In this document: positions 1-10,228 of the stretch, in pieces | How the letters are laid out: every line of letters begins with the position of its first letter | How positions within the stretch are numbered: position 1 is the stretch's first letter | DNA from: a virus | Taxonomy: Duplodnaviria; Heunggongvirae; Uroviricota; Caudoviricetes | Length of the DNA stretch: 10,228 nucleotides | IMG/VR virus record: IMGVR_UViG_2923302340_000004 | Coordinates: 1 to 10,228 of that record | Reading direction: 5' to 3' (one strand) | Notes under the pieces: generated by a model | The model's database searches: none | What the model was told of the DNA's origin: nothing | The model's input: the letters and a program-made list of their open reading frames with translations, nothing else | Program-made: the position numbers and the translations under genes

Positions 1-1428
1 GTGAAATTATTCAGATTCTCTAAAGTAAAAATTGCAGAACTGCCAACGCCGGAACATGGACAGGTCGAATATGGTGATACGGAGGTTAACGGGCTGCGTG
101 TCCGTGTAGGTTCGTCTGGTGTGAAAAGTTTCTGCATTTCCCGTAAGCGTAACGGAAAATTTATTCGTGCAACGCTGGGGCGTTTTCCTGATCTGAGCGT
201 GGATAATGCCAGGGCTAAAGCTATGGAACTCCTTGGCGAAGTCGCCACAACGGGGATAAATCCGAACATAGCAAAGCGCACTAACAACAAGGCCATGATA
301 ACGCTGAGTGAGGCGATTGACGCCTACGTAAAAAATCGTGGCCACCGCCTGAAACCCGCCACAGAAAAACAGTACCGCAGCATATTACAGAATTATTCCG
401 GTGACTGGATGGCCCATACCCTCGCCAGTATTTCCCGCGAACGGGTGGAACAACGGCATAAGGCCATCACTGATGGGGCTGTATGGTTCGGTGCTGATAA
501 AACCACGTTACGGGCTGGGGTTGGTACAGGAAGCAAGGCACAGGCCGATTTATGGGCGCGTGCGCTACGTGCTGTGTGTCGGTTTGCGCATGATCATTAC
601 CGTGATGATGCGGGTAATACTCTTTTACCGGATCCGCCGACTCTGGTACTGAGCACCAAGCGCCAGTGGCACGGAACGGTAAGAAAAACGGAACGTATCC
701 GCCTGCATGATTTTCCCCGCTGGTTTGCTGCTGTAGCTGCTGTGCGCGACCAGGGCGAACAGGAAAGGGATGATATAGCGGTGACGGTATGCGATGCCGT
801 GGAAATGGCGCTTTTTACCGGACTGAGGAAATCAGAAATTTTTGGCCTTACGTGGGATCGAGTGAATATGGGCGGTCGTTTTTTCTGGATAGACACCACG
901 AAAAACGGGGATCCGCTCGAATTACCGATTACTGATACGTTGCGGGAAATGTTCCACCGCCGACTGAAAATAAAAAACGCTGATGATGTTCTGCTGTTTC
1001 CTGGTGTGAAGGGAGTGATTCAGGAAACACGGCACATCATAGACCGGATAAGCGCGGCTACTGTTCCAGAGTCGAACGATGAAATGCTCTCCCCTGTACC
1101 ATTCAAATGGCACGATGCACGCCGGACGTTCGGAACGGTTGCCGAACTGGTGGGCGTGGGCAATTACATCCTCAAGCGCCTGATGAATCACCGTACTATG
1201 CGAAGTGCTGACGTAACGCAGGGGTATTTACATTTTGGTGCTGATGAACTGCTGGAGCCAGCGTCACGGATAGAACGGGCAATTCTGGAACATGCCGGGC
1301 TGGTGGAGAGTAAAAAATCTATCGATGCGCAATTGCTTTCCGCACTGGAGAGTATGAGTGACAGTGAGAAACGCGCATTACTATTTAGTATCGTTAATTC
1401 AAATGGTGATTTGAATGTCAGAAAATAA
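1..1428 (+). CDS. int: Tyrosine site-specific integrase, P4-type (N-terminal arm-binding domain plus catalytic core)
   Basis: 475-aa ORF. N-terminus (KIAELPTPEHGQVEYGDTEVNGLRVRVGSSGVKSFCISRKRNGKFIRATLG...INP) matches the arm-type DNA-binding domain pattern of P4-family integrases. C-terminal core has the H-x-x-R box (WHDARRTFGT) and a terminal Tyr motif (DVTQGYLHF). Starts with GTG at the window edge, so the true start could be at or just upstream of position 1. Has a ~50-aa C-terminal extension relative to typical members. Confidence 0.9.
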   Translation: MKLFRFSKVKIAELPTPEHGQVEYGDTEVNGLRVRVGSSGVKSFCISRKRNGKFIRATLGRFPDLSVDNARAKAMELLGEVATTGINPNIAKRTNNKAMITLSEAIDAYVKNRGHRLKPATEKQYRSILQNYSGDWMAHTLASISRERVEQRHKAITDGAVWFGADKTTLRAGVGTGSKAQADLWARALRAVCRFAHDHYRDDAGNTLLPDPPTLVLSTKRQWHGTVRKTERIRLHDFPRWFAAVAAVRDQGEQERDDIAVTVCDAVEMALFTGLRKSEIFGLTWDRVNMGGRFFWIDTTKNGDPLELPITDTLREMFHRRLKIKNADDVLLFPGVKGVIQETRHIIDRISAATVPESNDEMLSPVPFKWHDARRTFGTVAELVGVGNYILKRLMNHRTMRSADVTQGYLHFGADELLEPASRIERAILEHAGLVESKKSIDAQLLSALESMSDSEKRALLFSIVNSNGDLNVRK

Positions 1429-2101
1429 AATCATTGCTGCAATAGAATTTGACCATAATGATGCGAAGGATATGAATACTATTGCAGATTATATTAGAGA
1501 TGAACTGGCGTCTTCTTTTGTAAAAAAAACGATATGCGATATGGCAAATATCACACCATCTAAAATGTCTCTGGAGGAGAGATTATCATTATCGTCAGAG
1601 ATAGAAAATAAGGATTTAAAGGTTAATATTTCTGTATGTGCCGGGTATGGAGATGATTTTGATAAAAAATTTAATAGTGCATATTCAGAATTCAATGATA
1701 TTTTGAAAGCTGCCATTATATTTGAAGTTCTTGGTTTCAACAGACTTGCAGATCAGTTACGTGAAAGATATGCGATTTTAGTGTCGGAGAATTTATTAAA
1801 ATCAGTACGTGATATAGCTAATGTAAAGAAAATTATCAGTGAAGACCGTAGTAAAGCAAAGAAAGGAAAAACAAACAGGCATAAATCAACAGCGTTATCT
1901 ATAGCTTGTAACACTTGGAAAAAATACCCTAATGCCAGTTTACCCGGGCTATCCGCAGAGATATACGCGCATTTACGCAATAAATGGAATGATGTCCCTG
2001 TAGTTGGGACTATAGAGAGATGGCTTAAGGAGTCGGGGATGAATCCAAAATCCCCGCAAAAAAACAGGGATTTTAAGTTAGTTATTGGAGACAAAGAATA
2101 A
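1415..2101 (+). CDS. Hypothetical protein, AT-rich accessory (cargo) gene between int and alpA
   Basis: 228-aa ORF. ATG at 1415 is preceded by GGTGA and overlaps the integrase stop by 14 nt. The gene is visibly AT-rich (roughly one-third GC by eye) against ~50% GC flanks. No motif I can confidently assign; C-terminal third is basic (KKGKTNRHK...) and could be nucleic-acid binding. Confidence 0.6.
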   Translation: MSENKIIAAIEFDHNDAKDMNTIADYIRDELASSFVKKTICDMANITPSKMSLEERLSLSSEIENKDLKVNISVCAGYGDDFDKKFNSAYSEFNDILKAAIIFEVLGFNRLADQLRERYAILVSENLLKSVRDIANVKKIISEDRSKAKKGKTNRHKSTALSIACNTWKKYPNASLPGLSAEIYAHLRNKWNDVPVVGTIERWLKESGMNPKSPQKNRDFKLVIGDKE

Positions 2102-2233
2102 ATCCAGTTTTATCCTCTGTAATCCAGATTTCAGTCATGTAAACCAGATATGCGATTTTGTATCTGGTTTTCCTGTCTTCAAGACTTCCCCATCGCTAAA
2201 TAACGTATACCTGTTCTTAATCAGAAGTATACG
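2101..2233 (+). promoter_or_regulatory. Putative alpA promoter/operator region with direct repeats and a perfect 9-bp inverted repeat
   Basis: Direct repeats AATCCAG(A)TTT at 2101-2111 and 2121-2131. Perfect inverted repeat AACCAGATA (2142-2150) - 10 nt - TATCTGGTT (2161-2169), immediately upstream of the alpA start. Confidence 0.35.
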
Positions 2234-2242
2234 GTGATACTC

Positions 2243-2431
2243 ATGCATTTAGAAAAGATGACCCGCAAAGAAGCTGCCGAGCATTTGGGGGTAAGTGTCC
2301 AGACTCTTGCTAACTGGGCGTGTACTGGCAAGGTAAAAATCCCTTTTCATAAGCTGGGGCGCAAAGTGCTGTATATGCGCACTGATCTCGATGCTTATCT
2401 TGCATCCACTCGCAGAACGCAGACGGTGTAA
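2243..2431 (+). CDS. alpA: AlpA-family / excisionase-like helix-turn-helix DNA-binding protein
   Basis: Short protein with the typical HTH signature MTRKEAAEHLGVSVQTLANWACTGKVKIPFHKLGRKVLYMRTDLDAYL (compare AlpA/HTH_17 pattern: hydrophobic-LGVS-x-T-hydrophobic-x-x-W ... G-R-x-hydrophobic-x-hydrophobic-x-x-x-L-x-x-W/Y-L). Located directly after int and a cargo gene, as in CP4-57-type islands. Start ambiguous: GTG 2234, ATG 2243 (GGTGA upstream) or ATG 2258. Confidence 0.8.
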   Translation: MHLEKMTRKEAAEHLGVSVQTLANWACTGKVKIPFHKLGRKVLYMRTDLDAYLASTRRTQTV

Positions 2432-2541
2432 GGGGGAGTGATGGCACATAAAACAAAGGCGACCGCAGAGGGCCGCCAGTGGCATAACACTAAACTTGAG
2501 CATATCCAGAATACCAGGTTGTTGGCTGGTGGGCAATGCAA

Positions 2542-2715
2542 TCAGTCTGGTTCAGTTCGTTGCCATACCTGCAATGGGCGCGTTTCCCTGTACTCTTTAA
2601 GGAATTGCTCAAGGGCAAAAGCACATGGCGCGAATCTTTCTGATTCATGCTCTATCTTTCTGCGCCGTCTTTTCCGTGCCGGTGATAATGTTTTGGTCAA
2701 TTCTTTATCGGTCAT
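2542..2715 (-). CDS. Small basic hypothetical protein (uncertain; may be non-coding)
   Basis: Minus-strand ORF downstream of the RHH gene, reading MTDKELTKTLSPARKRRRRKIEHESERFAPCAFALEQFLKEYRETRPLQVWQRTEPD. AGGA lies 8 nt upstream of the internal ATG; the alternative ATG at 2730 has no SD. Many rare Arg codons (AGA, CGG, AGG). A same-region + strand frame is also open, so the coding strand is not settled. Confidence 0.3.
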   Translation of the reverse strand: MTDKELTKTLSPARKRRRRKIEHESERFAPCAFALEQFLKEYRETRPLQVWQRTEPD

Positions 2716-2772
2716 TGTGTTGTCCTGCATAGCAATGCGCCGTAGTTACTCACACCACGGCGCTGGTGATGG

Positions 2773-2952
2773 TTACTCCTGCTCTTTGGCCTTGCGGCGC
2801 TGGCGGCGTTTGATCTCGCCTTTAACGGCAGTAACTATAAATTGCGCCTTGCTTTCACCTTCATCTAAATTTTTTTCTAAGTCTGCAACAACATCATGCG
2901 GGAATCTGGCATTTAACTGTTGCGACTTATTATTTGTTGAACCTGTTGCCAT
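2773..2952 (-). CDS. Ribbon-helix-helix (Arc/MetJ/CopG-like) small DNA-binding protein, putative transcriptional repressor
   Basis: 59-aa product MATGSTNNKSQQLNARFPHDVVADLEKNLDEGESKAQFIVTAVKGEIKRRQRRKAKEQE. Layout is beta-strand (QQLNARFP), helix A, G-x-S turn (GES), helix B, basic tail, which is the classical RHH pattern. ATG at 2952-2950 is preceded by a strong SD (GAGAGGA) 7 nt upstream. The longer ORF-track version (to 3126) has an implausible N-terminal extension covering the promoter. Confidence 0.6.
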   Translation of the reverse strand: MATGSTNNKSQQLNARFPHDVVADLEKNLDEGESKAQFIVTAVKGEIKRRQRRKAKEQE

Positions 2953-3142
2953 TACTGAATCCTCTCTAAGTTGGTGCGATTCAGTATACACAAAAAAAAT
3001 TTCAGAGAAAGGCTTGAAGTGCGATTCACTTTCTGATAGGTTAAAAACGAATGGTGCGATGCACCAAGCAACAACGCCCCGCAGTGGTGGCACACATGCA
3101 GGGCGTCTAACCACCAACGATAGCAACAGTATCGAGGCAGCT
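2953..3142. promoter_or_regulatory. Divergent control region between the RHH gene (-) and the icd-like gene (+), with repeated GTGCGAT operator-like motifs
   Basis: GGTGCGATTCAG at 2973-2984, AGTGCGATTCAC at 3018-3029, and the palindromic GGTGCGATGCACC at 3053-3065. A -10-like TATACT (minus strand, plus coordinates 2983-2988) overlaps the first repeat, just upstream of the RHH SD. Confidence 0.4.
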
Positions 3143-3346
3143 ATGAGAAATTATACCAGACACCCGCAAGGGCGGGACTCGTACAACCTGAATAAATACA
3201 TCTGGCGTTTTATCGCCCTGAGCACGGCACAACCGCGCGTGATTACCATTGAGGCCACCAGCGAACAGGAAGCGCGTCAGCAATCTCCGGCTGGCTGCGT
3301 GATGGTATTCGCCGCCCGTATTCGTCAGGGGGTGTGCCATGCCTGA
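3143..3346 (+). CDS. Icd-like small protein (host cell division inhibitor Icd-like family), tentative
   Basis: 67-aa product MRNYTRHPQGRDSYNLNKYIWRFIALSTAQPRVITIEATSEQEARQQSPAGCVMVFAARIRQGVCHA. The YIW-F-A ... IEA-SE-EAR ... FAAR pattern resembles the short Icd-like proteins annotated in P4-like elements. GAGG lies 7 nt upstream of ATG 3143. The upstream in-frame extension of the ORF track (from 2438) looks non-coding. Confidence 0.55.
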   Translation: MRNYTRHPQGRDSYNLNKYIWRFIALSTAQPRVITIEATSEQEARQQSPAGCVMVFAARIRQGVCHA

Positions 3347-3659
3347 TATGTCAAATTACCAGTACCTGATTAATCCGCATTTTAACTGTGAGCATGATAT
3401 TGCTAAAAAGGTTTATTCCGCTGCTGATGAGGCTACTGACAATATATCAATGGCTGTTGCGTCAATTGGTAGCCTGATGTGGCATGCGTCAGAAAATGAG
3501 GACTATGACGAAAAGGCCATGCGCATTGATATGGGTAATATCGGTTTGTTACTGGCAATGCTTGGGCGGTTTGATATTTCGTTACGGTGCACCATTGAAA
3601 ATGCCACAGATGCATTAAATGCCATAAAGAAAGCGAATACTGATTCAAATCGGGGATAA
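3339..3659 (+). CDS. Hypothetical protein
   Basis: 106-aa ORF. Its ATG overlaps the icd-like stop (ATGCCTGA), suggesting translational coupling. A G-rich SD-like stretch lies upstream. Acidic protein with no recognisable motif. Confidence 0.55.
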   Translation: MPDMSNYQYLINPHFNCEHDIAKKVYSAADEATDNISMAVASIGSLMWHASENEDYDEKAMRIDMGNIGLLLAMLGRFDISLRCTIENATDALNAIKKANTDSNRG

Positions 3660-3665
3660 ATAATC

Positions 3666-3965
3666 ATGAGAACATATTTATCTGGCTTGACTGCCAGCGG
3701 TTATGCACACCCCAAAATTATCCCCGGCGCTATTTATCTGGATAAGAACGGTAACAGAGTAACGGTAAAAGAACTGATGTTTGACCGTGTGTATTTTATT
3801 CGTGATGGCTATTCATTTCATAGTTCGCTGAACGTGGAGATCTTTATTAGCAGATTCCGGCGGGAAATCCCGACTTCCAGAAATAACCATGTGTCACGTG
3901 TGGATGTGGATAAAAAACTGCAGGAACTGAAAAACATGATTGCCGCGTGGAGAGAGCCGAAATGA
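3666..3965 (+). CDS. Hypothetical protein (small, precedes the primase)
   Basis: 99-aa ORF. GGGGA SD lies 9 nt upstream of ATG 3666. Its stop TGA (3963-3965) overlaps the primase ATG (3962) as ATGA. No motif confidently assigned. Confidence 0.55.
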   Translation: MRTYLSGLTASGYAHPKIIPGAIYLDKNGNRVTVKELMFDRVYFIRDGYSFHSSLNVEIFISRFRREIPTSRNNHVSRVDVDKKLQELKNMIAAWREPK

Positions 3966-6085
3966 AAAAAGCGCCAAATTTAAAACACCAGCCGCGTGAC
4001 AAAATGACGGAAGTCATCATTTTTGCGGGTAGTGATGCGTGGGCACATGCGAAGCAGTGGCAGGAACAGGACGGGCGACTGGCTGGCGATAACGTGCCTC
4101 CTGTCTGGCTTGGAGAGCAACAACTTGCCGAACTGGACAACCTGCAAATCGTACCGGACGGACGCTATCGCGTGCGTCTCTATCAGGCGGGGTTATTGCG
4201 TCCGGGGCTTGTTAATACCATCGGGCAGAAACTGGCAGCGGCAGGTGTCAGGGATGCTGATTATTACCCTGAAGGAATGCACAGCCAGAAACGGGAGAAC
4301 TGGCGCGAATATCTGGAACGTGAACGGGCAGAGCAGGCGGAAAAGAAAAAGGTAGTTGAACTGCCTGTAAAGAAAAAAGAGCCATGCTATCAGGATGATG
4401 AATTAAAGCCCCGCGTTGAAAGTCGCGTCGATGGTGTTTTCTGGGTAACGCCCAAAGTGGATAAGCAGTCAGGCGAAATTATCCGGCCTGAGACGTGGTT
4501 ATGTTCTCCGCTTGAACTACTGGGAACGGGGACGATCGGTAAAGAGCATTACCGCGTGATGCGCTGGAAAAAATTAGCAAACCATGAAGTCATCACAATG
4601 GCGATCCCGTGTGGTGGCATTGGCGACCGTGACGGCTGGCGGTTGCTTAAAGATCACGGGCTGAACGTGACAACAAACGGCAAATACAGGGCTATCCTGG
4701 CTGACTGGATGCAGTTAAGCGGAAGCCATGAGGAATGGCAGCTAAGCACAACAACGGGCTGGCATTTTGGCGCGTATATCATGCCGGACGGCTCAATCAT
4801 TGGTGATTCTGAAAAACCGATCCTGTTTACCGGAAAAAGTGCCGCTGTTAATGGCTATTCGGTTGCGGGTACGGCGGAGGGCTGGCGCGACTGCGTGGCG
4901 CGGCTGGCTGGTGGCAATCCGTCCATGATGCTGGGTGTTGCCACGTCACTGGCAGCACCTTTGATTGGCCTTGTTGGTGCTGACGGCTTCGGGGTACATC
5001 TTTTCGAACAGTCATCGGCAGGGAAAACCACCACGCAGAACATCGCATCCAGTTTATGGGGAGAGCCGGACGCACAACGGCTGACCTGGTACGGCACAGC
5101 GTTAGGTATCGCTAACGAGGCAGAGGCGCACAACGACGGGCTGTTACCCCTGGATGAAATAGGCCAGGCCGGAAACGCGCGGGAGGTGTCCACGTCAGCC
5201 TATACGTTGTTTAACGGTTCCGGGAAATTACAGGGGGCGAAGGACGGCGGCAACCGGGAGATAAAACACTGGCGCACGGTGGCAATCAGCACCGGAGAAA
5301 TGGACGTTGAGACATTCCTCAAAACGGAGGGGATAAAAGTCAAAGCGGGGCAGCTTGTCCGCCTGCTTAACGTTCCGATGGAAAAAGCCACGCACTTTCA
5401 CGAATACAGCACCGGAAAGGCGCACGCAGACGCGTTAAAGGATGCCTGGACAGAAAATCACGGGGCAGCGGGTCGTGAGTGGGTTAAATGGCTGGCAGGC
5501 CACCAGCAGGAGGCAAAGGATACGGTAAGGGAATGCCGCGAACGGTGGCGCAACCTGATACCGGAGAGCTACGGCGAGCAGGTCCACCGCGTGGGTGAGC
5601 GTTTCGCCATACTGGAGGCCGCGCTTGTGCTTTCCGGTCATGTAACTGGCTGGGCCGCGCAGGAATGCCGGGACGCAATACAGCATAACTTTAATGCCTG
5701 GGTGAAGGAGTTCGGCACGGGTAACAGGGAATTTAAACAGATGGTTGAACAGGCTGAGGCGTTTTTGTCGTCGTTCGGGTTCAGTCGATACCTTCCTTAC
5801 CCAAACAGTGATGAACGTGATTTACCGATTAAAGACCTTGCCGGATACAGAAAGGGGAGTATCAGAAATGAAGATGATGAGTTCCGTTTTTACACGTTTC
5901 CTCATGTGTTTGAGGGGGAGATCGCACAGGGATTTAACCCGTCCCACTTTGCCCGCGCGTTGAGTGCTGCCGGAATGCTGGAAGCGGGTAACGATCGCCG
6001 TTACAAGAAAAAGGCTCTCGGCAAAATTGGGGGGAAGCAGCATGTTTTTTACGTGCTGATGTTCCAGCCTGAGGCAGAAGATTAA
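3962..6085 (+). CDS. Replication protein: primase/helicase-like with a central P-loop NTPase domain (PICI Pri-Rep / P4 alpha-like role)
   Basis: ~708-aa ORF. ATG 3962 is preceded by GAGAG and overlaps the upstream stop; the ORF-track start is a GTG at 3947. Walker A-like FEQSSAGKTTTQ and Walker B-like GLLPLDEIGQ lie in the middle of the protein. Its size and position immediately upstream of an iteron array are typical of satellite/plasmid primase-helicases (DUF927-like). The family name is from memory. Confidence 0.8.
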   Translation: MKKAPNLKHQPRDKMTEVIIFAGSDAWAHAKQWQEQDGRLAGDNVPPVWLGEQQLAELDNLQIVPDGRYRVRLYQAGLLRPGLVNTIGQKLAAAGVRDADYYPEGMHSQKRENWREYLERERAEQAEKKKVVELPVKKKEPCYQDDELKPRVESRVDGVFWVTPKVDKQSGEIIRPETWLCSPLELLGTGTIGKEHYRVMRWKKLANHEVITMAIPCGGIGDRDGWRLLKDHGLNVTTNGKYRAILADWMQLSGSHEEWQLSTTTGWHFGAYIMPDGSIIGDSEKPILFTGKSAAVNGYSVAGTAEGWRDCVARLAGGNPSMMLGVATSLAAPLIGLVGADGFGVHLFEQSSAGKTTTQNIASSLWGEPDAQRLTWYGTALGIANEAEAHNDGLLPLDEIGQAGNAREVSTSAYTLFNGSGKLQGAKDGGNREIKHWRTVAISTGEMDVETFLKTEGIKVKAGQLVRLLNVPMEKATHFHEYSTGKAHADALKDAWTENHGAAGREWVKWLAGHQQEAKDTVRECRERWRNLIPESYGEQVHRVGERFAILEAALVLSGHVTGWAAQECRDAIQHNFNAWVKEFGTGNREFKQMVEQAEAFLSSFGFSRYLPYPNSDERDLPIKDLAGYRKGSIRNEDDEFRFYTFPHVFEGEIAQGFNPSHFARALSAAGMLEAGNDRRYKKKALGKIGGKQHVFYVLMFQPEAED

Positions 6086-6116
6086 CCCCCTGTGTGAGGT
6101 GAAAAGTTGCGTGTTA

Positions 6117-6424
6117 TGCGGGTTACTATGTGTATAAGTGCATTAACTGCATGAATAAAAAGGAAATCAATAACCCGCACGTAACCCGCAAAACGGCAGT
6201 TATAACCCGCAAAAGTGCGATTATAACCCGCAGATGAATAACAGGAAGTGACAGCAAACAGCCACGCGTAACCCGCAGAAAAAACCCCGTTTGCGGGTTA
6301 TTTTGAGCATTTTGCGGGTTACGCCACGGCTAAACAGTAAACAGTTAATTTTGTAATGTATTGATATTAAGGAATAAAAAATACTTAGCAAGCGAAGATA
6401 ACCCGCTAACCCGCATAACCCGCA
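6117..6424. repeat. Iteron array, putative origin of replication of the element
   Basis: At least 11 copies of the 9-bp motif TAACCCGCA in both orientations. Forward copies at 6171, 6182, 6203, 6224, 6269, 6407 and 6416, plus variant TAACCCGCT at 6399. Reverse copies TGCGGGTTA at 6117, 6292 and 6313. Several spacings are 11 or 21 bp (helical phasing). An AT-rich stretch (about 6330-6395) and TATATATATA (about 6433-6442) lie within and beside the array. Located directly 3' of the primase gene. Confidence 0.7.
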
Positions 6425-6463
6425 CTGTTTTGTATATATATACGAAAAATTGAGATCTGAACT

Positions 6464-6706
6464 ATGAAGGCAAACCGCAAACAACCACACTACCGCGCTA
6501 TTGACCTTACAGAGCACTGGCTGAGAGTGGCGATAAAAATCATCGACCGAAACACGGGGGAAGGATATGCAAAAGCACATCCCGAACTGATAAGCGCATT
6601 CATGACAACGGCAGCTGCAAACTTTGCCACGTTGACAGAACGGGAGATTGCCGAAGCGGAACAGGTGACAACCATCAACGTTAAAACCGGAGAGCAGATA
6701 GCATGA
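6464..6706 (+). CDS. Hypothetical protein
   Basis: 80-aa ORF immediately after the iteron region. Its stop overlaps the SSB-like start (ATGA). Weak SD; function unknown. Confidence 0.45.
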   Translation: MKANRKQPHYRAIDLTEHWLRVAIKIIDRNTGEGYAKAHPELISAFMTTAAANFATLTEREIAEAEQVTTINVKTGEQIA

Positions 6707-7125
6707 CAGCACAGATAGCGGCTTACGGACGGCTGGTGGCTGACCCGCAGTTAAAGACCACCAGCAAGGGTACACAAATGGCGATGGCTAGTATGGCGGT
6801 CCCCCTTCCGTGCAGCCAGGCAGATGACGGAACGGCGATGATGTGGTTATCCGTCCTGGCGTTTGGCAGACAGGCCGACGCACTGGCAAAACACCACAAA
6901 GGCGAACTGGTGAGCGTGGCGGGTAACATGCAGGTAAGCCAGTGGACAGGCCAGAACGGCGAAACGCGGCAGGGCTGGCAGGTTATCGCAGACAGCGTGA
7001 TCAGTGCGCGAACAGCGCGACCGGGCGGCAAAAAAGGCCAGCAGGGGCAGGCCACTGACGCATTGAACAGGGCAAAACAACAGTCGGGGAATGATGATCC
7101 GTACGGCGATAATATACCGTTTTAA
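6703..7125 (+). CDS. ssb: Single-stranded DNA-binding protein (SSB-like, short form)
   Basis: 140 aa. OB-fold region aligns by eye to E. coli SSB: GRLVADPQLK...MAMASMAV against GNLGQDPEVR...VANITLAT, W..V.AFG..A..LAKHHKGELVSVAGNMQVSQWTGQNGETRQ against [43 protein letters not shown]. Gly/Gln-rich linker and acidic C-terminal tail DDPYGDNIPF (SSB ends in DDDIPF). GGAGAG SD lies 8 nt upstream. Confidence 0.75.
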   Translation: MTAQIAAYGRLVADPQLKTTSKGTQMAMASMAVPLPCSQADDGTAMMWLSVLAFGRQADALAKHHKGELVSVAGNMQVSQWTGQNGETRQGWQVIADSVISARTARPGGKKGQQGQATDALNRAKQQSGNDDPYGDNIPF

Positions 7126-7142
7126 ATTCTGCAAACAAAAAG

Positions 7143-7171
7143 ATGCCGGAAAAAAATAGATTTTCCGGCAT
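7143..7171. terminator. Perfect 11-bp stem-loop (ATGCCGGAAAA / TTTTCCGGCAT, 7-nt loop) after ssb; possible terminator or RNA structure
   Basis: Inverted repeat at 7143-7153 and 7161-7171, 18 nt after the ssb stop. There is no U-tract 3' of the stem on the + strand (the T-run is inside the stem); a T-rich run follows on the - strand. The terminator call is therefore weak. Confidence 0.3.
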
Positions 7172-7336
7172 GCTACATAAATCCCGACCAAAGGAAGTAA
7201 ATACATTAACACGAATTATCAGCACTGAAGTTGTTACGGCATATTTTATACAACATTGCACTTGGTTGCATGTATTTGCATAGCAGACATCGGTAATAGA
7301 ATATATTCACAATTATTTGTAATGAATGTAAAGAGG

Positions 7337-8383
7337 ATGAGTATGGTTGATTTATATTCGCCTACACAGCTTGTGCAGGTGGCTAATGCTGAAGATGTGC
7401 AAAAAAAATTAAATGCGTTGTTTACCAGTTTGTTTTTCACTCGCTCGGTAATGTTTGAATCGAGAGACATTATTCTTGATACGATCGACGATCCAAATAT
7501 CCCGATCGCGGCGTTTTGCTCTCCTATGGTGGGCAGTAAAGTTTCACGAGATGAGGGATACGAATCAAAAACAATTCGTCCAGGTTATATGAAGCCGAAA
7601 AGCAGCATTGATCCAAATAAGTTAGCTGTGCGCCCTGCTGGTGTGTCACCTGAGCAATACAATGCTTTTGGGGCGCGTAATATTAAAGTTAAACAGGCGA
7701 TTGTAAATCAGGCTAAAGCTATTCGTGCACGTATTGAATGGCTTGCTGTTCAGGCAATCACAACGGGGAAAAATATCATTGAGGGCGATGGTATTGAACG
7801 TTATGAGCTGGACTGGAATATAAAACCACAAAATATCATCACTCAGTCTGGCGGTACTGAGTGGTCAGGTAAGGATAAAGAAACTTTTGATCCAAATGAT
7901 GATATTGAGAGCTACGCAGAATTTAGTGAGGGCGTCACTAATATCATCATTATGGGTGGTAATGTATGGAAGAAATACCGTTCATTCAGAGCGATAAAAG
8001 AGGCTTTGGATACCCGTCGTGGCTCTAATTCCGAACTGGAAACGGCCCTTAAAGACCTTGGTGATTCGGTGAGTTTTAAAGGGTATATGGGCGATGTTGC
8101 GATTGTTGTTTACAGCGGGCGTTATACCGACGAGGACGGAACTGAAAAATATTTCCTTGATCCTGATTTGATGGTGCTTGGCAATACGGCTCTTCAGGGG
8201 ATTGTCGCTTATGGCGGTATTCAGGATCCGGAGCTAATCCGGATGGGGCTGACTAAAGCCGAACTTGCACCGAAAAACTATATTGTGCCTGGTGATCCGG
8301 CTATTGAATATGTGCAGACACATTCAGCACCACAGCCAATACCGGCCCGCATCAATCGTTTTGTTACCGTTCGCATTGGCTAA
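7337..8383 (+). CDS. Major capsid protein, lambda gpE family
   Basis: Extensive collinear similarity to lambda gpE as I recall it: MSM start, then NIITQSGGTEWSGKDKETFDPNDDIESYA, LDTRRGSNSELETALKDLG, YMGDVAIVVYSG, MVLGNT, GDPAIEYVQTHSAP against lambda NITQSGGTEWSKRDKSTYDPTDDIEAYA, LDTRRGSNSELETAVKDLG, MYGDVAIVVYSG, MVLGNT, GDPAREFTMIQSAP. SD AAGAGGA lies at 7331-7337; the start is ATG 7337 or, with better spacing, ATG 7343. The ORF-track start at 7256 is an artefactual extension. Confidence 0.9.
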   Translation: MSMVDLYSPTQLVQVANAEDVQKKLNALFTSLFFTRSVMFESRDIILDTIDDPNIPIAAFCSPMVGSKVSRDEGYESKTIRPGYMKPKSSIDPNKLAVRPAGVSPEQYNAFGARNIKVKQAIVNQAKAIRARIEWLAVQAITTGKNIIEGDGIERYELDWNIKPQNIITQSGGTEWSGKDKETFDPNDDIESYAEFSEGVTNIIIMGGNVWKKYRSFRAIKEALDTRRGSNSELETALKDLGDSVSFKGYMGDVAIVVYSGRYTDEDGTEKYFLDPDLMVLGNTALQGIVAYGGIQDPELIRMGLTKAELAPKNYIVPGDPAIEYVQTHSAPQPIPARINRFVTVRIG

Positions 8384-8392
8384 GGGGGAGCA

Positions 8393-8734
8393 ATGGCTAC
8401 TCATTACACTGAACTCATGTCTGGCACTGAAGCACTGGTTACTACGCTGGGGATATTTTCAGCCAATAAAGGGGTAATACCTGCGTTTACGCCACTGATG
8501 CAGGAAGATGCAACTGGTGCGCTAGTGGTATGGGATGGAACGAGCGCAGGCAAAGCGGTTTATGTTTCCGCTGTACAAATCGACACAGCGAAAAAAACAC
8601 AGGCACAGGTTTATAAGACAGGTGTTTTAAATGTTGATGCTCTGAACTGGCCTGAGTCTGTAAAAGAACTGTCGGCAAAGGTTGCCGCGTTTGTTGGCTC
8701 AGGTATTTCTGTTCAGCCGCTGGCTCGTGTGTAA
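8393..8734 (+). CDS. Head decoration protein, lambda gpD family
   Basis: 113 aa. PAFTPLMQEDATGALVVWDGTSAGKAVYVSAVQ...YKTGVLNVDALNWPE...AAFVGSGISVQ aligns by eye with lambda gpD [32 protein letters not shown]...YKSGTFRYEDVLWPE...TAFAGTAISIV. Strong SD TAAGGGGGAG is coupled to the capsid gene stop. Confidence 0.8.
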   Translation: MATHYTELMSGTEALVTTLGIFSANKGVIPAFTPLMQEDATGALVVWDGTSAGKAVYVSAVQIDTAKKTQAQVYKTGVLNVDALNWPESVKELSAKVAAFVGSGISVQPLARV

Positions 8735-8745
8735 AGGGGGATACA

Positions 8746-9129
8746 ATGCAGAATCATTACAATGACCTTAAGCCAATTGCCGAAATGATGTATCCGGATC
8801 CAGCAGTAGAGGAATTAAAGGCTATTGCTGACAAAATGCGTTTAAGTGAACGCCTTGTTGATATGAATCAGGTGATGGAACTTACTACCCTTAGCCGTCG
8901 CACATTGCTAAACCTTGAGGCTCGCGGAGAGTTCCCCGAACGCGTACAGGTTACGGAAGGGCGTAAGGCCTGGTATTTAAGTGAAGTGATCGACTGGATA
9001 AACAATATTCCTCGAGCTTCTGAATATTGCCGCGTACCTGTCCCAAAAAAGCCAGATGCGGCGCTATGCCTCAAGATTGAGCGTGTACGCCGCAATGCAT
9101 GGGATGGTCGCTATAAGCTGATTGGTTGA
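8746..9129 (+). CDS. Second AlpA-like / excisionase-type HTH protein with N- and C-terminal extensions
   Basis: 127 aa. Central segment VDMNQVMELTTLSRRTLLNLEARGEFPERVQVTEGRKAWYLSEVIDWINN matches the AlpA/HTH_17 signature (TGLSRSTIYRL...G.FP.P...G.R...W...E...W). SD TAAAGGGGGA is coupled to the gpD-like stop. Lies immediately upstream of the cos site. Confidence 0.65.
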   Translation: MQNHYNDLKPIAEMMYPDPAVEELKAIADKMRLSERLVDMNQVMELTTLSRRTLLNLEARGEFPERVQVTEGRKAWYLSEVIDWINNIPRASEYCRVPVPKKPDAALCLKIERVRRNAWDGRYKLIG

Positions 9130-9182
9130 TGAAATTAGGGCCCGTTCTGGCTGGCGGGTCCTTTCCGGCGATCCGGTAGGCT

Positions 9183-9230
9183 ACGGGGCGGCGACCTTGC
9201 GGATTTTCGCTATTTATGAGCCTTTTCGGG
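9183..9230. other. cos site: lambda-type cosN (12-nt cohesive-end sequence GGGCGGCGACCT at 9186-9197) with flanking sequence, followed by a divergent cosB-like region
   Basis: ACGGGGCGGCGACCTTGCGGATTTTCGCTATTTATGAGCCTTTTCGGG is near-identical over ~35 nt to the lambda left end GGGCGGCGACCTCGCGGGTTTTCGCTATTTATGAAAATTTTCCGG (from memory). It sits ~135-150 nt upstream of the Nu1-like gene, as in lambda. Sequence beyond ~9220 diverges from lambda cosB. Confidence 0.75.
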
Positions 9231-9330
9231 TTGGTGGTGGTGGTTTTGTTTTTCGCTCTATCTCTATGAATAAAAAGGGAAAGATAACACCAACACACCA
9301 ACCTGAAACCTTAACTAAGTGGGGATATTG

Positions 9331-9873
9331 ATGAAATCGCACCTGATGAACAAAAAAACTATGGCGCAAAGCTGCCGCGTAAGTGCGACAGCGTTCGACA
9401 AGTGGGGAGTAACTCCCGTTGAGCGTAAAGGCCGTGAGGCGTTTTATGATGTTGCTAGCGTGATAGACAATAGGGTTAACAATGCAATTAACCAGCTTAC
9501 AAACGACAAAGGCGAGATTGATGATGATGAACTTTTACGCGTAAGAATCAGATTAATGACGGCCCAGGCGGAAGCGCAGGAACTTAAAAACGAGCGCGAA
9601 CGCGGCGAGGTGATTGATACAAAGTTTTGCATCTACGCGATTTCAAAACTAGCGAGTCAGATTTCATCAATCATGGACAGCCTCCCGCTCACAATGCAAA
9701 GGCGCTTTCCCGATATAAAGCCGTATATGCTGGATGAACTAAAAAGGGAAATAGCCAAAGCATGTAACGCATGTGCAAGACTTGACGAAAACCTGCCACA
9801 GATACTGGCTGATTACCTGATGGAAACTACCGGAAACGCGCCTGAGAAGTTGCTAGAGAACAAAGGCGAGTAA
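9331..9873 (+). CDS. Terminase small subunit, lambda Nu1 family (satellite TerS / packaging-redirection candidate)
   Basis: RLMTAQAEAQELKNERERGEVIDTKFCIYAISKLASQISSIMDSLPLTMQRRFPDI matches lambda Nu1 RLTRAQADAQELKNARDSAEVVETAFCTFVLSRIAGEIASILDGLPLSVQRRFPEL. The N-terminus MNKKTMAQ... corresponds to the Nu1 wHTH start MEVNKKQLAD. GGGGA SD precedes ATG 9331; alternative ATG at 9346; the ORF-track start is GTG 9319. Confidence 0.85.
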   Translation: MKSHLMNKKTMAQSCRVSATAFDKWGVTPVERKGREAFYDVASVIDNRVNNAINQLTNDKGEIDDDELLRVRIRLMTAQAEAQELKNERERGEVIDTKFCIYAISKLASQISSIMDSLPLTMQRRFPDIKPYMLDELKREIAKACNACARLDENLPQILADYLMETTGNAPEKLLENKGE

Positions 9874-9946
9874 CCGCCGCCCCGTAACGGGCCATAATTC
9901 CAGGAAGGACCCGACGACACCAGGCTATCAGAACGATGAGGGCACA

Positions 9947-10228
9947 ATGACTGAAGCCGAACTACTGGGATTAATCCGCCGCGTCGTCGGAATCAGCCAG
10001 CAGCATGACGAACAGGCCACACAGCCGGACAGCGTGACCGCTGAAAATTATGTGCGTGTTGTTGCTGAGGTGATGCGCCGTGATGGTATTGAGCTTAACG
10101 GCGTGGATATGCGCAACATACGAACAAGAGTCCTTGAGTTGCTGGCATACCGTCGCCGTTCTCAACAACGGAGGGAGAGCGCGAAAAATACTTACCAGTG
10201 GAAGAAGCCGGAACGGTTGCGGCGGTAG
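9947..10228 (+). CDS. Hypothetical small basic protein downstream of TerS
   Basis: 93-aa ORF with GAGGG SD 6 nt upstream of ATG 9947; stop TAG at 10226-10228 is the last codon of the window. Arg-rich C-terminus. No similarity I can recognise to the lambda gpA N-terminus. Confidence 0.45.
   Translation: MTEAELLGLIRRVVGISQQHDEQATQPDSVTAENYVRVVAEVMRRDGIELNGVDMRNIRTRVLELLAYRRRSQQRRESAKNTYQWKKPERLRR

Follow-up and report, generated by a model that had tools for sequence, protein, structure and literature searches.

Several studies (PMC6092414, PMC6739421, PMC10085698, PMC10111431) have described the EcCICFT073-type PICIs of E. coli, including their capsid and terS genes. In EcCICFT073 of E. coli, the model Gram-negative PICI (PMC6092414, PMC6739421), c1499 was named capsid and c1500 head decoration (PMC6092414), and a capsid gene is found in 21 of the 29 reference Gram-negative PICIs (PMC10111431). 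PICI Type A is defined by the combination of int, a regulator, pri-rep, a capsid gene and terS, and 97% of its members were reported in E. coli (de Sousa et al. 2023, PMC10085698). The window, that is, the whole stretch of 10,228 nucleotides analysed here, has homologues in EcCICFT073 for 12 of its 16 genes, in the same order. We propose, with a probability of about 0.85, that it represents the inner part of a classical Gram-negative PICI of this E. coli family.

Gene content and order

The assignment of the genes is based on Pfam and PHROG domain matches.

1-1428, plus strand: tyrosine integrase, 475 aa (Pfam Phage_integrase and Arm-DNA-bind_3; PHROG 1 integrase)
1415-2101, plus: orf228, accessory gene of low GC (about 0.35), its start overlapping the int stop codon
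2234-2431, plus: excisionase-family HTH regulator (HTH_17, E = 1.3e-12; TIGR01764 'excise')
2542-2730, minus: small conserved PICI ORF, 62 aa (96% identical to an EcCICFT073 hypothetical protein, L003 25243-25416; phrog_21027)
2773-2952, minus: YlcI/YnfO-family small protein (EcCICFT073 homologue 63% identical; phrog_949)
3143-3346, plus: Icd-like protein (NCBIfam phage_ICD_like, E = 1.5e-19; EcCICFT073 homologue 94% identical)
3339-3659, plus: orf106 (phrog_15327, E = 1e-70; PHROG annotation: function unknown)
3666-3965, plus: DUF4222 protein (Pfam DUF4222, E = 7e-17)
3947-6085, plus: Pri-Rep, DUF927 primase/helicase replication initiator (DUF927, E = 2e-47; PHROG 1139 DNA primase, E = 1e-180)
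6107-6424, no strand: replication origin, two TAACCCGCA iteron sets either side of an AT-rich stretch (about 6325-6400)
6464-6706, plus: orf80, conserved PICI protein upstream of ssb (EcCICFT073 homologue 92% identical; phrog_1231)
6703-7125, plus: SSB (Pfam SSB, E = 2e-15; EcCICFT073 SSB 69% identical)
7322-8383, plus: gpE-family major capsid protein homologue, PICI lineage (Phage_cap_E, E = 3e-41)
8393-8734, plus: gpD-family head decoration homologue (HDPD, E = 2e-15)
8746-9129, plus: HTH127, AlpA-family protein, 127 aa (Phage_AlpA, E = 1.4e-8; PDB 8C3T AlpA, E = 1.6e-10)
9154-9232, plus: lambda-type cosQ-cosN segment (88.6% identical to lambdoid phage cos)
9223-9309, no strand: candidate island-specific cosB, an 87-bp imperfect inverted repeat
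9331-9873, plus: Nu1-type TerS, full length (Phage_Nu1, E = 7e-24; PHROG 57, E = 1e-53)
9947-10228, plus: orf93, conserved terminal PICI gene (last EcCICFT073 gene 78% identical; phrog_1561, E = 1e-56)

Each feature listed in an earlier note on this DNA was found where it had been placed, with statistical support, and the gpE, gpD and Nu1 calls made there were upheld by the profile searches (Phage_cap_E, HDPD, Phage_Nu1). The order of the left part (int, regulator, two small minus-strand genes, Icd-like, DUF4222, pri), of the middle (iteron ori, orf80, SSB, capsid, decoration, one small gene) and of the right part (lambda-type cos, packaging-specificity gene, orf93) is that of EcCICFT073; the shared homologues are 25-96% identical and both elements measure about 11 kb. 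The two minus-strand genes contradict the co-directional unit that had been described. With Pfam and PHROG serving as proxies for the SatelliteFinder HMMs, the window has the full five-component core of PICI Type A, canonically ordered from the integrase and regulator through the primase-replicase and the capsid homologue to the small terminase, and nothing of the forbidden set (tail, holin, portal, head-tail connector or adaptor); on this basis the SatelliteFinder class of the element is PICI Type A. The earlier note had seen a hybrid that could be assigned to no described family. Instead, content and order, the capsid and decoration genes included, match EcCICFT073, an architecture already published; the element belongs to this described E. 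coli PICI family, with a lambda-like TerS replacing Rpp, and is not a novel kind of hybrid satellite.

The claimed lack of portal, protease/scaffold, TerL, tail and lysis genes was borne out, as no ORF of the window matches any of these families in Pfam or PHROG. This result bears on the idea that the element is a P4-like satellite, which the integrase, the HTH regulator, the primase and the size of about 11 kb would suit, or a cf-PICI, as its capsid and TerS genes might suggest. The left half does resemble that of the cf-PICI EcCIEDL933 (int, regulator, rep; bioRxiv 10.1101/2022.09.08.507074), in which a capsid protein and TerS are likewise encoded. The cf-PICIs, however, add TerL, HNH, portal, protease and head-tail connectors and make their own small heads, and these defining genes, head-tail adaptors included (PMC10085698), are all missing in the window, which also disposes of the earlier reading of a capsid-encoding, tail-stealing element. 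As for P4, no homologue of sid, psu, delta or epsilon is present and the cos is of lambda and not of P2 type, in agreement with the difference from classical P4 noted before. Both identities are contradicted by the gene content and were rejected as having next to no probability.

The integrase is only 25% identical to EcCICFT073 Int, which is expected because the att site differs: the roxA-phoQ interval in EcCICFT073 and a tRNA in the window-type island. The accessory gene orf228 had no match in Pfam, PHROG, PADLOC or NCBIfam, and all of its 86 homologues, from Enterobacterales, are annotated 'hypothetical protein'. The alpA gene listed in the earlier note was confirmed only in so far as a regulator is present at that position: it shows no similarity to the AlpA of EcCICFT073 and Pfam Phage_AlpA is unmatched. 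This HTH_17 protein is a positional analogue of PICI AlpA and not an AlpA orthologue. The gene at 2773-2952 carries the RefSeq annotation YlcI/YnfO family in strain 1EC213, and a DUF4222 gene directly upstream of pri is also found in EcCICFT073, in the O157 island and in a Buttiauxella island.

The replicase is of the DUF927 type, unlike that of EcCICFT073; its N-terminal half is 37% identical to EcCICFT073 Pri, and residues 223-607 match the 'Pathogenicity island protein' chain of PDB 8TCH (E = 4e-15). Ten exact copies of the 9-mer TAACCCGCA lie within 6117-6424, where 0.13 would be expected, and the rest of the window has none. The layout of the origin, with its two iteron sets around an AT-rich stretch, agrees with the Gram-negative PICI ori (PMC6092414, Fig. 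2 legend).

Boundaries and integration site

The window begins at the int start codon and finishes at a stop codon, and therefore no att site lies inside it. E. coli 1EC213 carries a 98%-identical copy, an island of 11.2 kb flanked by nfeF on one side and by a tRNA (CAU anticodon), mug and rpoD on the other. The att direct repeats for which the earlier note had proposed to look are present in this copy (65 nt, derived from the 3' half of the tRNA, 11,236 bp apart). The island boundaries and the putative tRNA target are taken only from this relative.

Since the 1EC213 copy lies between host genes with tRNA-derived att repeats, the element is not a truncated prophage, and its description as a helper-dependent satellite of lambdoid cos phages stands. 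A degraded or rearranged lambdoid prophage, reduced to int, part of its replication genes, E, D, cos and Nu1, could account for the lambda-family membership of the capsid and decoration genes, of TerS and of cos. We consider it very improbable: besides the clean att repeats and the host genes on both flanks, islands of the same compact build occur at other att sites and in other genera, every gene is intact and maintained by selection (as judged by the dN/dS of capsid, decoration and TerS), the replicon is of the PICI type (Pri-Rep and iterons) and not lambda O/P, and the phage proteins are at most 48% identical, with a gene order reversed relative to lambda. Lambda and N15 share the families of Nu1, cos, D and E with the window, but lambda has about ten head and packaging genes where the window has only three.

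The cos-terS segment and a proposed life cycle

The classical PICI of the window differs from EcCICFT073 most clearly around cos. The cos segment aligns with those of lambda, of the CFT073 prophage and with EcCICFT073 cos1, and cosN GGGCGGCGACCT has a single exact match (9186-9197), with 12 of 12 bases as in lambda; two cosN are reported in EcCICFT073, which also has the PerC gene that the window lacks. The left arm of the candidate cosB repeat spans the position equivalent to R3, 48-65 bp from the end of cosN. This repeat is kept in the terS-type islands (1EC213, O157), and the cosB of lambda and that of the rpp-type EcCICFT073 are unrelated to it. The window shares cosQ and cosN with lambda, whereas the cosB sequence is different and changes together with the terS or rpp cassette.

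In the post-cos slot, EcCICFT073 has RppA (144 aa), which must borrow the helper TerS, and the window has a complete and dissimilar Nu1-type TerS (180 aa) without similarity to RppA or RppC. The latter aligns with lambda Nu1 at 37% identity from residue 3 to 180, the C-terminal TerL-binding region included (located in PMC6739421, PMC9026076); its best phage match is N15 gp1 (48%). In E. coli O157:H7, strain 7409 has a PICI beside phoQ (L006, RefSeq) that is of the same family and EcCICFT073 layout with terS in the rpp slot: its TerS has 85% amino-acid identity to that of the window and it carries the same cosB repeat. Unlike the window, this island retains PerC, the phoQ att site, a helicase of the RepA type and the EcCICFT073-type pre-cos gene. 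Of 5,426 complete E. coli genomes, 263 contain at least 80% of the HTH127-cos-terS segment. No published work on how a Nu1-type TerS functions in an E. coli PICI was found in the literature searched.

The life cycle we propose draws at every step on homology to characterised PICIs. A lambdoid cos helper phage would switch on the regulator beside int, and Int would excise the island (about 11.2 kb) from its tRNA site. With the help of the island SSB, Pri-Rep would then start replication at the iteron origin, which lies just behind the gene that encodes it, resulting in concatemers. The island TerS would bind the island-specific cosB at 9223-9309, and its conserved C-terminal half would recruit the gpA-type TerL of the helper. 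The lambda-identical cosN would be nicked by TerL and the DNA would enter heads made with the portal, protease and scaffold of the helper, which would also supply tails and lysis functions. The complete TerS would thereby do directly the job for which EcCICFT073 Rpp borrows the helper TerS. The redirection of packaging by a satellite TerS and a helper TerL is a logic shared with the pac-type SaPIs (SaPI1, SaPIbov1), and SaPIbov5 encodes a capsid homologue, Ccm, as the window does; the SaPIs, however, are Gram-positive elements of unrelated sequence, of which the pac SaPIs are packaged by the headful mechanism and SaPIbov5 relies on the cos of the helper itself. No Ppi-like blocker of the helper TerS was identified in the window.

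The capsid, decoration and HTH127 genes

The capsid protein is 54% identical to c1499 (PDB 3BQW; E = 2e-122) and 42% identical to lambda gpE over 98% of its length, and the decoration protein is 54% identical to c1500 and 40% to lambda gpD. Purifying selection acts on the capsid, decoration and TerS genes (dN/dS 0.04-0.18), with values of 0.04-0.14 for capsid, about 0.15 for decoration and 0.17 for terS. The gpE-like and gpD-like genes are conserved PICI genes under selection.

These genes raise the possibility, favoured in the earlier note, of a capsid-building or remodelling satellite, in which the gpE and gpD homologues would form or redirect small, island-sized heads with the portal, protease and scaffold of the helper, to be filled by the island's own TerS; such an element would be intermediate between classical PICIs and cf-PICIs. 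The intact, selected genes of a PICI-specific lineage, the capsid-decoration order, reversed relative to lambda D-E and conserved across genera, the TerS and cosB carried by the island, and the precedent of SaPIbov5 Ccm and possibly PmCI172, which make small capsids via capsid homologues (PMC6092414, PMC8569155), all point in this direction. [quoted passage not shown] Moreover, genes for a scaffold, a protease and a portal are all missing from the island, and four copies of 11.2 kb amount to 44.9 kb, or 93% of the lambda genome, and fit a normal head (three copies would give 69%). We therefore regard remodelling as unlikely, though less so than a prophage origin, and retain the classical PICI.

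HTH127, a second regulator between the decoration gene and cos, is the third member of a conserved capsid-decoration-HTH trio. At this place EcCICFT073 has an unrelated 137-aa gene (L003 32084-32497), probably c1501 or c1502. HTH127 does not match Rpp, and no phage homologue was found; the family has a fixed length across Enterobacteriaceae, and its position is kept in the Trabulsiella and Buttiauxella islands. In the Trabulsiella island, the capsid-decoration-HTH127 trio is followed by an Rpp homologue.

Gene content and assignment of the island

On the evidence of its sequence, the element carried by the window is a classical Gram-negative PICI of Type A, in its terS variant, and thus a kind of island that is already known. 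Its genes, obtained from an ORF listing combined with Pfam, PHROG and NCBIfam scans, are given below.

Genes of the window (coordinates, strand, product and family match; orf numbers give protein length in amino acids)
[quoted passage not shown]
1415-2101, +, orf228, GC about 0.35, without family match
2234-2431, +, HTH_17/excisionase-family regulator (profile scans)
2542-2730, -, small gene of 62 aa, orf62 (phrog_21027)
2773-2952, -, YlcI/YnfO-like gene (phrog_949)
3143-3346, +, Icd-like gene (NCBIfam phage_ICD_like)
3339-3659, +, orf106 (phrog_15327)
3666-3965, +, DUF4222 gene (Pfam)
3947-6085, +, DUF927 primase/helicase, Pri-Rep (PHROG 'DNA primase', E = 1e-180)
6464-6706, +, orf80 (phrog_1231)
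6703-7125, +, SSB (Pfam SSB)
7322-8383, +, major capsid protein (Phage_cap_E)
8393-8734, +, decoration protein (HDPD)
8746-9129, +, AlpA-family protein of 127 aa, HTH127 (Phage_AlpA)
9331-9873, +, small terminase, TerS (Phage_Nu1)
9947-10228, +, orf93 (phrog_1561)

Fourteen of these 16 genes lie on the + strand, and transcription is essentially unidirectional and rightward, as expected of a PICI. The inventory proposed in an earlier note from the sequence alone (integrase, primase, iteron origin, gpE-like and gpD-like proteins, cos and Nu1-like TerS) was borne out by the Pfam, PHROG and NCBIfam scans, the gpE, gpD and Nu1 assignments through their Phage_cap_E, HDPD and Phage_Nu1 matches. Its AlpA claim held in part: a regulator of an accepted class is present at 2234-2431, but by sequence it is not the orthologue of the AlpA of EcCICFT073, the model Gram-negative PICI. 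This HTH_17/excisionase-family protein occupies the canonical alpA position and, with int, provides the succession of an integrase and an AlpA/MerR-type regulator by which PICIs are recognized (PMC6092414); its similarity to EcCICFT073 AlpA is undetectable, so the induction switch of the window island may differ from that of the model. The Pri-Rep protein matches PDB 8TCH, whose chain is labelled 'Pathogenicity island protein'.

Homologues of 12 of the 16 window proteins were found, in the same order, by protein comparison with EcCICFT073, taken from the CFT073 genome; a Gram-negative PICI is expected to be homologous and syntenic with a validated member in this way (PMC6092414). The identities reach 96% for orf62, 94% for the Icd-like protein, 92% for orf80 and 78% for orf93, and amount to 69% for SSB, 63% for the YlcI-like protein, 54% for both the capsid and decoration proteins, 37% for the N-terminal half of Pri and 34% for the DUF4222 protein. 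The window capsid, which matches the crystal structure 3BQW with E = 2e-122, is closer to the EcCICFT073 capsid c1499 (54%) than to lambda gpE (42%) or to the capsid of a CFT073 lambdoid prophage (43%). The capsid gene precedes the decoration gene in the window, the reverse of the D then E order of lambda, and this capsid-then-decoration order is retained in all the islands examined.

By definition, a Type A PICI has int, a regulator, pri-rep, capsid and terS, and must be free of tail, holin, portal and head-tail genes (PMC10085698). The window has the five core components in full, Pfam/PHROG proxies standing in for the SatelliteFinder HMMs; none of the window ORFs matched a tail, holin, portal or head-tail connector/adaptor family, and the flanks of the relative in E. 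coli 1EC213 consist of host genes. E. coli PICIs with exactly such a content are already found in the literature: 97% of the Type A islands were reported in E. coli (PMC10085698), and 21 of the 29 Gram-negative PICIs used as references carry a capsid gene (PMC10111431). The match of content and order to EcCICFT073 and to the published Type A, capsid-bearing PICIs makes the element a member of a described family. The earlier note had seen a satellite of lambdoid phages, with which the gene content and the host-gene flanks in 1EC213 agree; its further suggestion of a hybrid that could not be assigned with certainty to a described family gives way before the 12 ordered homologues and the published Type A definition.

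Other kinds of element were considered. An intact or defective lambdoid prophage would carry a contiguous late operon (A, W, B, C, Nu3, D, E and tail genes), a lysis cassette and an O/P-type replicon. Here, these genes are represented by Nu1, E and D homologues alone, in a non-lambda order, host genes bound the 1EC213 relative at both ends, and no window ORF matched a portal, protease/scaffold, TerL, tail or lysis family in the Pfam and PHROG scans, which upholds the rejection of a prophage in that note. The same holds for its separation from classical P4, since Sid, Psu, Delta and Ash are without Pfam/PHROG match in any scanned ORF and the cos is of the lambda type, not of the P2 type that would accompany the psu-delta-sid operon, epsilon/ash and alpha primase in a P4-like satellite. 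A cf-PICI was rejected because TerL, portal, prohead protease and head-tail adaptor/connector are absent from the window and from the complete relative.

The assignment is of value mainly because it annotates the element correctly. Such islands are frequent in E. coli, where about 2,000 genomes share part of the window; besides mobilising accessory genes, they interfere with lambdoid phages.

Boundaries, attachment site and replication origin

An island of E. coli 1EC213 (region L001) matches the window at 97-98% identity; it sits between nfeF and a tRNA gene, beyond which the annotated region shows mug and rpoD. The tRNA is tRNA-Ile according to RefSeq and tRNA-Met according to ARAGORN, owing to its CAU anticodon. 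The att site of this relative is a 65-nt direct repeat comprising the tRNA 3' half (L001 11756-11820 and 22992-23056) with the common core CGACCAAGCGATTATGAGT; one copy lies 180 bp upstream of int, and the other within the intact tRNA. attR thus corresponds to the tRNA with the CAU anticodon and attL to the displaced tRNA 3' half, both in L001, the window itself being without att; a specific chromosomal site bounded by direct repeats is among the features by which Gram-negative PICIs are recognized (PMC6092414). The repeats are spaced by 11,236 bp in this 98%-identical copy, within the 10-15 kb or so of a PICI, and host genes lie outside them, which indicates a complete element of about 11.2 kb. 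No phage-like gene lies beyond the window extent in the 1EC213 relative. Flanking portal, TerL, tail and lysis genes, which the earlier note had named as the observation that would overturn its reading, are absent there and host genes occupy their place.

Between the island-supplied tRNA 3' half and the displaced chromosomal copy of L001, paired changes in the T-arm convert CTGG...CCAG into TTGG...CCAA; the changes being paired, the stem of the rebuilt tRNA is retained. A second repeat of 45 nt (ACGGTATCCTATAGGTATCCT...) is found just inside both ends of the 1EC213 island, outside the window (L001 11906-11950 and 22922-22966), and may represent integrase arm-type or excisionase binding sites.

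The replication module combines the primase with an iteron origin, as in Gram-negative PICIs: TAACCCGCA occurs in 10 exact copies within 6117-6424, against 0.13 expected, in the intergenic region just 3' of the primase gene, where the iterons form two sets flanking an AT-rich block.

The cos region and the terS cassette

The lambda cosN sequence GGGCGGCGACCT is matched exactly at 9186-9197, ahead of terS. The surrounding segment (9154-9232) is 88.6% identical to lambdoid phage cos and aligns with cosQ, cosN and the adjacent right segment in lambda, EcCICFT073 and a CFT073 prophage; the icd lambdoid prophage of CFT073 served as a lambda-like comparator. The 87 bp at 9223-9309, on the right side of cosN, form an imperfect inverted repeat, whose left arm spans the position equivalent to R3 (bp 48-65 from the cohesive end; R3 position according to PMC9026076). 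This palindrome is kept in the terS-type islands of 1EC213 and O157:H7 and is unrelated in lambda and in the rpp-type EcCICFT073; in PICIs of the terS type it probably serves as cosB, to which TerS would bind. A mir-3910 match in the Rfam scan of the whole window is sub-threshold (30.7 bits against a gathering score of 95), spurious, and reflects this inverted repeat; the scan returned nothing else, including no C4-like antisense RNA upstream of the Icd-like gene.

In EcCICFT073, the gene following cos is rppA (c1503), whose product binds the helper TerS and retargets it to the island cos (PMC6739421), whereas the window carries a Nu1-type TerS of 180 aa in this slot. This protein is 37% identical to lambda Nu1 over residues 3 to 180, has N15 gp1 as its best phage match (48%), and resembles neither RppA nor the RppC structure. 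No RppA/RppC-like protein, the mark of the Rpp-type cos PICIs (PMC6739421), was found among the window proteins by a test that readily detected a genuine homologue in a Trabulsiella island (6HLK, E = 1e-15; 32% identical to RppA). The O157:H7 island adjoining phoQ has the EcCICFT073 layout, yet terS in the rpp slot; the Trabulsiella island has capsid, decoration and HTH127 followed by the Rpp homologue, and a Buttiauxella island has the same three genes followed by a TerS 50% identical to that of the window. From these sequence comparisons, terS and rpp are to be regarded as alternative cassettes within one PICI family. Of 5,426 complete E. coli genomes, 263 contain at least 80% of the HTH127-cos-terS segment.

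HTH127 (8746-9129 in the window, 10001-10384 in both the Buttiauxella region L007 and region L008) is always located between the decoration gene and cos, in islands from Escherichia, Enterobacter, Citrobacter, Klebsiella, Trabulsiella and Buttiauxella. We found no phage homologue of it, and its AlphaFold2 model, built on a 19-sequence alignment, is unusable (mean pLDDT 49, pTM 0.26). The idea of a putative Rpp- or Ppi-like blocker of the helper TerS is weakened because HTH127 co-occurs with either terS or rpp as its downstream gene.

Between the window and the 1EC213 island, TerS shares only 81% amino-acid identity, against 99-100% for the capsid, decoration and Pri proteins nearby, and the segment 2550-3075 is missing in 1EC213 and 83% identical to EcCICFT073. 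Such mosaicism is suggestive of cassettes having been exchanged between PICIs, the packaging-specificity gene being a possible hot spot. The Buttiauxella island, from B. selenatireducens (CP133838), has a phage Nu1 gene on one side (L007 1-285) and FI-like and P2-type baseplate/tail-fibre genes on the other (13245-20384), and may belong among the helper-embedded PICIs that PMC10111431 describes.

Proposed packaging and accessory genes

On the model of the published biology of the family, the helper would activate the regulator, Int would excise the island, and replication by Pri-Rep from the ori would generate concatemers. Judging from the sequence, the island TerS would recognise its private cosB via its divergent N-terminal winged helix, and its better-conserved C-terminal half would recruit the gpA-type TerL of the helper. 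TerL would cut the shared cosN, and the heads, tails and lysis functions would come from the helper. Lambda packages roughly 75-105% of its own genome length; by length arithmetic, four island copies (44.9 kb) represent 93% of the lambda genome, three 69% and five 116%, so that packaging as a tetramer in a normal head is favoured. The packaging of EcCICFT073 in phage-sized particles (PMC6092414; PMC10111431) agrees with the tetramer.

Purifying selection acts on the capsid, decoration and TerS genes (dN/dS 0.04-0.18), which are functional. The island capsid and decoration proteins could instead build or remodel capsids, a reading disfavoured both by the same arithmetic and by the deletion of c1499 or c1500 in EcCICFT073, which did not relieve the interference with lambda; PICI capsid genes are also summarized as not required for helper-assisted transfer (PMC10111431). 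In its fullest form, this reading would make the terS-type E. coli PICIs an intermediate between the classical and cf-PICIs, in which capsid and decoration, possibly with HTH127, build or re-size heads that the island TerS and private cosB fill. We consider it improbable. The island gpE and gpD homologues would then make the heads, and the helper would give only portal, protease and scaffold; head building could be helper-specific, which would explain its having been missed with lambda, phi80 and EcCICFT073. Across the family, the gpE-like and gpD-like genes are strongly conserved, although the one island in which they were tested could dispense with them, and a satellite Nu1-type TerS would have to compete with the helper TerS for TerL where both use the same cosN.

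The int-regulator interval, a location of accessory genes in PICIs (PMC10085698), is occupied by orf228, and its product is therefore a candidate cargo or defence protein. The start of orf228 overlaps the int stop codon, and its GC content is about 0.35 against about 0.5 in its neighbours. It is without match in Pfam, PHROG, PADLOC and NCBIfam, and PADLOC and NCBIfam gave no defence-system assignment to orf228, orf106, orf62, orf80 or orf93. Its 86 homologues, all annotated 'hypothetical protein', come from Citrobacter, Klebsiella, Raoultella, Pectobacterium and Salmonella. Finally, the window contains eight promoter-like sites, below the shuffled mean of 14.5, and 18 terminator-like sites, modestly more than in shuffled sequence (11.1, sd 3.3).

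Follow-up and report, generated by a model that had tools for sequence, protein, structure and literature searches.

The question raised by this locus is what is encoded by the AT-rich, unnamed gene that lies between the integrase gene and alpA of an Escherichia coli phage satellite, and whether that gene is cargo or part of the control region of the satellite. The window, by which we mean the whole 10,228-nucleotide stretch of DNA that was analyzed, is an approximately 11-kb PICI-type E. coli phage satellite. An identical copy is present in strain CFSAN018748, where it is integrated between nfeF and tRNA-Ile/mug. The genes run in the order int, the gene under study (referred to here as X), an HTH_17/AlpA gene, small genes, a DUF927 primase gene, ssb, major capsid, head decoration, an HTH gene, and terS, and the gene set is that of the prototype EcCICFT073. 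Gram-negative PICIs are defined as elements of about 10 to 15 kb with unidirectional genes and an att site of their own that carry int and alpA, a replication module that includes a primase and an ori, and a small number of packaging genes (capsid, decoration, terS). The X-bearing element is a Gram-negative PICI. AlpA is known as the activator in such elements, and by analogy the AlpA encoded here would be the master activator of the satellite cycle. How the helper is sensed has been an open question since 2018, and the repressor or sensor and the phage inducer have not been identified in the literature. The PICI, cf-PICI, and HE-PICI papers that we consulted make no mention of a gene between int and alpA. 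The module contains the following genes:

Positions 1 to 1428, plus strand: int, encoding a tyrosine integrase of 475 amino acids, the first gene of the module; homologues contain Arm-DNA-bind_3 and Phage_integrase domains.
Positions 1415 to 2101, plus strand: gene X, called as an open reading frame and encoding a 228-amino-acid member of an unnamed family.
Positions 2243 to 2431, plus strand: alpA, encoding a 62-amino-acid protein of the HTH_17 type with the recognition helix QTLANWA.

X is a genuine gene, since it is annotated in RefSeq (WP_016231469.1, hypothetical protein), has dozens of homologues, and, between two E. coli alleles, shows a dN/dS of 0.24 in its N-terminal half and zero amino acid changes in its C-terminal half. 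A GGTGA Shine-Dalgarno sequence (1405 to 1409) lies 5 nt ahead of the ATG, and the start of X overlaps int through its stop codon (1426 to 1428) by 14 nt in a different frame, so that X is probably translationally coupled to int. The GC content of X is 34.4% (GC1/2/3 of 0.40/0.34/0.29), whereas that of the whole window is 48.1% and those of all other genes in it are 0.41 to 0.58; GC3 in the other genes ranges from 0.39 to 0.65. Of all 687-bp stretches in the window, the one with the lowest GC content (33.9%, about 2.6 standard deviations under the window mean) begins at 1307 and mostly coincides with the X open reading frame. These values bear out the initial annotation, which had estimated X by eye at about one-third GC against about 50% elsewhere, had left GC content and codon usage to be checked by computation, and had noted the overlap with the end of int. 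The same annotation had described X as an inserted gene, and its reading of X as inserted cargo is only partly right. The GC content of X is 30 to 38% in 13/13 loci measured across genera, next to int genes of 41 to 55%; low GC is shared family-wide and is therefore not evidence of recent insertion in this island.

The initial annotation had also recognized no motif in the protein, and the database searches agreed. X had no significant match in Pfam, PHROGs, PADLOC, NCBIfam, or PDB sequences (phmmer), a scan of 75 X-family members against Pfam gave no match, and an X-family profile searched against the PDB with hmmsearch gave nothing significant, so that the orphan status of X holds. The best sub-threshold library matches were HTH_70 (E = 0.82) and poxvirus A49 (E = 0.16), both of which were taken as noise. 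The PADLOC scan returned 0 families at E values up to 10. PF05930 and PF12728 (AlpA, HTH_17) were not found in X, the neighboring gene being the one that has that domain, and X matched no Rep family domain. No match was obtained by tblastn against phage and plasmid records, and the structure model of X, a small, all-helical protein, matched nothing below E = 1 among the BFVD viral structures. A P-loop reading of the segment AKKGKT was rejected, as the Walker A spacing is unmet, with S146 at a position that calls for A or G, and the model shows this segment as a helix. When 1.84 billion representative proteins were searched exhaustively with HMMER, only 88 clusters were recovered at E ≤ 1e-3, all of 190 to 285 amino acids, and a word-indexed search recovered 86 homologue clusters, none of them named and none from outside the Enterobacterales. 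X is thus a member of a small enterobacterial family that has no name.

The locus was compared across E. coli, Salmonella, Klebsiella/Enterobacter, Citrobacter-type, and Pectobacterium sequences, metagenomic contigs, and family members at E values of 1e-4 to 1e-18; the loci came from species-representative genomes (3 loci), exact-protein look-ups, and IMG/VR. The order integrase, X, a spacer of 119 to 171 bp, and alpA was found in 29/29 loci examined. All loci have the three genes in the same orientation, and in all of them X begins 4 to 14 nt ahead of the stop codon of the tyrosine integrase, which is usually 472 to 490 amino acids long. The downstream modules differ by locus, both for replication (DUF927, AAA_25, or D5-type) and for packaging (λ E/D-like capsid plus decoration; HK97 capsid with protease and portal, as in cf-PICIs; ClpP-capsid fusion). 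Among 5,426 complete E. coli genomes, this integrase (at least 80% of the query covered, 95 to 100% identity) was present in 85, the C-terminal half of X together with the spacer in 58, and the N-terminal cassette of the window in 54. One example of the remaining approximately 27 integrase-positive genomes, MS20653, has a divergent X-family member of 238 amino acids in the slot (hhalign probability of 100%, E = 7.5e-44). The E. coli copies of this integrase clade that were examined, namely, the window, L013 (a 266-amino-acid variant), and L016 (divergent, 238 amino acids), all carry an X-family member. In EcCICFT073, whose integrase (409 amino acids) and AlpA type are both different, int and alpA are separated by 365 bp of noncoding DNA only. 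X is constant within the int-X-alpA module and yet is not universal in Gram-negative PICIs.

Alignments showed X to be sharply bipartite. The C-terminal approximately 90 residues are strongly conserved, with a consensus composed of the basic arm KKxISEDRSKAKKGKTNRH followed by ALKIAxDTWxKYPNASLAGL…TIxxWLKxSGLNP…KNRxFKLVI, and this domain has a pI of 10. Residues 91 to 137 (approximately) are weakly conserved, and the first approximately 90 residues are unrelated between groups. The parts of the gene are as follows:

Positions 1404 to 1828, plus strand: swappable cassette comprising the Shine-Dalgarno sequence, X codons 1 to 138, and the last approximately 8 int codons; 31% GC, acidic (pI 4.6 to 5.1).
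Positions 1685 to 1825, plus strand: helical hairpin, residues 91 to 137, with a weakly conserved LxKAxxIxExxGxxxLA motif; most distant homologues start aligning here.
Positions 1826 to 1882, plus strand: basic arm, residues 138 to 156, KKIISEDRSKAKKGKTNRH, pI 10.7.
Positions 1883 to 2089, plus strand: conserved winged-helix-like domain with invariant TW..YP.AS and WLK, from the alignments and the structure model.

In the model, the winged-helix-like domain is made up of helices at residues 157 to 170, 176 to 190, and 197 to 206 and a beta wing extending to approximately residue 225. Fold-search scores for the C-terminal domain were modest, and the best matches were protein-binding winged helices. 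The C-terminal approximately 90 amino acids are one conserved basic family with a predicted winged-helix-type fold. Among 140 full-length members, the C-terminal domains form a single BLAST-connected component and the N-terminal regions form 32, at least 6 of which were found fused to one and the same C-terminal domain subtype. The DNA of the window is 95% identical to that of the sister E. coli island L013 over positions 1 to 1403 and 95% identical over 1829 to 2448, and positions 1404 to 1828 gave no DNA alignment between the two. The exchangeable unit is therefore the N-terminal cassette of a conserved gene, and the N-terminal part of X is exchanged as a cassette among dozens of unrelated versions. 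Positive selection on the N-terminal domain was not seen within a type (dN/dS of 0.24). The earlier view of the int-alpA interval as a variable slot stands in part: comparison of the slot across islands confirms that the N-terminal half turns over, but the segment that runs from the C-terminal half through the spacer to alpA is retained, with a family member in every one of the loci. This retention of X in all related elements examined favors a core function, an outcome that the initial annotation itself had named as arguing against cargo.

Over the range from E. coli to Pectobacterium, the X-alpA spacer is about as well conserved as the coding sequence on either side. It contains four sites with a CCAG/CTGG core, at 2104, 2124, 2144, and 2164, in an exact 20-bp phase, and the array begins on the X stop codon:

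Positions 2101 to 2110, plus strand: distal site 1, AATCCAGTTT, with CCAG at 2104, overlapping the last base of the X stop codon.
Positions 2121 to 2130, plus strand: distal site 2, AATCCAGATT, with CCAG at 2124.
Positions 2142 to 2150, plus strand: distal site 3, AACCAGATA, the left arm of a perfect inverted repeat, at an offset of +43 from the stop codon.
Positions 2161 to 2169, minus strand: distal site 4, TATCTGGTT (the reverse complement of AACCAGATA), the right arm of the inverted repeat, at an offset of +62.
Positions 2204 to 2239, plus strand: proximal element CGTATACC...GTATACGGTGATAC over the alpA Shine-Dalgarno sequence, which reads TATCACC...ACGGTGATA in most loci.

Exact copies of AACCAGATA occur only at these two spacer places in 28.7 kb. 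In L001, in which the spacer lies 2.2 kb from attL, neither the attL nor the attR region contains the exact motif, and a role of the motif at the att sites was rejected on this ground. RNAalifold gave no consensus pairs for an RNA hairpin over the alpA Shine-Dalgarno sequence, no Rfam family was found in the window, and a sigma-70 promoter scan of the plus strand of the spacer returned no site. With the best-guess −10 element (TAAAGT/TAACGT), the sites would lie at roughly −48 to −108, some 45 to 110 bp upstream of a presumed weak, activator-type promoter, a position that fits a class-I-type activator and an anti-activator alike.

The spacer architecture is kept across loci, and the distal motif changes with the subtype of the X C-terminal domain and not with the AlpA type:

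Subtype A (KGKTNRH), in the window, L013, L002 to L005, and L009: AATCyAG twice plus AACCAGATA/TATCTGGTT.
Subtype B (KPRN), in L016, L018, and L020: ATAGCTG-type motif.
Subtype C (GGKGRTN), in L017 and L023: TAAGTACyTAA in an approximately 20-bp phase.
Subtype D (SGP[KR]N), in L022 and L024: CACAGCGCGTT…AACGCGCTGTG.

Within subtype B, L016 has four direct repeats at exactly 21 bp, and the 14-mer ATCCCGCATAGCTG is common to L018 and L020; the AlpA proteins of these last two loci are only 18% identical, that of L018 being of the PF05930 type, and yet the subtype-B motif is common to both. L023 has the subtype-C motif despite an AlpA type that goes with subtype A elsewhere. Over 105 locus pairs, similarity of the distal spacer correlated with X C-terminal domain identity (ρ = 0.55, Mantel p ≈ 0.0008) and less with AlpA identity (ρ = 0.37), whereas similarity of the proximal spacer correlated with AlpA identity (ρ = 0.68, p ≈ 0.0002) and less with X C-terminal domain identity (ρ = 0.29). 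All 9/9 pairs with similar AlpA and dissimilar X proteins have essentially no distal 7-mers in common. The proximal TATCACC…ACGGTGATA element accompanies all AlpAs of the QTLANWA type, and L018 has CCCGTAAC…GTTACGGG instead. An independent test was made with 14 IMG/VR loci kept out of motif derivation. Both arms were found at like offsets from the stop codon (+43 to 46 and +62 to 65) in 12/13 subtype-A loci, and the sole subtype-C locus has the subtype-C motif. In the 13th subtype-A locus, L036, both arms are altered in concert (AACTAGTTA/TAACTAGTT) with their positions unchanged, which is what a dimer-binding operator would show; this change has no obvious counterpart in the putative recognition helix of X. 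The prediction that the motif follows the C-terminal domain subtype is confirmed by the independent loci. Part of the covariation could come from linkage alone, since the distal spacer adjoins X. L025 and L022/L024 have a CGCGTT core and similar AlpA proteins in common, and their X C-terminal domains are different.

The pI of 10 and the covariation of the repeats with the C-terminal domain subtype are indirect indications that X may bind DNA in a sequence-specific manner. X is an unnamed, modular, probably DNA-binding component of the satellite control region and not randomly inserted cargo. The model that we propose is that X is a two-part regulator of the int-X-alpA control module in one clade of PICI and cf-PICI satellites of enterobacteria. 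The C-terminal domain would bind, as a dimer or oligomer, the phased sites that run from the stop codon of its own gene onward, and site-bound X would control the alpA promoter and, through the AlpA activator, the onset of excision, replication, and packaging. Specificity would reside in the variable N-terminal domain, to which a helper-phage protein would bind, and alpA would fire only while a suitable helper replicates. Either X would keep alpA repressed until displaced by a helper protein, or X would activate alpA upon binding such a protein. That X binds the spacer sites and gates the alpA promoter, with the N-terminal domain setting helper-phage specificity, is a tentative proposal to which we give slightly less than an even chance, and our confidence in the mechanism as a whole is moderate to low. 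For related PICIs, the helper dependence of alpA is established. EcCICFT073 is helper inducible though it lacks X.

Other readings of X were weighed against this one. The possibility that X is accessory cargo for phage defense or helper interference, with an N-terminal domain that recognizes phage proteins and a C-terminal effector or docking domain, has in its favor that, according to a later paper, PICIs can have immune systems at the 5′ end, the 5′ and 3′ immune regions of PICIs being described by Fillol-Salom et al. (2022, Cell). A hypervariable N-terminal domain combined with low GC looks like arms-race cargo, and the slot is empty in EcCICFT073. However, PADLOC had no match for this small, all-helical protein, in which no enzymatic, toxic, or other effector domain is detectable; a family member is present in every examined island of the integrase clade (29/29 loci); the C-terminal domain and its cognate cis-element, which lies within the island, are conserved together; low GC characterizes the whole family and does not mark a recent insertion; and searches of phage and plasmid records gave no relatives. 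We therefore regard cargo as unlikely. From the initial annotation, which had proposed undescribed cargo with a defensive, anti-helper, or regulatory function, an undescribed orphan family in a PICI-type satellite with an empty slot in EcCICFT073 survives, as does the regulatory option, but a free cargo slot does not, and the defensive version is disfavored by the constancy of the gene in the slot and by the lack of PADLOC and effector-domain matches. About equally improbable is a variant of our main model in which X is an immunity-type repressor, serving inter-satellite competition or quiescence with no direct helper sensing, and its N-terminal domain is a fast-drifting oligomerization module. 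C-terminal domain subtypes with matching operators do resemble heteroimmune repressor/operator sets, and selection on the N-terminal domain within a type is purifying, not positive. Drift, however, would hardly yield 32 unrelated N-terminal regions on one C-terminal domain family with sharp cassette edges in 95%-identical islands, and the dependence of alpA on the helper in related PICIs argues against this variant as well.

A still less probable reading makes X an accessory or directionality factor of recombination that is cotranslated with int and acts at att or on Int. The overlap of the X start with the int stop codon in all loci, the strict association with a clade of integrases of about 472 to 490 amino acids, and the predicted winged-helix fold, which is also that of Xis-type factors, would all suit such a factor. 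It is opposed by the restriction of the exact motif to the X-alpA spacer and its absence from the L001 attL and attR regions, by the presence of AlpA (HTH_17), which already fills the excisionase/RDF role, and by the hypervariable N-terminal domain, which is unexpected for a factor that serves one conserved integrase. The phased repeats might also be replication iterons and X a winged-helix replication initiator, given that four sites at a 20- to 21-bp phase next to a winged-helix protein resemble iteron/Rep systems. The island, however, has its own primase-helicase and a separate iteron field, located canonically behind pri (6107 to 6424, with 10 or more copies of TAACCCGCA), the motif of which is unrelated to the X-spacer repeats, and X has one winged helix only and no Rep family match. 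Because this separate ori field exists, an iteron/Rep role of X was rejected, and we consider it very improbable.

The proposed regulator of alpA can be compared with known systems. Like Stl of SaPIs and Rpr of Gram-positive PICIs, X adjoins int at the regulatory end of the satellite and is modular, with a conserved DNA-binding-type part and a highly variable part, and under the proposed model the variable part would bind a helper-phage protein and couple induction to the helper. In function, X would then be an equivalent of Stl in Gram-negative satellites; repression by Stl and Rpr is lifted when a specific helper-phage protein binds, a feature at which the variable-domain architecture of X hints. 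Unlike Stl and Rpr, with which it has no sequence or Pfam relationship, X has its DNA-binding-type domain as a predicted C-terminal winged helix instead of an N-terminal Xre/cI-type HTH, so that the domain order is reversed; X is co-oriented with int and alpA, whereas Stl and Rpr are divergent from str/xis; and X would act on the promoter of an activator, AlpA. X resembles the AlpA/HTH_17 excisionase-type regulators of Gram-negative PICIs and P4-like elements in its position in the integration zone, its predicted winged-helix-type fold, and its probable action on the same intergenic region, but it has no HTH_17 or Phage_AlpA Pfam match, is three times larger, and has an extra variable domain, and its cognate repeats lie in the distal spacer whereas the element that follows the AlpA type lies in the proximal spacer. 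A predicted winged helix with a basic arm, together with arrays of short sites at an approximately 20- to 21-bp phase upstream of a weak promoter, is reminiscent of OmpR/PhoB-type and other winged-helix regulators that bind phased repeats. X is int proximal and AT rich, with a part that turns over fast, as are the PICI 5′-end immune genes and the genes of P4/P2 defense hotspots; unlike those genes, X is a fixed component within its integrase clade, turnover affects just one half of the gene, and it matches no known defense system or effector domain. Satellite Bro-zone proteins likewise show domain swapping between satellites and probable DNA interaction, and some of them have been suggested to act in regulation, but X has no Bro-N or KilA-N domain and lies upstream of alpA in the integration zone, whereas the Bro zone lies downstream.

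The X family is a tractable candidate for helper sensing in one clade that includes cf-PICIs. The candidate set consists of a defined protein, a putative operator (AACCAGATA-N10-TATCTGGTT plus upstream half-sites), and natural operator/C-terminal domain classes, and the at least 32 natural N-terminal cassettes are possible baits for helper-encoded inducers. Were X a defense factor instead, it would still represent an unnamed family with an unusual exchange of half-gene cassettes. In its broadest form, which we consider possible but doubtful, the proposal is that a large clade of Gram-negative PICIs and cf-PICIs has in X its missing master regulator for sensing the helper, in which each N-terminal cassette would bind a different helper protein and set the inducing phages and the winged helix would gate the alpA promoter through subtype-specific operators, a Stl-like module that evolved independently on a new fold. 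If true, the model would explain helper range and would make induction specificity predictable from sequence, and Stl-type logic would have evolved convergently, with the master-regulator logic of satellites built on a new protein family.

The Shine-Dalgarno sequence of alpA is overlain by an element, TATCACC...ACGGTGATA (window 2204-2239), that is kept at equivalent positions in 12 other loci. This element tracks the type of AlpA encoded: where AlpA is of the PF05930 type, rather than the QTLANWA type (HTH_17) found in the window, CCCGTAAC...GTTACGGG is present in its place. RNAalifold predicted no hairpin in the 2204-2239 element, which may therefore be the site of autoregulation by AlpA.

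A variant of the putative operator of X, the 228-aa ORF between int and alpA, was observed in IMG/VR locus L036 (UViG_2833601699_000002), where both arms are altered together (AACTAGTTA...TAACTAGTT). The altered arms are located at the standard offsets, 43 to 71 nt past the X stop codon, and yet the putative recognition helix of the L036 X protein is the same. The specificity determinant may reside outside this helix: in the wing, helix 1, or the basic arm.

In the prototype PICI, EcCICFT073 (L027), the int-alpA interval contains no gene. Directly 3' of int, this element carries GAACAAC-type repeats of its own, spaced ~10 bp apart in an array (L027 5190-5250); these are possibly binding sites for AlpA or Int. 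X-associated integrases are usually 472 to 490 aa in length, whereas the EcCICFT073 integrase is 409 aa; the former (window 1-1428 compared with L027 int) carry ~65 additional aa at the C terminus, and the end of this extension falls within the swapped N-terminal cassette of X. The exception among X-associated integrases is that of locus L018, at 420 aa.

Downstream of alpA, the mechanical ORF listing contains the following call:

2438-3346, + strand, 302-aa ORF

This ORF is probably spurious. In its place, RefSeq annotates small genes on the minus strand, encoding a hypothetical protein and a YlcI/YnfO family protein, as well as an Icd-like gene. Further along, in the AT-rich gap 3' of the DUF927 primase (6107-6424), TAACCCGCA/TGCGGGTTA is repeated in both orientations, with at least 10 copies. 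These repeats, the motif of which is unrelated to the repeats of X, are most likely iterons of the satellite replication origin.

At least five tandem copies of the window's satellite are present in E. coli A33 (NZ_CP028742.1, 4233888-4278000), in an array that adjoins tRNA-Ile/mug. Many CDS in the array carry frameshift flags, and the array represents either a true head-to-tail multimer or an artifact of long-read assembly.

When the window was compared with L028, a second E. coli allele, dS was ~0.10 to 0.11 for int and the N-terminal half of X. In contrast, within region 1829-2431, a single difference was present over 270 nt in the C-terminal half of X, and none over 186 nt in alpA. Relative to its flanks, the regulatory core, composed of the C-terminal half of X and alpA, is either much younger or much more constrained, a pattern suggestive of recombination or a recent sweep.

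Follow-up and report, generated by a model that had tools for sequence, protein, structure and literature searches.

What reads the three short repeats that lie between two divergently oriented genes of this phage-like element, and what would they switch? The window, that is, the whole stretch of 10,228 nt that was analysed, comes from a virus record assigned to the Caudoviricetes, and the region in question, nt 2953-3142, corresponded exactly to the 190-bp gap from the start codon of a leftward gene for a 59-amino-acid (59-aa) protein to the ATG of a rightward gene for an Icd-like protein. The genes of the window needed here, with their associated features, were as follows.

nt 1-1428: integrase gene
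nt 2234-2431: HTH_17/excisionase-like gene, adjoining the integrase gene
nt 2542-2730, minus strand: ORF62, co-oriented with the RHH gene and 42 nt after it
nt 2773-2952, minus strand: gene of the 59-aa YlcI/YnfO-family ribbon-helix-helix (RHH) protein, start codon CAT at nt 2950-2952
nt 2959-2966, minus strand: Shine-Dalgarno of the RHH gene, GAGAGGAT on the minus strand, read from the sequence
nt 3143-3346, plus strand: Icd-like gene, ATG at nt 3143
nt 3339-3659, plus strand: ORF106
nt 3666-3965, plus strand: DUF4222 gene (family match)
nt 3947-6085, plus strand: DUF927 primase/replicase gene (family match)
nt 3143-6085, plus strand: proposed regulated operon, from the Icd-like gene to the DUF927 primase gene
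nt 8746-9129: Phage_AlpA-family gene, in the late region, before the small terminase gene
nt 9319-9873: small terminase gene

Family matches indicated that SSB, major head and head decoration proteins were also encoded in the window, the gene set of which is that of a capsid-forming phage satellite (cf-PICI-like), and that the regulator beside the integrase gene was of the HTH_17/excisionase type and not a Pfam AlpA. The right-hand neighbour of the gap had been called icd-like, an assignment borne out by an NCBIfam match (1.5e-19) to a family named host cell division inhibitor Icd-like protein; the same protein matched phrog_6196 (1.1e-43) and phrog_1743, both labelled transcriptional repressor. 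The gaps across the Icd-like, ORF106, DUF4222 and primase genes were -8, +6 and -19 nt, and a terminator scan found no terminator-like site on the plus strand among them. Since these genes overlap or lie 6 nt apart and no such site intervenes, a single icd-to-primase operon is plausible. On the opposite strand, ORF62 follows the RHH gene by 42 nt in the same orientation and is itself followed by a terminator-like hairpin with a T run (2477..2448, minus strand), which suggests a two-gene leftward transcript. ORF62 carried a KRRRRK stretch, had no family match in Pfam or NCBIfam, and among the relatives was present only in E. coli loci. Elsewhere in the window, a near-perfect long inverted repeat at nt 9223-9309, between the AlpA-family gene and the small terminase gene, gave a false 'mir-3910' match on both strands in the Rfam search and could be a packaging or regulatory site.

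When the 10,228 bases were scanned for GTGCGATKCAS with at most one mismatch, exactly three matches were obtained, all on the plus strand, versus 0.61 expected for the whole window. They are designated here as O1, O2 and O3, with positions given relative to the putative leftward (P_L) and rightward (P_R) promoters described below.

O1, nt 2974-2984: GTGCGATTCAG, proposed autoregulatory site, at about -8 to +3 of the putative P_L
O2, nt 3019-3029: GTGCGATTCAC, on the last -35 base and the promoter spacer, at about -30 to -20 of the putative P_R
O3, nt 3053-3065: palindrome GGTGCGATGCACC, at about +5 to +17 of the putative P_R

The third copy of the pattern, GTGCGATGCAC at nt 3054-3064, was located inside the palindrome of O3, which was the sole GGTG-N5-CACC in the window. 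A repeat finder also grouped these three copies into one family, spaced 45 and 35 bp apart, and in a pattern-free test, in which the 190-bp region contained 3 non-overlapping copies of a 10-mer with at most one mismatch, none of 500 shuffles reached 3. The three copies of GTGCGAT(T/G)CA(C/G), one of them in a palindrome, that the preliminary description had reported were thus confirmed by pattern scan, repeat finder and 500 shuffles, and no operator copies above chance were found elsewhere in the window. Two other signals in the region were discarded: a minus-strand terminator-like match (3066..3042) was read as a by-product of the O3 palindrome and the AT-rich -10 region, and an inverted repeat (nt 2943-2952 and 3120-3129) was attributed to chance and was not conserved in relatives. 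In the window the O3 palindrome itself can fold; in most relatives O3 was not a hairpin with a following T run.

A megablast search with nt 2700-3400 retrieved the YlcI/YnfO and Icd-like gene pair from many complete E. coli genomes, in which often only both genes, and not the spacer, were aligned. The comparison set consisted of 57 related loci, 4 from E. coli and 53 from other Enterobacterales, and the same architecture was observed in Citrobacter, Pectobacterium, Yersinia, Xenorhabdus, Serratia, Klebsiella, Gilliamella and others; tblastn of the 59-aa protein against 50,697 phage genomes gave zero matches. From left to right, the shared layout comprised the start codon of the small gene, about 20 nt with its ribosome-binding site, GGTG-N5-CA fused to GTATAC, an A-rich stretch, TTGA(A/C)G followed directly by GTG-N5-CAC, TAnnnT 17-18 bp after the TTGA hexamer, a third site that was often GGTG-N5-CACC, a hairpin, TCTAACCAC, a second hairpin, and the start of the Icd-like gene. 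Over the 57 loci, O1 abutted a conserved TATACT, O2 lay in the spacer of P_R, and O3 was at or just after the P_R -10. The O1-O2 spacing was 44-47 bp in 47 of the 53 scored loci (the other six include mis-anchored sites), and that of O2-O3 fell into classes of 22-25 or 35 bp; O3 may be inverted relative to O2, as in GTGTATTTCAC and GTGAAATACAC, and in most relatives O1 was more degenerate than O2 and O3. In related elements the motif was kept in part: the site layout and the GTG/CAC flanks were retained, whereas the five central bases differed and fell into 18 classes.

Several relatives departed from this layout. The ylcI gene of E. coli K-12 (L058, DLP12, nt 6252-6834), namesake of the family, was considered as the same switch and rejected, being without the three-site architecture; it is divergent from nohD beside a lambda-like cos region and belongs to a subfamily with an 'IDASVEQEK'-type insert that is also found in L003 and L050-L055. 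In two Xenorhabdus loci (L040 and L057), O1 ran straight into the end of O3 (GGTGGCTGGCACC...) and the promoter region between them was missing; these look like products of a deletion between operator repeats, and the copies are probably defective. In L008, L015, L019, L032-L038 and others, the CACC end of O3 opened a palindrome, CACCTTGA...TCAAGGTG, which sits at the 5' end of the predicted transcript and is absent from the window.

The two putative promoters were located in the gap as follows.

nt 3006-3011, minus strand: candidate -35 of P_L, CTTTCT (poor)
nt 2983-2988, minus strand: putative -10 of P_L, TATACT, overlapping O1 by two bases
nt 3014-3019, plus strand: putative -35 of P_R, TTGAAG
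nt 3037-3042, plus strand: putative -10 of P_R, TAGGTT (weak consensus match in the window)
near nt 3049, plus strand: putative P_R transcription start

Neither P_L nor P_R was called by a simple consensus promoter scan of the window, in which P_R matched 7 of 12 sigma-70 consensus positions, so that both assignments rest on conservation in relatives. For P_L, CAGTATAC, whose distance from the RHH start codon was fixed, was retained in 14 specificity classes. For P_R, the rule TTG[AT]NN, 16-18 bp, TANNNT held in 52 of 54 loci, the -35 being at a near-fixed distance from the RHH start (61 nt in most loci) and the spacer mostly 17-18 bp. The conserved columns over the 14 classes were GGTG, CAGTATAC, an A run, TTGA, GTG and CAC, while five in-site bases varied, and in several classes (TATAGTGGAGCACACC) O3 overlapped the P_R -10 itself. 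The overlap of the repeats with a -10-like element of the RHH gene, suggested earlier, was seen as the two bases that O1 shares with TATACT, an element conserved in relatives, and their placement in a divergent promoter region was upheld by the positions of the sites on conserved divergent promoter elements. Relative to the putative -35, -10 and +1 positions, O1 to O3 are placed as the sites of a repressor are.

Downstream of O3, the presumed rightward transcript would begin with a structured leader.

nt 3075-3134, plus strand: conserved leader, with hairpin 1 (nt 3075-3105), single-stranded TCTAACCACCAA (nt 3106-3117) and hairpin 2 (nt 3118-3134)

Over 47 loci, 91% of cells were paired in this leader versus 26-45% in slid controls, compensatory changes were present in 12 of 16 pairs, and 0 of 500 shuffles reached the observed values. 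Searches of Rfam with the whole window (E up to 1) and with nt 2940-3160 (E up to 10) returned only noise and no match for the leader. Antisense-RNA immunity of the c4/CI type (P1, P7, P4) was also considered and rejected, no Rfam C4 or isrK match being obtained in the window or in nt 2940-3160. Hairpin 2 adjoins or takes in the ribosome-binding site and may therefore govern how the message of the Icd-like gene is translated or how stable it is.

The 59-aa protein scored 63.3 bits (cutoff 30; E 1.5e-17) with NCBIfam YlcI_YnfO_N (NF041551; DUF3950), in keeping with near-identical E. coli genes annotated YlcI/YnfO, and matched PHROG 949, a family of no assigned function; the family is small, with 99 representatives at 50% identity. 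The non-subscription literature covered yielded no functional study of YlcI, YnfO or DUF3950. The protein had no Pfam match, a profile search of PDB sequences returned no solved relative of it, and distant members had weak Pfam matches to RHH-clan families only (PSK_trans_fac, 2.9e-4; Arc, 3.2e-4; RHH_1, 2.9e-3), those to CB_ParB_C and TacA1 being also among them. A first model built from a shallow alignment was poor, and fold searches from it were uninformative. The predicted structure possessed a beta strand at about residues 11-17 (QQLNARF), helix A at 19-27, a G32-E33-S34 turn, helix B at 35-58 and a basic tail, its N-terminal strand and two helices having the geometry of solved RHH chains. 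In RHH proteins helix B starts with a G-x-S/T/N turn motif, and the GES turn was conserved in the family alignments. Thus, the designation of the neighbouring gene as RHH stood, on the strand, the two helices and the turn. The best structural match was an antitoxin DNA-binding domain (6iya), several further matches also being antitoxins, and identity to Arc was 29% over 45 aligned residues. In an hhalign comparison with Arc (E 7.9e-4, probability 25%), KSQQLNARFPHDVV was aligned with Arc SKMPQFNLRWPREVL, which places residues 12, 14 and 16 on Gln9, Asn11 and Arg13 of the Arc strand motif; residues 12 and 14 varied with the operator and R16 was invariant. Forms of about 100 aa occurred in L002, L029, L033 and L044, in which about 42 additional aa separate the RRQ and RRK motifs of helix B; by analogy with Mnt, this insert could be an oligomerisation module.

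Operators of 53 loci were grouped by O2 with at most one mismatch, giving 18 classes; this class-based analysis replaced Mantel correlations of whole 11-mers, in which the invariant GTG/CAC bases and ancestry shared with the spacer DNA blurred the picture. O1 and O3 differed from the O2 of their own locus by a median of 3 mismatches (summed) versus 8 from the O2 of other strand types, and within classes the distance was 0.15 for operators versus 0.37 for flanking spacers. Over the 53 loci, the adjusted mutual information (AMI) between operator class and residues 11-17 of the small protein was 0.95, and that with residues 12 and 14 alone was 0.98, whereas values were at most 0.15 for residues 18-50, at most 0.04 for the Icd-like protein and at most 0.125 for the upstream HTH/AlpA protein. 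Operator class did not track replicase type either, one class occurring with primase-type, DUF927-type and RepA-type replicases. Strands (residues 11-16) and the operators found with them include the following.

QQLNAR (the window): GTGCGATTCAC
KQVNVR (same Q12/N14): GTGCTATGCAC
QMTTVR: GTGTATTTCAC
QLTTVR: GTGTGTTTCA
KKLEAR: GTGGCTGACAC
QKMQAR: GTGGAGCACAC
QTVAAR: GTGTTYAACAC
QKIHAR: GTGGAACAC
QSVTVR: TGTAAGACAC

One pair was exceptional, in that the KTSV and RFDV strands differ yet have similar operators (GTGTCCGACA). Physical linkage could account for part of the association, given the short distance (about 60-75 bp) between the strand codons and O1; against this, the next 33 codons of the same gene (residues 18-50) showed almost no association.

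This co-variation bears directly on which protein the repeats serve. It is very unlikely that they are bound by the HTH/AlpA-type regulator of the element (nt 2234-2431, or AlpA at nt 8746-9129), a type that activates early genes in Gram-negative PICIs, although AlpA is the only regulator experimentally shown in Gram-negative PICIs and cf-PICIs (PMC6092414; bioRxiv 10.1101/2022.09.08.507074) and the HTH_17/excisionase-like gene stands 340 bp to the left. The upstream HTH type did not track operator class (AMI at most 0.125), the GTGTATTTCAC class occurred with at least five HTH types, HTH proteins of the window type (70-75% identical) occurred with four operator classes, and a -35/-10 spacer and +5 to +17 are not activator positions. 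Least credible of all is a reading of the repeats as targets of the Icd-like protein, as its matches to phrog_6196 and phrog_1743 as transcriptional repressor might suggest, or as replication-origin iterons read by the replicase, a role open to repeats in the vicinity of replication genes. Icd-like proteins about 90% identical (the window and L001-L004) stand beside five operator classes (AMI at most 0.04), a single operator class is combined with primase-, DUF927- and RepA-type replicases, and there are three copies only, all on promoter elements; in EcCICFT073 the replication origin maps downstream of rep (PMC6092414). The HTH/AlpA, Icd-like and iteron readings are thus contradicted by their lack of co-variation with operator class.

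Two further readings leave the sites to the RHH protein and give it another role. That it activates the rightward operon, regulates it in both directions, or regulates only itself appears unlikely. Some RHH proteins, e.g. AmrZ, activate as well as repress, and the assignments of P_R and P_L on which the direction depends are putative; but O2 lies in the promoter spacer and O3 in the early transcribed region in essentially all loci, O3 even overlapping the -10 in several classes, and such positions are typical of steric repression and argue against an activator. It is highly improbable that ORF62 and the RHH protein form a type II toxin-antitoxin pair, the latter being the antitoxin and the repeats merely the autoregulatory operator of that pair. 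The antitoxin domain 6iya and several other antitoxins among its structural matches, together with ORF62 at 42 nt after the RHH gene and the terminator-like site beyond it, would fit a pair of this kind, but ORF62 is confined to E. coli loci and without a family match, two of the three sites lie on the divergent promoter and not on that of the RHH gene, and over 58 loci no conserved co-oriented gene was found downstream of the RHH gene, about half having none. For want of a conserved downstream partner, the toxin-antitoxin reading fails. In L008, a 94-aa ORF starting MKITFDPGKDRINQNKHGYS follows the RHH gene and may resemble BrnT-type toxins.

The three 11-13 bp sites are, on this comparison, very probably operators of the adjacent RHH protein, and it is likely that the GTG-N5-CAC sites serve the 59-aa Arc/Mnt-like protein as a repressor of both the icd-to-primase operon and its own gene. 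From sequence and its conservation we infer that the protein binds, where P_L and P_R and their starts lie, which way control runs and that the gene regulates itself. The RHH dimer would put a two-stranded beta sheet (residues about 11-17) into the major groove at the five central bases that vary. Residues 12 and 14, the counterparts of Gln9 and Asn11 of Arc, are those that differ between specificity classes; the invariant GTG/CAC flanks would be read by invariant residues of the protein. Occupancy of O2, in the -35/-10 spacer, and of O3, at +5 to +17, would block P_R and keep the operon of the Icd-like, ORF106, DUF4222 and primase genes silent, so that satellite replication would be off, while occupancy of the presumably weaker O1, over the -10 and +1 of P_L, would limit synthesis of the repressor itself. 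Repression might be lifted by a protein of the helper phage, by AlpA/HTH-driven events or through dilution. The earlier reading of the region as a switch autoregulated by the RHH protein was largely supported by comparison.

AlpA has been described as the activator of Gram-negative PICIs and cf-PICIs, and the published induction model for the former needs AlpA only (PMC6092414; bioRxiv 10.1101/2022.09.08.507074). The global repressor of Gram-negative PICIs has been called unclear (PMC6092414), repression is not mentioned in the cf-PICI preprint (bioRxiv 10.1101/2022.09.08.507074), and no repressor was reported for Gram-negative PICIs or cf-PICIs in the non-subscription literature searched. More tentatively, and with the balance of likelihood somewhat against it, the YlcI/YnfO RHH protein could fill the vacant place of master repressor in many Gram-negative PICIs and cf-PICIs, as a functional counterpart of Stl, with the classes, at least 18, as immunity groups and with helper-dependent inactivation or bypass. 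Were this so, the immunity groups would let co-resident satellites be controlled independently, AlpA would act upstream of, or parallel to, the helper-dependent inactivation or bypass of the RHH repressor, and the two-residue code (12 and 14) would provide naturally orthogonal mini-repressors. The switch is of interest since a widespread satellite module thereby gains a candidate repressor and a recognition code: the candidate, its three putative operators and the promoter that it would close can now be named for a module found across Enterobacterales, and a probable function is assigned to the uncharacterised YlcI/YnfO (DUF3950) family. The predicted recognition rule, which relates residues 12 and 14 to the five central operator bases, is open to mutagenesis, and the predicted orthogonality of the classes could serve synthetic circuits.

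The closest known system is the immI region of P22, with Mnt and Arc at the divergent Pant and Pmnt promoters. In both, a small Arc-like RHH gene is divergent from the operon that it controls or, in the satellite, would control, the strand motif Q-x-N-x-R-[FW]-P is shared by the satellite protein and Arc, and operators occupy the -35/-10 spacer and the start region of the regulated promoter as well as the promoter of the regulator, those promoters being putative in the satellite; the operator placement of Arc at Pant parallels that of the satellite sites. Unlike P22, which has one operator of 17-21 bp per protein, two RHH genes, and an operon of arc and the antirepressor gene ant, the satellite has three separate sites of 11-13 bp, one RHH gene, and a cargo of Icd-like and replication genes, and the tetramerisation domain of Mnt is absent from the 59-aa form, although variants of about 100 aa with an insert exist in relatives. 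The plasmid RHH repressors omega (pSM19035; 7-bp heptads) and CopG (pMV158; 13-bp element) likewise read short repeated sub-sites, whereas the satellite sites are not contiguous but 22-45 bp apart, with a fixed O1-O2 spacing, and the specificity of the satellite family has diversified into at least 18 classes. With Stl/Rpr of Gram-positive PICIs (SaPIs), the satellite shares a divergent repressor gene between the integrase side and the replication operon (PMC6092414) and the presumed role of holding the island silent, proposed for its RHH protein from the architecture; in contrast to the 59-aa RHH fold, those repressors are larger and of the HTH type, and derepression by a helper protein has been shown for Stl. 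The immunity RNAs c4 of P1 and CI of P4 resemble the present case in a control region directly upstream of an Icd-like first gene of the early operon and in a structured leader, whereas control in the satellite would be exerted by a protein at the promoter.

Follow-up and report, generated by a model that had tools for sequence, protein, structure and literature searches.

The 10.2-kb window (the whole 10,228-nucleotide stretch of DNA that we analyzed) is very probably a Gram-negative PICI of Escherichia coli, and positions 6108-6424 are its predicted replication origin. The assignment draws on comparison of the repeat array, of the upstream initiator Rep and of related islands at the level of sequence. 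PICI/SaPI-type origins are already a known kind, and the array is an ordinary, well-formed example of it.

The island and its iteron array

Gram-negative PICIs are recognized by an integrase, an AlpA-like HTH protein, genes that all point one way, an ori after pri/rep, capsid or terS genes of phage type without genes for tails or lysis, and att sites specific to PICIs. At the level of the whole element, the window shows these features in its ORFs, Pfam matches, att sites and backbone. ORFs and Pfam matches gave the gene order int, HTH, Icd-like, DUF4222, Rep, orf80, SSB, lambda-E-like capsid, gpD-like, HTH and terS, and the backbone is common to the window and the reference PICIs EcCIIHE3034 and EcCICFT073. 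Near-identical annotated copies of the island sit at nfeF/tRNA-Ile and at cspD-clpS, the latter a published PICI att site. The origin region is present in about 300 of 5,426 complete E. coli genomes. Within the phage collection, no phage carried the array, and the sole overlap, 89 bp long, was with OR845527.1, an unannotated record of 2.2 kb. An Rfam scan of the window returned no family. The features discussed below are collected in Table 1.

Table 1. Coordinates of the iteron sites, AT-rich gaps and genes in the window.
Feature	Position	Strand	Description
rep	3962..6085	+	DUF927, MCM-like initiator-helicase of the SaPIbov1-Rep/Cch type (by homology)
Rep N-terminal alpha/beta domain	3962..4382	+	about 140-145 aa; outside the exchangeable cassette
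Exchangeable replicon cassette	4383..6478	+	Rep residues 146-712 and the entire intergenic iteron region
Candidate iteron-specificity segment	5972..6061	+	codons for Rep aa 676-705 (GMLEAGNDRRYKKKALGKIGGKQHVFYVLM)
Sites 1-2	6108..6125	-	abutting pair: one-mismatch copy TAACACGCA at 6108, exact copy at 6117; + strand reads TGCGTGTTA TGCGGGTTA
AT-rich gap 1	6126..6170		45 bp, GC 0.29; opposed iterons on either side; candidate unwinding site
Sites 3-7	6171..6277	+	five direct exact TAACCCGCA at 6171, 6182, 6203, 6224, 6269; spacing 11, 21, 21, 45
Sites 8-9	6292..6321	-	two exact copies 21 bp apart, at 6292 and 6313
AT-rich gap 2	6322..6398		77 bp, GC 0.31, local minimum 0.20
Sites 10-12	6399..6424	+	abutting direct TAACCCGCT AACCCGCA TAACCCGCA; starts 6399 (one mismatch), 6407 and 6416 (exact)
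orf80	6464..6706	+	small conserved gene downstream of the array
ssb	6703..7125	+	single-strand DNA-binding protein; Pfam SSB, E 1.7e-15
terS	9319-9873		the island's own small terminase gene; capsid genes are also carried

The array consists of the 9-bp sequence TAACCCGCA in 10 exact and 2 one-mismatch copies, giving 12 sites in both orientations. A preceding sequence-only reading had described a dense bidirectional array of at least 11 copies beginning at 6117; its count and mixed orientation agree with ours, and the start moves to the one-mismatch site at 6108. Allowing up to one mismatch, the whole window contains 16 matches to TAACCCGCA against 2.8 expected, a count reached in 0 of 200 shuffles, and chance is thereby ruled out as the source of the repeats. 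Four matches fall outside the array, as scattered singles with one mismatch each, and no second iteron cluster was found anywhere in the 10.2-kb window. Both degenerate sites fall where the layout of the Rep family, described below, predicts them.

Start-to-start spacings across the array are 9; 11, 21, 21, 45; 21; and 8, 9. The spacings of 11 and 21 bp noted earlier are thus right for the direct set and the inverted pair, and the end sets abut at 8-9 bp. Site orientation runs from two minus to five plus, then from two minus to three plus, so that the array reads as two units of one design, with two sites facing one way, an AT-rich gap and several sites facing the other way. Unit 1 (6108-6277) places its gap of 45 bp between two minus and five plus sites, and unit 2 (6292-6424) places its gap of 77 bp between two minus and three plus sites.

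A GC scan gave values of 0.20-0.30 over 6320-6409 and 0.32 in 6120-6169. The AT-rich core proposed earlier for the region beside the sites does correspond to gap 2, but there are two gaps, and the one conserved in the family is gap 1. Its counterpart is AT-rich (GC 0.09-0.33, 43-65 bp) in all 44 homologue arrays with at least 10 sites, whereas that of gap 2 depends on the layout, being AT-rich for 2-5-2-3 and 2-4-3-3 and GC-rich for 3-5-1-3. Gap 1 also holds a DnaA-box-like TTATACACA (6129-6137, minus strand) and the motif CATGAATAAAAAGGAA. A DnaA-box scan found one perfect TTATNCACA in gap 1 and, window-wide, 12 boxes against 10.1 expected; since this count is at chance level, we claim no role for DnaA.

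Sites 7-9 build a long palindrome, in which 6266-6280 pairs with 6310-6324 as an inverted repeat. The folding energy of the 6255-6330 RNA is -33.2 kcal/mol (z -4.5), and U-rich runs come after it. Terminator-like hairpins number 4 where 0.9 would be expected, each of them on the minus strand, and the array is placed between rep and the next genes. These observations would suit repeats that act mainly in transcription, as a terminator or attenuator of rep at the palindrome of sites 7-9 and/or as operators for orf80, ssb and capsid. We regard this as very unlikely. The hairpin covers only 3 of the 12 sites, and the close palindrome is missing in TAACCCGT-class arrays, where the sets lie 47-59 bp apart. 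Furthermore, the repeat motif covaries with the C-terminus of Rep, and spacing is kept across iteron classes. A scan for sigma-70-like promoters found no site in 5950-6550, and we therefore propose no promoter for orf80. The array may have a secondary terminator or autoregulatory role beside its predicted origin function.

Rep and the exchange of replicon cassettes

The array begins 23 nt past the stop codon of the upstream ORF, whose last base is 6085, and thus lies immediately 3' of the initiator gene. The sequence-only reading placed it immediately 3' of a primase gene; the position holds, but the gene product is not demonstrably a primase. Pfam and NCBIfam revealed no primase domain in Rep, and specifically no D5_N, Pox_D5, Toprim or Zn-ribbon domain, with DUF927 and a Cch-like helicase as the sole findings. 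Longer relatives of Rep do have Zn-ribbon and Toprim primase domains, which the Rep of the window lacks. Its start was taken by the mechanical ORF call as GTG 3947 (712 aa), compared with ATG 3962 in RefSeq relatives (707 aa).

Pfam DUF927 matched Rep at aa 173-440 with 162.7 bits (cutoff 22.6), and NCBIfam gave a weak match to SCCmec Cch1. Searches against PDB sequences matched 8tch, the SaPIbov1 Rep, at aa 223-607 (E 4e-15) and 5dgk, the SCCmec Cch (E 3e-3), with the Walker A motif SSAGKTT aligned in both. SaPIbov1 Rep (8TCH), or 'Rep2', is the SF6/MCM-like prototype, and Cch (5DGK) is its homologue. Rep therefore shows the DUF927 domain, the P-loop and the homology to solved members that mark the SaPIbov1 Rep/Cch type.

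We utilized AlphaFold2 to predict the structure of Rep. The full-length model (20-sequence alignment) had a mean pLDDT of 47 and was confident at aa 20-130 only (pLDDT 80-88). A Foldseek search of this poor model against the PDB ranked 8tch and 5dgk first, with TM-scores that carry no meaning. The model of the C-terminal 153 aa (41 sequences) had a mean pLDDT of 49 and was unusable. When PDB sequences were searched with a C-terminal profile, a single chance-level match came back. Pfam HTH_56, the Cch HTH, matched aa 637-707 (E 9e-4, 19.7 bits) below its cutoff of 26.2, and a similar sub-threshold match lies at the C-terminus of 11 of 37 relatives. We presume that aa 676-705 form the wing of a C-terminal winged helix.

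The N-terminal domain of Rep is common to otherwise unrelated PICI initiators. With the N-termini of two such initiators, the D5/SF3-type Rep of EcCICFT073 and the RepA-helicase-type Rep of EcCIRM12579, it shares 67-70% identity, and it had no Pfam match and no convincing fold match in the PDB by Foldseek.

Comparison with a sibling island, L002, located the boundary of this shared segment. The two elements are 97% identical over 3076-4382 and 95% identical over 6479-9874, with no similarity between. In the swapped interval L002 encodes a D5-type Rep followed by nine copies of the P4 iteron TGTTCACC, and it has no TAACCCGCA array. Other islands use further iterons, CTGTCTACC in EcCICFT073 and AAGTGAGG in the RepA-type island L088. 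By this comparison, the array and the initiator body are inherited and exchanged together.

The same exchange bears on whether the array could serve packaging, as a pac or cos site recognized by the small terminase of the island. The island does have its own terS and capsid genes, and the available text of PMC6092414 describes packaging signals in PICIs. However, the array goes with Rep and not with the packaging genes: L002 has a different array despite a right arm, terS included, that is 95% identical, and EcCIEDL933 has the same TAACCCGCA array despite a completely different packaging module of the HK97 type (P27-family TerS, TerL, HNH). We consider a packaging site extremely improbable.

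Two small genes, orf80 and ssb, follow the array. The ssb product is likely an accessory of the replication module. Orf80 matched no family in Pfam or NCBIfam. Because it is about 90% identical among islands that use three different iterons, we place it outside the specificity system and exclude it as the reader of the iterons.

Iteron classes across the Rep family

We examined 80 DUF927 homologues from Enterobacterales that are 49-75% identical to Rep. In about 70 of them, a repeat array lies no more than 450 bp from the stop codon, and most of the 80 match the window in its placement relative to rep. About 10 have no clear array, and some have six sites only. At least 10 sites were found in 44 homologues; their layouts are few and recurrent and share the 9/11/21/21-bp spacing. 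A pair or triplet equivalent to sites 1-2 lies about 21-30 nt past the stop codon in most homologues, and the terminal triplet at 8-9-bp spacing (compare sites 10-12) is kept across classes. The arrays use at least 14 different 9-mers, and the 11/21/21 spacing recurs among different iteron classes.

Next, we asked which part of Rep goes with the iteron class. A sliding-window AUC for 'same iteron class' reached 0.92-0.97 at aa 660-712, compared with about 0.6-0.78 over most of Rep, and alignment of the C-terminal segment shows class-specific residues. Phylogeny was partly corrected for by matching core identity; at matched core identity, wing identity was 0.83 in same-class pairs and 0.56 in different-class pairs. 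In one pair of homologues (L053 and L038) the cores are 97% identical and aa 676-705 only 66%, and the iterons are TGAGACAAC and TGAACCAAC, respectively. The wing segment of the TGAACCAAC-class Rep contains GRGYQRKSPRIDGRQINVYV. In these alignments, it is the last ~50 residues of Rep that go with the 9-mer class.

The cf-PICI EcCIEDL933 of E. coli O157:H7 EDL933 has a Rep 89% identical to that of the window and a TAACCCGCA array of the same order, orientation and spacing. Sites 1-2 are both exact there, the copy equivalent to 6108 being TGCGGGTTA. The spacers have diverged, with 84% identity overall. Differences fall in 3 of 107 iteron columns against 54 of 224 spacer columns (Fisher p = 2e-7), so the sites are kept and the spacers drift. 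EcCIEDL933 differs from the window in its HK97-type packaging module and its att site, and it replicates on induction, as stated in the available text of the cf-PICI preprint, which offers no dissection of the origin.

The cassette swap, the family-wide arrays, the covariation and this selective conservation are four independent comparative results that support the proposal, already made from the sequence, of an iteron origin that would be bound by the upstream Rep. Recognition is predicted to be specific to the cognate initiator, as the earlier reading had implied: the iteron cassettes are swapped with their initiators, at least 14 iteron classes track the Rep C-terminus, and orf80 is excluded as the reader. 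The comparison with related islands, put forward there as a check, found repeat arrays in the same place in most homologues.

Relation to known origins and a proposed mechanism

SaPI origins lie immediately 3' of rep and have 6-12 short iterons and an AT-rich region with at least two opposed iterons on each side (PMC9371898), an arrangement that the window array shares. SaPI iterons are 5-6 bp long, each SaPI Rep has its own ori, and the C-terminal winged-helix domain of Rep, a hexameric 3'-5' self-loading helicase, binds the iterons just 3' of rep (PMC9371898). The window resembles these systems in its array 3' of rep, its opposed iterons around AT-rich DNA, its DUF927 initiator and a specificity that appears to reside at the C-terminus. 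It differs in its Gram-negative host, its 9-bp iterons, its two AT-rich gaps and two units where SaPIs have one centre, and the PICI-specific N-terminal domain of its Rep. Moreover, no separate pri gene is evident upstream of rep, where the neighbour encodes a DUF4222 protein.

The available text of Fillol-Salom et al. 2018 (PMC6092414) puts the origins of Gram-negative PICIs directly 3' of pri-rep, where two iteron sets surround an AT-rich region. The same text describes the pri-ori of EcCICFT073 as functional, with rep and the equivalent segment being enough for plasmid maintenance. For EcCICFT073 and for SaPIs, Rep and ori drive autonomous replication that is lost on ori deletion (PMC6092414, in its available text; PMC9371898). 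The window is like EcCICFT073 in backbone, gene order, origin position, iteron sets flanking AT-rich DNA and the N-terminal ~145 aa of the initiator. Unlike the window, EcCICFT073 has an initiator body of the D5_N/SF3 type (P4 family), and its iteron CTGTCTACC can be written GGTAGA(C/T)A. The DUF927-type replicon is absent from all nine reference E. coli PICIs of PMC6092414 that were compared, among which ED1a is not counted.

The ori and crr of P4 likewise belong to a satellite replicon. Their short iterons face both ways, and the multifunctional initiator-helicase alpha binds them through its C-terminus, in parallel with what is predicted for Rep. However, the P4 type 1 iteron is TGTTCACC (NC_001609, 'ori type 1 repeat'), and exact copies of TAACCCGCA are missing from P4, where one-mismatch matches occur at chance level; the earlier statement that the 9-mer differs from the P4 iteron is therefore correct. 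P4 alpha is of the SF3/D5 type with a primase domain, and P4 needs two separated cis regions with the same iteron. The P4 iteron is in use by the sibling island L002 and not by the island in the window. We rejected a P4-type replicon because the iteron differs, Rep has no alpha-type domains and the window has a single cluster. Classical iteron plasmids (Rep_3/RepA; pPS10, F, R6K) have direct iterons of ~17-22 bp at ~22-bp spacing together with DnaA boxes. This type does not fit the window either, which has 9-bp sites in mixed orientation, a DUF927 initiator and one DnaA-box-like sequence.

The P4 comparison raises a further alternative, in which the array would enhance replication in cis or control copy number, like crr or the iterons of handcuffing and incompatibility, and Rep would bind there while unwinding and priming take place elsewhere. 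P4 crr is similarly placed, just 3' of alpha after its terminator, and consists of duplicated units with iterons in both orientations, much as the window array has two similar units. Against this, the true ori of P4 carries the same iterons elsewhere in the P4 genome, whereas the window has only four one-mismatch singles besides its one cluster, against the 2.8 matches expected. In addition, the equivalent segment of EcCICFT073 suffices with rep for plasmid maintenance, as cited above, and opposed iterons around AT-rich gaps are the signature of SaPI origins. We therefore consider an enhancer unlikely and favor the array as the origin itself.

We infer the functional steps at this origin from comparison and from homology to SaPI Rep and EcCICFT073. 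Rep would be made after helper-phage induction, by analogy with SaPI Reps (PMC9371898) and EcCICFT073 (PMC6092414). Its C-terminal winged-helix domain would bind the iterons, the 11- and 21-bp spacings placing sites on one helix face. The opposed site sets flanking an AT-rich gap would position two hexamers, and AT-rich DNA would melt, with 6126-6170 as the most likely place and 6322-6398 as a possible second one. The Rep helicase would load itself without a separate loader. Because the longer relatives of the window Rep have a Zn-ribbon and Toprim primase that it lacks, priming would have to be supplied from elsewhere, with the host or the helper phage as the likely source.

A more detailed reading combines three elements, and we put it forward only tentatively, as a whole that is rather more doubtful than probable. 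Here the array would be a duplicated, two-unit origin for two MCM-like hexamers, with a 9-bp 'code' read by the ~30-residue wing at aa 676-705, and the N-terminal adaptor would recruit a factor. As part of this reading, the adaptor may have replaced the Zn-ribbon/Toprim primase in the PICI Rep. The same N-terminal adaptor is fused to three unrelated helicase classes in E. coli PICIs, which suggests that it recruits a host or helper-phage factor (for example, a primase) or couples replication to induction. If the combined reading is true, the DUF927 family of Enterobacterales would comprise at least 14 natural, mutually orthogonal Rep/iteron pairs, and specificity would be reprogrammable by swapping the segment of aa 676-705.

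The general picture of PICI/SaPI origins is unchanged by the window array. What the analysis adds is a predicted origin and a likely specificity determinant for the DUF927-type replicon, which the window shares with the model cf-PICI EcCIEDL933. The exchange with the sibling island shows that PICI replication modules are exchangeable cassettes of initiator body and cognate iterons with precise breakpoints, a point that bears on the incompatibility and coexistence of satellites within one cell. Iteron classes paired with small C-terminal changes provide a data set for origin recognition by a self-loading MCM-like helicase, and the natural Rep/iteron series may be of use in building orthogonal replicons.

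A twelve-site array behind the initiator gene

A motif count in the window found ten exact copies of TAACCCGCA, which with two one-mismatch copies make 12 sites within 6108-6424, past the stop of the upstream ORF at 6085. The dense bidirectional iteron array proposed in the sequence-only reading is thereby borne out: both orientations occur, 16 matches with at most one mismatch were observed in the whole 10.2-kb window against 2.8 expected, 0 of 200 shuffles reached 16, and the four matches beyond the array are isolated singles. Its extent had been put at 6117-6424, which holds for the right end, but the true start is 6108. The array can be read as two units of the same design, each with two minus sites, an AT-rich gap and several plus sites.

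Coordinates of the array, the initiator gene and neighboring features in the window
Feature	Position	Strand	Remarks
Integrase	1-1428		
DUF4222 gene	3666-3965		
DUF927 protein (Rep)	3962/3947-6085		707/712 aa
Shared N-terminal domain	3962-4382		Rep aa ~6-145; L004 5242-5680; L088 4154-4590
Exact TAACCCGCA	6117, 6292, 6313	minus	
Exact TAACCCGCA	6171, 6182, 6203, 6224, 6269, 6407, 6416	plus	
One-mismatch TAACCCGCA	6108	minus	
One-mismatch TAACCCGCA	6399	plus	
Sites 1-2	6108-6125	minus	abutting pair
Gap 1	6126-6170		45 bp, GC 0.29
Sites 3-7	6171-6277	plus	spacing 11, 21, 21, 45 bp
Sites 8-9	6292-6321	minus	21 bp apart
Gap 2	6322-6398		77 bp, GC 0.31, local minimum 0.20
Sites 10-12	6399-6424	plus	abutting triplet

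The window's gene order is integrase, HTH regulator, Icd-like, DUF4222, DUF927 protein, array, 80-aa ORF, SSB, lambda-E-like capsid, gpD-like, HTH and terS, a backbone common to the reference islands EcCIIHE3034 and EcCICFT073. Relatives ~97-98% identical lie in E. coli chromosomes, some between nfeF and tRNA-Ile/mug and others between cspD and clpS, the latter a published att site for Gram-negative PICIs (PMC6092414, Table S1). The origin region was matched in ~300 of 5,426 complete E. coli genomes, ~140 of them with at least 80% coverage. The left arm (1-3346) is mosaic, with 1-2549 resembling the nfeF-site islands L002 and L003 and 2428-3075 the cspD-clpS island L001; no Pfam family matches its ORFs of 228 aa (1415-2101) and 302 aa (2438-3346). 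The array's right end (6361-6449) is matched at 86.8% identity by OR845527.1 ('Escherichia phage ECO95 1-6-1', 2.2 kb, unannotated), probably a satellite fragment submitted as a phage.

Exchange of the array together with the initiator

The sibling island L002 (NZ_CP126940) is 97% identical to the window over 3076-4382 and 95% over 6479-9874, with no alignment between 4382 and 6479. The swapped interval encodes a D5_N/SF3 'primase family' protein in place of DUF927, and nine copies of TGTTCACC, annotated in phage P4 as 'ori type 1 repeat', replace TAACCCGCA; the 9-mer thus differs from the P4 iteron, as the sequence-only reading stated. EcCICFT073, the Gram-negative PICI prototype, has a third iteron, CTGTCTACC / GGTAGA(C/T)A, and AAGTGAGG-like repeats occur in an island of the RepA-helicase type. 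In EcCIRM12579 (L088 5555-5750), L089, L092 and L093 this fourth kind, AAGTGAGG / AAGTGAGA with one copy inverted, sits just 3' of a 'helicase RepA family' initiator gene. The joint exchange of array and initiator body supports the proposed element-specific recognition by the upstream protein. The 80-aa downstream protein is ~90% identical across the window, L002 and EcCICFT073, which have three iteron types, and therefore cannot be the specific reader of the sites. A packaging site was rejected because the array tracks Rep through differing packaging modules.

We then compared 80 loci across Enterobacterales with DUF927 homologs 49-75% identical. A repeated 8-9-mer lies within 450 bp past the stop codon in ~70 of the 80, so that the repeats are present in related elements, a point on which the sequence-only reading had let its origin call depend; 44 of these ~70 have at least 10 sites. 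In ~10 loci (e.g. L019, L020, L049, L070, L085) the repeat search 3' of the stop revealed no array. Site positions fall into a few repeated layouts, with spacing constant and motif variable. Offsets from the stop are 23, 32 / 85, 96, 117, 138, 183 / 207, 228 / 313, 321, 330 in the window and 24, 33 / 98, 109, 130, 151, 168 / 191, 212 / 265, 274, 283 in L009, with the same orientations; a 3-5-1-3 layout also recurs, and certain loci show no more than six sites. The majority motif is TGAACCAAC, and other motifs besides TAACCCGCA include TAACCCGT, TAACCCAC, TGAACCACG, TGAACCGAC, TGACCCGAC, TGAGACAAC, TGGGACAAC, TGGGATAAG, TGGTACAAC and TGACACACT. Six-site TGAACCAAC-class loci are common (including L021, L023-L026, L030, L032, L036, L040, L041 and L043), with three inverted sites, an AT gap and three direct sites at 11 and 21 bp in the first ~150 bp past the stop; their second half is either absent or built on a motif that our script missed.

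Rep architecture and iteron specificity

Pfam detected DUF927 alone in Rep (aa 173-440, 162.7 bits). A PDB sequence search matched 8TCH, 'Initiation of replication protein with helicase activity encoded by Pathogenicity Island SaPIBov1' (E 4e-15, aa 223-607), and 5DGK, the SCCmec Cch MCM-like helicase (E 3e-3), with the Walker A SSAGKTT aligned in both. The C-terminus (aa 637-707) gave a sub-threshold match to HTH_56, 'Cch helix turn helix domain' (E 9e-4), which 11 of 37 relatives also matched (best 3.6e-5). The DUF927 domain and the PDB matches place the initiator in the SaPIbov1-Rep/Cch (DUF927) family. No primase domain was detectable in Rep, so the earlier label 'primase gene' is a misnomer; judged by its domains, the gene is that of an initiator-helicase.

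Relatives of ~900-950 aa from other genera carry Zn_Ribbon_Prim and Toprim_3 ahead of DUF927 (compared: L038 1921-4710, L014 1873-4701, L064 1996-4671). In their place, Rep has a ~145-aa alpha/beta domain, the sole confidently modeled part in the predicted structure (pLDDT 80-88), 67-70% identical to the N-termini of D5-type and RepA-type PICI initiators. E. coli PICIs carry this one N-terminal domain on three unrelated helicase bodies, of the DUF927/MCM-like, D5_N/SF3 and RepA-helicase families. Recombination relative to L002 has its breakpoint immediately past the domain, at 4382. The domain has no Pfam family or convincing PDB fold match and may act as an adaptor specific to PICIs.

When protein pairs were compared in windows of 30 aa, identity separated same-iteron-class from different-class pairs with an AUC of ~0.6-0.78 over Rep residues 1-590 and 0.92-0.97 at 660-712. 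Among pairs at least 72% identical in core aa 170-600 (mean 0.83 in both groups), identity at aa 676-705 was 0.83 for same-class versus 0.56 for different-class pairs. Loci L053 and L038, with iterons TGAGACAAC and TGAACCAAC respectively, agree at 97% of core positions and at 66% across aa 676-705. The origin of EcCIEDL933, the cf-PICI of E. coli O157:H7 EDL933, is 84% identical overall to the window's; differences affect 3 of 107 iteron columns, confined to the two degenerate sites, against 54 of 224 spacer columns (Fisher p = 2.4e-7).

A candidate melting site and the origin model

In Gram-negative PICIs the origin lies directly 3' of pri-rep, with an AT-rich region between two iteron sets, and EcCICFT073 pri-ori maintains a plasmid (PMC6092414). 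The cassette swap, layout, covariation and site conservation all support the proposed iteron origin read by the upstream replication protein, and by these comparisons the array is a PICI/SaPI-type origin. A role in replication enhancement or copy control, of the kind that P4 crr has, would agree with the array's position, but the window lacks a second site cluster, and EcCICFT073 rep with the equivalent segment is enough for maintenance (PMC6092414). A P4 replicon was rejected, as iteron, initiator class and two-region architecture all fail, and so was a classical iteron-plasmid origin. A terminator or operator was also considered. A strong hairpin followed by T-runs (-33.2 kcal/mol, z -4.5; RNA fold of 6255-6330) is formed by sites 7-9 and the 14 nt that separate sites 7 and 8, a spacer conserved in full; it may have a secondary role as rep terminator. 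However, it covers only 3 of 12 sites, the TAACCCGT class has no close palindrome, and a promoter scan around the array was negative.

For the origin, SaPI Reps offer a model: they are self-loading hexameric 3'-5' helicases that use a C-terminal winged helix to bind iterons directly downstream of rep. Each side of an AT-rich region has two or more of these iterons, the two sides facing in opposite directions, and ATP is needed for neither binding nor melting (PMC9371898). Upon induction, Rep would occupy all 12 sites, with the direct ones placed on one helix face by their spacing of 11 and 21 bp; opposed site sets would flank an AT-rich gap where DNA melts and the helicase loads, and priming would have to be supplied from outside Rep. 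Gap 1 is AT-rich (GC 0.09-0.33) in every one of the 44 arrays that have 10 or more sites, and its motif (CATGAATAAAAAGGAA in the window, TGATTTATAAGG-like or TGATTTTAAAGGA in relatives) is independent of iteron class, whereas arrays of the 3-5-1-3 layout have a GC-rich gap 2; we therefore favor gap 1 as the putative main unwinding site. The AT-rich core noted earlier stands insofar as gap 2 is AT-rich in the window, but gap 2 is less favored as the main unwinding site and may be a second one. Gap motifs lie at 6150-6165 and 6372-6380 in the window and in gap 1 of L007-L086, and GAATAAAAA recurs in gap 2. A perfect DnaA-box-like TTATACACA (6129-6137, minus), kept in EcCIEDL933, adjoins the left iteron pair; such matches are at chance level window-wide (12 versus 10.1).

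The DUF927 replicon type occurred in 0 of 9 reference E. coli PICIs examined. The cf-PICI model EcCIEDL933 has the same replicon as the window and is reported in the cf-PICI preprint to replicate upon induction. Two outcomes of the sequence comparison, the layout shared across the family and the assignment of specificity to Rep aa ~676-705, are useful additions, yet ones that the SaPI Rep model would predict.

Follow-up and report, generated by a model that had tools for sequence, protein, structure and literature searches.

Satellites with capsid and decoration genes

The literature has recorded a capsid/decoration gene pair in E. coli PICIs since 2018. EcCICFT073, for which alone helper induction and high-frequency transfer have been demonstrated, carries such a pair as c1499 (a capsid homologue) and c1500 (a head decoration homologue) (PMC6092414). 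The crystal structure of c1499 has been available since 2008 (PDB 3BQW), and 21 of the 29 reference Gram-negative PICIs are reported to have a capsid gene. With lambda as helper, the packaged EcCICFT073 DNA was phage-sized, and deletion of c1499 or c1500 changed neither the interference with lambda nor the transfer by the resident CFT073 prophages (PMC6092414). When the EcCICFT073 genes after ori were expressed individually from pBAD18, rppA alone blocked lambda, and deletion of rppA fully restored lambda plaques (PMC6739421). No later functional study of PICI capsid or decoration genes was found in the literature searched, and the Tai paper and the synthetic-PICI paper contain nothing on these genes.

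SaPIbov5 encodes Ccm, which, like the E-like protein described below, is a satellite homologue of the helper's HK97-fold capsid protein; neither a portal nor a scaffold gene accompanies it. Ccm lacks a decoration partner; it changes heads in both shape and size and also interferes with the helper (PMC8569155), whereas the EcCICFT073 homologue gave negative results. Capsid-homologue redirection, which an earlier note on this DNA had put forward as a distinct mechanism, is therefore something that Ccm already does. Ccm was absent from the sequence matches of the searches made here and is not a close relative of the E-like protein.

The island and its class

The window (the whole stretch of DNA that was analysed, 10,228 nucleotides) is identical throughout to part of the E. 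coli CFSAN018748 genome (NZ_CP028192.1). It contains the following features, in which E and D denote genes of the lambda gpE and gpD types:

1..6223, + strand: satellite backbone (Pfam/PHROG, RefSeq annotation)
1-1428, + strand: tyrosine integrase (PF00589 and PF13356)
2234-2431, + strand: AlpA, downstream of int (PHROG 66 'excisionase and transcriptional regulator', 2e-10; an HTH protein in RefSeq)
3947-6085, + strand: DUF927 primase-helicase (DUF927, 2e-47; PHROG 1139, 1e-180)
6182-6223, + strand: ori-like tandem 21-nt iterons (repeat family D4), a putative origin
7143..7171, no strand assigned: GC-rich hairpin between ssb and the E promoter region (terminator score on the - strand only)
7256..7302, + strand: candidate regulated promoter of the E-D unit (promoter scan; putative function)
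7343..8383, + strand: major capsid protein of the lambda gpE type, satellite (PICI) clade, 346 aa (PF03864, PHROG 29)
8393-8734, + strand: head decoration protein of the lambda gpD type, satellite clade, 113 aa (PF02924, PHROG 49)
8746..9129, + strand: second AlpA-like HTH regulator, 127 aa, between D and cos (PF05930, 1.4e-8; PHROG 2790, 1.8e-48)
9186..9219, + strand: cos site, with the exact lambda cosN GGGCGGCGACCT at 9186-9197
9331..9873, + strand: small terminase subunit of the lambda Nu1 type, full length, 180 aa (PF07471, 7e-24; PHROG 57, 1e-53)
9947..10228, + strand: conserved 93-aa protein, last gene of the island (PHROG 1561, 1e-56)

The island extends over about 11.3 kb from int to tRNA-Ile, and its right end lies about 0.9 kb past the end of the window. 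In NZ_CP028192.1 this end is the tRNA-Ile(CAU) gene adjoining mug; the integration site lies between nfeF and mug, and a 65-nt repeat of the tRNA 3' end, with copies 11,289 bp apart, forms the att sites at tRNA-Ile(CAU). All major genes are on the + strand, in the same orientation as the integrase at one end. The island falls within the size range of Gram-negative PICIs (about 10-15 kb) and, like them, has att repeats where it is inserted at a defined place in the chromosome, and it has its own cos together with a packaging redirection device, which in Gram-negative PICIs is Rpp or TerS and here is the Nu1-type TerS. These features bear out the view of the earlier note that the element is a satellite and, judged by gene content, place it among the Gram-negative PICIs of the EcCICFT073 family.

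Portal, protease, scaffold and TerL genes are absent from the RefSeq annotation of the full 11.3-kb island, and the island annotation, the ORF list and the Pfam/PHROG scans of the larger ORFs showed no genes for lysis, tails, a portal or a large terminase. No further genes are present in the approximately 0.9 kb between the end of the window and tRNA-Ile, so the absence of portal, protease and scaffold genes, which the earlier note had observed within the window, holds for the whole island; because no head genes lie downstream, the complete head module named there as contrary evidence is lacking. A cf-PICI with a complete head module beyond the window was considered and rejected for the same reason. 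The island resembles the cf-PICI EcCIEDL933 in the int-alpA-rep type of its backbone and in having its own satellite capsid protein, but EcCIEDL933 encodes capsid, protease, portal, connectors, HNH, TerS and TerL, whereas the window island has E, D and TerS only, and none of the remaining cf-PICI head and packaging genes (portal, protease, head-tail connectors, TerL, HNH) was found in it.

P4-like satellites are marked by the Sid external scaffold, the Psu decoration protein and the Delta activator; Pfam/PHROG scans gave no match to the Sid or Psu families, and the late-zone ORFs match the capsid E, HDPD, AlpA and Nu1 families. The island is also distinct from HE-PICIs such as 11capE, which is described as lacking terS (PMC10111431): it occupies a chromosomal tRNA gene and has a different integrase, although it shares its E-D-HTH module with the HE-PICI loci L016, L019 and L020.

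Comparison with EcCICFT073 shows int, alpA, primase, capsid, decoration, a small regulator-sized gene, a packaging-specificity gene and a 93-aa last gene in both islands, with E before D in each, neither a portal nor a scaffold gene, and packaging of the cos type by lambda-type helpers. The 93-aa protein is 78% identical to its CFT073 counterpart, likewise the last gene. The differences are that E and D of the window are 56% and 54% identical to c1499 and c1500, respectively; that RppA of EcCICFT073 is replaced by a full Nu1-type TerS without similarity to it; that c1501 is replaced by the AlpA-like HTH protein, again without similarity; that an overlapping 68-aa ORF precedes E in EcCICFT073, whereas the window has ssb and a 217-nt promoter region; and that the right end of EcCICFT073 is near phoQ, whereas the window island is at tRNA-Ile(CAU) near mug. 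The published EcCICFT073 tests thus concern a 56%-identical homologue of the window E protein, on a different island.

The capsid and decoration genes

The E-like ORF matches Pfam PF03864 Phage_cap_E (E = 2e-41) over profile positions 4-327 of 329 and PHROG 29 'major head protein' (1e-89), and the D-like ORF matches PF02924 HDPD (2e-15) and PHROG 49 'head decoration' (1e-26). The two genes lie 9 nt apart on the + strand with E first, the reverse of the lambda order, and both the identities and the order proposed by the earlier note are thereby upheld. Its placement of the E start at 7337 needs correction. ATG codons are also present upstream at 7322 and 7337, but RefSeq uses 7343, and the AAGAGG Shine-Dalgarno sequence and ATG at 7343 are kept in 7 related loci whereas the ATG at 7337 is not; the start is therefore better placed at 7343. 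As to novelty, the observation of a satellite E-D pair is real but not new, since the pair had already been described for EcCICFT073 (PMC6092414). What is added here is the separate clades of both proteins, the constant E-D order, the selection on both genes, the embedded relatives, an E-D-C relative and the cosN/Nu1 context.

The E-like protein is 42-43% identical to lambda-type gpE, with phmmer matches to 3BQW (2e-122) and to lambda gpE (7VI9, 2e-77). An AF2 model (pLDDT 79) superimposes on 3BQW with a TM score of 0.91 and on lambda gpE (7SJ5, 7VI9) with TM scores of 0.85-0.89; the protein is complete and has the full HK97 fold of lambda gpE. The earlier note had proposed to look for an altered E-loop or N-arm; the alignment with lambda gpE contains indels of only 1-4 residues, and neither it nor the model has a large insertion or deletion in these parts. 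The N-terminal half is the most diverged (18-34% identity to lambda per 30-column window), the satellite proteins share a conserved clade-specific C-terminal motif, and the position of the invariant lambda Trp308 is occupied by Tyr. The PDB title of 7SJ5 and a sentence in a review describe the gpE W308A protein as assembly-deficient. Proteins of the gpE family form a T=7 shell on a portal with the Nu3 scaffold. Compatibility of the E-like protein with a helper scaffold and portal is not assured, given the diverged N-terminal half and the replacement of Trp308.

The D-like protein is 47% identical to a CFT073 prophage gpD, and its best match among phage records is at 42%. It matches the solved gpD/SHP structures 1TD0 and 1C5E and by sequence belongs to the gpD family, whose trimers bind the threefold sites of the expanded shell. 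Its termini are clade-specific, with a short N-terminus and a C-terminal SVQPLAR extension unlike those of phage gpD. Purifying selection on both genes is strong: dN/dS is 0.065-0.085 for E and 0.06-0.09 for D, values no higher than those of neighbouring island genes. In lambda, gpD binds the expanded E lattice only, and a co-diverged, selected D therefore argues that satellite E enters real, expanded heads.

The locus shares with lambda the Pfam families and fold of its head proteins, an exact cosN and a Nu1-type TerS; it differs in the level of identity, in the order (D-E in lambda), in the absence of B, C, Nu3, W, FI and FII, and in the residue at position 308 and the termini of D noted above.

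The E-D pair lies directly upstream of the exact cosN and of the full-length Nu1 homologue and is therefore part of the packaging module. The 22 nt after cosN have 2 differences from lambda, followed by divergence where lambda has cosB. Over 178 aa the island TerS and lambda Nu1 share 37% identity, and the aligned region takes in the C-terminal half, which in lambda binds gpA.

Upstream of E, three TTGCAY repeats with a 10-bp period (7256-7281) were found, the third of which overlaps a -35-like TTTGCA (7275-7280), with a -10-like TAGAAT at 7297-7302. The array occurs once in the window, its count is reached in 2 of 200 shuffles, and the repeat is kept upstream of E in loci L015-L020 despite diverged flanks. 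The hairpin at 7143..7171 is shared by the window and L016, and other hairpins take its place in relatives.

Distribution among satellites

The order E-D was found in 11 of 11 satellite loci from 9 genera, those named being Escherichia, Serratia, Edwardsiella, Lelliottia, Kluyvera, Superficieibacter, Cedecea and Kosakonia, whereas C-D-E was the order in lambda and in all lambda-type prophage loci that were inspected. The E-D variant of the window type is present in 395 of 5426 complete E. coli genomes (about 7%). Identities of E homologues are bimodal (at least 51% versus at most 44%), a split with which the genomic contexts agree, and the satellite versions of both E and D fall into clades of their own, no more than 42-47% identical to any phage E or D. 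No phage record with more than 42% identity to E or D was found, and recent capture from a sequenced phage was rejected for that reason. Full-length clusters have hundreds to thousands of members, truncated variants are few (P0013, P0037, P0052), and full-length E and D ORFs persist across the 9 genera at synonymous divergences up to saturation. A scan of assembled-genome contigs, dominated by phage-type E and lambda-contaminated assemblies, contributed four further satellite loci.

The module is also present in embedded satellites, inserted into the helper E gene (L016, L019, L020) or the portal gene (L005). In the former three, among them L016 of E. coli SCU-101, the E-D-HTH module lies in the E gene of a lambda-type prophage, with E proteins 79-98% identical to that of the window. 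The AlpA-like HTH gene follows D in L003, L016 and L017-L020. In a Lelliottia relative the module is E-D-C, with a full gpC/Nu3 homologue (a gpC-type protease/scaffold), and this fits an assembly role.

Among homologues, the E-D fusion proteins P0005, P0079 and P0084 were set aside as uninformative, P0079 being a D-E read-through and P0084 an E-FI read-through in ordinary prophage contexts. A metagenome scaffold (P0045/L014) encodes a chimera of lambda E and satellite E followed by satellite D, with the junction in a 28-nt stretch identical between both E genes; as natural recombination and misassembly would look alike, it was set aside.

Possible roles of the E-D pair

The earlier note had offered two functions for the pair, co-assembly with helper portal and scaffold into satellite-specific, possibly smaller capsids and poisoning of helper capsids, and the EcCICFT073 tests of both were negative, for a homologue of 56% identity. 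Satellite E, with D, might force small heads with room for one or two 11.3-kb genomes but not for the helper genome, much as Ccm of SaPIbov5 redirects head shape (PMC8569155) and as the Pasteurella PICI PmCI172, which has a capsid homologue, makes small heads (PMC6092414; PMC6893505). The clade-specific Tyr at the Trp308 position and the conserved C-terminal motif are in keeping with such a change, and the window island has its own TerS rather than Rpp, so that the published head-size tests concern another configuration. Yet the lambda-packaged EcCICFT073 DNA was all phage-sized, with c1499 and c1500 dispensable, the N-arm and E-loop have no large indel, the island has no scaffold-like size determinant, and a lambda head accommodates four island copies. 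This four-copy length (4 x 11.29 kb = 45.2 kb, 93% of the lambda genome) fits full-size heads and agrees with the phage-sized DNA of EcCICFT073. Size redirection is therefore considered unlikely. Poisoning, in which satellite E and/or D would co-assemble with helper E into defective shells and lower the helper yield, appears very unlikely: the shared fold at 42% identity and the Tyr in place of an assembly-critical Trp are compatible with it, but among the singly expressed post-ori genes only rppA blocked lambda and its deletion restored plaques (PMC6739421), interference was not relieved by deletion of c1499 or c1500, and a poison needs no co-evolving decoration protein under strong purifying selection.

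A function outside the particle (exclusion of unrelated lambdoid phages, a decoy or trigger for capsid-sensing immunity, or regulation) would accord with the wealth of defence genes in PICIs (PMC11364771), with the lack of phenotype in the EcCICFT073 transfer and interference assays and with the seemingly separate, conserved promoter region of E-D; it is nevertheless judged improbable to a marked degree, as the pair sits in the packaging module beside cos and terS, relatives have added a gpC protease/scaffold gene, and PADLOC scans of E, D, the 228-aa accessory ORF and other small ORFs gave no meaningful match. The silent EcCICFT073 deletions and the few truncated variants could also point to a non-functional remnant of captured helper late genes, an explanation with next to no probability, which the dN/dS values of 0.06-0.09 already contradict, together with the full-length ORFs in the same order across 9 genera and the size of the full-length clusters. 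The separate clade, the co-diverged D, the embedded and E-D-C relatives, the upstream repeat and the Tyr at position 308 narrow the plausible roles to a structural one.

The reading tentatively preferred, at somewhat less than an even chance, is that E and D make up the capsid-shell module of this Gram-negative PICI from the EcCICFT073 family, encoding working shell and cement proteins that use the helper portal and scaffold and are redundant in the laboratory. On induction of the island by a lambda-type helper, E-like and D-like would be transcribed, probably from their own regulated promoter; E-like would assemble on the helper portal and protease/scaffold (equivalents of gpB and gpC/Nu3) into lambda-type heads or patches of them; the island Nu1-type TerS with the helper large terminase would fill these heads from the island cos site; and on expansion of the shell the cognate D-like trimer would cement it. 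Under laboratory conditions the module may be redundant with helper E and D, which would account for the lack of a phenotype on deletion of the homologues. Since transfer was undiminished without c1499 or c1500 (PMC6092414), that helper does not need whatever the proteins contribute. The benefit would come if the supply of shell protein by the helper were limiting, delayed or interrupted, for instance where the satellite lies inside the helper E gene; this backup argument fits E better than D, because helper D is intact in the embedded satellites.

The puzzle posed by the locus is that two structural genes are under strong purifying selection in several enterobacterial genera and, within E. 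coli, in about 7% of the complete genomes, while their deletion in EcCICFT073 gave no phenotype. If E and D enter particles, the family bridges satellites that steal whole heads and those that build their own, and becomes relevant to the engineering of PICI-based delivery particles. A further variant, in which E and its cognate D form satellite-only shells on a stolen portal and scaffold with natural lambda-type helpers and do not mix with helper E, is also thought unlikely. The T-number of such shells might be lower, to suit one or two genomes of 11.3 kb, and the change of Trp308 to Tyr and the clade-specific C-terminal motif would then alter capsomer self-association; if true, satellite-only shells would be a lambda-type, two-gene intermediate between classical and capsid-forming PICIs.

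Architecture of the island

The window covers almost the entire 11.3-kb island and matches E. coli CFSAN018748 (NZ_CP028192.1) with 100% identity. There, the island occupies the interval between nfeF and the tRNA-Ile(CAU) gene adjoining mug; the CAT anticodon of this tRNA was called Met by ARAGORN. Copies of the tRNA 3' end (65 nt) flank the island, 11,289 bp apart. In the locus that contains it (L001), a 42-nt imperfect repeat with CGGTATCCTATAGGTATCCT is found near both island ends within the att regions (5907-5948 and 16976-17017), possibly representing integrase arm sites.

Features of the island (positions in the window)
1-1428, integrase, first gene of the island
1415-2101, low-GC 228-aa ORF between int and alpA
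2234-2431, AlpA
between AlpA and primase, small ORFs including Icd-like and DUF4222 proteins
3947-6085, DUF927 primase
6182-6223, iterons
between iterons and SSB, 80-aa ORF
6703-7125, SSB
7343-8383, E-like capsid gene
8393-8734, D-like decoration gene
8746-9129, second AlpA-like HTH protein
between second AlpA-like HTH protein and TerS, cos
9331-9873, Nu1-type TerS
9947-10228, 93-aa ORF, last gene of the island

The 228-aa ORF has a GC content of 0.34-0.37, far below the rest of the island, and no match in Pfam or PADLOC; it is probably an accessory gene, possibly with a role in defence. Approximately 0.9 kb of non-coding DNA separates the 93-aa ORF from the tRNA. The island has every sequence-testable characteristic of a Gram-negative PICI, and does not qualify as a capsid-forming PICI, a P4-like satellite or a helper-embedded PICI. 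Full annotation of the whole island revealed no portal, protease, scaffold, large terminase, tail or lysis genes; the complete head module that the earlier note had suggested looking for directly downstream of the capsid genes is absent.

The capsid and decoration genes

The assignments of the E-like protein (PF03864, 2e-41 across the whole profile; PHROG 29, 1e-89) and the D-like protein (PF02924, 2e-15; PHROG 49, 1e-26) are secure. The start of E is at 7343 rather than at 7337 as first read, the Shine-Dalgarno sequence (AAGAGG) and ATG of the former being kept in seven related loci and the ATG at 7337 not. The lambda order, Nu1-A-W-B-C/Nu3-D-E-FI, was found in all lambda-type prophage loci examined, and therefore the reversed order E-D of the island, as the earlier note had described it, is a real difference.

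This reading of the sequence was correct, but the pair is not novel, having been published for EcCICFT073, the model element of the family. The end of EcCICFT073 has the same arrangement: c1499 (capsid homologue), c1500 (decoration homologue), c1501, RppA (144 aa) and a 93-aa ORF 78% identical to that of the island. Fillol-Salom et al. (2018, PMC6092414) described c1499 as a putative capsid protein and c1500 as a head decoration protein, and the best PDB match of the window E (3BQW, 2e-122) is the crystal structure of c1499, released in 2008. According to PMC10111431, 21 of 29 reference Gram-negative PICIs carry a major capsid gene, which is dispensable for transfer. No later functional study of a PICI E/D pair was found in a literature search. 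The comparative results narrow the possible roles of these conserved genes.

A separate satellite clade

Homologues of the window E form two groups, at ≥51% identity (364-769 bits) versus ≤44% (≤290 bits). Every context checked in the former was a PICI (Serratia L003 and L004, Edwardsiella L005, Lelliottia L007, E. coli L002, L015 and L016, Kluyvera L017, Superficieibacter L018, Cedecea L019 and Kosakonia L020), whereas every context checked in the latter was a prophage with the order C-D-E. Among 50,697 phage records, the best match of E was lambda gpE (42%), and the best match of D was also at 42%. Identity to lambda E is 40-47% for the satellite proteins and 47-100% (nearly all ≥55%) for sampled phage proteins. 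D has co-diverged with satellite E: relative to phage gpD, satellite D proteins are 4-7 residues shorter at the N-terminus and share a C-terminal extension, SVQPLAR, absent from phage gpD. A metagenome scaffold (ERZ28600228, L014) carries at 2801-4180 a capsid gene consisting of approximately 240 residues of lambda E followed by the last ~100 of window-type satellite E, with a satellite-type D next; the junction (near window position 8007) falls within 28 nt identical in lambda E and satellite E, and either natural recombination between helper and satellite or a misassembly would account for it.

The AF2 model of E (pLDDT 79, pTM 0.80) has the full HK97 fold, with N-arm helices, E-loop, long spine helix (residues 108-141) and A-domain, and matches 3BQW (TM 0.91) and lambda gpE (TM 0.85-0.89). 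The gross change of E-loop or N-arm for which a check had been proposed is absent, satellite and lambda E differing by indels of only 1-4 residues. Divergence is greatest in the N-terminal half (18-34% identity to lambda E per 30-column window, versus 57-80% in alignment columns 180-270). Fifteen positions separate the satellite and phage clades, clustered in the spine helix and the C-terminal motif EYVQTHSAPQP. The position of lambda Trp308 is Trp in 63/63 phage-type proteins and Tyr in 11/11 window-type (Y313 of the window E, codon ~8279-8281) and 10/34 other satellite proteins; W308A gpE is soluble and assembly-deficient (PDB 7SJ5 title; PMC11674207).

In pairs with unsaturated synonymous sites, dN/dS is 0.065 for E (dS 0.135) and 0.06-0.09 for D; for E pairs further apart (dS 1.25-1.47) the ratio is 0.074-0.085. 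Neither gene exceeds ssb, terS or the 93-aa ORF in dN/dS, and the selection data exclude a non-functional remnant. The window-type E-D variant is present in 395 of 5426 complete E. coli genomes (coverage ≥80%).

Packaging signals and a candidate promoter

An exact lambda cosN (GGGCGGCGACCT) is located at 9186-9197, between the second AlpA-like gene and terS. The 22 nt that follow (the site spans 9186-9219) have two mismatches to lambda, and the cosB-equivalent sequence further downstream is diverged. TerS is unrelated to RppA; it is homologous to lambda Nu1 along its full length (37% identity over 178 aa), including the C-terminal half, by which lambda Nu1 binds gpA. Thus, cos recognition is the island's own, and TerL, portal, protease/scaffold, connectors and tail have to come from a helper. 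In some lambda-type prophages (L022, L027, L047, L057, L060), TerS resembles the satellite protein (46-51% identity) more than lambda Nu1 (35-45%); these prophages may point to the natural helper type.

Three TTGCAY direct repeats with a 10-bp period (7256-7281) lie 62-87 nt upstream of E, with no such array elsewhere in the island. They are kept in six other loci of several genera (L015 8778-8793; L016 8914-8929; L017-L020 ~9900-9941) while flanking DNA diverges. In a promoter scan, the third repeat overlapped a -35-like hexamer, with TAGAAT at 7297-7302. The region is a candidate promoter, and the repeats may bind an activator of a distinct late promoter.

Possible roles of E and D

E and D are quite possibly working structural proteins, a tentative reading that nevertheless fits the evidence best. 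As portal and scaffold genes are lacking in the island, satellite E would need both from the helper. In lambda, gpD attaches to the shell only after expansion, and heads that are nearly full depend on it for stability; the strong constraint on a cognate D therefore implies that satellite E would reach expanded, DNA-filled heads. Four copies of the island amount to 45.2 kb, enough to fill a head of lambda size, which agrees with the phage-sized DNA of EcCICFT073. The benefit could be an extra or earlier supply of shell protein or, alternatively, independence from a helper E gene interrupted by the satellite itself in embedded forms.

The earlier note had proposed capsid redirection or poisoning of helper capsids, both of which have already been tested in EcCICFT073 with negative results. 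When every EcCICFT073 gene downstream of ori was placed in pBAD18, lambda was blocked by c1503 (rppA) only, and deletion of rppA fully restored plaques (Fillol-Salom et al. 2019, PMC6739421); deletion of c1499 or c1500 changed neither lambda interference nor transfer by the resident helper (PMC6092414). These results contradict poisoning, which also leaves a co-evolving decoration protein without explanation. As for size, EcCICFT073 DNA packaged with lambda was all phage-sized (PMC6092414), and Dokland's review (PMC6893505) notes that this element has a capsid homologue yet forms normal-size heads with lambda. The island differs from EcCICFT073 (56% identity, its own TerS, Tyr at 308), a Pasteurella PICI with a capsid homologue makes small heads (PMC6092414), and Ccm of SaPIbov5 is a satellite capsid homologue that acts on helper assembly (PMC8569155); redirection of capsid size with the natural helper is nonetheless unlikely.

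Relatives carrying the module

In E. coli SCU-101 (L016 2174-13932), the E-D-HTH-TerS module (96% nucleotide identity) belongs to a satellite inserted in the E gene of a lambda-type prophage; this satellite also has two genes annotated as abortive infection. Comparable E-gene-embedded satellites were found in Cedecea (L019) and Kosakonia (L020), and the Edwardsiella satellite (L005 765-12681) is embedded in the portal gene of a lambda-type prophage. The PICI of Lelliottia sp. SL45 (L007 10001-13337) has E-D followed by a full gpC/Nu3-type protease/scaffold homologue (50-57% identical to phage C) and an Rpp-like gene, a gene order suggesting that the capsid module can grow towards autonomy. The same locus has a Phage_HCP-family gene after alpA.

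PICIs of the c1499 type have a conserved 68-75-aa ORF, the stop of which overlaps the start of the capsid gene (L002 463-669; L005 9789-10001; L007 9774-10001); the window type has ssb and a promoter-like gap instead. Lambda-identical contigs (L029-L044, L063, L066, L068, L070, L079, L080, L089, L095), mostly small and of low coverage, were noted in assemblies from unrelated organisms (Neobacillus, Kitasatospora, Bradyrhizobium, Akkermansia and others), apparently a contamination of public assemblies with lambda DNA.

What the first reader, a model, noticed from the sequence alone, without database searches (positions are those of the whole stretch)
8746..9129. Second, extended AlpA-like HTH gene wedged between the decoration gene and cos
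The element has two AlpA-family genes. This one (127 aa, with N- and C-terminal extensions) sits where lambda has no regulator, directly upstream of cosN (the cosQ side). It could be a late activator of the capsid/packaging module, a cos-proximal DNA-binding accessory for terminase, or the excisionase proper.
Basis: inference. Interest (0 to 1): 0.55.

Follow-up and report, generated by a model that had tools for sequence, protein, structure and literature searches.

The report
Satellite capsid-module AlpA-like regulator gene
A real, conserved 127-residue DNA-binding protein sits at the end of the capsid/decoration operon of a common E. coli phage satellite (PICI); it most likely switches that operon's own promoter through a conserved array of 10-bp-phased repeats, rather than acting as the excisionase or a packaging helper.

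Summary
ORF 8746-9129 is a real gene with an AlpA-type winged helix-turn-helix (residues 36-85) plus N- and C-terminal extensions. It lies 11 nt after the decoration gene and 56 nt before a lambda-type cosN.

The window is a Gram-negative phage-inducible chromosomal island (PICI). Across about 100 loci from at least nine enterobacterial genera, the gene always follows one lineage of PICI capsid and decoration genes. It combines freely with at least four integrase/AlpA types, several replication modules, and any packaging gene right of cos (Nu1-like TerS, Rpp-like, or none). This argues against it being the element's excisionase or a TerS/cosB partner.

Carriers share a conserved array of 2-5 direct repeats (TTRYAY) in exact 10-bp register, abutting the -35/-10 of the capsid-gene promoter (7246-7281). 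It is the only such array in the window and is absent from sister modules that carry the unrelated c1501 in this slot. A distant member with a changed recognition helix has changed repeat units.

Best reading (about 0.45): a module-specific regulator, probably a positive-feedback activator of the capsid operon, analogous in logic to P4 delta. No binding or expression was tested. The function is uncharacterised in the literature I could search.

The parts
8746..9129 (+). The gene in question ('HTH127'): 127-aa AlpA-fold protein, last gene of the capsid-decoration-HTH cluster
   Evidence: ORF; Pfam Phage_AlpA above cut-off; phrog_2790 E 1.8e-48; annotated in RefSeq as 'helix-turn-helix transcriptional regulator' WP_001179421.1 in a 99%-identical locus; conserved family
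8851..9000 (+). Winged helix-turn-helix core (residues 36-85), including the near-invariant recognition helix TTLSRRTLLNLE and the wing RVQVTEGRKAW
   Evidence: Pfam stretch 36-85; 40-45% identity to PDB 8c3t, the GIsul2 excisionase; invariant columns; dN 0.025-0.07; AF2 model H40-46, H51-59, E67-70, E73-77, H78-86
9001..9126 (+). C-terminal extension with the conserved WINNIP...P..P...L.LK.ER.R motif and a predicted basic helix (residues 105-119)
   Evidence: Alignment A1; retained in the remote members P0100 and P0101; AF2 helix 105-119 at moderate confidence
7246..7281 (+). Array of four direct repeats in exact 10-bp register (TTATAC, TTGCAC, TTGCAT, TTGCAT): the proposed operator for HTH127
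   Evidence: The only TTRYAY-N4-TTRYAY hits in the window, three overlapping; 0.12 expected, 0 of 200 shuffles reach three. These are the most conserved intergenic columns. At least two units in register in 45/46 distinct carrier loci against 0/26 non-carrier sister modules. Register shown for nine groups
7297..7302 (+). -10-like hexamer TAGAAT of the capsid-operon promoter (TGATAGCAT, an extended -10, in most relatives); the last repeat doubles as a -35-like TTTGCA
   Evidence: Promoter scan TTTGCA-16-TAGAAT at 7275-7302; conserved columns in A3. The transcription start was not determined
7143..7171 (+). Stable hairpin between the replication module (ssb) and the capsid promoter; a possible insulator or terminator
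   Evidence: Inverted repeat; -16.2 kcal/mol, z -5.5; analogous GC hairpins in L005 and L007. No U-tract on the + strand, so function is uncertain
7343..8383 (+). Lambda-E-like major capsid protein gene, first gene of the cluster
   Evidence: Pfam Phage_cap_E E 2.8e-41; the 346-aa homologue is annotated from this ATG
8393..8734 (+). Lambda-D-like head decoration protein gene
   Evidence: Pfam HDPD E 2.3e-15; phrog_49
9156..9197 (+). Lambda-type cosQ-like (GGGTCCTTTCCGG, 9156-9168) and cosN (GGGCGGCGACCT, 9186-9197)
   Evidence: Sequence; 9154-9232 is 88.6% identical to lambdoid phages; conserved in all PICI loci, including EcCICFT073, which lacks HTH127. The cosQ and cosN labels rest on my own knowledge of lambda
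9224..9308 (+). cosB-like region with inverted repeat arms TTTCGGGTTGGTG and CACCAACCTGAAA: probable sites for the satellite's own TerS, not for HTH127
   Evidence: Inverted repeat; present only where the Nu1-like terS is present; no match in phages
9331..9873 (+). Nu1-like small terminase gene, right of cos
   Evidence: Pfam Phage_Nu1 E 6.8e-24; phrog_57 E 1.3e-53; the 180-aa homologue is annotated 'terminase small subunit'
2234..2431 (+). Int-proximal 65-aa HTH_17/excisionase-family gene: the canonical 'alpA' position of the element
   Evidence: Pfam HTH_17; TIGR01764 'excise' 39.2 bits against a cut-off of 28.8

Best explanation
HTH127 is a transcription regulator specific to the satellite's capsid module. 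It is made from the capsid-decoration-HTH gene cluster. I infer that it binds head-to-tail, as excisionase/AlpA-fold proteins do, to the 10-bp-phased direct repeats (TTRYAY, 7246-7281) that abut the -35/-10 of that cluster's own promoter. The most likely sign is activation with positive feedback: a trickle of read-through from the AlpA-driven early operon makes some HTH127, which then turns the capsid/decoration (and possibly downstream terS) genes fully on. This is the same logic as P4 delta, which sits inside the sid-delta-psu capsid operon that it activates. Shown here: the gene, its fold family, its strict linkage to the capsid genes, and the conserved array and its restriction to carriers. 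Inferred: that HTH127 binds the array, the sign of regulation, the transcription start, and the read-through trigger.
For: (1) The AlpA-type wHTH core is under very strong purifying selection.
(2) Synteny is absolute. In the window, L001, L005-L015, about 45 metagenome loci, and the remote members P0100 and P0101, the gene directly follows the lineage-A capsid and decoration genes.
(3) The array is the only one of its kind in the window. It holds most of the invariant intergenic columns; the rest are in the -10 region, the RBS and the start codon. At least two units are in register in 45/46 distinct carrier upstream regions, against 0/26 sister modules that lack the gene and 3/2000 shuffles.
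(4) Where I counted it by eye (window, L005, L010), the distance from the array to the -10-like hexamer is 16-17 or 27 nt, which keeps one helical face. The repeats extend upstream from the -35 region, an activator-like geometry (read).
(5) The int-proximal AlpA/HTH_17 proteins of carriers have three unrelated recognition helices, so they are poor candidates for one conserved array. HTH127's helix is near-invariant.
(6) Partial covariation: P0101 (SRQT in place of SRRT) has units TTAGAC/TTGTGC instead of TTATAC/TTGCAC. The 38%-identical 167-aa lineage-C protein has no such array; its capsid upstream region carries CACCACTG repeats instead.
(7) From published knowledge of lambda Xis, Pukovnik Xis, BldC and RdfS, this fold binds phased direct repeats as head-to-tail oligomers. 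These proteins are among the structural neighbours.
Against: There are no binding, expression or TSS data. The link between array and gene is largely one phylogenetic block (lineage A against B/C), so the 45/46 versus 0/26 contrast is not 70 independent events. In most E. coli copies the promoter-proximal unit is degenerate (TTCGCAT). In L098 the spacing to the best -10 candidate is 25 nt, which is off phase. The E. coli form of the array also contains the lambda CII motif TTGC-N6-TTGC. A host OmpR/PhoB-type response regulator could also read 10-bp direct repeats. A regulator encoded as the last gene of the operon it activates needs an external trigger, which I have not identified.
Confidence: 0.45

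Rival explanations
1. Recombination directionality factor: HTH127 is the excisionase of the satellite, or a stand-in excisionase for the helper prophage, as shown for alpA_1 of EcCIMP1.
For: The closest solved structure and best sequence match is an excisionase (8c3t, GIsul2; 40-45% identity). PHROG families hit are labelled 'excisionase and transcriptional regulator'. There is a precedent for a second AlpA in a PICI supporting helper excision (PMC11773190).
Against: Carriers have at least four integrase types: 475-aa (window, L006, L007, L098), 409-aa (L001), 411-aa capsid-gene-targeting (L009-L015) and 407-aa (L096). Each has its own int-adjacent AlpA/HTH_17 gene. Here that gene passes the TIGR01764 excisionase model. 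The repeat motif associated with the gene occurs nowhere near the element's ends. tblastn finds no relative in 50,697 phage genomes, unlike EcCIMP1 alpA_1, which resembles its helper's Xis.
Confidence: 0.12
2. Packaging accessory: HTH127 binds at or beside cos (the cosQ side, or as a bending factor in cosB) and helps terminase recognise, cut or terminate at the satellite cos.
Against: What lies right of cos assorts freely. Among distinct loci: HTH127 with Nu1-like terS 28, with an Rpp-like gene 3, with neither 14; the unrelated c1501 with the same terS 10, with rppA 5, with neither 4. The DNA between the stop codon and cosQ is not conserved among carriers. The conserved cosQ-cosN core is shared with EcCICFT073 and with lambdoid phages that lack the protein. 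The cosB inverted repeats track terS, not HTH127. In EcCICFT073 the equivalent slot (c1501) was disrupted by tetA and the island still transferred (PMC6092414); this concerns the slot only, since c1501 is a different protein.
Confidence: 0.12
3. The array is read by something else, and HTH127 regulates other targets. Candidate readers are helper CII (the TTGC-N6-TTGC motif), the int-proximal AlpA, or a host response regulator. HTH127's targets could then be helper or host genes, for example for interference.
For: The window array contains two overlapping perfect TTGC-N6-TTGC boxes (that CII recognises this motif is my own knowledge). Helpers are lambdoid. PICI induction is known to depend on an unidentified helper signal (PMC6092414).
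Against: The CII box is not conserved across carriers. L008 has TTGT units, L009 TTAT, L096 TTAG/TTGT, and L098 has no two adjacent TTGC units. From my recollection of lambda pRE, the boxes here sit about 5 bp out of register with the CII geometry. Int-proximal AlpA proteins differ in their recognition helices. No phased array was found in about 100 kb of two CFT073 lambdoid prophages or in the helper flanks of L010-L015.
Confidence: 0.18

Closest known systems
PICI master regulator AlpA (EcCICFT073 AlpA; Pfam PF05930)
   Same: Same Pfam family and fold, with 32-37% identity to int-proximal AlpAs of related PICIs. A satellite-encoded DNA-binding protein. EcCICFT073 AlpA activates its own promoter (PMC6092414), the behaviour proposed here.
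   Different: About twice as long, with N- and C-terminal extensions. It lies at the far end of the element inside the capsid cluster, not next to int. It is present in addition to an int-proximal AlpA/HTH_17 gene. Its recognition helix is different.
GIsul2 excisionase (PDB 8c3t) and other AlpA/Xis-fold recombination directionality factors (RdfS, Pukovnik Xis, TorI)
   Different: HTH127 is not linked to any one integrase type. Its associated repeat array sits at a promoter, not in an att arm. It has extra terminal segments.
P4 delta (late transactivator inside the sid-delta-psu operon)
   Same: Functional analogy only, from my own knowledge of P4. A satellite regulator encoded among capsid-remodelling and decoration genes, acting on the promoter of its own operon.
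   Different: Delta is an Ogr-type zinc-finger protein that binds a dyad near -55. HTH127 has no Cys4 motif, belongs to a different fold, and its proposed site is a direct-repeat array. It is not homologous.
Rpp (RppA/RppC) of E. coli PICIs
   Different: No sequence similarity: no BLAST alignment to RppA, and RppC (in the PDB as 6hn7) was not among the matches at E <= 1 in the PDB sequence search. Rpp lies right of cos, with its wHTH at the N-terminus and a C-terminal coiled coil (PMC6739421). HTH127 lies left of cos and co-occurs with TerS, with Rpp-like genes, or with neither.
EcCIMP1 alpA_1 (second AlpA of a PICI)
   Same: The only published case I found of a second AlpA-family gene in an E. 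coli PICI. It is dispensable for the PICI cycle (PMC11773190).
   Different: alpA_1 is on the opposite strand at the element's end, resembles the helper's Xis, and supports helper excision. HTH127 is co-oriented within the capsid cluster and has no phage relatives.

Membership tests
Pfam Phage_AlpA (PF05930) | Score above the family's gathering threshold over the about 51-residue wHTH | tested here: met
   35 bits against a cut-off of 21, residues 36-85, profile 2-51/51
Recombination directionality factor / excisionase | Genetic linkage to, and co-variation with, a cognate integrase | tested here: not met
   The same protein family occurs with at least four integrase types, each with its own adjacent AlpA/HTH_17 gene
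Recombination directionality factor / excisionase | Binding sites in an att arm; stimulates excision | not testable with these tools
   The associated repeat motif is found only at 7246-7281, not near the window ends.
Gram-negative PICI master regulator AlpA | Int-proximal gene at the head of the rightward operon, induced by the helper, required for induction | tested here: not met
   That position is occupied by the 65-aa gene at 2234-2431. HTH127 lies about 6.5 kb downstream. The induction requirement was not testable
Rpp (redirecting phage packaging) | Sequence similarity to RppA/B/C; N-terminal wHTH plus C-terminal coiled-coil dimeriser; gene right of cos | tested here: not met
   No BLAST alignment to RppA (for the terS slot; HTH127 gave no rppA-like hit). 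RppC was not recovered in the PDB sequence search at E <= 1. The wHTH is central, not N-terminal. The gene lies left of cos
Small terminase, Nu1 type (PF07471) | Match to the Nu1 profile | tested here: not met
   Only Phage_AlpA matched HTH127. The Nu1 match belongs to the next gene, 9331-9873
Ogr/Delta late activators | Cys4 zinc-finger protein | tested here: not met
   The sequence has two Cys and no CxxC pairs, and no Pfam match. The resemblance is functional only
Autoregulated activator with a phased direct-repeat operator (functional class) | Conserved repeats at activator-like positions of its own operon's promoter, co-inherited with the protein | tested here: met
   Binding itself was not tested

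The most novel reading that the evidence does not exclude
HTH127 is bifunctional. Besides switching the capsid promoter, it acts on the cosQ side of the satellite's cos as an Xis-like DNA-bending filament. This would influence where terminase stops, and so how many satellite genomes are packed into a helper-sized head. It would explain why even a distant 167-aa relative keeps the position immediately before cos.
Probability: 0.08. Interest if true: 0.7.

Novelty: new variant of a known kind. Interest (0 to 1): 0.42.

Why it matters
Gram-negative PICIs are described as having a single regulator, AlpA, next to the integrase. The role and control of their capsid and decoration homologues are unexplained, since deleting them in EcCICFT073 had no phenotype. 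The segment from the decoration gene to cos (8393-9330) matches 793 of 5,426 complete E. coli genomes, 390 of them over at least 80% of its length. A dedicated second-tier regulator with an identifiable operator there would give a concrete handle: a promoter-reporter pair and a deletion. These could show when and why the satellite expresses its own capsid genes. It would also reveal a P4-delta-like regulatory logic reached with an unrelated protein fold. Finally, it warns that 'AlpA family' annotations cover proteins with different jobs.

Tried and rejected
(1) Rpp identity. The PDB sequence search and BLAST against EcCICFT073 c1501 and RppA gave no similarity. The EcCICFT073 slot holds an unrelated 137-aa protein.

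(2) Two 50-kb fetches of CFT073 missed the island. It was found at NC_004431 1377930-1388654.

(3) Phage relatives. tblastn against 50,697 phage genomes found none.

(4) The genome-contig scan returned only 4 loci. The metagenome scan with the capsid protein was far more useful.

(5) Lambda CII as reader of the array. The motif is present in E. coli copies but not conserved across carriers.

(6) Sigma-54 reading of TTGCAC-N-TTGCA. Rejected by eye, because the GG/GC spacing does not fit and the GG is not conserved.

(7) An intrinsic terminator between the gene and cos. No convincing one was reported on the + strand. The strong RNA fold of 9100-9340 comes from the cosB inverted repeats.

(8) Hairpins upstream of the capsid promoter as terminators. 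They are stable in the window, L005 and L007, but lack U-tracts, so this is inconclusive.

(10) Rfam: no RNA family in the window.

(11) NCBIfam: no model for this protein.

(12) Supplements and later PICI papers: no mention of this gene.

Full report
**What the window is.** The 10.2-kb window has the layout of a Gram-negative phage-inducible chromosomal island (PICI). Its genes, in order:
- tyrosine integrase (1-1428)
- an int-proximal 65-aa HTH_17 gene (2234-2431)
- DUF927 primase (3947-6085)
- SSB (6703-7125)
- lambda-E-like capsid gene (7343-8383)
- lambda-D-like decoration gene (8393-8734)
- the gene in question (8746-9129)
- a lambda-type cos
- a Nu1-like small terminase (9331-9873)
- a 93-aa gene of unknown function (9947-10228)

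The segment 8393-9330 matches 793 of 5,426 complete E. coli genomes, 390 of them over at least 80% of its length. In a 99.7%-identical locus, RefSeq calls the gene a 'helix-turn-helix transcriptional regulator', and the element ends just after the 93-aa gene.

**Checking the observation.**
- The ORF is 127 aa with a good Shine-Dalgarno sequence.
- Pfam Phage_AlpA matches residues 36-85 above the curated cut-off.
- phrog_2790 matches almost end to end.
- The nearest solved structure is 8c3t, deposited as the GIsul2 excisionase, at 40-45% identity over the wHTH.
- An AF2 model of moderate confidence (pLDDT 65.6) shows two N-terminal helices, the wHTH, and a C-terminal helix at residues 105-119.
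- Homologues in many enterobacterial genera keep the full 127-aa architecture. The recognition helix and wing are almost invariant, and the C-terminal motif L.LK.ER is conserved.
- dN in the core is 0.025-0.07 while dS is saturated.
- A profile search of 1.84 billion representatives finds five proteins below E 1e-30, some of them truncated, and a couple of further full-length-type members. It then drops to generic AlpA domains, so this is a narrow family.
- The stop codon lies 56 nt before GGGCGGCGACCT. The stretch 9154-9232 is 88.6% identical to lambdoid phages, but the cosB side is not.

One correction: the first 'AlpA' is HTH_17/TIGR01764 by profile, so it is related only by fold.

**Relation to the model island.** I located EcCICFT073 in CFT073. 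It has the same capsid-decoration-X-cos-Y-93aa order. There, X is c1501, an unrelated acidic 137-aa protein. Y is RppA (144 aa), which is unrelated in sequence to the Nu1-like gene here. The published work inserted tetA in c1501 and still saw transfer. It found that only c1503 (RppA) blocks lambda (PMC6092414; PMC6739421). None of the PICI papers I could read discusses the gene studied here. One paper states that typical E. coli PICIs encode only one AlpA. It describes a differently placed second copy that supports helper excision (PMC11773190).

**Comparative anatomy.** I gathered loci from three sources: species genomes, exact-protein look-ups, and a capsid-protein scan of metagenomes. Three lineages of the capsid module emerged:
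- Lineage A (capsid at least 75% identical to the window): the decoration gene is always followed by HTH127.
- Lineage B (about 55% identical): followed by c1501.
- Lineage C (about 57% identical): followed by a 167-169-aa AlpA-like protein, 38% identical to HTH127.

Even the remote family members P0100 and P0101 (about 50% identity) sit in the same capsid-decoration-HTH order.

Everything else varies among carriers:
- At least four integrase types, each with its own adjacent AlpA or HTH_17 gene, and with three unrelated recognition helices among them.
- Several primase or helicase types.
- The gene right of cos. Among distinct loci the counts are HTH127 with terS 28, with an Rpp-like gene 3, with neither 14; c1501 with terS 10, with rppA 5, with neither 4.

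cos therefore behaves as a recombination joint, and HTH127 belongs to the capsid side of it. This is the main argument against both the excisionase and the terminase-accessory readings. In addition, the DNA between the stop codon and cosQ is not conserved among carriers. The conserved cosQ-cosN core is shared with islands and phages that lack the protein. The cosB inverted repeat (9224-9236 and 9296-9308) tracks terS.

**The promoter array.** I aligned the region upstream of the capsid gene across genera. The invariant columns lie mostly in a stretch of direct repeats, with the rest in the -10 region, the ribosome-binding site and the start codon. The repeats are in exact 10-bp register. In the window they read TTATAC, TTGCAC, TTGCAT, TTGCAT at 7246, 7256, 7266 and 7276, and the last doubles as a -35-like element 16 nt from TAGAAT.
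- The pattern TTRYAY-N4-TTRYAY occurs nowhere else in the window. Three overlapping hits were found, 0.12 are expected, and 0 of 200 shuffles reach three.
- The stricter first scan found arrays of three or more units only upstream of the PICI capsid gene of carriers, in the roughly 390 kb of loci L001-L015 plus the window.
- At least two units in register occur in 45 of 46 distinct lineage-A upstream regions (37 have three or four). This compares with 0 of 26 lineage-B/C regions and 3 of 2,000 shuffles. The single exception is an artefact of a capsid gene cut by a contig end.
- In the three loci I counted by eye, the spacing from the last unit to the -10-like hexamer is 16-17 nt (window, L010) or 27 nt (L005). 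This keeps the array on one helical face. L098 does not fit, at about 25 nt.
- P0101, whose recognition helix reads SRQT instead of SRRT, has five phased units of a different sequence, TTAGAC/TTGTGC.
- Lineage C has CACCACTG repeats instead.

From published work, proteins of this fold (lambda Xis, Pukovnik Xis, BldC, RdfS) bind such phased direct repeats head to tail.

**Mechanism proposed.** I propose that HTH127 binds this array and regulates its own gene cluster. Activation with positive feedback is the more likely sign, for two reasons. The repeats lie upstream of and abutting the -35. The promoter in most relatives is an extended -10 (TGATAGCAT) without a good -35. A stable hairpin between ssb and the array may insulate the cluster from the early operon, but this is weak evidence.

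The logic resembles P4 delta within sid-delta-psu, with an unrelated protein. The steps not shown are binding, the sign of regulation, the TSS and the trigger. The association is largely one inherited block, so its statistical weight is limited. I give this reading 0.45.

**Rivals.**
- *RDF of the satellite or helper (0.12).* Supported by the 8c3t similarity and the EcCIMP1 precedent. Opposed by independence from integrase type, by the int-proximal excisionase-family gene, and by the absence of phage relatives.
- *cos/packaging accessory (0.12).* Supported by position and shared fold with TerS and RppC DNA-binding domains. Opposed by free assortment with the packaging gene and the lack of a carrier-specific conserved site near cos.
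- *Array read by helper CII, AlpA or a host regulator, with HTH127 acting elsewhere (0.18).* The E. coli array contains TTGC-N6-TTGC, but that box is not conserved across carriers.

The remaining probability covers functions not considered here.

**Novelty and score.** The protein is a member of the AlpA family by profile. It has a distinctive extended architecture, a fixed position inside a satellite capsid cluster, and a candidate operator. I found no description of it in the literature available to me. I rate it a new variant of a known kind, of moderate interest (0.42). It is not surprising that a satellite carries another HTH regulator. It does, however, make the unexplained PICI capsid/decoration module directly testable.

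Noticed in passing
L005, L008, L009-L012, L014, L015 (e.g. L010 1027-1302 and 12726-13490): In many loci the satellite carrying this module is inserted inside the major capsid gene of a lambdoid (or, in L009, P2-tailed) prophage, co-oriented with the late operon. This is the 'helper-embedded PICI' configuration of PMC10111431. In L013 the equivalent left flank is disrupted by IS elements. The same capsid-decoration-HTH module therefore occurs in both chromosomal and helper-embedded satellites.
   Followed up: partly
window 9130-9330 versus L004 25498-25660 and the loci: The genes left of cos (HTH127 or c1501) and right of cos (Nu1-like terS, Rpp, or none) occur in all combinations, with terS up to 98% identical across the two left-hand types. 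The conserved cosQ-cosN core appears to act as a recombination joint between module halves.
   Followed up: yes
window 9224-9236 and 9296-9308: A 13-nt inverted repeat (TTTCGGGTTGGTG / CACCAACCTGAAA, 59 nt apart) lies downstream of cosN, at positions reminiscent of lambda R3/R2. It is present only in loci with the Nu1-like terS, so these are probably the satellite TerS recognition sites.
   Followed up: partly
L067 4894-5397; L068 5142-5651; upstream regions L067/L068 about 3250-3400: A third capsid-module lineage carries a longer (167-169 aa) AlpA-like protein in the same pre-cos slot. Three copies of CACCACTG/CAGTGGTG lie upstream of its capsid gene in place of the TTGCA array.
   Followed up: partly
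window 2100-2175: Upstream of the int-proximal 65-aa gene there are repeated AATCCAG(T/A)TTT / AAACCAGATAT units and an inverted TATCTGGTTT. These are candidate operator sites of the early (alpA-type) promoter.
   Followed up: no
window 1415-2101: A 228-aa ORF overlaps the integrase stop and has no Pfam or PHROG match. It has weak homologues in the same post-int position in L006 and L007, and unannotated 242-247-aa genes occupy that position in L096-L098. Function unknown.
   Followed up: no
window 9947-10228; L004 26374-26655: The terminal 93-aa gene (phrog_1561, no Pfam match) is conserved at 78-100% in both HTH127-type and c1501-type modules, and with either terS or rppA. It is a constant, uncharacterised partner of the cos-distal half.
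   Followed up: no
L008 10681-11829 (-); L010 11779-12540 (-): Accessory genes at the right end of related satellites include a TIR-domain protein (with DUF3298) and an Abi_C protein. These are probable anti-phage cargo.
   Followed up: no
window 7256-7342 and 9319-9330: The mechanical ORF list starts the capsid gene at TTG 7256 and terS at GTG 9319. Annotated near-identical homologues (346 aa and 180 aa) and the ribosome-binding sites indicate ATG 7343 and ATG 9331. The 7256-7342 stretch is promoter DNA, not coding sequence.
   Followed up: yes

Follow-up and report, generated by a model that had tools for sequence, protein, structure and literature searches.

A Nu1-family small terminase gene next to a lambda-type cosN and a non-lambda cosB in an Escherichia coli satellite island: a candidate packaging cassette

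The window, that is, the whole stretch of 10,228 nucleotides that was analysed, belongs to the chromosome of E. coli CFSAN018748 and lies in an 11.3-kb PICI of the EcCICFT073 type. The island measures 11,289 bp and is flanked by a displaced tRNA 3′ fragment and tRNA-Ile2 (CAT). Gram-negative PICIs are defined by a size of 10-20 kb, a mostly co-directional int/alpA/pri-rep backbone and an att site of their own, and all of these were found here (Table 1). The element had previously been taken for a satellite. Its gene set agrees with this: it comprises an integrase, AlpA-like regulators, a DUF927 primase, an SSB and gpE-like and gpD-like proteins, and the annotated island genes include none for TerL, portal, tail or lysis. 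EcCICFT073 carries the same capsid/decoration pair (c1499/c1500) and can be transferred without it (PMC6092414). Related satellites are known to take up helper late genes (bioRxiv 10.1101/2022.07.18.500453). Membership of the capsid-forming PICIs (cf-PICIs), which have a full head module (portal, protease, capsid, head-tail connectors, TerS and TerL), was rejected for this island, as it has only the gpE-like, gpD-like and TerS genes of such a set. The 93-aa ORF behind terS is 78% identical to the ORF that follows rppA in CFT073, and is common to the terS and rppA cassettes. Across positions 8700-10228, we found no sigma-70-like promoter, and the sole plus-strand terminator-like match (8838-8853) was inside the AlpA-family gene. 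Three other places in the CFSAN018748 chromosome matched part of the cos-terS query, and no helper prophage was identified in this genome.

Table 1. Features of the island in the window (positions in the window).
Feature	Position	Strand	Remarks
Satellite backbone	1-6085	+	tyrosine integrase, HTH, Icd-like, DUF4222, DUF927 primase/helicase
Tyrosine integrase	1-1428	+	
DUF927 primase/helicase	3947-6085	+	
gpE-like major capsid gene	7343-8383	+	
gpD-like decoration gene	8393-8734	+	
AlpA-family regulator	8746-9129	+	directly upstream of cos; Pfam PF05930, phrog_2790
Lambda cos-core homology block, ~78 nt	9155-9232	+	cosQ, cosN and cosN-to-R3 spacer; comparison with J02459
cosQ	9156-9162	+	GGGTCCT at -30..-24, lambda spacing
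cosN cohesive-end sequence	9186-9197	+	GGGCGGCGACCT; exact match, 12/12 with lambda
R3-like putative TerS site, (GGT)4	9233-9244	+	core GGTGGTGGT at +51..+59 (9236-9244)
A/T-rich spacer between R-like sites	9245-9285		no recognisable IHF consensus
Inverted R2-like site	9286-9308	-	GTTGGTGTT at 9286-9294; repeat arm CACCAACCTGAAA at 9296-9308
terS, full-length Nu1-family small terminase, 180 aa	9331-9873	+	ATG start; N15-like winged-helix DNA-binding domain
Truncated second cos (cos2)	9874-9920	-	truncation seen against EcCICFT073 (L007) and the O157 island (L004), whose inverted cos2 is complete
Conserved 93-aa ORF after terS	9947-10228	+	phrog_1561, function unknown

An earlier note on this DNA had proposed a lambda-type cosN with the 12-nt lambda cohesive end, flanked by about 25 nt of near-lambda sequence. 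The end was confirmed: GGGCGGCGACCT had one exact occurrence in the window, and the chance expectation for matches with no more than one mismatch was 0.03. In an ungapped, in-register comparison with lambda (J02459), the window was identical at 27/31 positions in -31..-1, 12/12 in the overhang, 20/22 in +13..+34 and 9/13 in +35..+47. Similarity fell away from +48, with 8/18 identical positions over lambda R3 (+48..+65) and 34%, the background level, over +66..+190. The match, of about 78 nt (9155-9232), is thus longer than had been noted. Phage matches to positions 9130-9335 were all confined to this cos-core block (query 25-103). As in lambda-type cos sites, the 12-nt end lies in a partly symmetric cosN with cosQ about 30 bp upstream. 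Of 12 Enterobacterales cos regions, taken from satellites and phages, 10 had cosQ and one (L017) lacked it, the comparison covering the left flank of every region but N15. Nicks are predicted before 9186 on the top strand and after 9197 on the bottom strand. The base adjoining the predicted bottom-strand nick site, at +13 (9198), is a T and breaks one symmetric pair of cosN; lambda, the 21-like CFT073 phage, N15 and other satellites with the lambda overhang have a C there.

The region behind cosN had been described as a diverged cosB, different from the R3-I1-R2-R1 arrangement of lambda. We found neither the lambda R-site consensus (CGTTTCCKTTCT, up to two mismatches) nor an IHF consensus comparable to lambda I1 (up to one mismatch) in 9198-9330, so that this cosB is not of the lambda type. 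The description was correct in this respect but incomplete, because the region has not merely diverged: it contains an R3-like motif in the register of N15 and, inverted, a copy resembling R2. Matches to GKTGKTGKT (K = G or T) numbered five in the window, where 0.69 would be expected, and four of the five were in cosB, a strong enrichment. The core GGTGGTGGT is in exact register with the experimentally mapped R3 of N15, GTTGTTGTT, both being at +51..+59. The N15 R3 was defined by mutation at bp 48-59 (PMC4669245). Over +48..+59, the window reads GGTGGTGGTGGT and N15 reads GAGGTTGTTGTT; they are alike in period and register and differ at 4/12 bases, or at 3/9 bases within the +51..+59 core.

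The R3-like site was identical in the satellites of O157 (L004), STEC316 (L005) and IHE3034 (L056) and in L009-11, L013 and L014. Within the spacer, the motif ATCT(N3)ATGAAT recurred in the window, L004, L005, L056, L012 and L014, and L009-11 had a variant of it (ATCT, six bases, ATGAT). The R2-like site is roughly at the position of lambda R2 (+105..+120), and its repeat arm pairs with 9224-9236 at 12/13 positions. The R2-like block ACACC[A/C]ACC was kept in L004, L005, L056, L012 and L014 and absent from L009-11. Satellites with a pS (proportion of synonymous differences) of 34-37% in terS differed by 9-18% in the non-coding cosB. No match to the window cosB was found among phage records in the search with 9130-9335. 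A repeat (ATGAATAAAAAGG) common to the cosB spacer and the near-ori region was also considered, and was discarded as being at chance level for its length.

The Nu1 homolog that had been proposed to be encoded by the element is a complete small terminase of 180 aa and not an Rpp adaptor. Sequence homology placed it in the Nu1 family: it matched Pfam Phage_Nu1 (PF07471, E = 6.8e-24) and phrog_57 (E = 2e-53), and aligned with residues 3-180 of lambda Nu1 at 37% identity (E = 1e-35). The alignment takes in the C-terminal third, which is the gpA-binding part in Nu1 (PMC6739421, PMC9026076). The best match among 50,697 phage records was N15 gp1 (48% over the aligned 159-162 residues). In the DNA-binding domain, identity was 61% with N15 gp1, 41% with lambda and 32% with the 21-like protein, and the recognition helix of this domain, VSATAFDKW, has the scaffold of the N15-type ISVQAFDKW with two substitutions at helix positions. 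The central oligomerisation region was about 50% identical to lambda Nu1. The C-terminal region was 33-41% identical to the lambda, 21-like and N15 TerS; at this identity, compatibility with any particular TerL is uncertain.

Structural comparison gave no support beyond sequence homology. With TerS as the phmmer query, PDB sequences contained no meaningful match; a profile built solely from satellite TerS did reach a lambda TerS structure (6hn7_B, residues 6-84, E = 0.004). The AlphaFold2 model, made from a 16-sequence alignment, was poor (mean pLDDT 56, pTM 0.28), and only its helix-strand order agreed with a winged HTH.

terS was under purifying selection (dN/dS 0.15-0.2 at dS 0.45-1.1). The DNA-binding domain was the most constrained part, with 73-76% identity between E. 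coli and Enterobacter/Citrobacter-type satellites. The C-terminal third was also under purifying selection (dN/dS 0.1-0.3), and was the fastest-evolving part (26% identity in the same comparison). Such fast evolution would be expected if the C-terminus tracks different helper TerLs.

Related loci were found by an alignment-based genome scan; a single-protein scan returned none. The TerS subfamily and the motif at the same position were present in satellites of E. coli, Kosakonia and Superficieibacter and of an Enterobacteriaceae metagenome contig, whose TerS is of the Enterobacter/Citrobacter type. In all, four genera besides Escherichia were counted. TerS identity among the satellites with the cassette went down to 55%. 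In satellites, terS always followed the capsid, decoration and AlpA-like genes, except that L004 and L056 have an unrelated 137-aa ORF in the AlpA position, and a TerL gene was never next to it. In contrast, all 41 relatives with a gpA-like TerL gene next to terS had an SVQ, SPQ, STQ, TVQ or TTQ-AFDKW helix. GTTGTTGTT was found in N15 and in the enterobacterial TerL-linked relatives whose upstream region was read (6 of the 41). The combination of GGT repeats with a T-helix occurred in seven of eight satellite loci, the exception being L012 (context unknown) with GGTGGGCGT, and that of GTT repeats with a Q-helix occurred in N15 and those same six prophages. This covariation of GGT/GTT with T/Q amounts in essence to a single evolutionary contrast, between two clades.

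The cassette was present in 762-880 of 5,426 complete E. coli genomes (~14-16%), O157:H7 genomes being among the listed carriers; rppA/B was present in 97 (~2%). We asked whether the cassette is simply the cos-terS of prophages. This was rejected because the inspected E. coli matches of 80-90% (O157, STEC316 and IHE3034) were all satellites and because no phage record had this cosB. The STEC316 satellite, with the same cassette and a TerS 83% identical to that of the window, sits inside a prophage whose cos equals that of lambda except for a few positions across cosQ, cosN and R3-I1-R2-R1. In BLASTP with the window TerS, the Nu1 of this prophage aligned identically to lambda Nu1. Satellite and surrounding prophage appear to be a natural satellite/helper pair.

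In the truncated cos2 behind terS, the right half of cosN and the cosB of this second site are deleted, which leaves cosQ, the left flank and 8 nt of overhang. Thus, the cos upstream of terS (cos1) is the only complete cos of the window island. The cos2 junction was considered as a mark of a cassette swap. This was rejected, as cos2 is complete in the terS islands of O157 and IHE3034; the window island has simply lost ~180 bp.

We consider it fairly probable, in line with the earlier note, that the TerL of a helper cuts the shared cosN after being recruited by the satellite TerS, which would be bound to the cosB of the island. cosQ and cosN do not differ in sequence from those of lambda-like helpers, so a helper TerL of the gpA type could nick and terminate at the island cos. 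The N15-type winged helix, with its changed recognition helix (SATAFDKW), would bind the satellite-specific cosB, that is, the R3-like (GGT)3-4 at +48..+59 and the R2-like site, inverted, near +101..+123. Recruitment of the helper TerL would fall to the central and C-terminal regions of TerS, which remain Nu1-like. Packaging would begin at 9186 and proceed rightwards through terS, and it would take four 11.3-kb units (45 kb) to fill a lambda-size head. From the sequences, we infer that TerS binds cosB and contacts TerL, where the cuts fall, and that the helper TerS is not needed.

There is experimental precedent for a TerS working with the TerL of another phage, since a lambda-N15 hybrid with TerS-N15hy4 works with lambda TerL (PMC4669245). 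In addition, the purifying selection on terS and the constraint on cosB suggest that the module is functional. A similar scheme is known from the pac-type SaPIs of S. aureus, in which a satellite small terminase, TerS-S, redirects the helper large terminase (summarised in PMC6739421); in the window island this is predicted. The SaPIs differ in having headful (pac) packaging, an unrelated TerS family and a separate Ppi inhibitor of the phage TerS, whereas the window island is of the cos type, shares cosN with its helper, and had no identified Ppi analogue. Counted against a satellite TerS acting on its own cosB with a helper TerL were the absence of the R2-like arm in Enterobacter/Citrobacter-type satellites, the missing IHF consensus, the T at +13, the low identity of the C-terminal region to other TerS, the reduction of the GGT/GTT covariation to a single contrast, the poor AlphaFold2 model and the negative transfer test of a close relative.

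A close relative that has been described is EcCIIHE3034, which shares cosQ, cosN, the (GGT)n element, the spacer and the ACACCAACC block with the window and has a near-identical cosB and a TerS 86% identical to that of the window. It is integrated at cspD-clpS instead of tRNA-Ile2 and keeps cos2. Fillol-Salom 2018 listed EcCIIHE3034 and EcCI18098 as PICIs that 'encode TerS' and that did not transfer (PMC6092414). The main text of that paper does not discuss their cos or cosB, and its supplement was consulted for island names and terS/terminase only. The test of EcCIIHE3034, by mitomycin C induction of its own strain, was negative (PMC6092414); a suitable helper may have been absent.

The combination of phage-like cosQ/cosN with an island-specific cosB has already been established for EcCICFT073, where it is used through Rpp (PMC6092414, PMC6739421). 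The cos PICIs with Rpp have been described by Fillol-Salom (2018, PMC6092414; 2019, PMC6739421) and Murialdo & Feiss (2022, PMC9026076). The window island resembles EcCICFT073 in the order int, Icd-like, DUF4222, primase/helicase, SSB, gpE-like, gpD-like, short ORF, cos, X and 93-aa ORF, the short ORF being AlpA-like here. The two are also alike in the phage-identical cosQ/cosN, in the (GGT)3/(ACC)3 9-mer in the R3 region and in the second, inverted cos2, which is present in the relatives of the window island. They differ in that X is the 180-aa full-length TerS and not a 135-153-aa Rpp, that the 9-mer of the window lies on the other strand and nearer to cosN by 4 bp, and that the window cosB has an inverted R2-like copy. 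EcCICFT073 strictly requires the helper TerS; the window island is predicted to need only the helper TerL.

It is possible, but unlikely, that the satellite TerS acts only in an Rpp-like way, as a hetero-complex with the helper TerS. It would then provide the DNA specificity and the helper TerS the contact with TerL, and packaging of the helper would be poisoned as well. This would fit the position of terS in the exact rppA slot, the integration of the O157 terS island and EcCICFT073 at the same site, the proposed derivation of Rpp from TerS (PMC6739421) and the occurrence of the same 9-mer, inverted, in Rpp-type cosB. Mixed oligomers are also conceivable in view of the similarity of the central region to lambda Nu1. 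However, Rpp proteins have a winged helix and an Rpp-type dimerisation domain and lack a TerL-binding C-terminus, whereas TerS keeps the whole Nu1-like C-terminal third and showed no similarity to RppA (no alignment in BLASTP; hhalign probability 0.07%), so that it was not classified as an Rpp. Selection on the C-terminal third would be needless if the helper TerS made the contact with TerL.

The N15/Monarch-type prophages (Feiss et al. 2015, PMC4669245) share with the window the lineage of the TerS DNA-binding domain (AFDKWGV.PVE..GRE) and a triplet-periodic G-K-T repeat at +51..+59 as R3 or, in the window, R3-like site. One Monarch-type cosB (L015) also has extra inverted R copies, together with direct ones. 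By sequence, the window cosB probably belongs to the N15/Monarch packaging lineage. The phages of this lineage have terL behind terS (41/41 loci), unlike the window island, and combine GTT with SVQ where the window combines GGT with SAT. The N15 overhang differs from that of lambda at 2/12 positions, whereas that of the window does not, and the window cosB, also unlike N15/Monarch, has no R1, with terS starting at +146. We doubt that the cosB is recognised by a helper TerS of this type that reads (GKT)3 sites generally. The satellite terS would in that case be redundant or merely an efficiency booster, and specificity would not really be swapped. The likeness of the R3 sites in period, register and 6/9 bases would allow this, Escherichia has Monarch-type prophages with a lambda-identical overhang (L015, L016), and the N15-specific terminase is permissive and also packages lambda DNA (PMC4669245). 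However, the difference between GGT/T-helix and GTT/Q-helix is consistent, scrambling N15 R3 bp 54-59 (4/6 bases changed) reduces the yield about 100-fold (PMC4669245), the STEC316 satellite resides in a prophage with a lambda cosB, and an intact terS is maintained in at least 762 genomes.

It is very unlikely that terS and cos1 only titrate or misdirect the helper terminase, or are a decaying prophage capture, with transfer depending on something else: PICIs commonly have interference genes in this region (PMC6092414, PMC6739421), satellites do capture helper late genes and EcCIIHE3034 was not transferred in the sole test, but terS is under purifying selection with a constrained non-coding cosB, the module is conserved in several genera with the motif in the same register throughout, its phage source was not found among phage records, and the island has no other complete cos.

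If the satellite TerS does read its own cosB, (GGT)3 R sites read by a SAT-helix TerS would be a further lambda-like packaging specificity. We tentatively suggest that E. coli cos PICIs have one slot with interchangeable cassettes, and that the TerS cassette, giving a satellite-only specificity that needs the helper TerL alone, is ancestral to Rpp. Such ancestry would explain why Rpp-type cosB contains the same 9-mer in inverted orientation. The TerS cassette is a concrete candidate for the origin of Rpp. TerS-encoding PICIs of E. coli were catalogued in 2018 (PMC6092414) but never mobilised or dissected, and no mechanistic study of a Nu1-type TerS in PICIs was found in the literature searched. 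The Rpp adaptor is the sole mechanism worked out for E. coli cos PICIs, and the TerS cassette is far commoner. On the reading suggested here, work to date would have addressed, with Rpp, a minority solution among complete E. coli genomes. The GGT/T-helix, GTT/Q-helix and lambda types form a natural test set for the reading of R sites by wHTH small terminases.

PICIs carry virulence and defence genes between enterobacteria. The way in which they capture the packaging motor of the helper decides which phages spread them and how strongly those phages are blocked. The predicted dependency on the helper TerL, and not on the helper TerS, would imply another helper range, other escape routes for the phage and other considerations in the design of PICI-based delivery vectors.

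We joined the right and left ends of lambda (J02459) and made an ungapped alignment of this junction to the window, the register being set on the overhang. The overhang sequence, GGGCGGCGACCT, occurred only once in the window (0.03 chance matches expected at ≤1 mismatch). The near-identity of cosN and its flanks to lambda, claimed in the earlier note, was borne out, and the lambda-like block of about 78 nt was longer than first thought. The note had also held that the region downstream of cosN departs from the lambda R3-I1-R2-R1 array. This was correct: besides the low identity, 9198-9330 contained no match to the lambda R-site consensus at ≤2 mismatches and none to the IHF consensus at ≤1 mismatch. 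When 50,697 phage records were queried with 9130-9335, every match was confined to 9154-9232, and the cosB part was shared with none of them. The window allele has T at the base adjoining the bottom-strand nick position; this base is C in lambda, the 21-like CFT073 phage, N15 and the other satellites that have the lambda overhang. This T disrupts one symmetric cosN pair and, judged from that, could affect nicking efficiency.

Features of the cos-terS region and of related loci (window positions unless a locus is named; offsets are counted from the first overhang base, which in the window is 9186)
Feature	Position	Offset	Strand	Observation
Tandem 21-nt repeats (two)	6182-6223			TAACCCGCAAAACGGCAGTTA and TAACCCGCAAAAGTGCGATTA
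cosQ heptamer GGGTCCT	9156-9162	-30..-24		spacing exactly that of lambda
Left flank		-31..-1		27/31 identical to lambda
Overhang	9186-9197	+1..+12	plus	12/12 identical to lambda
T allele	9198	+13		
Right flank		+13..+34		20/22 identical to lambda
Next segment		+35..+47		9/13 identical to lambda
Lambda R3 segment		+48..+65		8/18 identical to lambda
Remaining region		+66..+190		34% identical to lambda (background)
Three overlapping GKTGKTGKT matches	9230-9244		plus	
R3-like motif	9236-9244	+51..+59		GGTGGTGGT
Single GKTGKTGKT match	9286-9294		minus	
Inverted repeat arms (13 nt)	9224-9236, 9296-9308			12/13 complementary
Inverted motif copy		about +101..+123		lambda R2 at +105..+120
terS	9331-9873	from +146		180 aa
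Truncated cos2	9874-9920		minus	directly after the terS stop codon
93-aa ORF (phrog_1561)	9947-10228			
cos2, O157 island	L004 12700-12883		minus	three-copy motif TCAGATCC
cos2, EcCICFT073	L007 3160-3309		minus	three-copy motif ATGTCCGG/CCGGACAT
R3-PICI, EcCICFT073	L007 2613-2621	+55..+63		ACCACCACC
tRNA-Ile2 (CAT) integration site	L003 11776-11820, 23064-23139			just beyond the window

The earlier note called the cosB diverged. The lambda consensus sites are indeed absent; however, the region is not merely diverged but organised. From +44 it reads GGTTGGTGGTGGTGGTTTTG. The R3 of N15 was mapped by block mutagenesis to bp 48-59 (GAGGTTGTTGTT), of which bp 54-59 are the most important part (PMC4669245). 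N15 has GTTGTTGTT at +51..+59, and the R3-like motif of the window occupies exactly these positions. The pattern GKTGKTGKT (K = G or T) matched five times in the 10.2-kb window, where 0.69 matches were expected, and four of the five fell in cosB. The minus-strand match and the right arm of the inverted repeat (9286-9308) place an inverted motif copy near the position of lambda R2. In sequence layout (R3, spacer, inverted R2), this cosB resembles those of lambda and Monarch-type phages. R1 is absent, as terS begins first.

In the truncated cos2, cosQ and the left flank remain, together with the initial 8 nt of the overhang (GGGCGGCG, then GTTA). A complete cos2 was found at the equivalent place in the O157 and CFT073 islands; for EcCIIHE3034 only spacing was compared, and its terS-to-ORF distance is that of islands with a complete cos2. 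In the window, a deletion of about 180 bp has removed cosB2 together with the right half of cosN, so cos1 is the only complete cos of the window. From the motifs, cos2 may be a helper-matched cos and cos1 an island-specific one. The copies in the O157 cos2 run direct, inverted, direct, like lambda R3-R2-R1, and the EcCICFT073 motif is similar to the repeats of TGTCGG type in the 21-like helper prophage of CFT073.

At positions 1140467-1150694, the chromosome of E. coli CFSAN018748 matches the window with 100% identity; the element lies there between nfeF and an ileX-type tRNA-Ile2. On its left is a 3′ tRNA fragment that has been displaced, and on its right the complete tRNA; the two share a 19-nt identity block, which gives the element a length of 11,289 bp. 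The genes run tyrosine integrase, small HTH, Icd-like, DUF4222, DUF927 primase/helicase, SSB, gpE-like major capsid, gpD-like decoration, AlpA-family regulator, cos region, Nu1-family gene and 93-aa ORF; no TerL, portal, tail or lysis genes were found in the element. The displaced integrase-side fragment and the reconstituted tRNA differ by compensatory T-arm changes, and a 22-nt repeat (CACGGTATCCTATAGGTATCCT) near both element ends may be an integrase arm site. About 100 bp separate the primase gene from the tandem repeats downstream of it; replication origins of PICIs have been reported from this position, so the repeats are probably ori iterons. In the source genome (NZ_CP028192.1), partial matches to the 751-nt cos-terS query occur at three more chromosomal places, which may represent cos-type prophages resident there (candidate helpers) or further PICIs.

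The Nu1 homologue proposed in the earlier note is present: the terS ORF aligned to lambda Nu1 residues 3-180 (37% identity, E 1e-35). The alignment takes in the C-terminal third, which is the gpA-binding part of Nu1 (PMC6739421, PMC9026076). The nearest phage relative is N15 gp1 (48% identity across most of the length, E 9e-56). In the DNA-binding domain (6-46), centre (65-127) and C-terminal third (128-166), identity was 61%, 49% and 33% to N15 gp1, 41%, 51% and 38% to Nu1, and 32%, 43% and 41% to the 21-like TerS of CFT073 prophage 4. With an E of 0.004, a profile made from satellite homologues alone matched 6hn7_B, a structure of lambda TerS, over residues 6-84; the AlphaFold2 model was unusable (pLDDT 56).

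We consider it reasonably probable that the satellite TerS binds its own cosB and recruits helper TerL to cut the shared cosN. What the analysis showed directly are sequence relationships, motif register, conservation, gene context and selection; binding, TerL recruitment, cut sites and independence from helper TerS are what we infer here. A TerS dimer would bind at the (GGT)n R3 and would probably also bind the inverted arm. Its Nu1-like C-terminal part would bring in the helper's gpA-type TerL, which would nick cosN at 9186/9197; packaging would run rightwards and end at a later cos via the shared cosQ. Four units of 11.3 kb add up to 45 kb, or about 93% of the length of the lambda genome, which is within lambda packaging limits. 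For EcCICFT073, packaging of multimers in full-size heads has been proposed (PMC6092414). Experiment offers a precedent for the mechanism: a TerS with N15 specificity in a lambda-N15 hybrid phage (TerS-N15hy4) was functional with lambda TerL (PMC4669245).

The layout of the window is that of the Gram-negative PICI EcCICFT073, which likewise has a capsid/decoration pair, c1499/c1500 (PMC6092414). The CFT073 island runs capsid, decoration, short ORF, cos1, rppA (144 aa), inverted cos2 and 93-aa ORF, with rppA at the slot held by terS in the window. The O157:H7 terS island is integrated where EcCICFT073 is, at the phoQ-side site; with the same gene order, this makes terS and rppA alternative cassettes of one slot. 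The 93-aa ORF follows both (78% identity between the window and CFT073; 87-92% among terS islands) as a conserved companion of the packaging module. The principle of phage-type cosQ/cosN with an island-specific cosB was established for EcCICFT073, where Rpp binds and retargets helper TerS (PMC6092414, PMC6739421, PMC9026076). The satellite protein could likewise act only in an obligate complex with helper TerS, which we consider unlikely. At 135-153 aa, Rpps have no such C-terminal region, whereas the window protein has 180 aa and retains it; BLASTP against RppA gave no alignment, and hhalign a probability of 0.07%. The ORF was thus rejected as an Rpp and taken as a complete small terminase. 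The R3-PICI proposed for EcCICFT073 (bp 55-63; PMC9026076) matches the satellite motif exactly in reverse complement, on the opposite strand and 4 bp farther from cosN. Sharing an exact 9-mer here is very unlikely by chance (roughly estimated at 1e-4) and suggests that the two cassettes have a common ancestor. A Thr lies five residues before the conserved recognition-helix Trp in RppA and satellite TerS alike; N15-type proteins have Gln and lambda Arg.

TerS homologues of 80-99% identity were annotated in E. coli and Shigella, and a second group (54-57%) in Enterobacter and Citrobacter. Context look-ups, together with a scan that took one genome for each species, yielded 43 additional loci, which were sorted by tblastn. 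The loci split cleanly into satellites (the window, O157, STEC316, EcCIIHE3034, L009-L011, Kosakonia and Superficieibacter) and prophages (41, plus N15). In satellites, gpE-like, gpD-like and AlpA-like genes precede terS, except that an unrelated 137-aa ORF replaces AlpA in O157 and EcCIIHE3034; a gpA-like terL directly follows terS in all 41 prophages and N15 and in no satellite. The recognition helix reads [S/G][A/V]TAFDKW in satellites and SVQ/SPQ/STQ/TVQ/TTQ-AFDKW in prophages; L012, whose gene context is not established, has GLTSFDKW. All listed satellites carry GGTGGTGGT at +51..+59, and the enterobacterial prophages whose upstream region was read (L015-L020, plus N15) carry GTTGTTGTT at about +51..+60; L015 has a tripartite Monarch-type arrangement. 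T goes with GGT and Q with GTT, a suggestive covariation that amounts to one two-clade contrast. An R2-like arm block, ACACC[A/C]ACC, is kept in E. coli, L012 and Superficieibacter and missing from L009-type satellites.

In E. coli STEC316, a lambdoid prophage has its portal gene interrupted by a satellite with the terS cassette (TerS 83% identical), a "helper-embedded satellite" arrangement described before (bioRxiv 10.1101/2022.07.18.500453). Satellites L009-L011 are embedded in the capsid gene of lambdoid prophages of Enterobacteriaceae. Across cosQ, cosN and R3-I1-R2-R1, the cos of the STEC316 prophage departs from lambda at only a few positions, and BLASTP aligned the Nu1 of this prophage to the window TerS in the same way as lambda Nu1. 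The satellite therefore differs from its host phage in cosB and TerS, exactly as a specificity swap predicts. With its N15-register motif, the site might instead mimic that of an N15/Monarch-type helper and be read by the helper's own TerS, a reading we find rather improbable.

The terS gene is under purifying selection (dN/dS 0.15-0.2 at dS 0.45-1.1), the DNA-binding domain being most constrained and the C-terminal third evolving fastest; among satellites their identities are 73-98% and down to 26%, respectively. Between E. coli alleles, differences amount to 9-18% in the non-coding cosB (+48..+145) and to 34-37% at the synonymous sites of terS. An interference-only function or a relic seems very improbable to us. 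Some Gram-negative PICIs "contain a terS homolog", and EcCIIHE3034 and EcCI18098, both named, showed no transfer after induction of their own strains (PMC6092414). EcCIIHE3034 has the same cassette as the window (TerS 86% identical, cos and cosB near-identical), so this element class was already catalogued. The literature searched contained nothing on a cos adjoining PICI terS genes, an N15-type R3 there, or a mechanism. Pac-type SaPIs offer a functional parallel in their satellite TerS, but the present system is of cos type with an unrelated TerS family; the element is also not a cf-PICI, as it lacks portal, protease and TerL genes.

The helper-embedded satellites of STEC316 and L009-L011 are ready-made helper/satellite pairs for testing. 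The 751-nt cos-terS segment matched 880 of 5,426 complete E. coli genomes, 762 of them over ≥80% of its length, with O157:H7 genomes among the matches listed. The rppA segment matched 97, a minimum for all Rpp types together because megablast would miss the distant RppC type. The terS cassette is thus the commoner one in E. coli, and the commoner cassette is the uncharacterised one.

Follow-up and report, generated by a model that had tools for sequence, protein, structure and literature searches.

A lambda Nu1-type small terminase beside the cos site of an Escherichia coli PICI: probable redirection of packaging toward the element's own cos

TerS is described as a core component of PICIs, 'responsible for redirecting the packaging', in the SatelliteFinder paper (PMC10085698), and the study that described Gram-negative PICI architecture likewise names it as their packaging-redirection component (PMC6092414). 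In the pac-type staphylococcal PICIs (SaPIs; Ubeda 2007, reviewed in PMC6739421), a satellite TerS working with the helper TerL confers specificity for satellite DNA. The E. coli protein considered below would share this arrangement but belongs to an unrelated TerS family and is associated with cos rather than headful (pac) packaging; the SaPI protein, moreover, acts with a separate inhibitor, Ppi, and no Ppi-like gene was identified in the E. coli island. A different solution is found in E. coli islands of the EcCICFT073 type, which encode RppA, RppB or RppC (PMC6739421; PDB 6HLK and 6HN7). Rpp, of 144-153 aa, is thought to derive from TerS and works by heterodimerising with it (PMC6739421); it lacks the C-terminal TerL-binding region of TerS and requires the helper TerS to reach TerL (PMC6739421, PMC9026076).

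Islands carrying a Nu1-type terS have also been reported. EcCIIHE3034 is listed and drawn with the gene, which is only annotated there and in EcCI18098; inducing the resident prophages mobilised neither of these terS-bearing islands, for which no helper is known (PMC6092414). The model helper-embedded PICI, 11capE, lacks terS (PMC10111431). A literature search found no experimental test of a Nu1-type PICI TerS, and the literature on EcCIMP1, lateral transduction and O157 prophages held nothing on such a protein. The feature described here belongs to a class of PICI modules that is already known, is closely related to a published island and does not amount to a discovery; what is added is its cos anatomy, an N15-type DNA-binding domain (DBD) together with a matching R3' sequence, the allelism of terS and rpp, and prevalence figures.

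The stretch of DNA that was analysed (the window; 10,228 nucleotides) is a one-directional gene array of integrase, alpA, primase and late module, from an element of ~11 kb with its own att site and no tail or lysis genes. Because this gene order is that of Gram-negative PICIs, the window can be taken as most of an 11-kb PICI of the EcCIIHE3034/EcCICFT073 family, which bears out the earlier note in calling the element a satellite. Its features are as follows.

1-1428, plus strand: tyrosine integrase of 475 aa, from profile matches
1415-2101, plus strand: open reading frame of 228 aa in the accessory slot between int and alpA, overlapping the stop of the integrase gene
2234-2431, plus strand: alpA
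2438-3346, plus strand: open reading frame of 302 aa, listed mechanically and probably not a gene
3947-6085, plus strand: DUF927 primase
6703-7125, plus strand: SSB
7334-8383, plus strand: lambda gpE-like major capsid protein, homolog of c1499 of EcCICFT073
8393-8734, plus strand: gpD-like decoration protein, homolog of c1500 of EcCICFT073
8746-9129, plus strand: second AlpA-like HTH protein, 127 aa, between the decoration gene and cos
9331-9873, plus strand: terS, a Nu1-family small terminase of 180 aa, from profile matches, BLASTP and dN/dS
9874-9912, minus strand: cos2 remnant directly after the terS stop, with cosQ GGGTCCT at 9906-9912 and the first 8 of the 12 nt of cosN
9947-10228, plus strand: open reading frame of 93 aa (phrog_1561), which follows terS- and rpp-type cassettes alike, from synteny in related loci

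The int-alpA accessory slot of PICIs is often home to defence genes; the 228-aa frame found there had no Pfam or PADLOC match. Across 2438-3346, annotated relatives carry a short minus-strand gene of the YlcI/YnfO family and a plus-strand gene for an Icd-like inhibitor of cell division. The 93-aa frame is not an Rpp; it matched no solved structure and nothing in Pfam or PADLOC. The island is a mosaic, in which an int/att module (1-2430; 475-aa integrase, tRNA-Ile/mug, as in E. coli 1EC213) adjoins a right part (2428-10228) matched at 99.2% by the E. coli TCM3e1 island, which lies at cspD-clpS and has a different integrase of 412 aa.

The closest published counterpart is EcCIIHE3034 (NC_017628: 920272-930825, at cspD-clpS), whose TerS is 86% identical to that of the window. 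With it and EcCI18098 (PMC6092414) the window shares the order capsid, decoration, (hypothetical), cos1, terS and 93-aa frame. It differs from EcCIIHE3034 in its integrase and att site, which is of the tRNA-Ile/mug type, and in carrying an AlpA-like gene where that island has a c1501-like one. The 127-aa AlpA-like protein, which may act as a late regulator or assist at cos by binding it, is conserved in Enterobacter and Citrobacter terS islands, while EcCICFT073/IHE3034-type islands encode the unrelated c1501-like protein of 137 aa. A further difference is the loss of most of the inverted cos2 from the window. A full inverted cos2 is kept in EcCICFT073 (L007 48230-48340) and EcCIIHE3034 (L023 10030-10115); compared with the latter, the window has lost 182 bp in a deletion one of whose ends falls within cosN, and with them the rest of cosN and the helper-phage-type cosB.

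The terS frame opens with ATG at 9331, preceded by a Shine-Dalgarno sequence (GGGGA, 9321-9325), and ends with TAA at 9871-9873. Its N-terminus agrees with those of its homologs, and in near-identical elements the RefSeq entry 'terminase small subunit' has the same boundaries (WP_023063570.1, E. coli TCM3e1 island). The protein matches Pfam Phage_Nu1 (PF07471) with 84.9 bits against a cutoff of 30 (E 6.3e-24) and PHROG 57, 'terminase small subunit', over residues 1-173 (E 2e-53). BLASTP aligned its residues 6-166 with lambda Nu1 (36.5% identity, E 1e-34) and its residues 5-163 with N15 gp1 (48% identity). Because these alignments begin at residue 5 or 6 and reach as far as 166, homology covers the N-terminal DNA-binding, central core and C-terminal regions, and the claim of a complete Nu1 homolog made earlier from the bare sequence holds nearly end to end. 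The frame encodes a genuine, intact lambda-Nu1-type small terminase of an E. coli PICI. No sigma-70-like promoter was found near terS, an absence that fits read-through from the operon upstream without positively supporting it. The protein was divided as follows.

Residues ~1-55: N15-type DBD, putatively a wHTH
Residues ~73-127: Nu1 core
Residues ~128-167: putative TerL-binding region
Residues 168-180: tail

In family, in domain order and in the position of the gene directly after cos, the window TerS resembles N15 gp1 and lambda gpNu1. The core is its best-conserved part relative to phage TerS proteins (31 of 55 residues identical to lambda, 34 of 55 to PhiR5_1), and this half of the earlier assignment of a wHTH N-terminus and a conserved central region stands. 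The evidence for the wHTH is weaker. A profile of the TerS family matched the lambda TerS fragment 6HN7_B over residues 6-49 at a weak E value of 0.0056, and 1J9I and 7LW0 at E ~0.8, while a PDB search with the single sequence matched nothing relevant. An AF2 model built from an 18-sequence alignment, of low confidence (mean pLDDT 54), has a strand-helix-helix-hairpin-helix order that fits a wHTH.

The two ends of the protein have opposite affinities. Over residues 1-50, 29 of 49 positions (59%) are identical to N15 gp1, the closest DBD, against only 13-15 of 47 (~30%) for DBDs of the lambda, 21-like and PhiR5_1 types. The C-terminal 40 residues reverse this pattern, with 20 of 39 identical to PhiR5_1 (51%), 15 of 39 to lambda and 13 of 39 to N15 (33%). 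Among 50,697 phage records, this type of DBD occurred only in N15, one Enterobacter phage, Pseudomonas D3/MD8-like phages and one Alteromonas phage. The DBD is accordingly N15/D3-like and not of the type of the common E. coli lambdoid phages, whereas the C-terminal half resembles E. coli lambdoid TerS. Across the same records the full protein is <60% identical to every phage TerS and its C-terminal domain at most 55% identical to any, which leaves compatibility with any particular gpA unproven. The last ~13 residues (TTGNAPEKLLENKGE), which form a PICI-specific tail of the pattern TTGNxPEKLLxxKGE, have no counterpart in any phage TerS compared, the N15 and lambda homologs included.

The DBD hardly varies within the PICI lineage, unlike the C-terminus: Enterobacter PICI TerS shares 36 of 50 DBD residues with the window protein and only 10 of 39 at the C-terminus. 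Variation at the C-terminus showed no simple correlation with variation in cosN, since the islands of 1EC213 and of locus L016 share a C-terminus and differ in cosN. A PICI of the same architecture in E. coli HNSQ2209 (L026 3728-4312) encodes a 194-aa TerS that is 68% identical to PhiR5_1 overall; it combines a DBD of the lambda/21/PhiR5_1 type and a 21-like cosB (upstream 300 bp) with a tail that is nevertheless of the PICI type (...YLMETTGNVPEKLRQQKGE). In that island, DBD and cosB seem to have been replaced together, with the satellite-specific C-terminus left in place.

The earlier note had also supposed that the element has a cos of its own, and one lies within the window, immediately upstream of terS, with cosQ and cosN identical to those of lambda and a cosB that is not lambda's.

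9156-9162, plus strand: cosQ GGGTCCT, identical to the lambda right end in heptamer and in spacing (-30 to -24 from cosN)
9186-9197, plus strand: cosN GGGCGGCGACCT, a 12-nt cohesive end identical to lambda and the sole exact match in the window
9229-9245, plus strand: proposed TerS site R3', GGTTGGTGGTGGTGGTT, in cosB at bp 44-60 from the first nucleotide of cosN
9286-9303, minus strand: proposed R2', an inverted R3' core that reads AACACCAACACACCAACC on the plus strand

The order cosQ, cosN, cosB and then terS is that of lambda cos and Nu1, and the terS start codon lies at bp 146 from the first nucleotide of cosN, compared with 191 in lambda and 89 in N15. The segment 9151-9220, which spans cosQ, cosN and their flanks, is ~90% identical to lambda, and the likeness ends exactly where lambda cosB begins. 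The cosN sequence is kept upstream of terS in the islands of TCM3e1, 1EC213 and EcCIIHE3034 (L001, L012 and L023) and at loci L013, L015 and L008-L011. R3' sits where R3 lies in lambda and in N15, and its motif is over-represented relative to shuffled controls, none of which contained it. PICIs of E. coli, Enterobacter and Citrobacter keep its core (GGTGGTGG..TTGTTGTT) ahead of terS. This core resembles N15 R3 (GAGGTTGTTGTTT), which was mapped at bp 48-60 from cosN (PMC9026076). R2' is supported by an inverted repeat of 13 nt with 92% complementarity (9224-9236 and 9296-9308), and its segment CAATACACCAACC is conserved in relatives. The centres of R3' and R2' are ~57 bp apart, a spacing that resembles the ~54 bp between lambda R3 and R2; no IHF site (WATCAANNNNTTR, allowing at most 2 mismatches) was found between them. 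Position, repetition and conservation define R3' and R2' as putative TerS-binding sites, and the cosB of the window is best described as non-lambda, with an N15-like R3 and an inverted copy of it. The N15-type DBD of TerS would then match the N15-like R3 sequence in the adjoining cosB.

Comparison of cos sites, for which the lambdoid prophages of CFT073 served as a source of helper-type TerS and cos sequences, yielded two further observations. In PhiR5_1 (L024 1950-2190) the spacer between cosQ and cosN (gggtcctttccggcatatggacccgttacg) is identical to that in cos1 of EcCICFT073 (L007 47515-47570) and of EcCIIHE3034 (L023 9170-9215), which makes PhiR5_1-like phages candidate helpers of these two islands; the window's own spacer is closer to that of lambda than to that of PhiR5_1. 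In cos1 of EcCICFT073 (L007 47606-47624), the proposed Rpp site, R3-PICI (ACCACCACC), lies at bp 55-63. Its reverse complement is the R3' core of the terS type (GGTGGTGGT), and the two sites are almost equally far from cosN even though Rpp and PICI TerS have DBDs of different types.

Taken together, these features make it probable that the PICI TerS binds its private cosB and recruits a helper TerL of the gpA type, which cuts cosN and terminates at cosQ. A lambdoid cos helper would induce the island, leading to its excision and replication. The putative N15-type wHTH would bind R3', probably together with the inverted R2', and the Nu1-like core and C-terminal domain would recruit the TerL that the satellite lacks. 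The helper TerL would nick the lambda-identical cosN, and the lambda-identical cosQ would be used for termination. Packaging would start at cos1, and terS would come first on the linear molecule, just as Nu1 does in lambda. Island concatemers would enter heads built by the helper, ~4 x 11 kb being expected to fill a lambda-size head; this copy number follows from the packaging limits of lambda and from the report that a model PICI of E. coli is packaged in concatemers of phage length, ~45 kb (PMC10111431). Competition for TerL would at the same time interfere with the helper. All of the sequence-level predictions of this reading that were tested came out positive, and to that extent it is supported.

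The relation of terS to rpp bears directly on this proposal. EcCICFT073, located in the CFT073 genome at L007 37931 to ~48900, has the order capsid c1499, decoration c1500, a 137-aa protein, cos1, a 144-aa gene, inverted cos2 and the 93-aa frame. The 144-aa product is identified as RppA because it matches the RppC crystal structure 6HLK at 5e-31, and terS of the window occupies exactly this rppA slot, with cos1 upstream in both. Moreover, a terS allele that is 84% identical (P0054), found on 659 contigs, is carried by a backbone resembling EcCICFT073 and inserted like it at roxA-phoQ, O157:H7 being among the examples. The shared slot and the occurrence of this allele on such a backbone identify terS and rpp as alternative cassettes. 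The two share a slot next to a PICI cos, lambda-type cosQ and cosN, a private cosB, a TerS-related DBD (putatively a wHTH in the window protein) and a presumed role in redirecting the helper terminase. They differ in that Rpp lacks the Nu1 core as well as the C-terminal region, has a lambda-type DBD and uses the helper TerS as a bridge, whereas the window TerS is a full Nu1 homolog with an N15-type DBD that presumably binds TerL itself.

The window protein was rejected as an Rpp on grounds of its length of 180 aa, its full C-terminal region and its failure to match known Rpp proteins: neither it nor its family profile matched the RppC structure 6HLK, and BLASTP against RppA returned no match at E<=10.

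In the main rival reading, a full-length TerS would poison in the manner of Rpp, by co-assembling with helper Nu1 into mixed oligomers that ignore the helper cosB and recognise that of the PICI, in which case helper Nu1 would be required. The occupation of the rpp slot, the TerS ancestry proposed for Rpp together with its heterodimerisation, and the fact that the central self-association core is the best-conserved part of the protein all accord with such a role. It is nonetheless unlikely, because the C-terminal region is complete and under purifying selection and because Rpp contacts TerS through a DBD-proximal region that is of a different, N15 type here. Since the C-terminal region is complete, helper TerS would not be needed as a bridge to TerL.

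Direct recruitment of the helper TerL by the PICI TerS can be extended, tentatively, to the cassettes as a class. Under this possible joint reading, terS and rpp would be interchangeable specificity cassettes between cos1 and an inverted cos2, and terS would be a specificity-swapped Nu1 and the dominant strategy in E. coli. It would unite an N15-type DBD and a matching private cosB with a satellite-specific, TerL-binding C-terminus that bears an extra tail. The island might then use helper gpA without helper Nu1 and outcompete Nu1, and DBD and cosB might be swappable as a unit, as in HNSQ2209.

The terS family was found in 762-792 of 5426 complete E. coli genomes (~14%), including Nissle 1917 and O157:H7, with an intact frame in 762 of them, while rppA/B was present in 97-110 of the same genomes (~2%), a count that covers rppA and rppB, since RppC has probably diverged too far in DNA sequence. 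When E. coli terS alleles were compared in pairs, dN/dS was 0.15-0.24 overall, 0.05-0.19 for the DBD and 0.12-0.29 for the C-terminal domain; the low values in all three domains indicate that terS is maintained by purifying selection.

Outside E. coli, TerS homologs of 56% identity occur in Enterobacter and Citrobacter, in helper-embedded PICIs (PMC10111431) with the same layout of cos and terS. The window island differs from these in occupying a chromosomal tRNA-type site rather than the inside of a prophage. The Enterobacter and Citrobacter islands (L008-L011 and L020-L022) are inserted in the major capsid gene of a lambdoid prophage, and downstream of them lie a truncated Phage_cap_E gene and then FI, head-tail and tail genes; some of these islands have a different cosN (GGGCGGCAGCGT).

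These data weigh against regarding terS and cos as an inert relic with no role in spread, left over from a degraded lambdoid or N15-like prophage or from a captured phage fragment. That view could appeal to the published terS-type islands that were not mobilised (PMC6092414), to the partial deletion of cos2 in the window and to the capture of helper late genes by PICIs (PMC10111431). It is made highly improbable by the hundreds of intact frames, by purifying selection in every domain, by conservation of the layout and of the R3' motif across genera, and by the standing of this TerS as a lineage of its own, with less than 60% identity to any phage TerS, unlike a recent capture.

No TerL was found in the window among its open reading frames or by Pfam and PHROG searches, in agreement with the earlier remark that no large-terminase partner is encoded there. 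The adjacent, overlapping TerL gene that follows the small subunit in lambda (Nu1-A) and N15 (1-2) is absent at terS, which marks the protein as a satellite TerS and not part of a phage terminase operon. Close relatives extend this result beyond the end of the window. The right 3 kb of the window are 99.2% identical to the TCM3e1 island between cspD/yljB and clpS, where the 93-aa frame is followed by ~1 kb of non-coding DNA and then clpS, and the whole window matches the 1EC213 island at 98% identity over 93% of its length, that island ending at tRNA-Ile/mug, 0.84 kb past the 93-aa frame. TerL was absent downstream of terS in TCM3e1, in 1EC213 and in nine further related loci. The large-terminase gene right after the window that the earlier note named as counter-evidence is thus missing in these relatives. 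That the window belongs to a self-sufficient phage or capsid-forming PICI with TerL outside it, as its gpE- and gpD-like head proteins and TerS might suggest, can be dismissed as having almost no probability, and is refuted for the close relatives examined, because the element measures only ~11 kb and complete relatives end 0.8-1 kb past the window without TerL, portal, protease, connector, tail or lysis genes, whereas capsid-forming PICIs have their own TerL, portal, protease and head-tail connectors.

Redirection of the helper TerL by a satellite TerS to the element's own cos would have implications beyond this island. The terS-type cos PICIs, found in probiotic (Nissle 1917) and pathogenic (O157:H7) strains, are much commoner in E. 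coli than the Rpp-type islands that underlie current mechanistic understanding. If the satellite TerS does act with helper gpA on a private cosB, it would offer lambda-type terminases an orthogonal specificity module that needs no design. Such a module could serve in PICI-based DNA delivery and in work on the way Nu1 places gpA at cosN. The use of one TerL by a helper and several PICIs in the same cell, with no cross-packaging, would likewise be accounted for.
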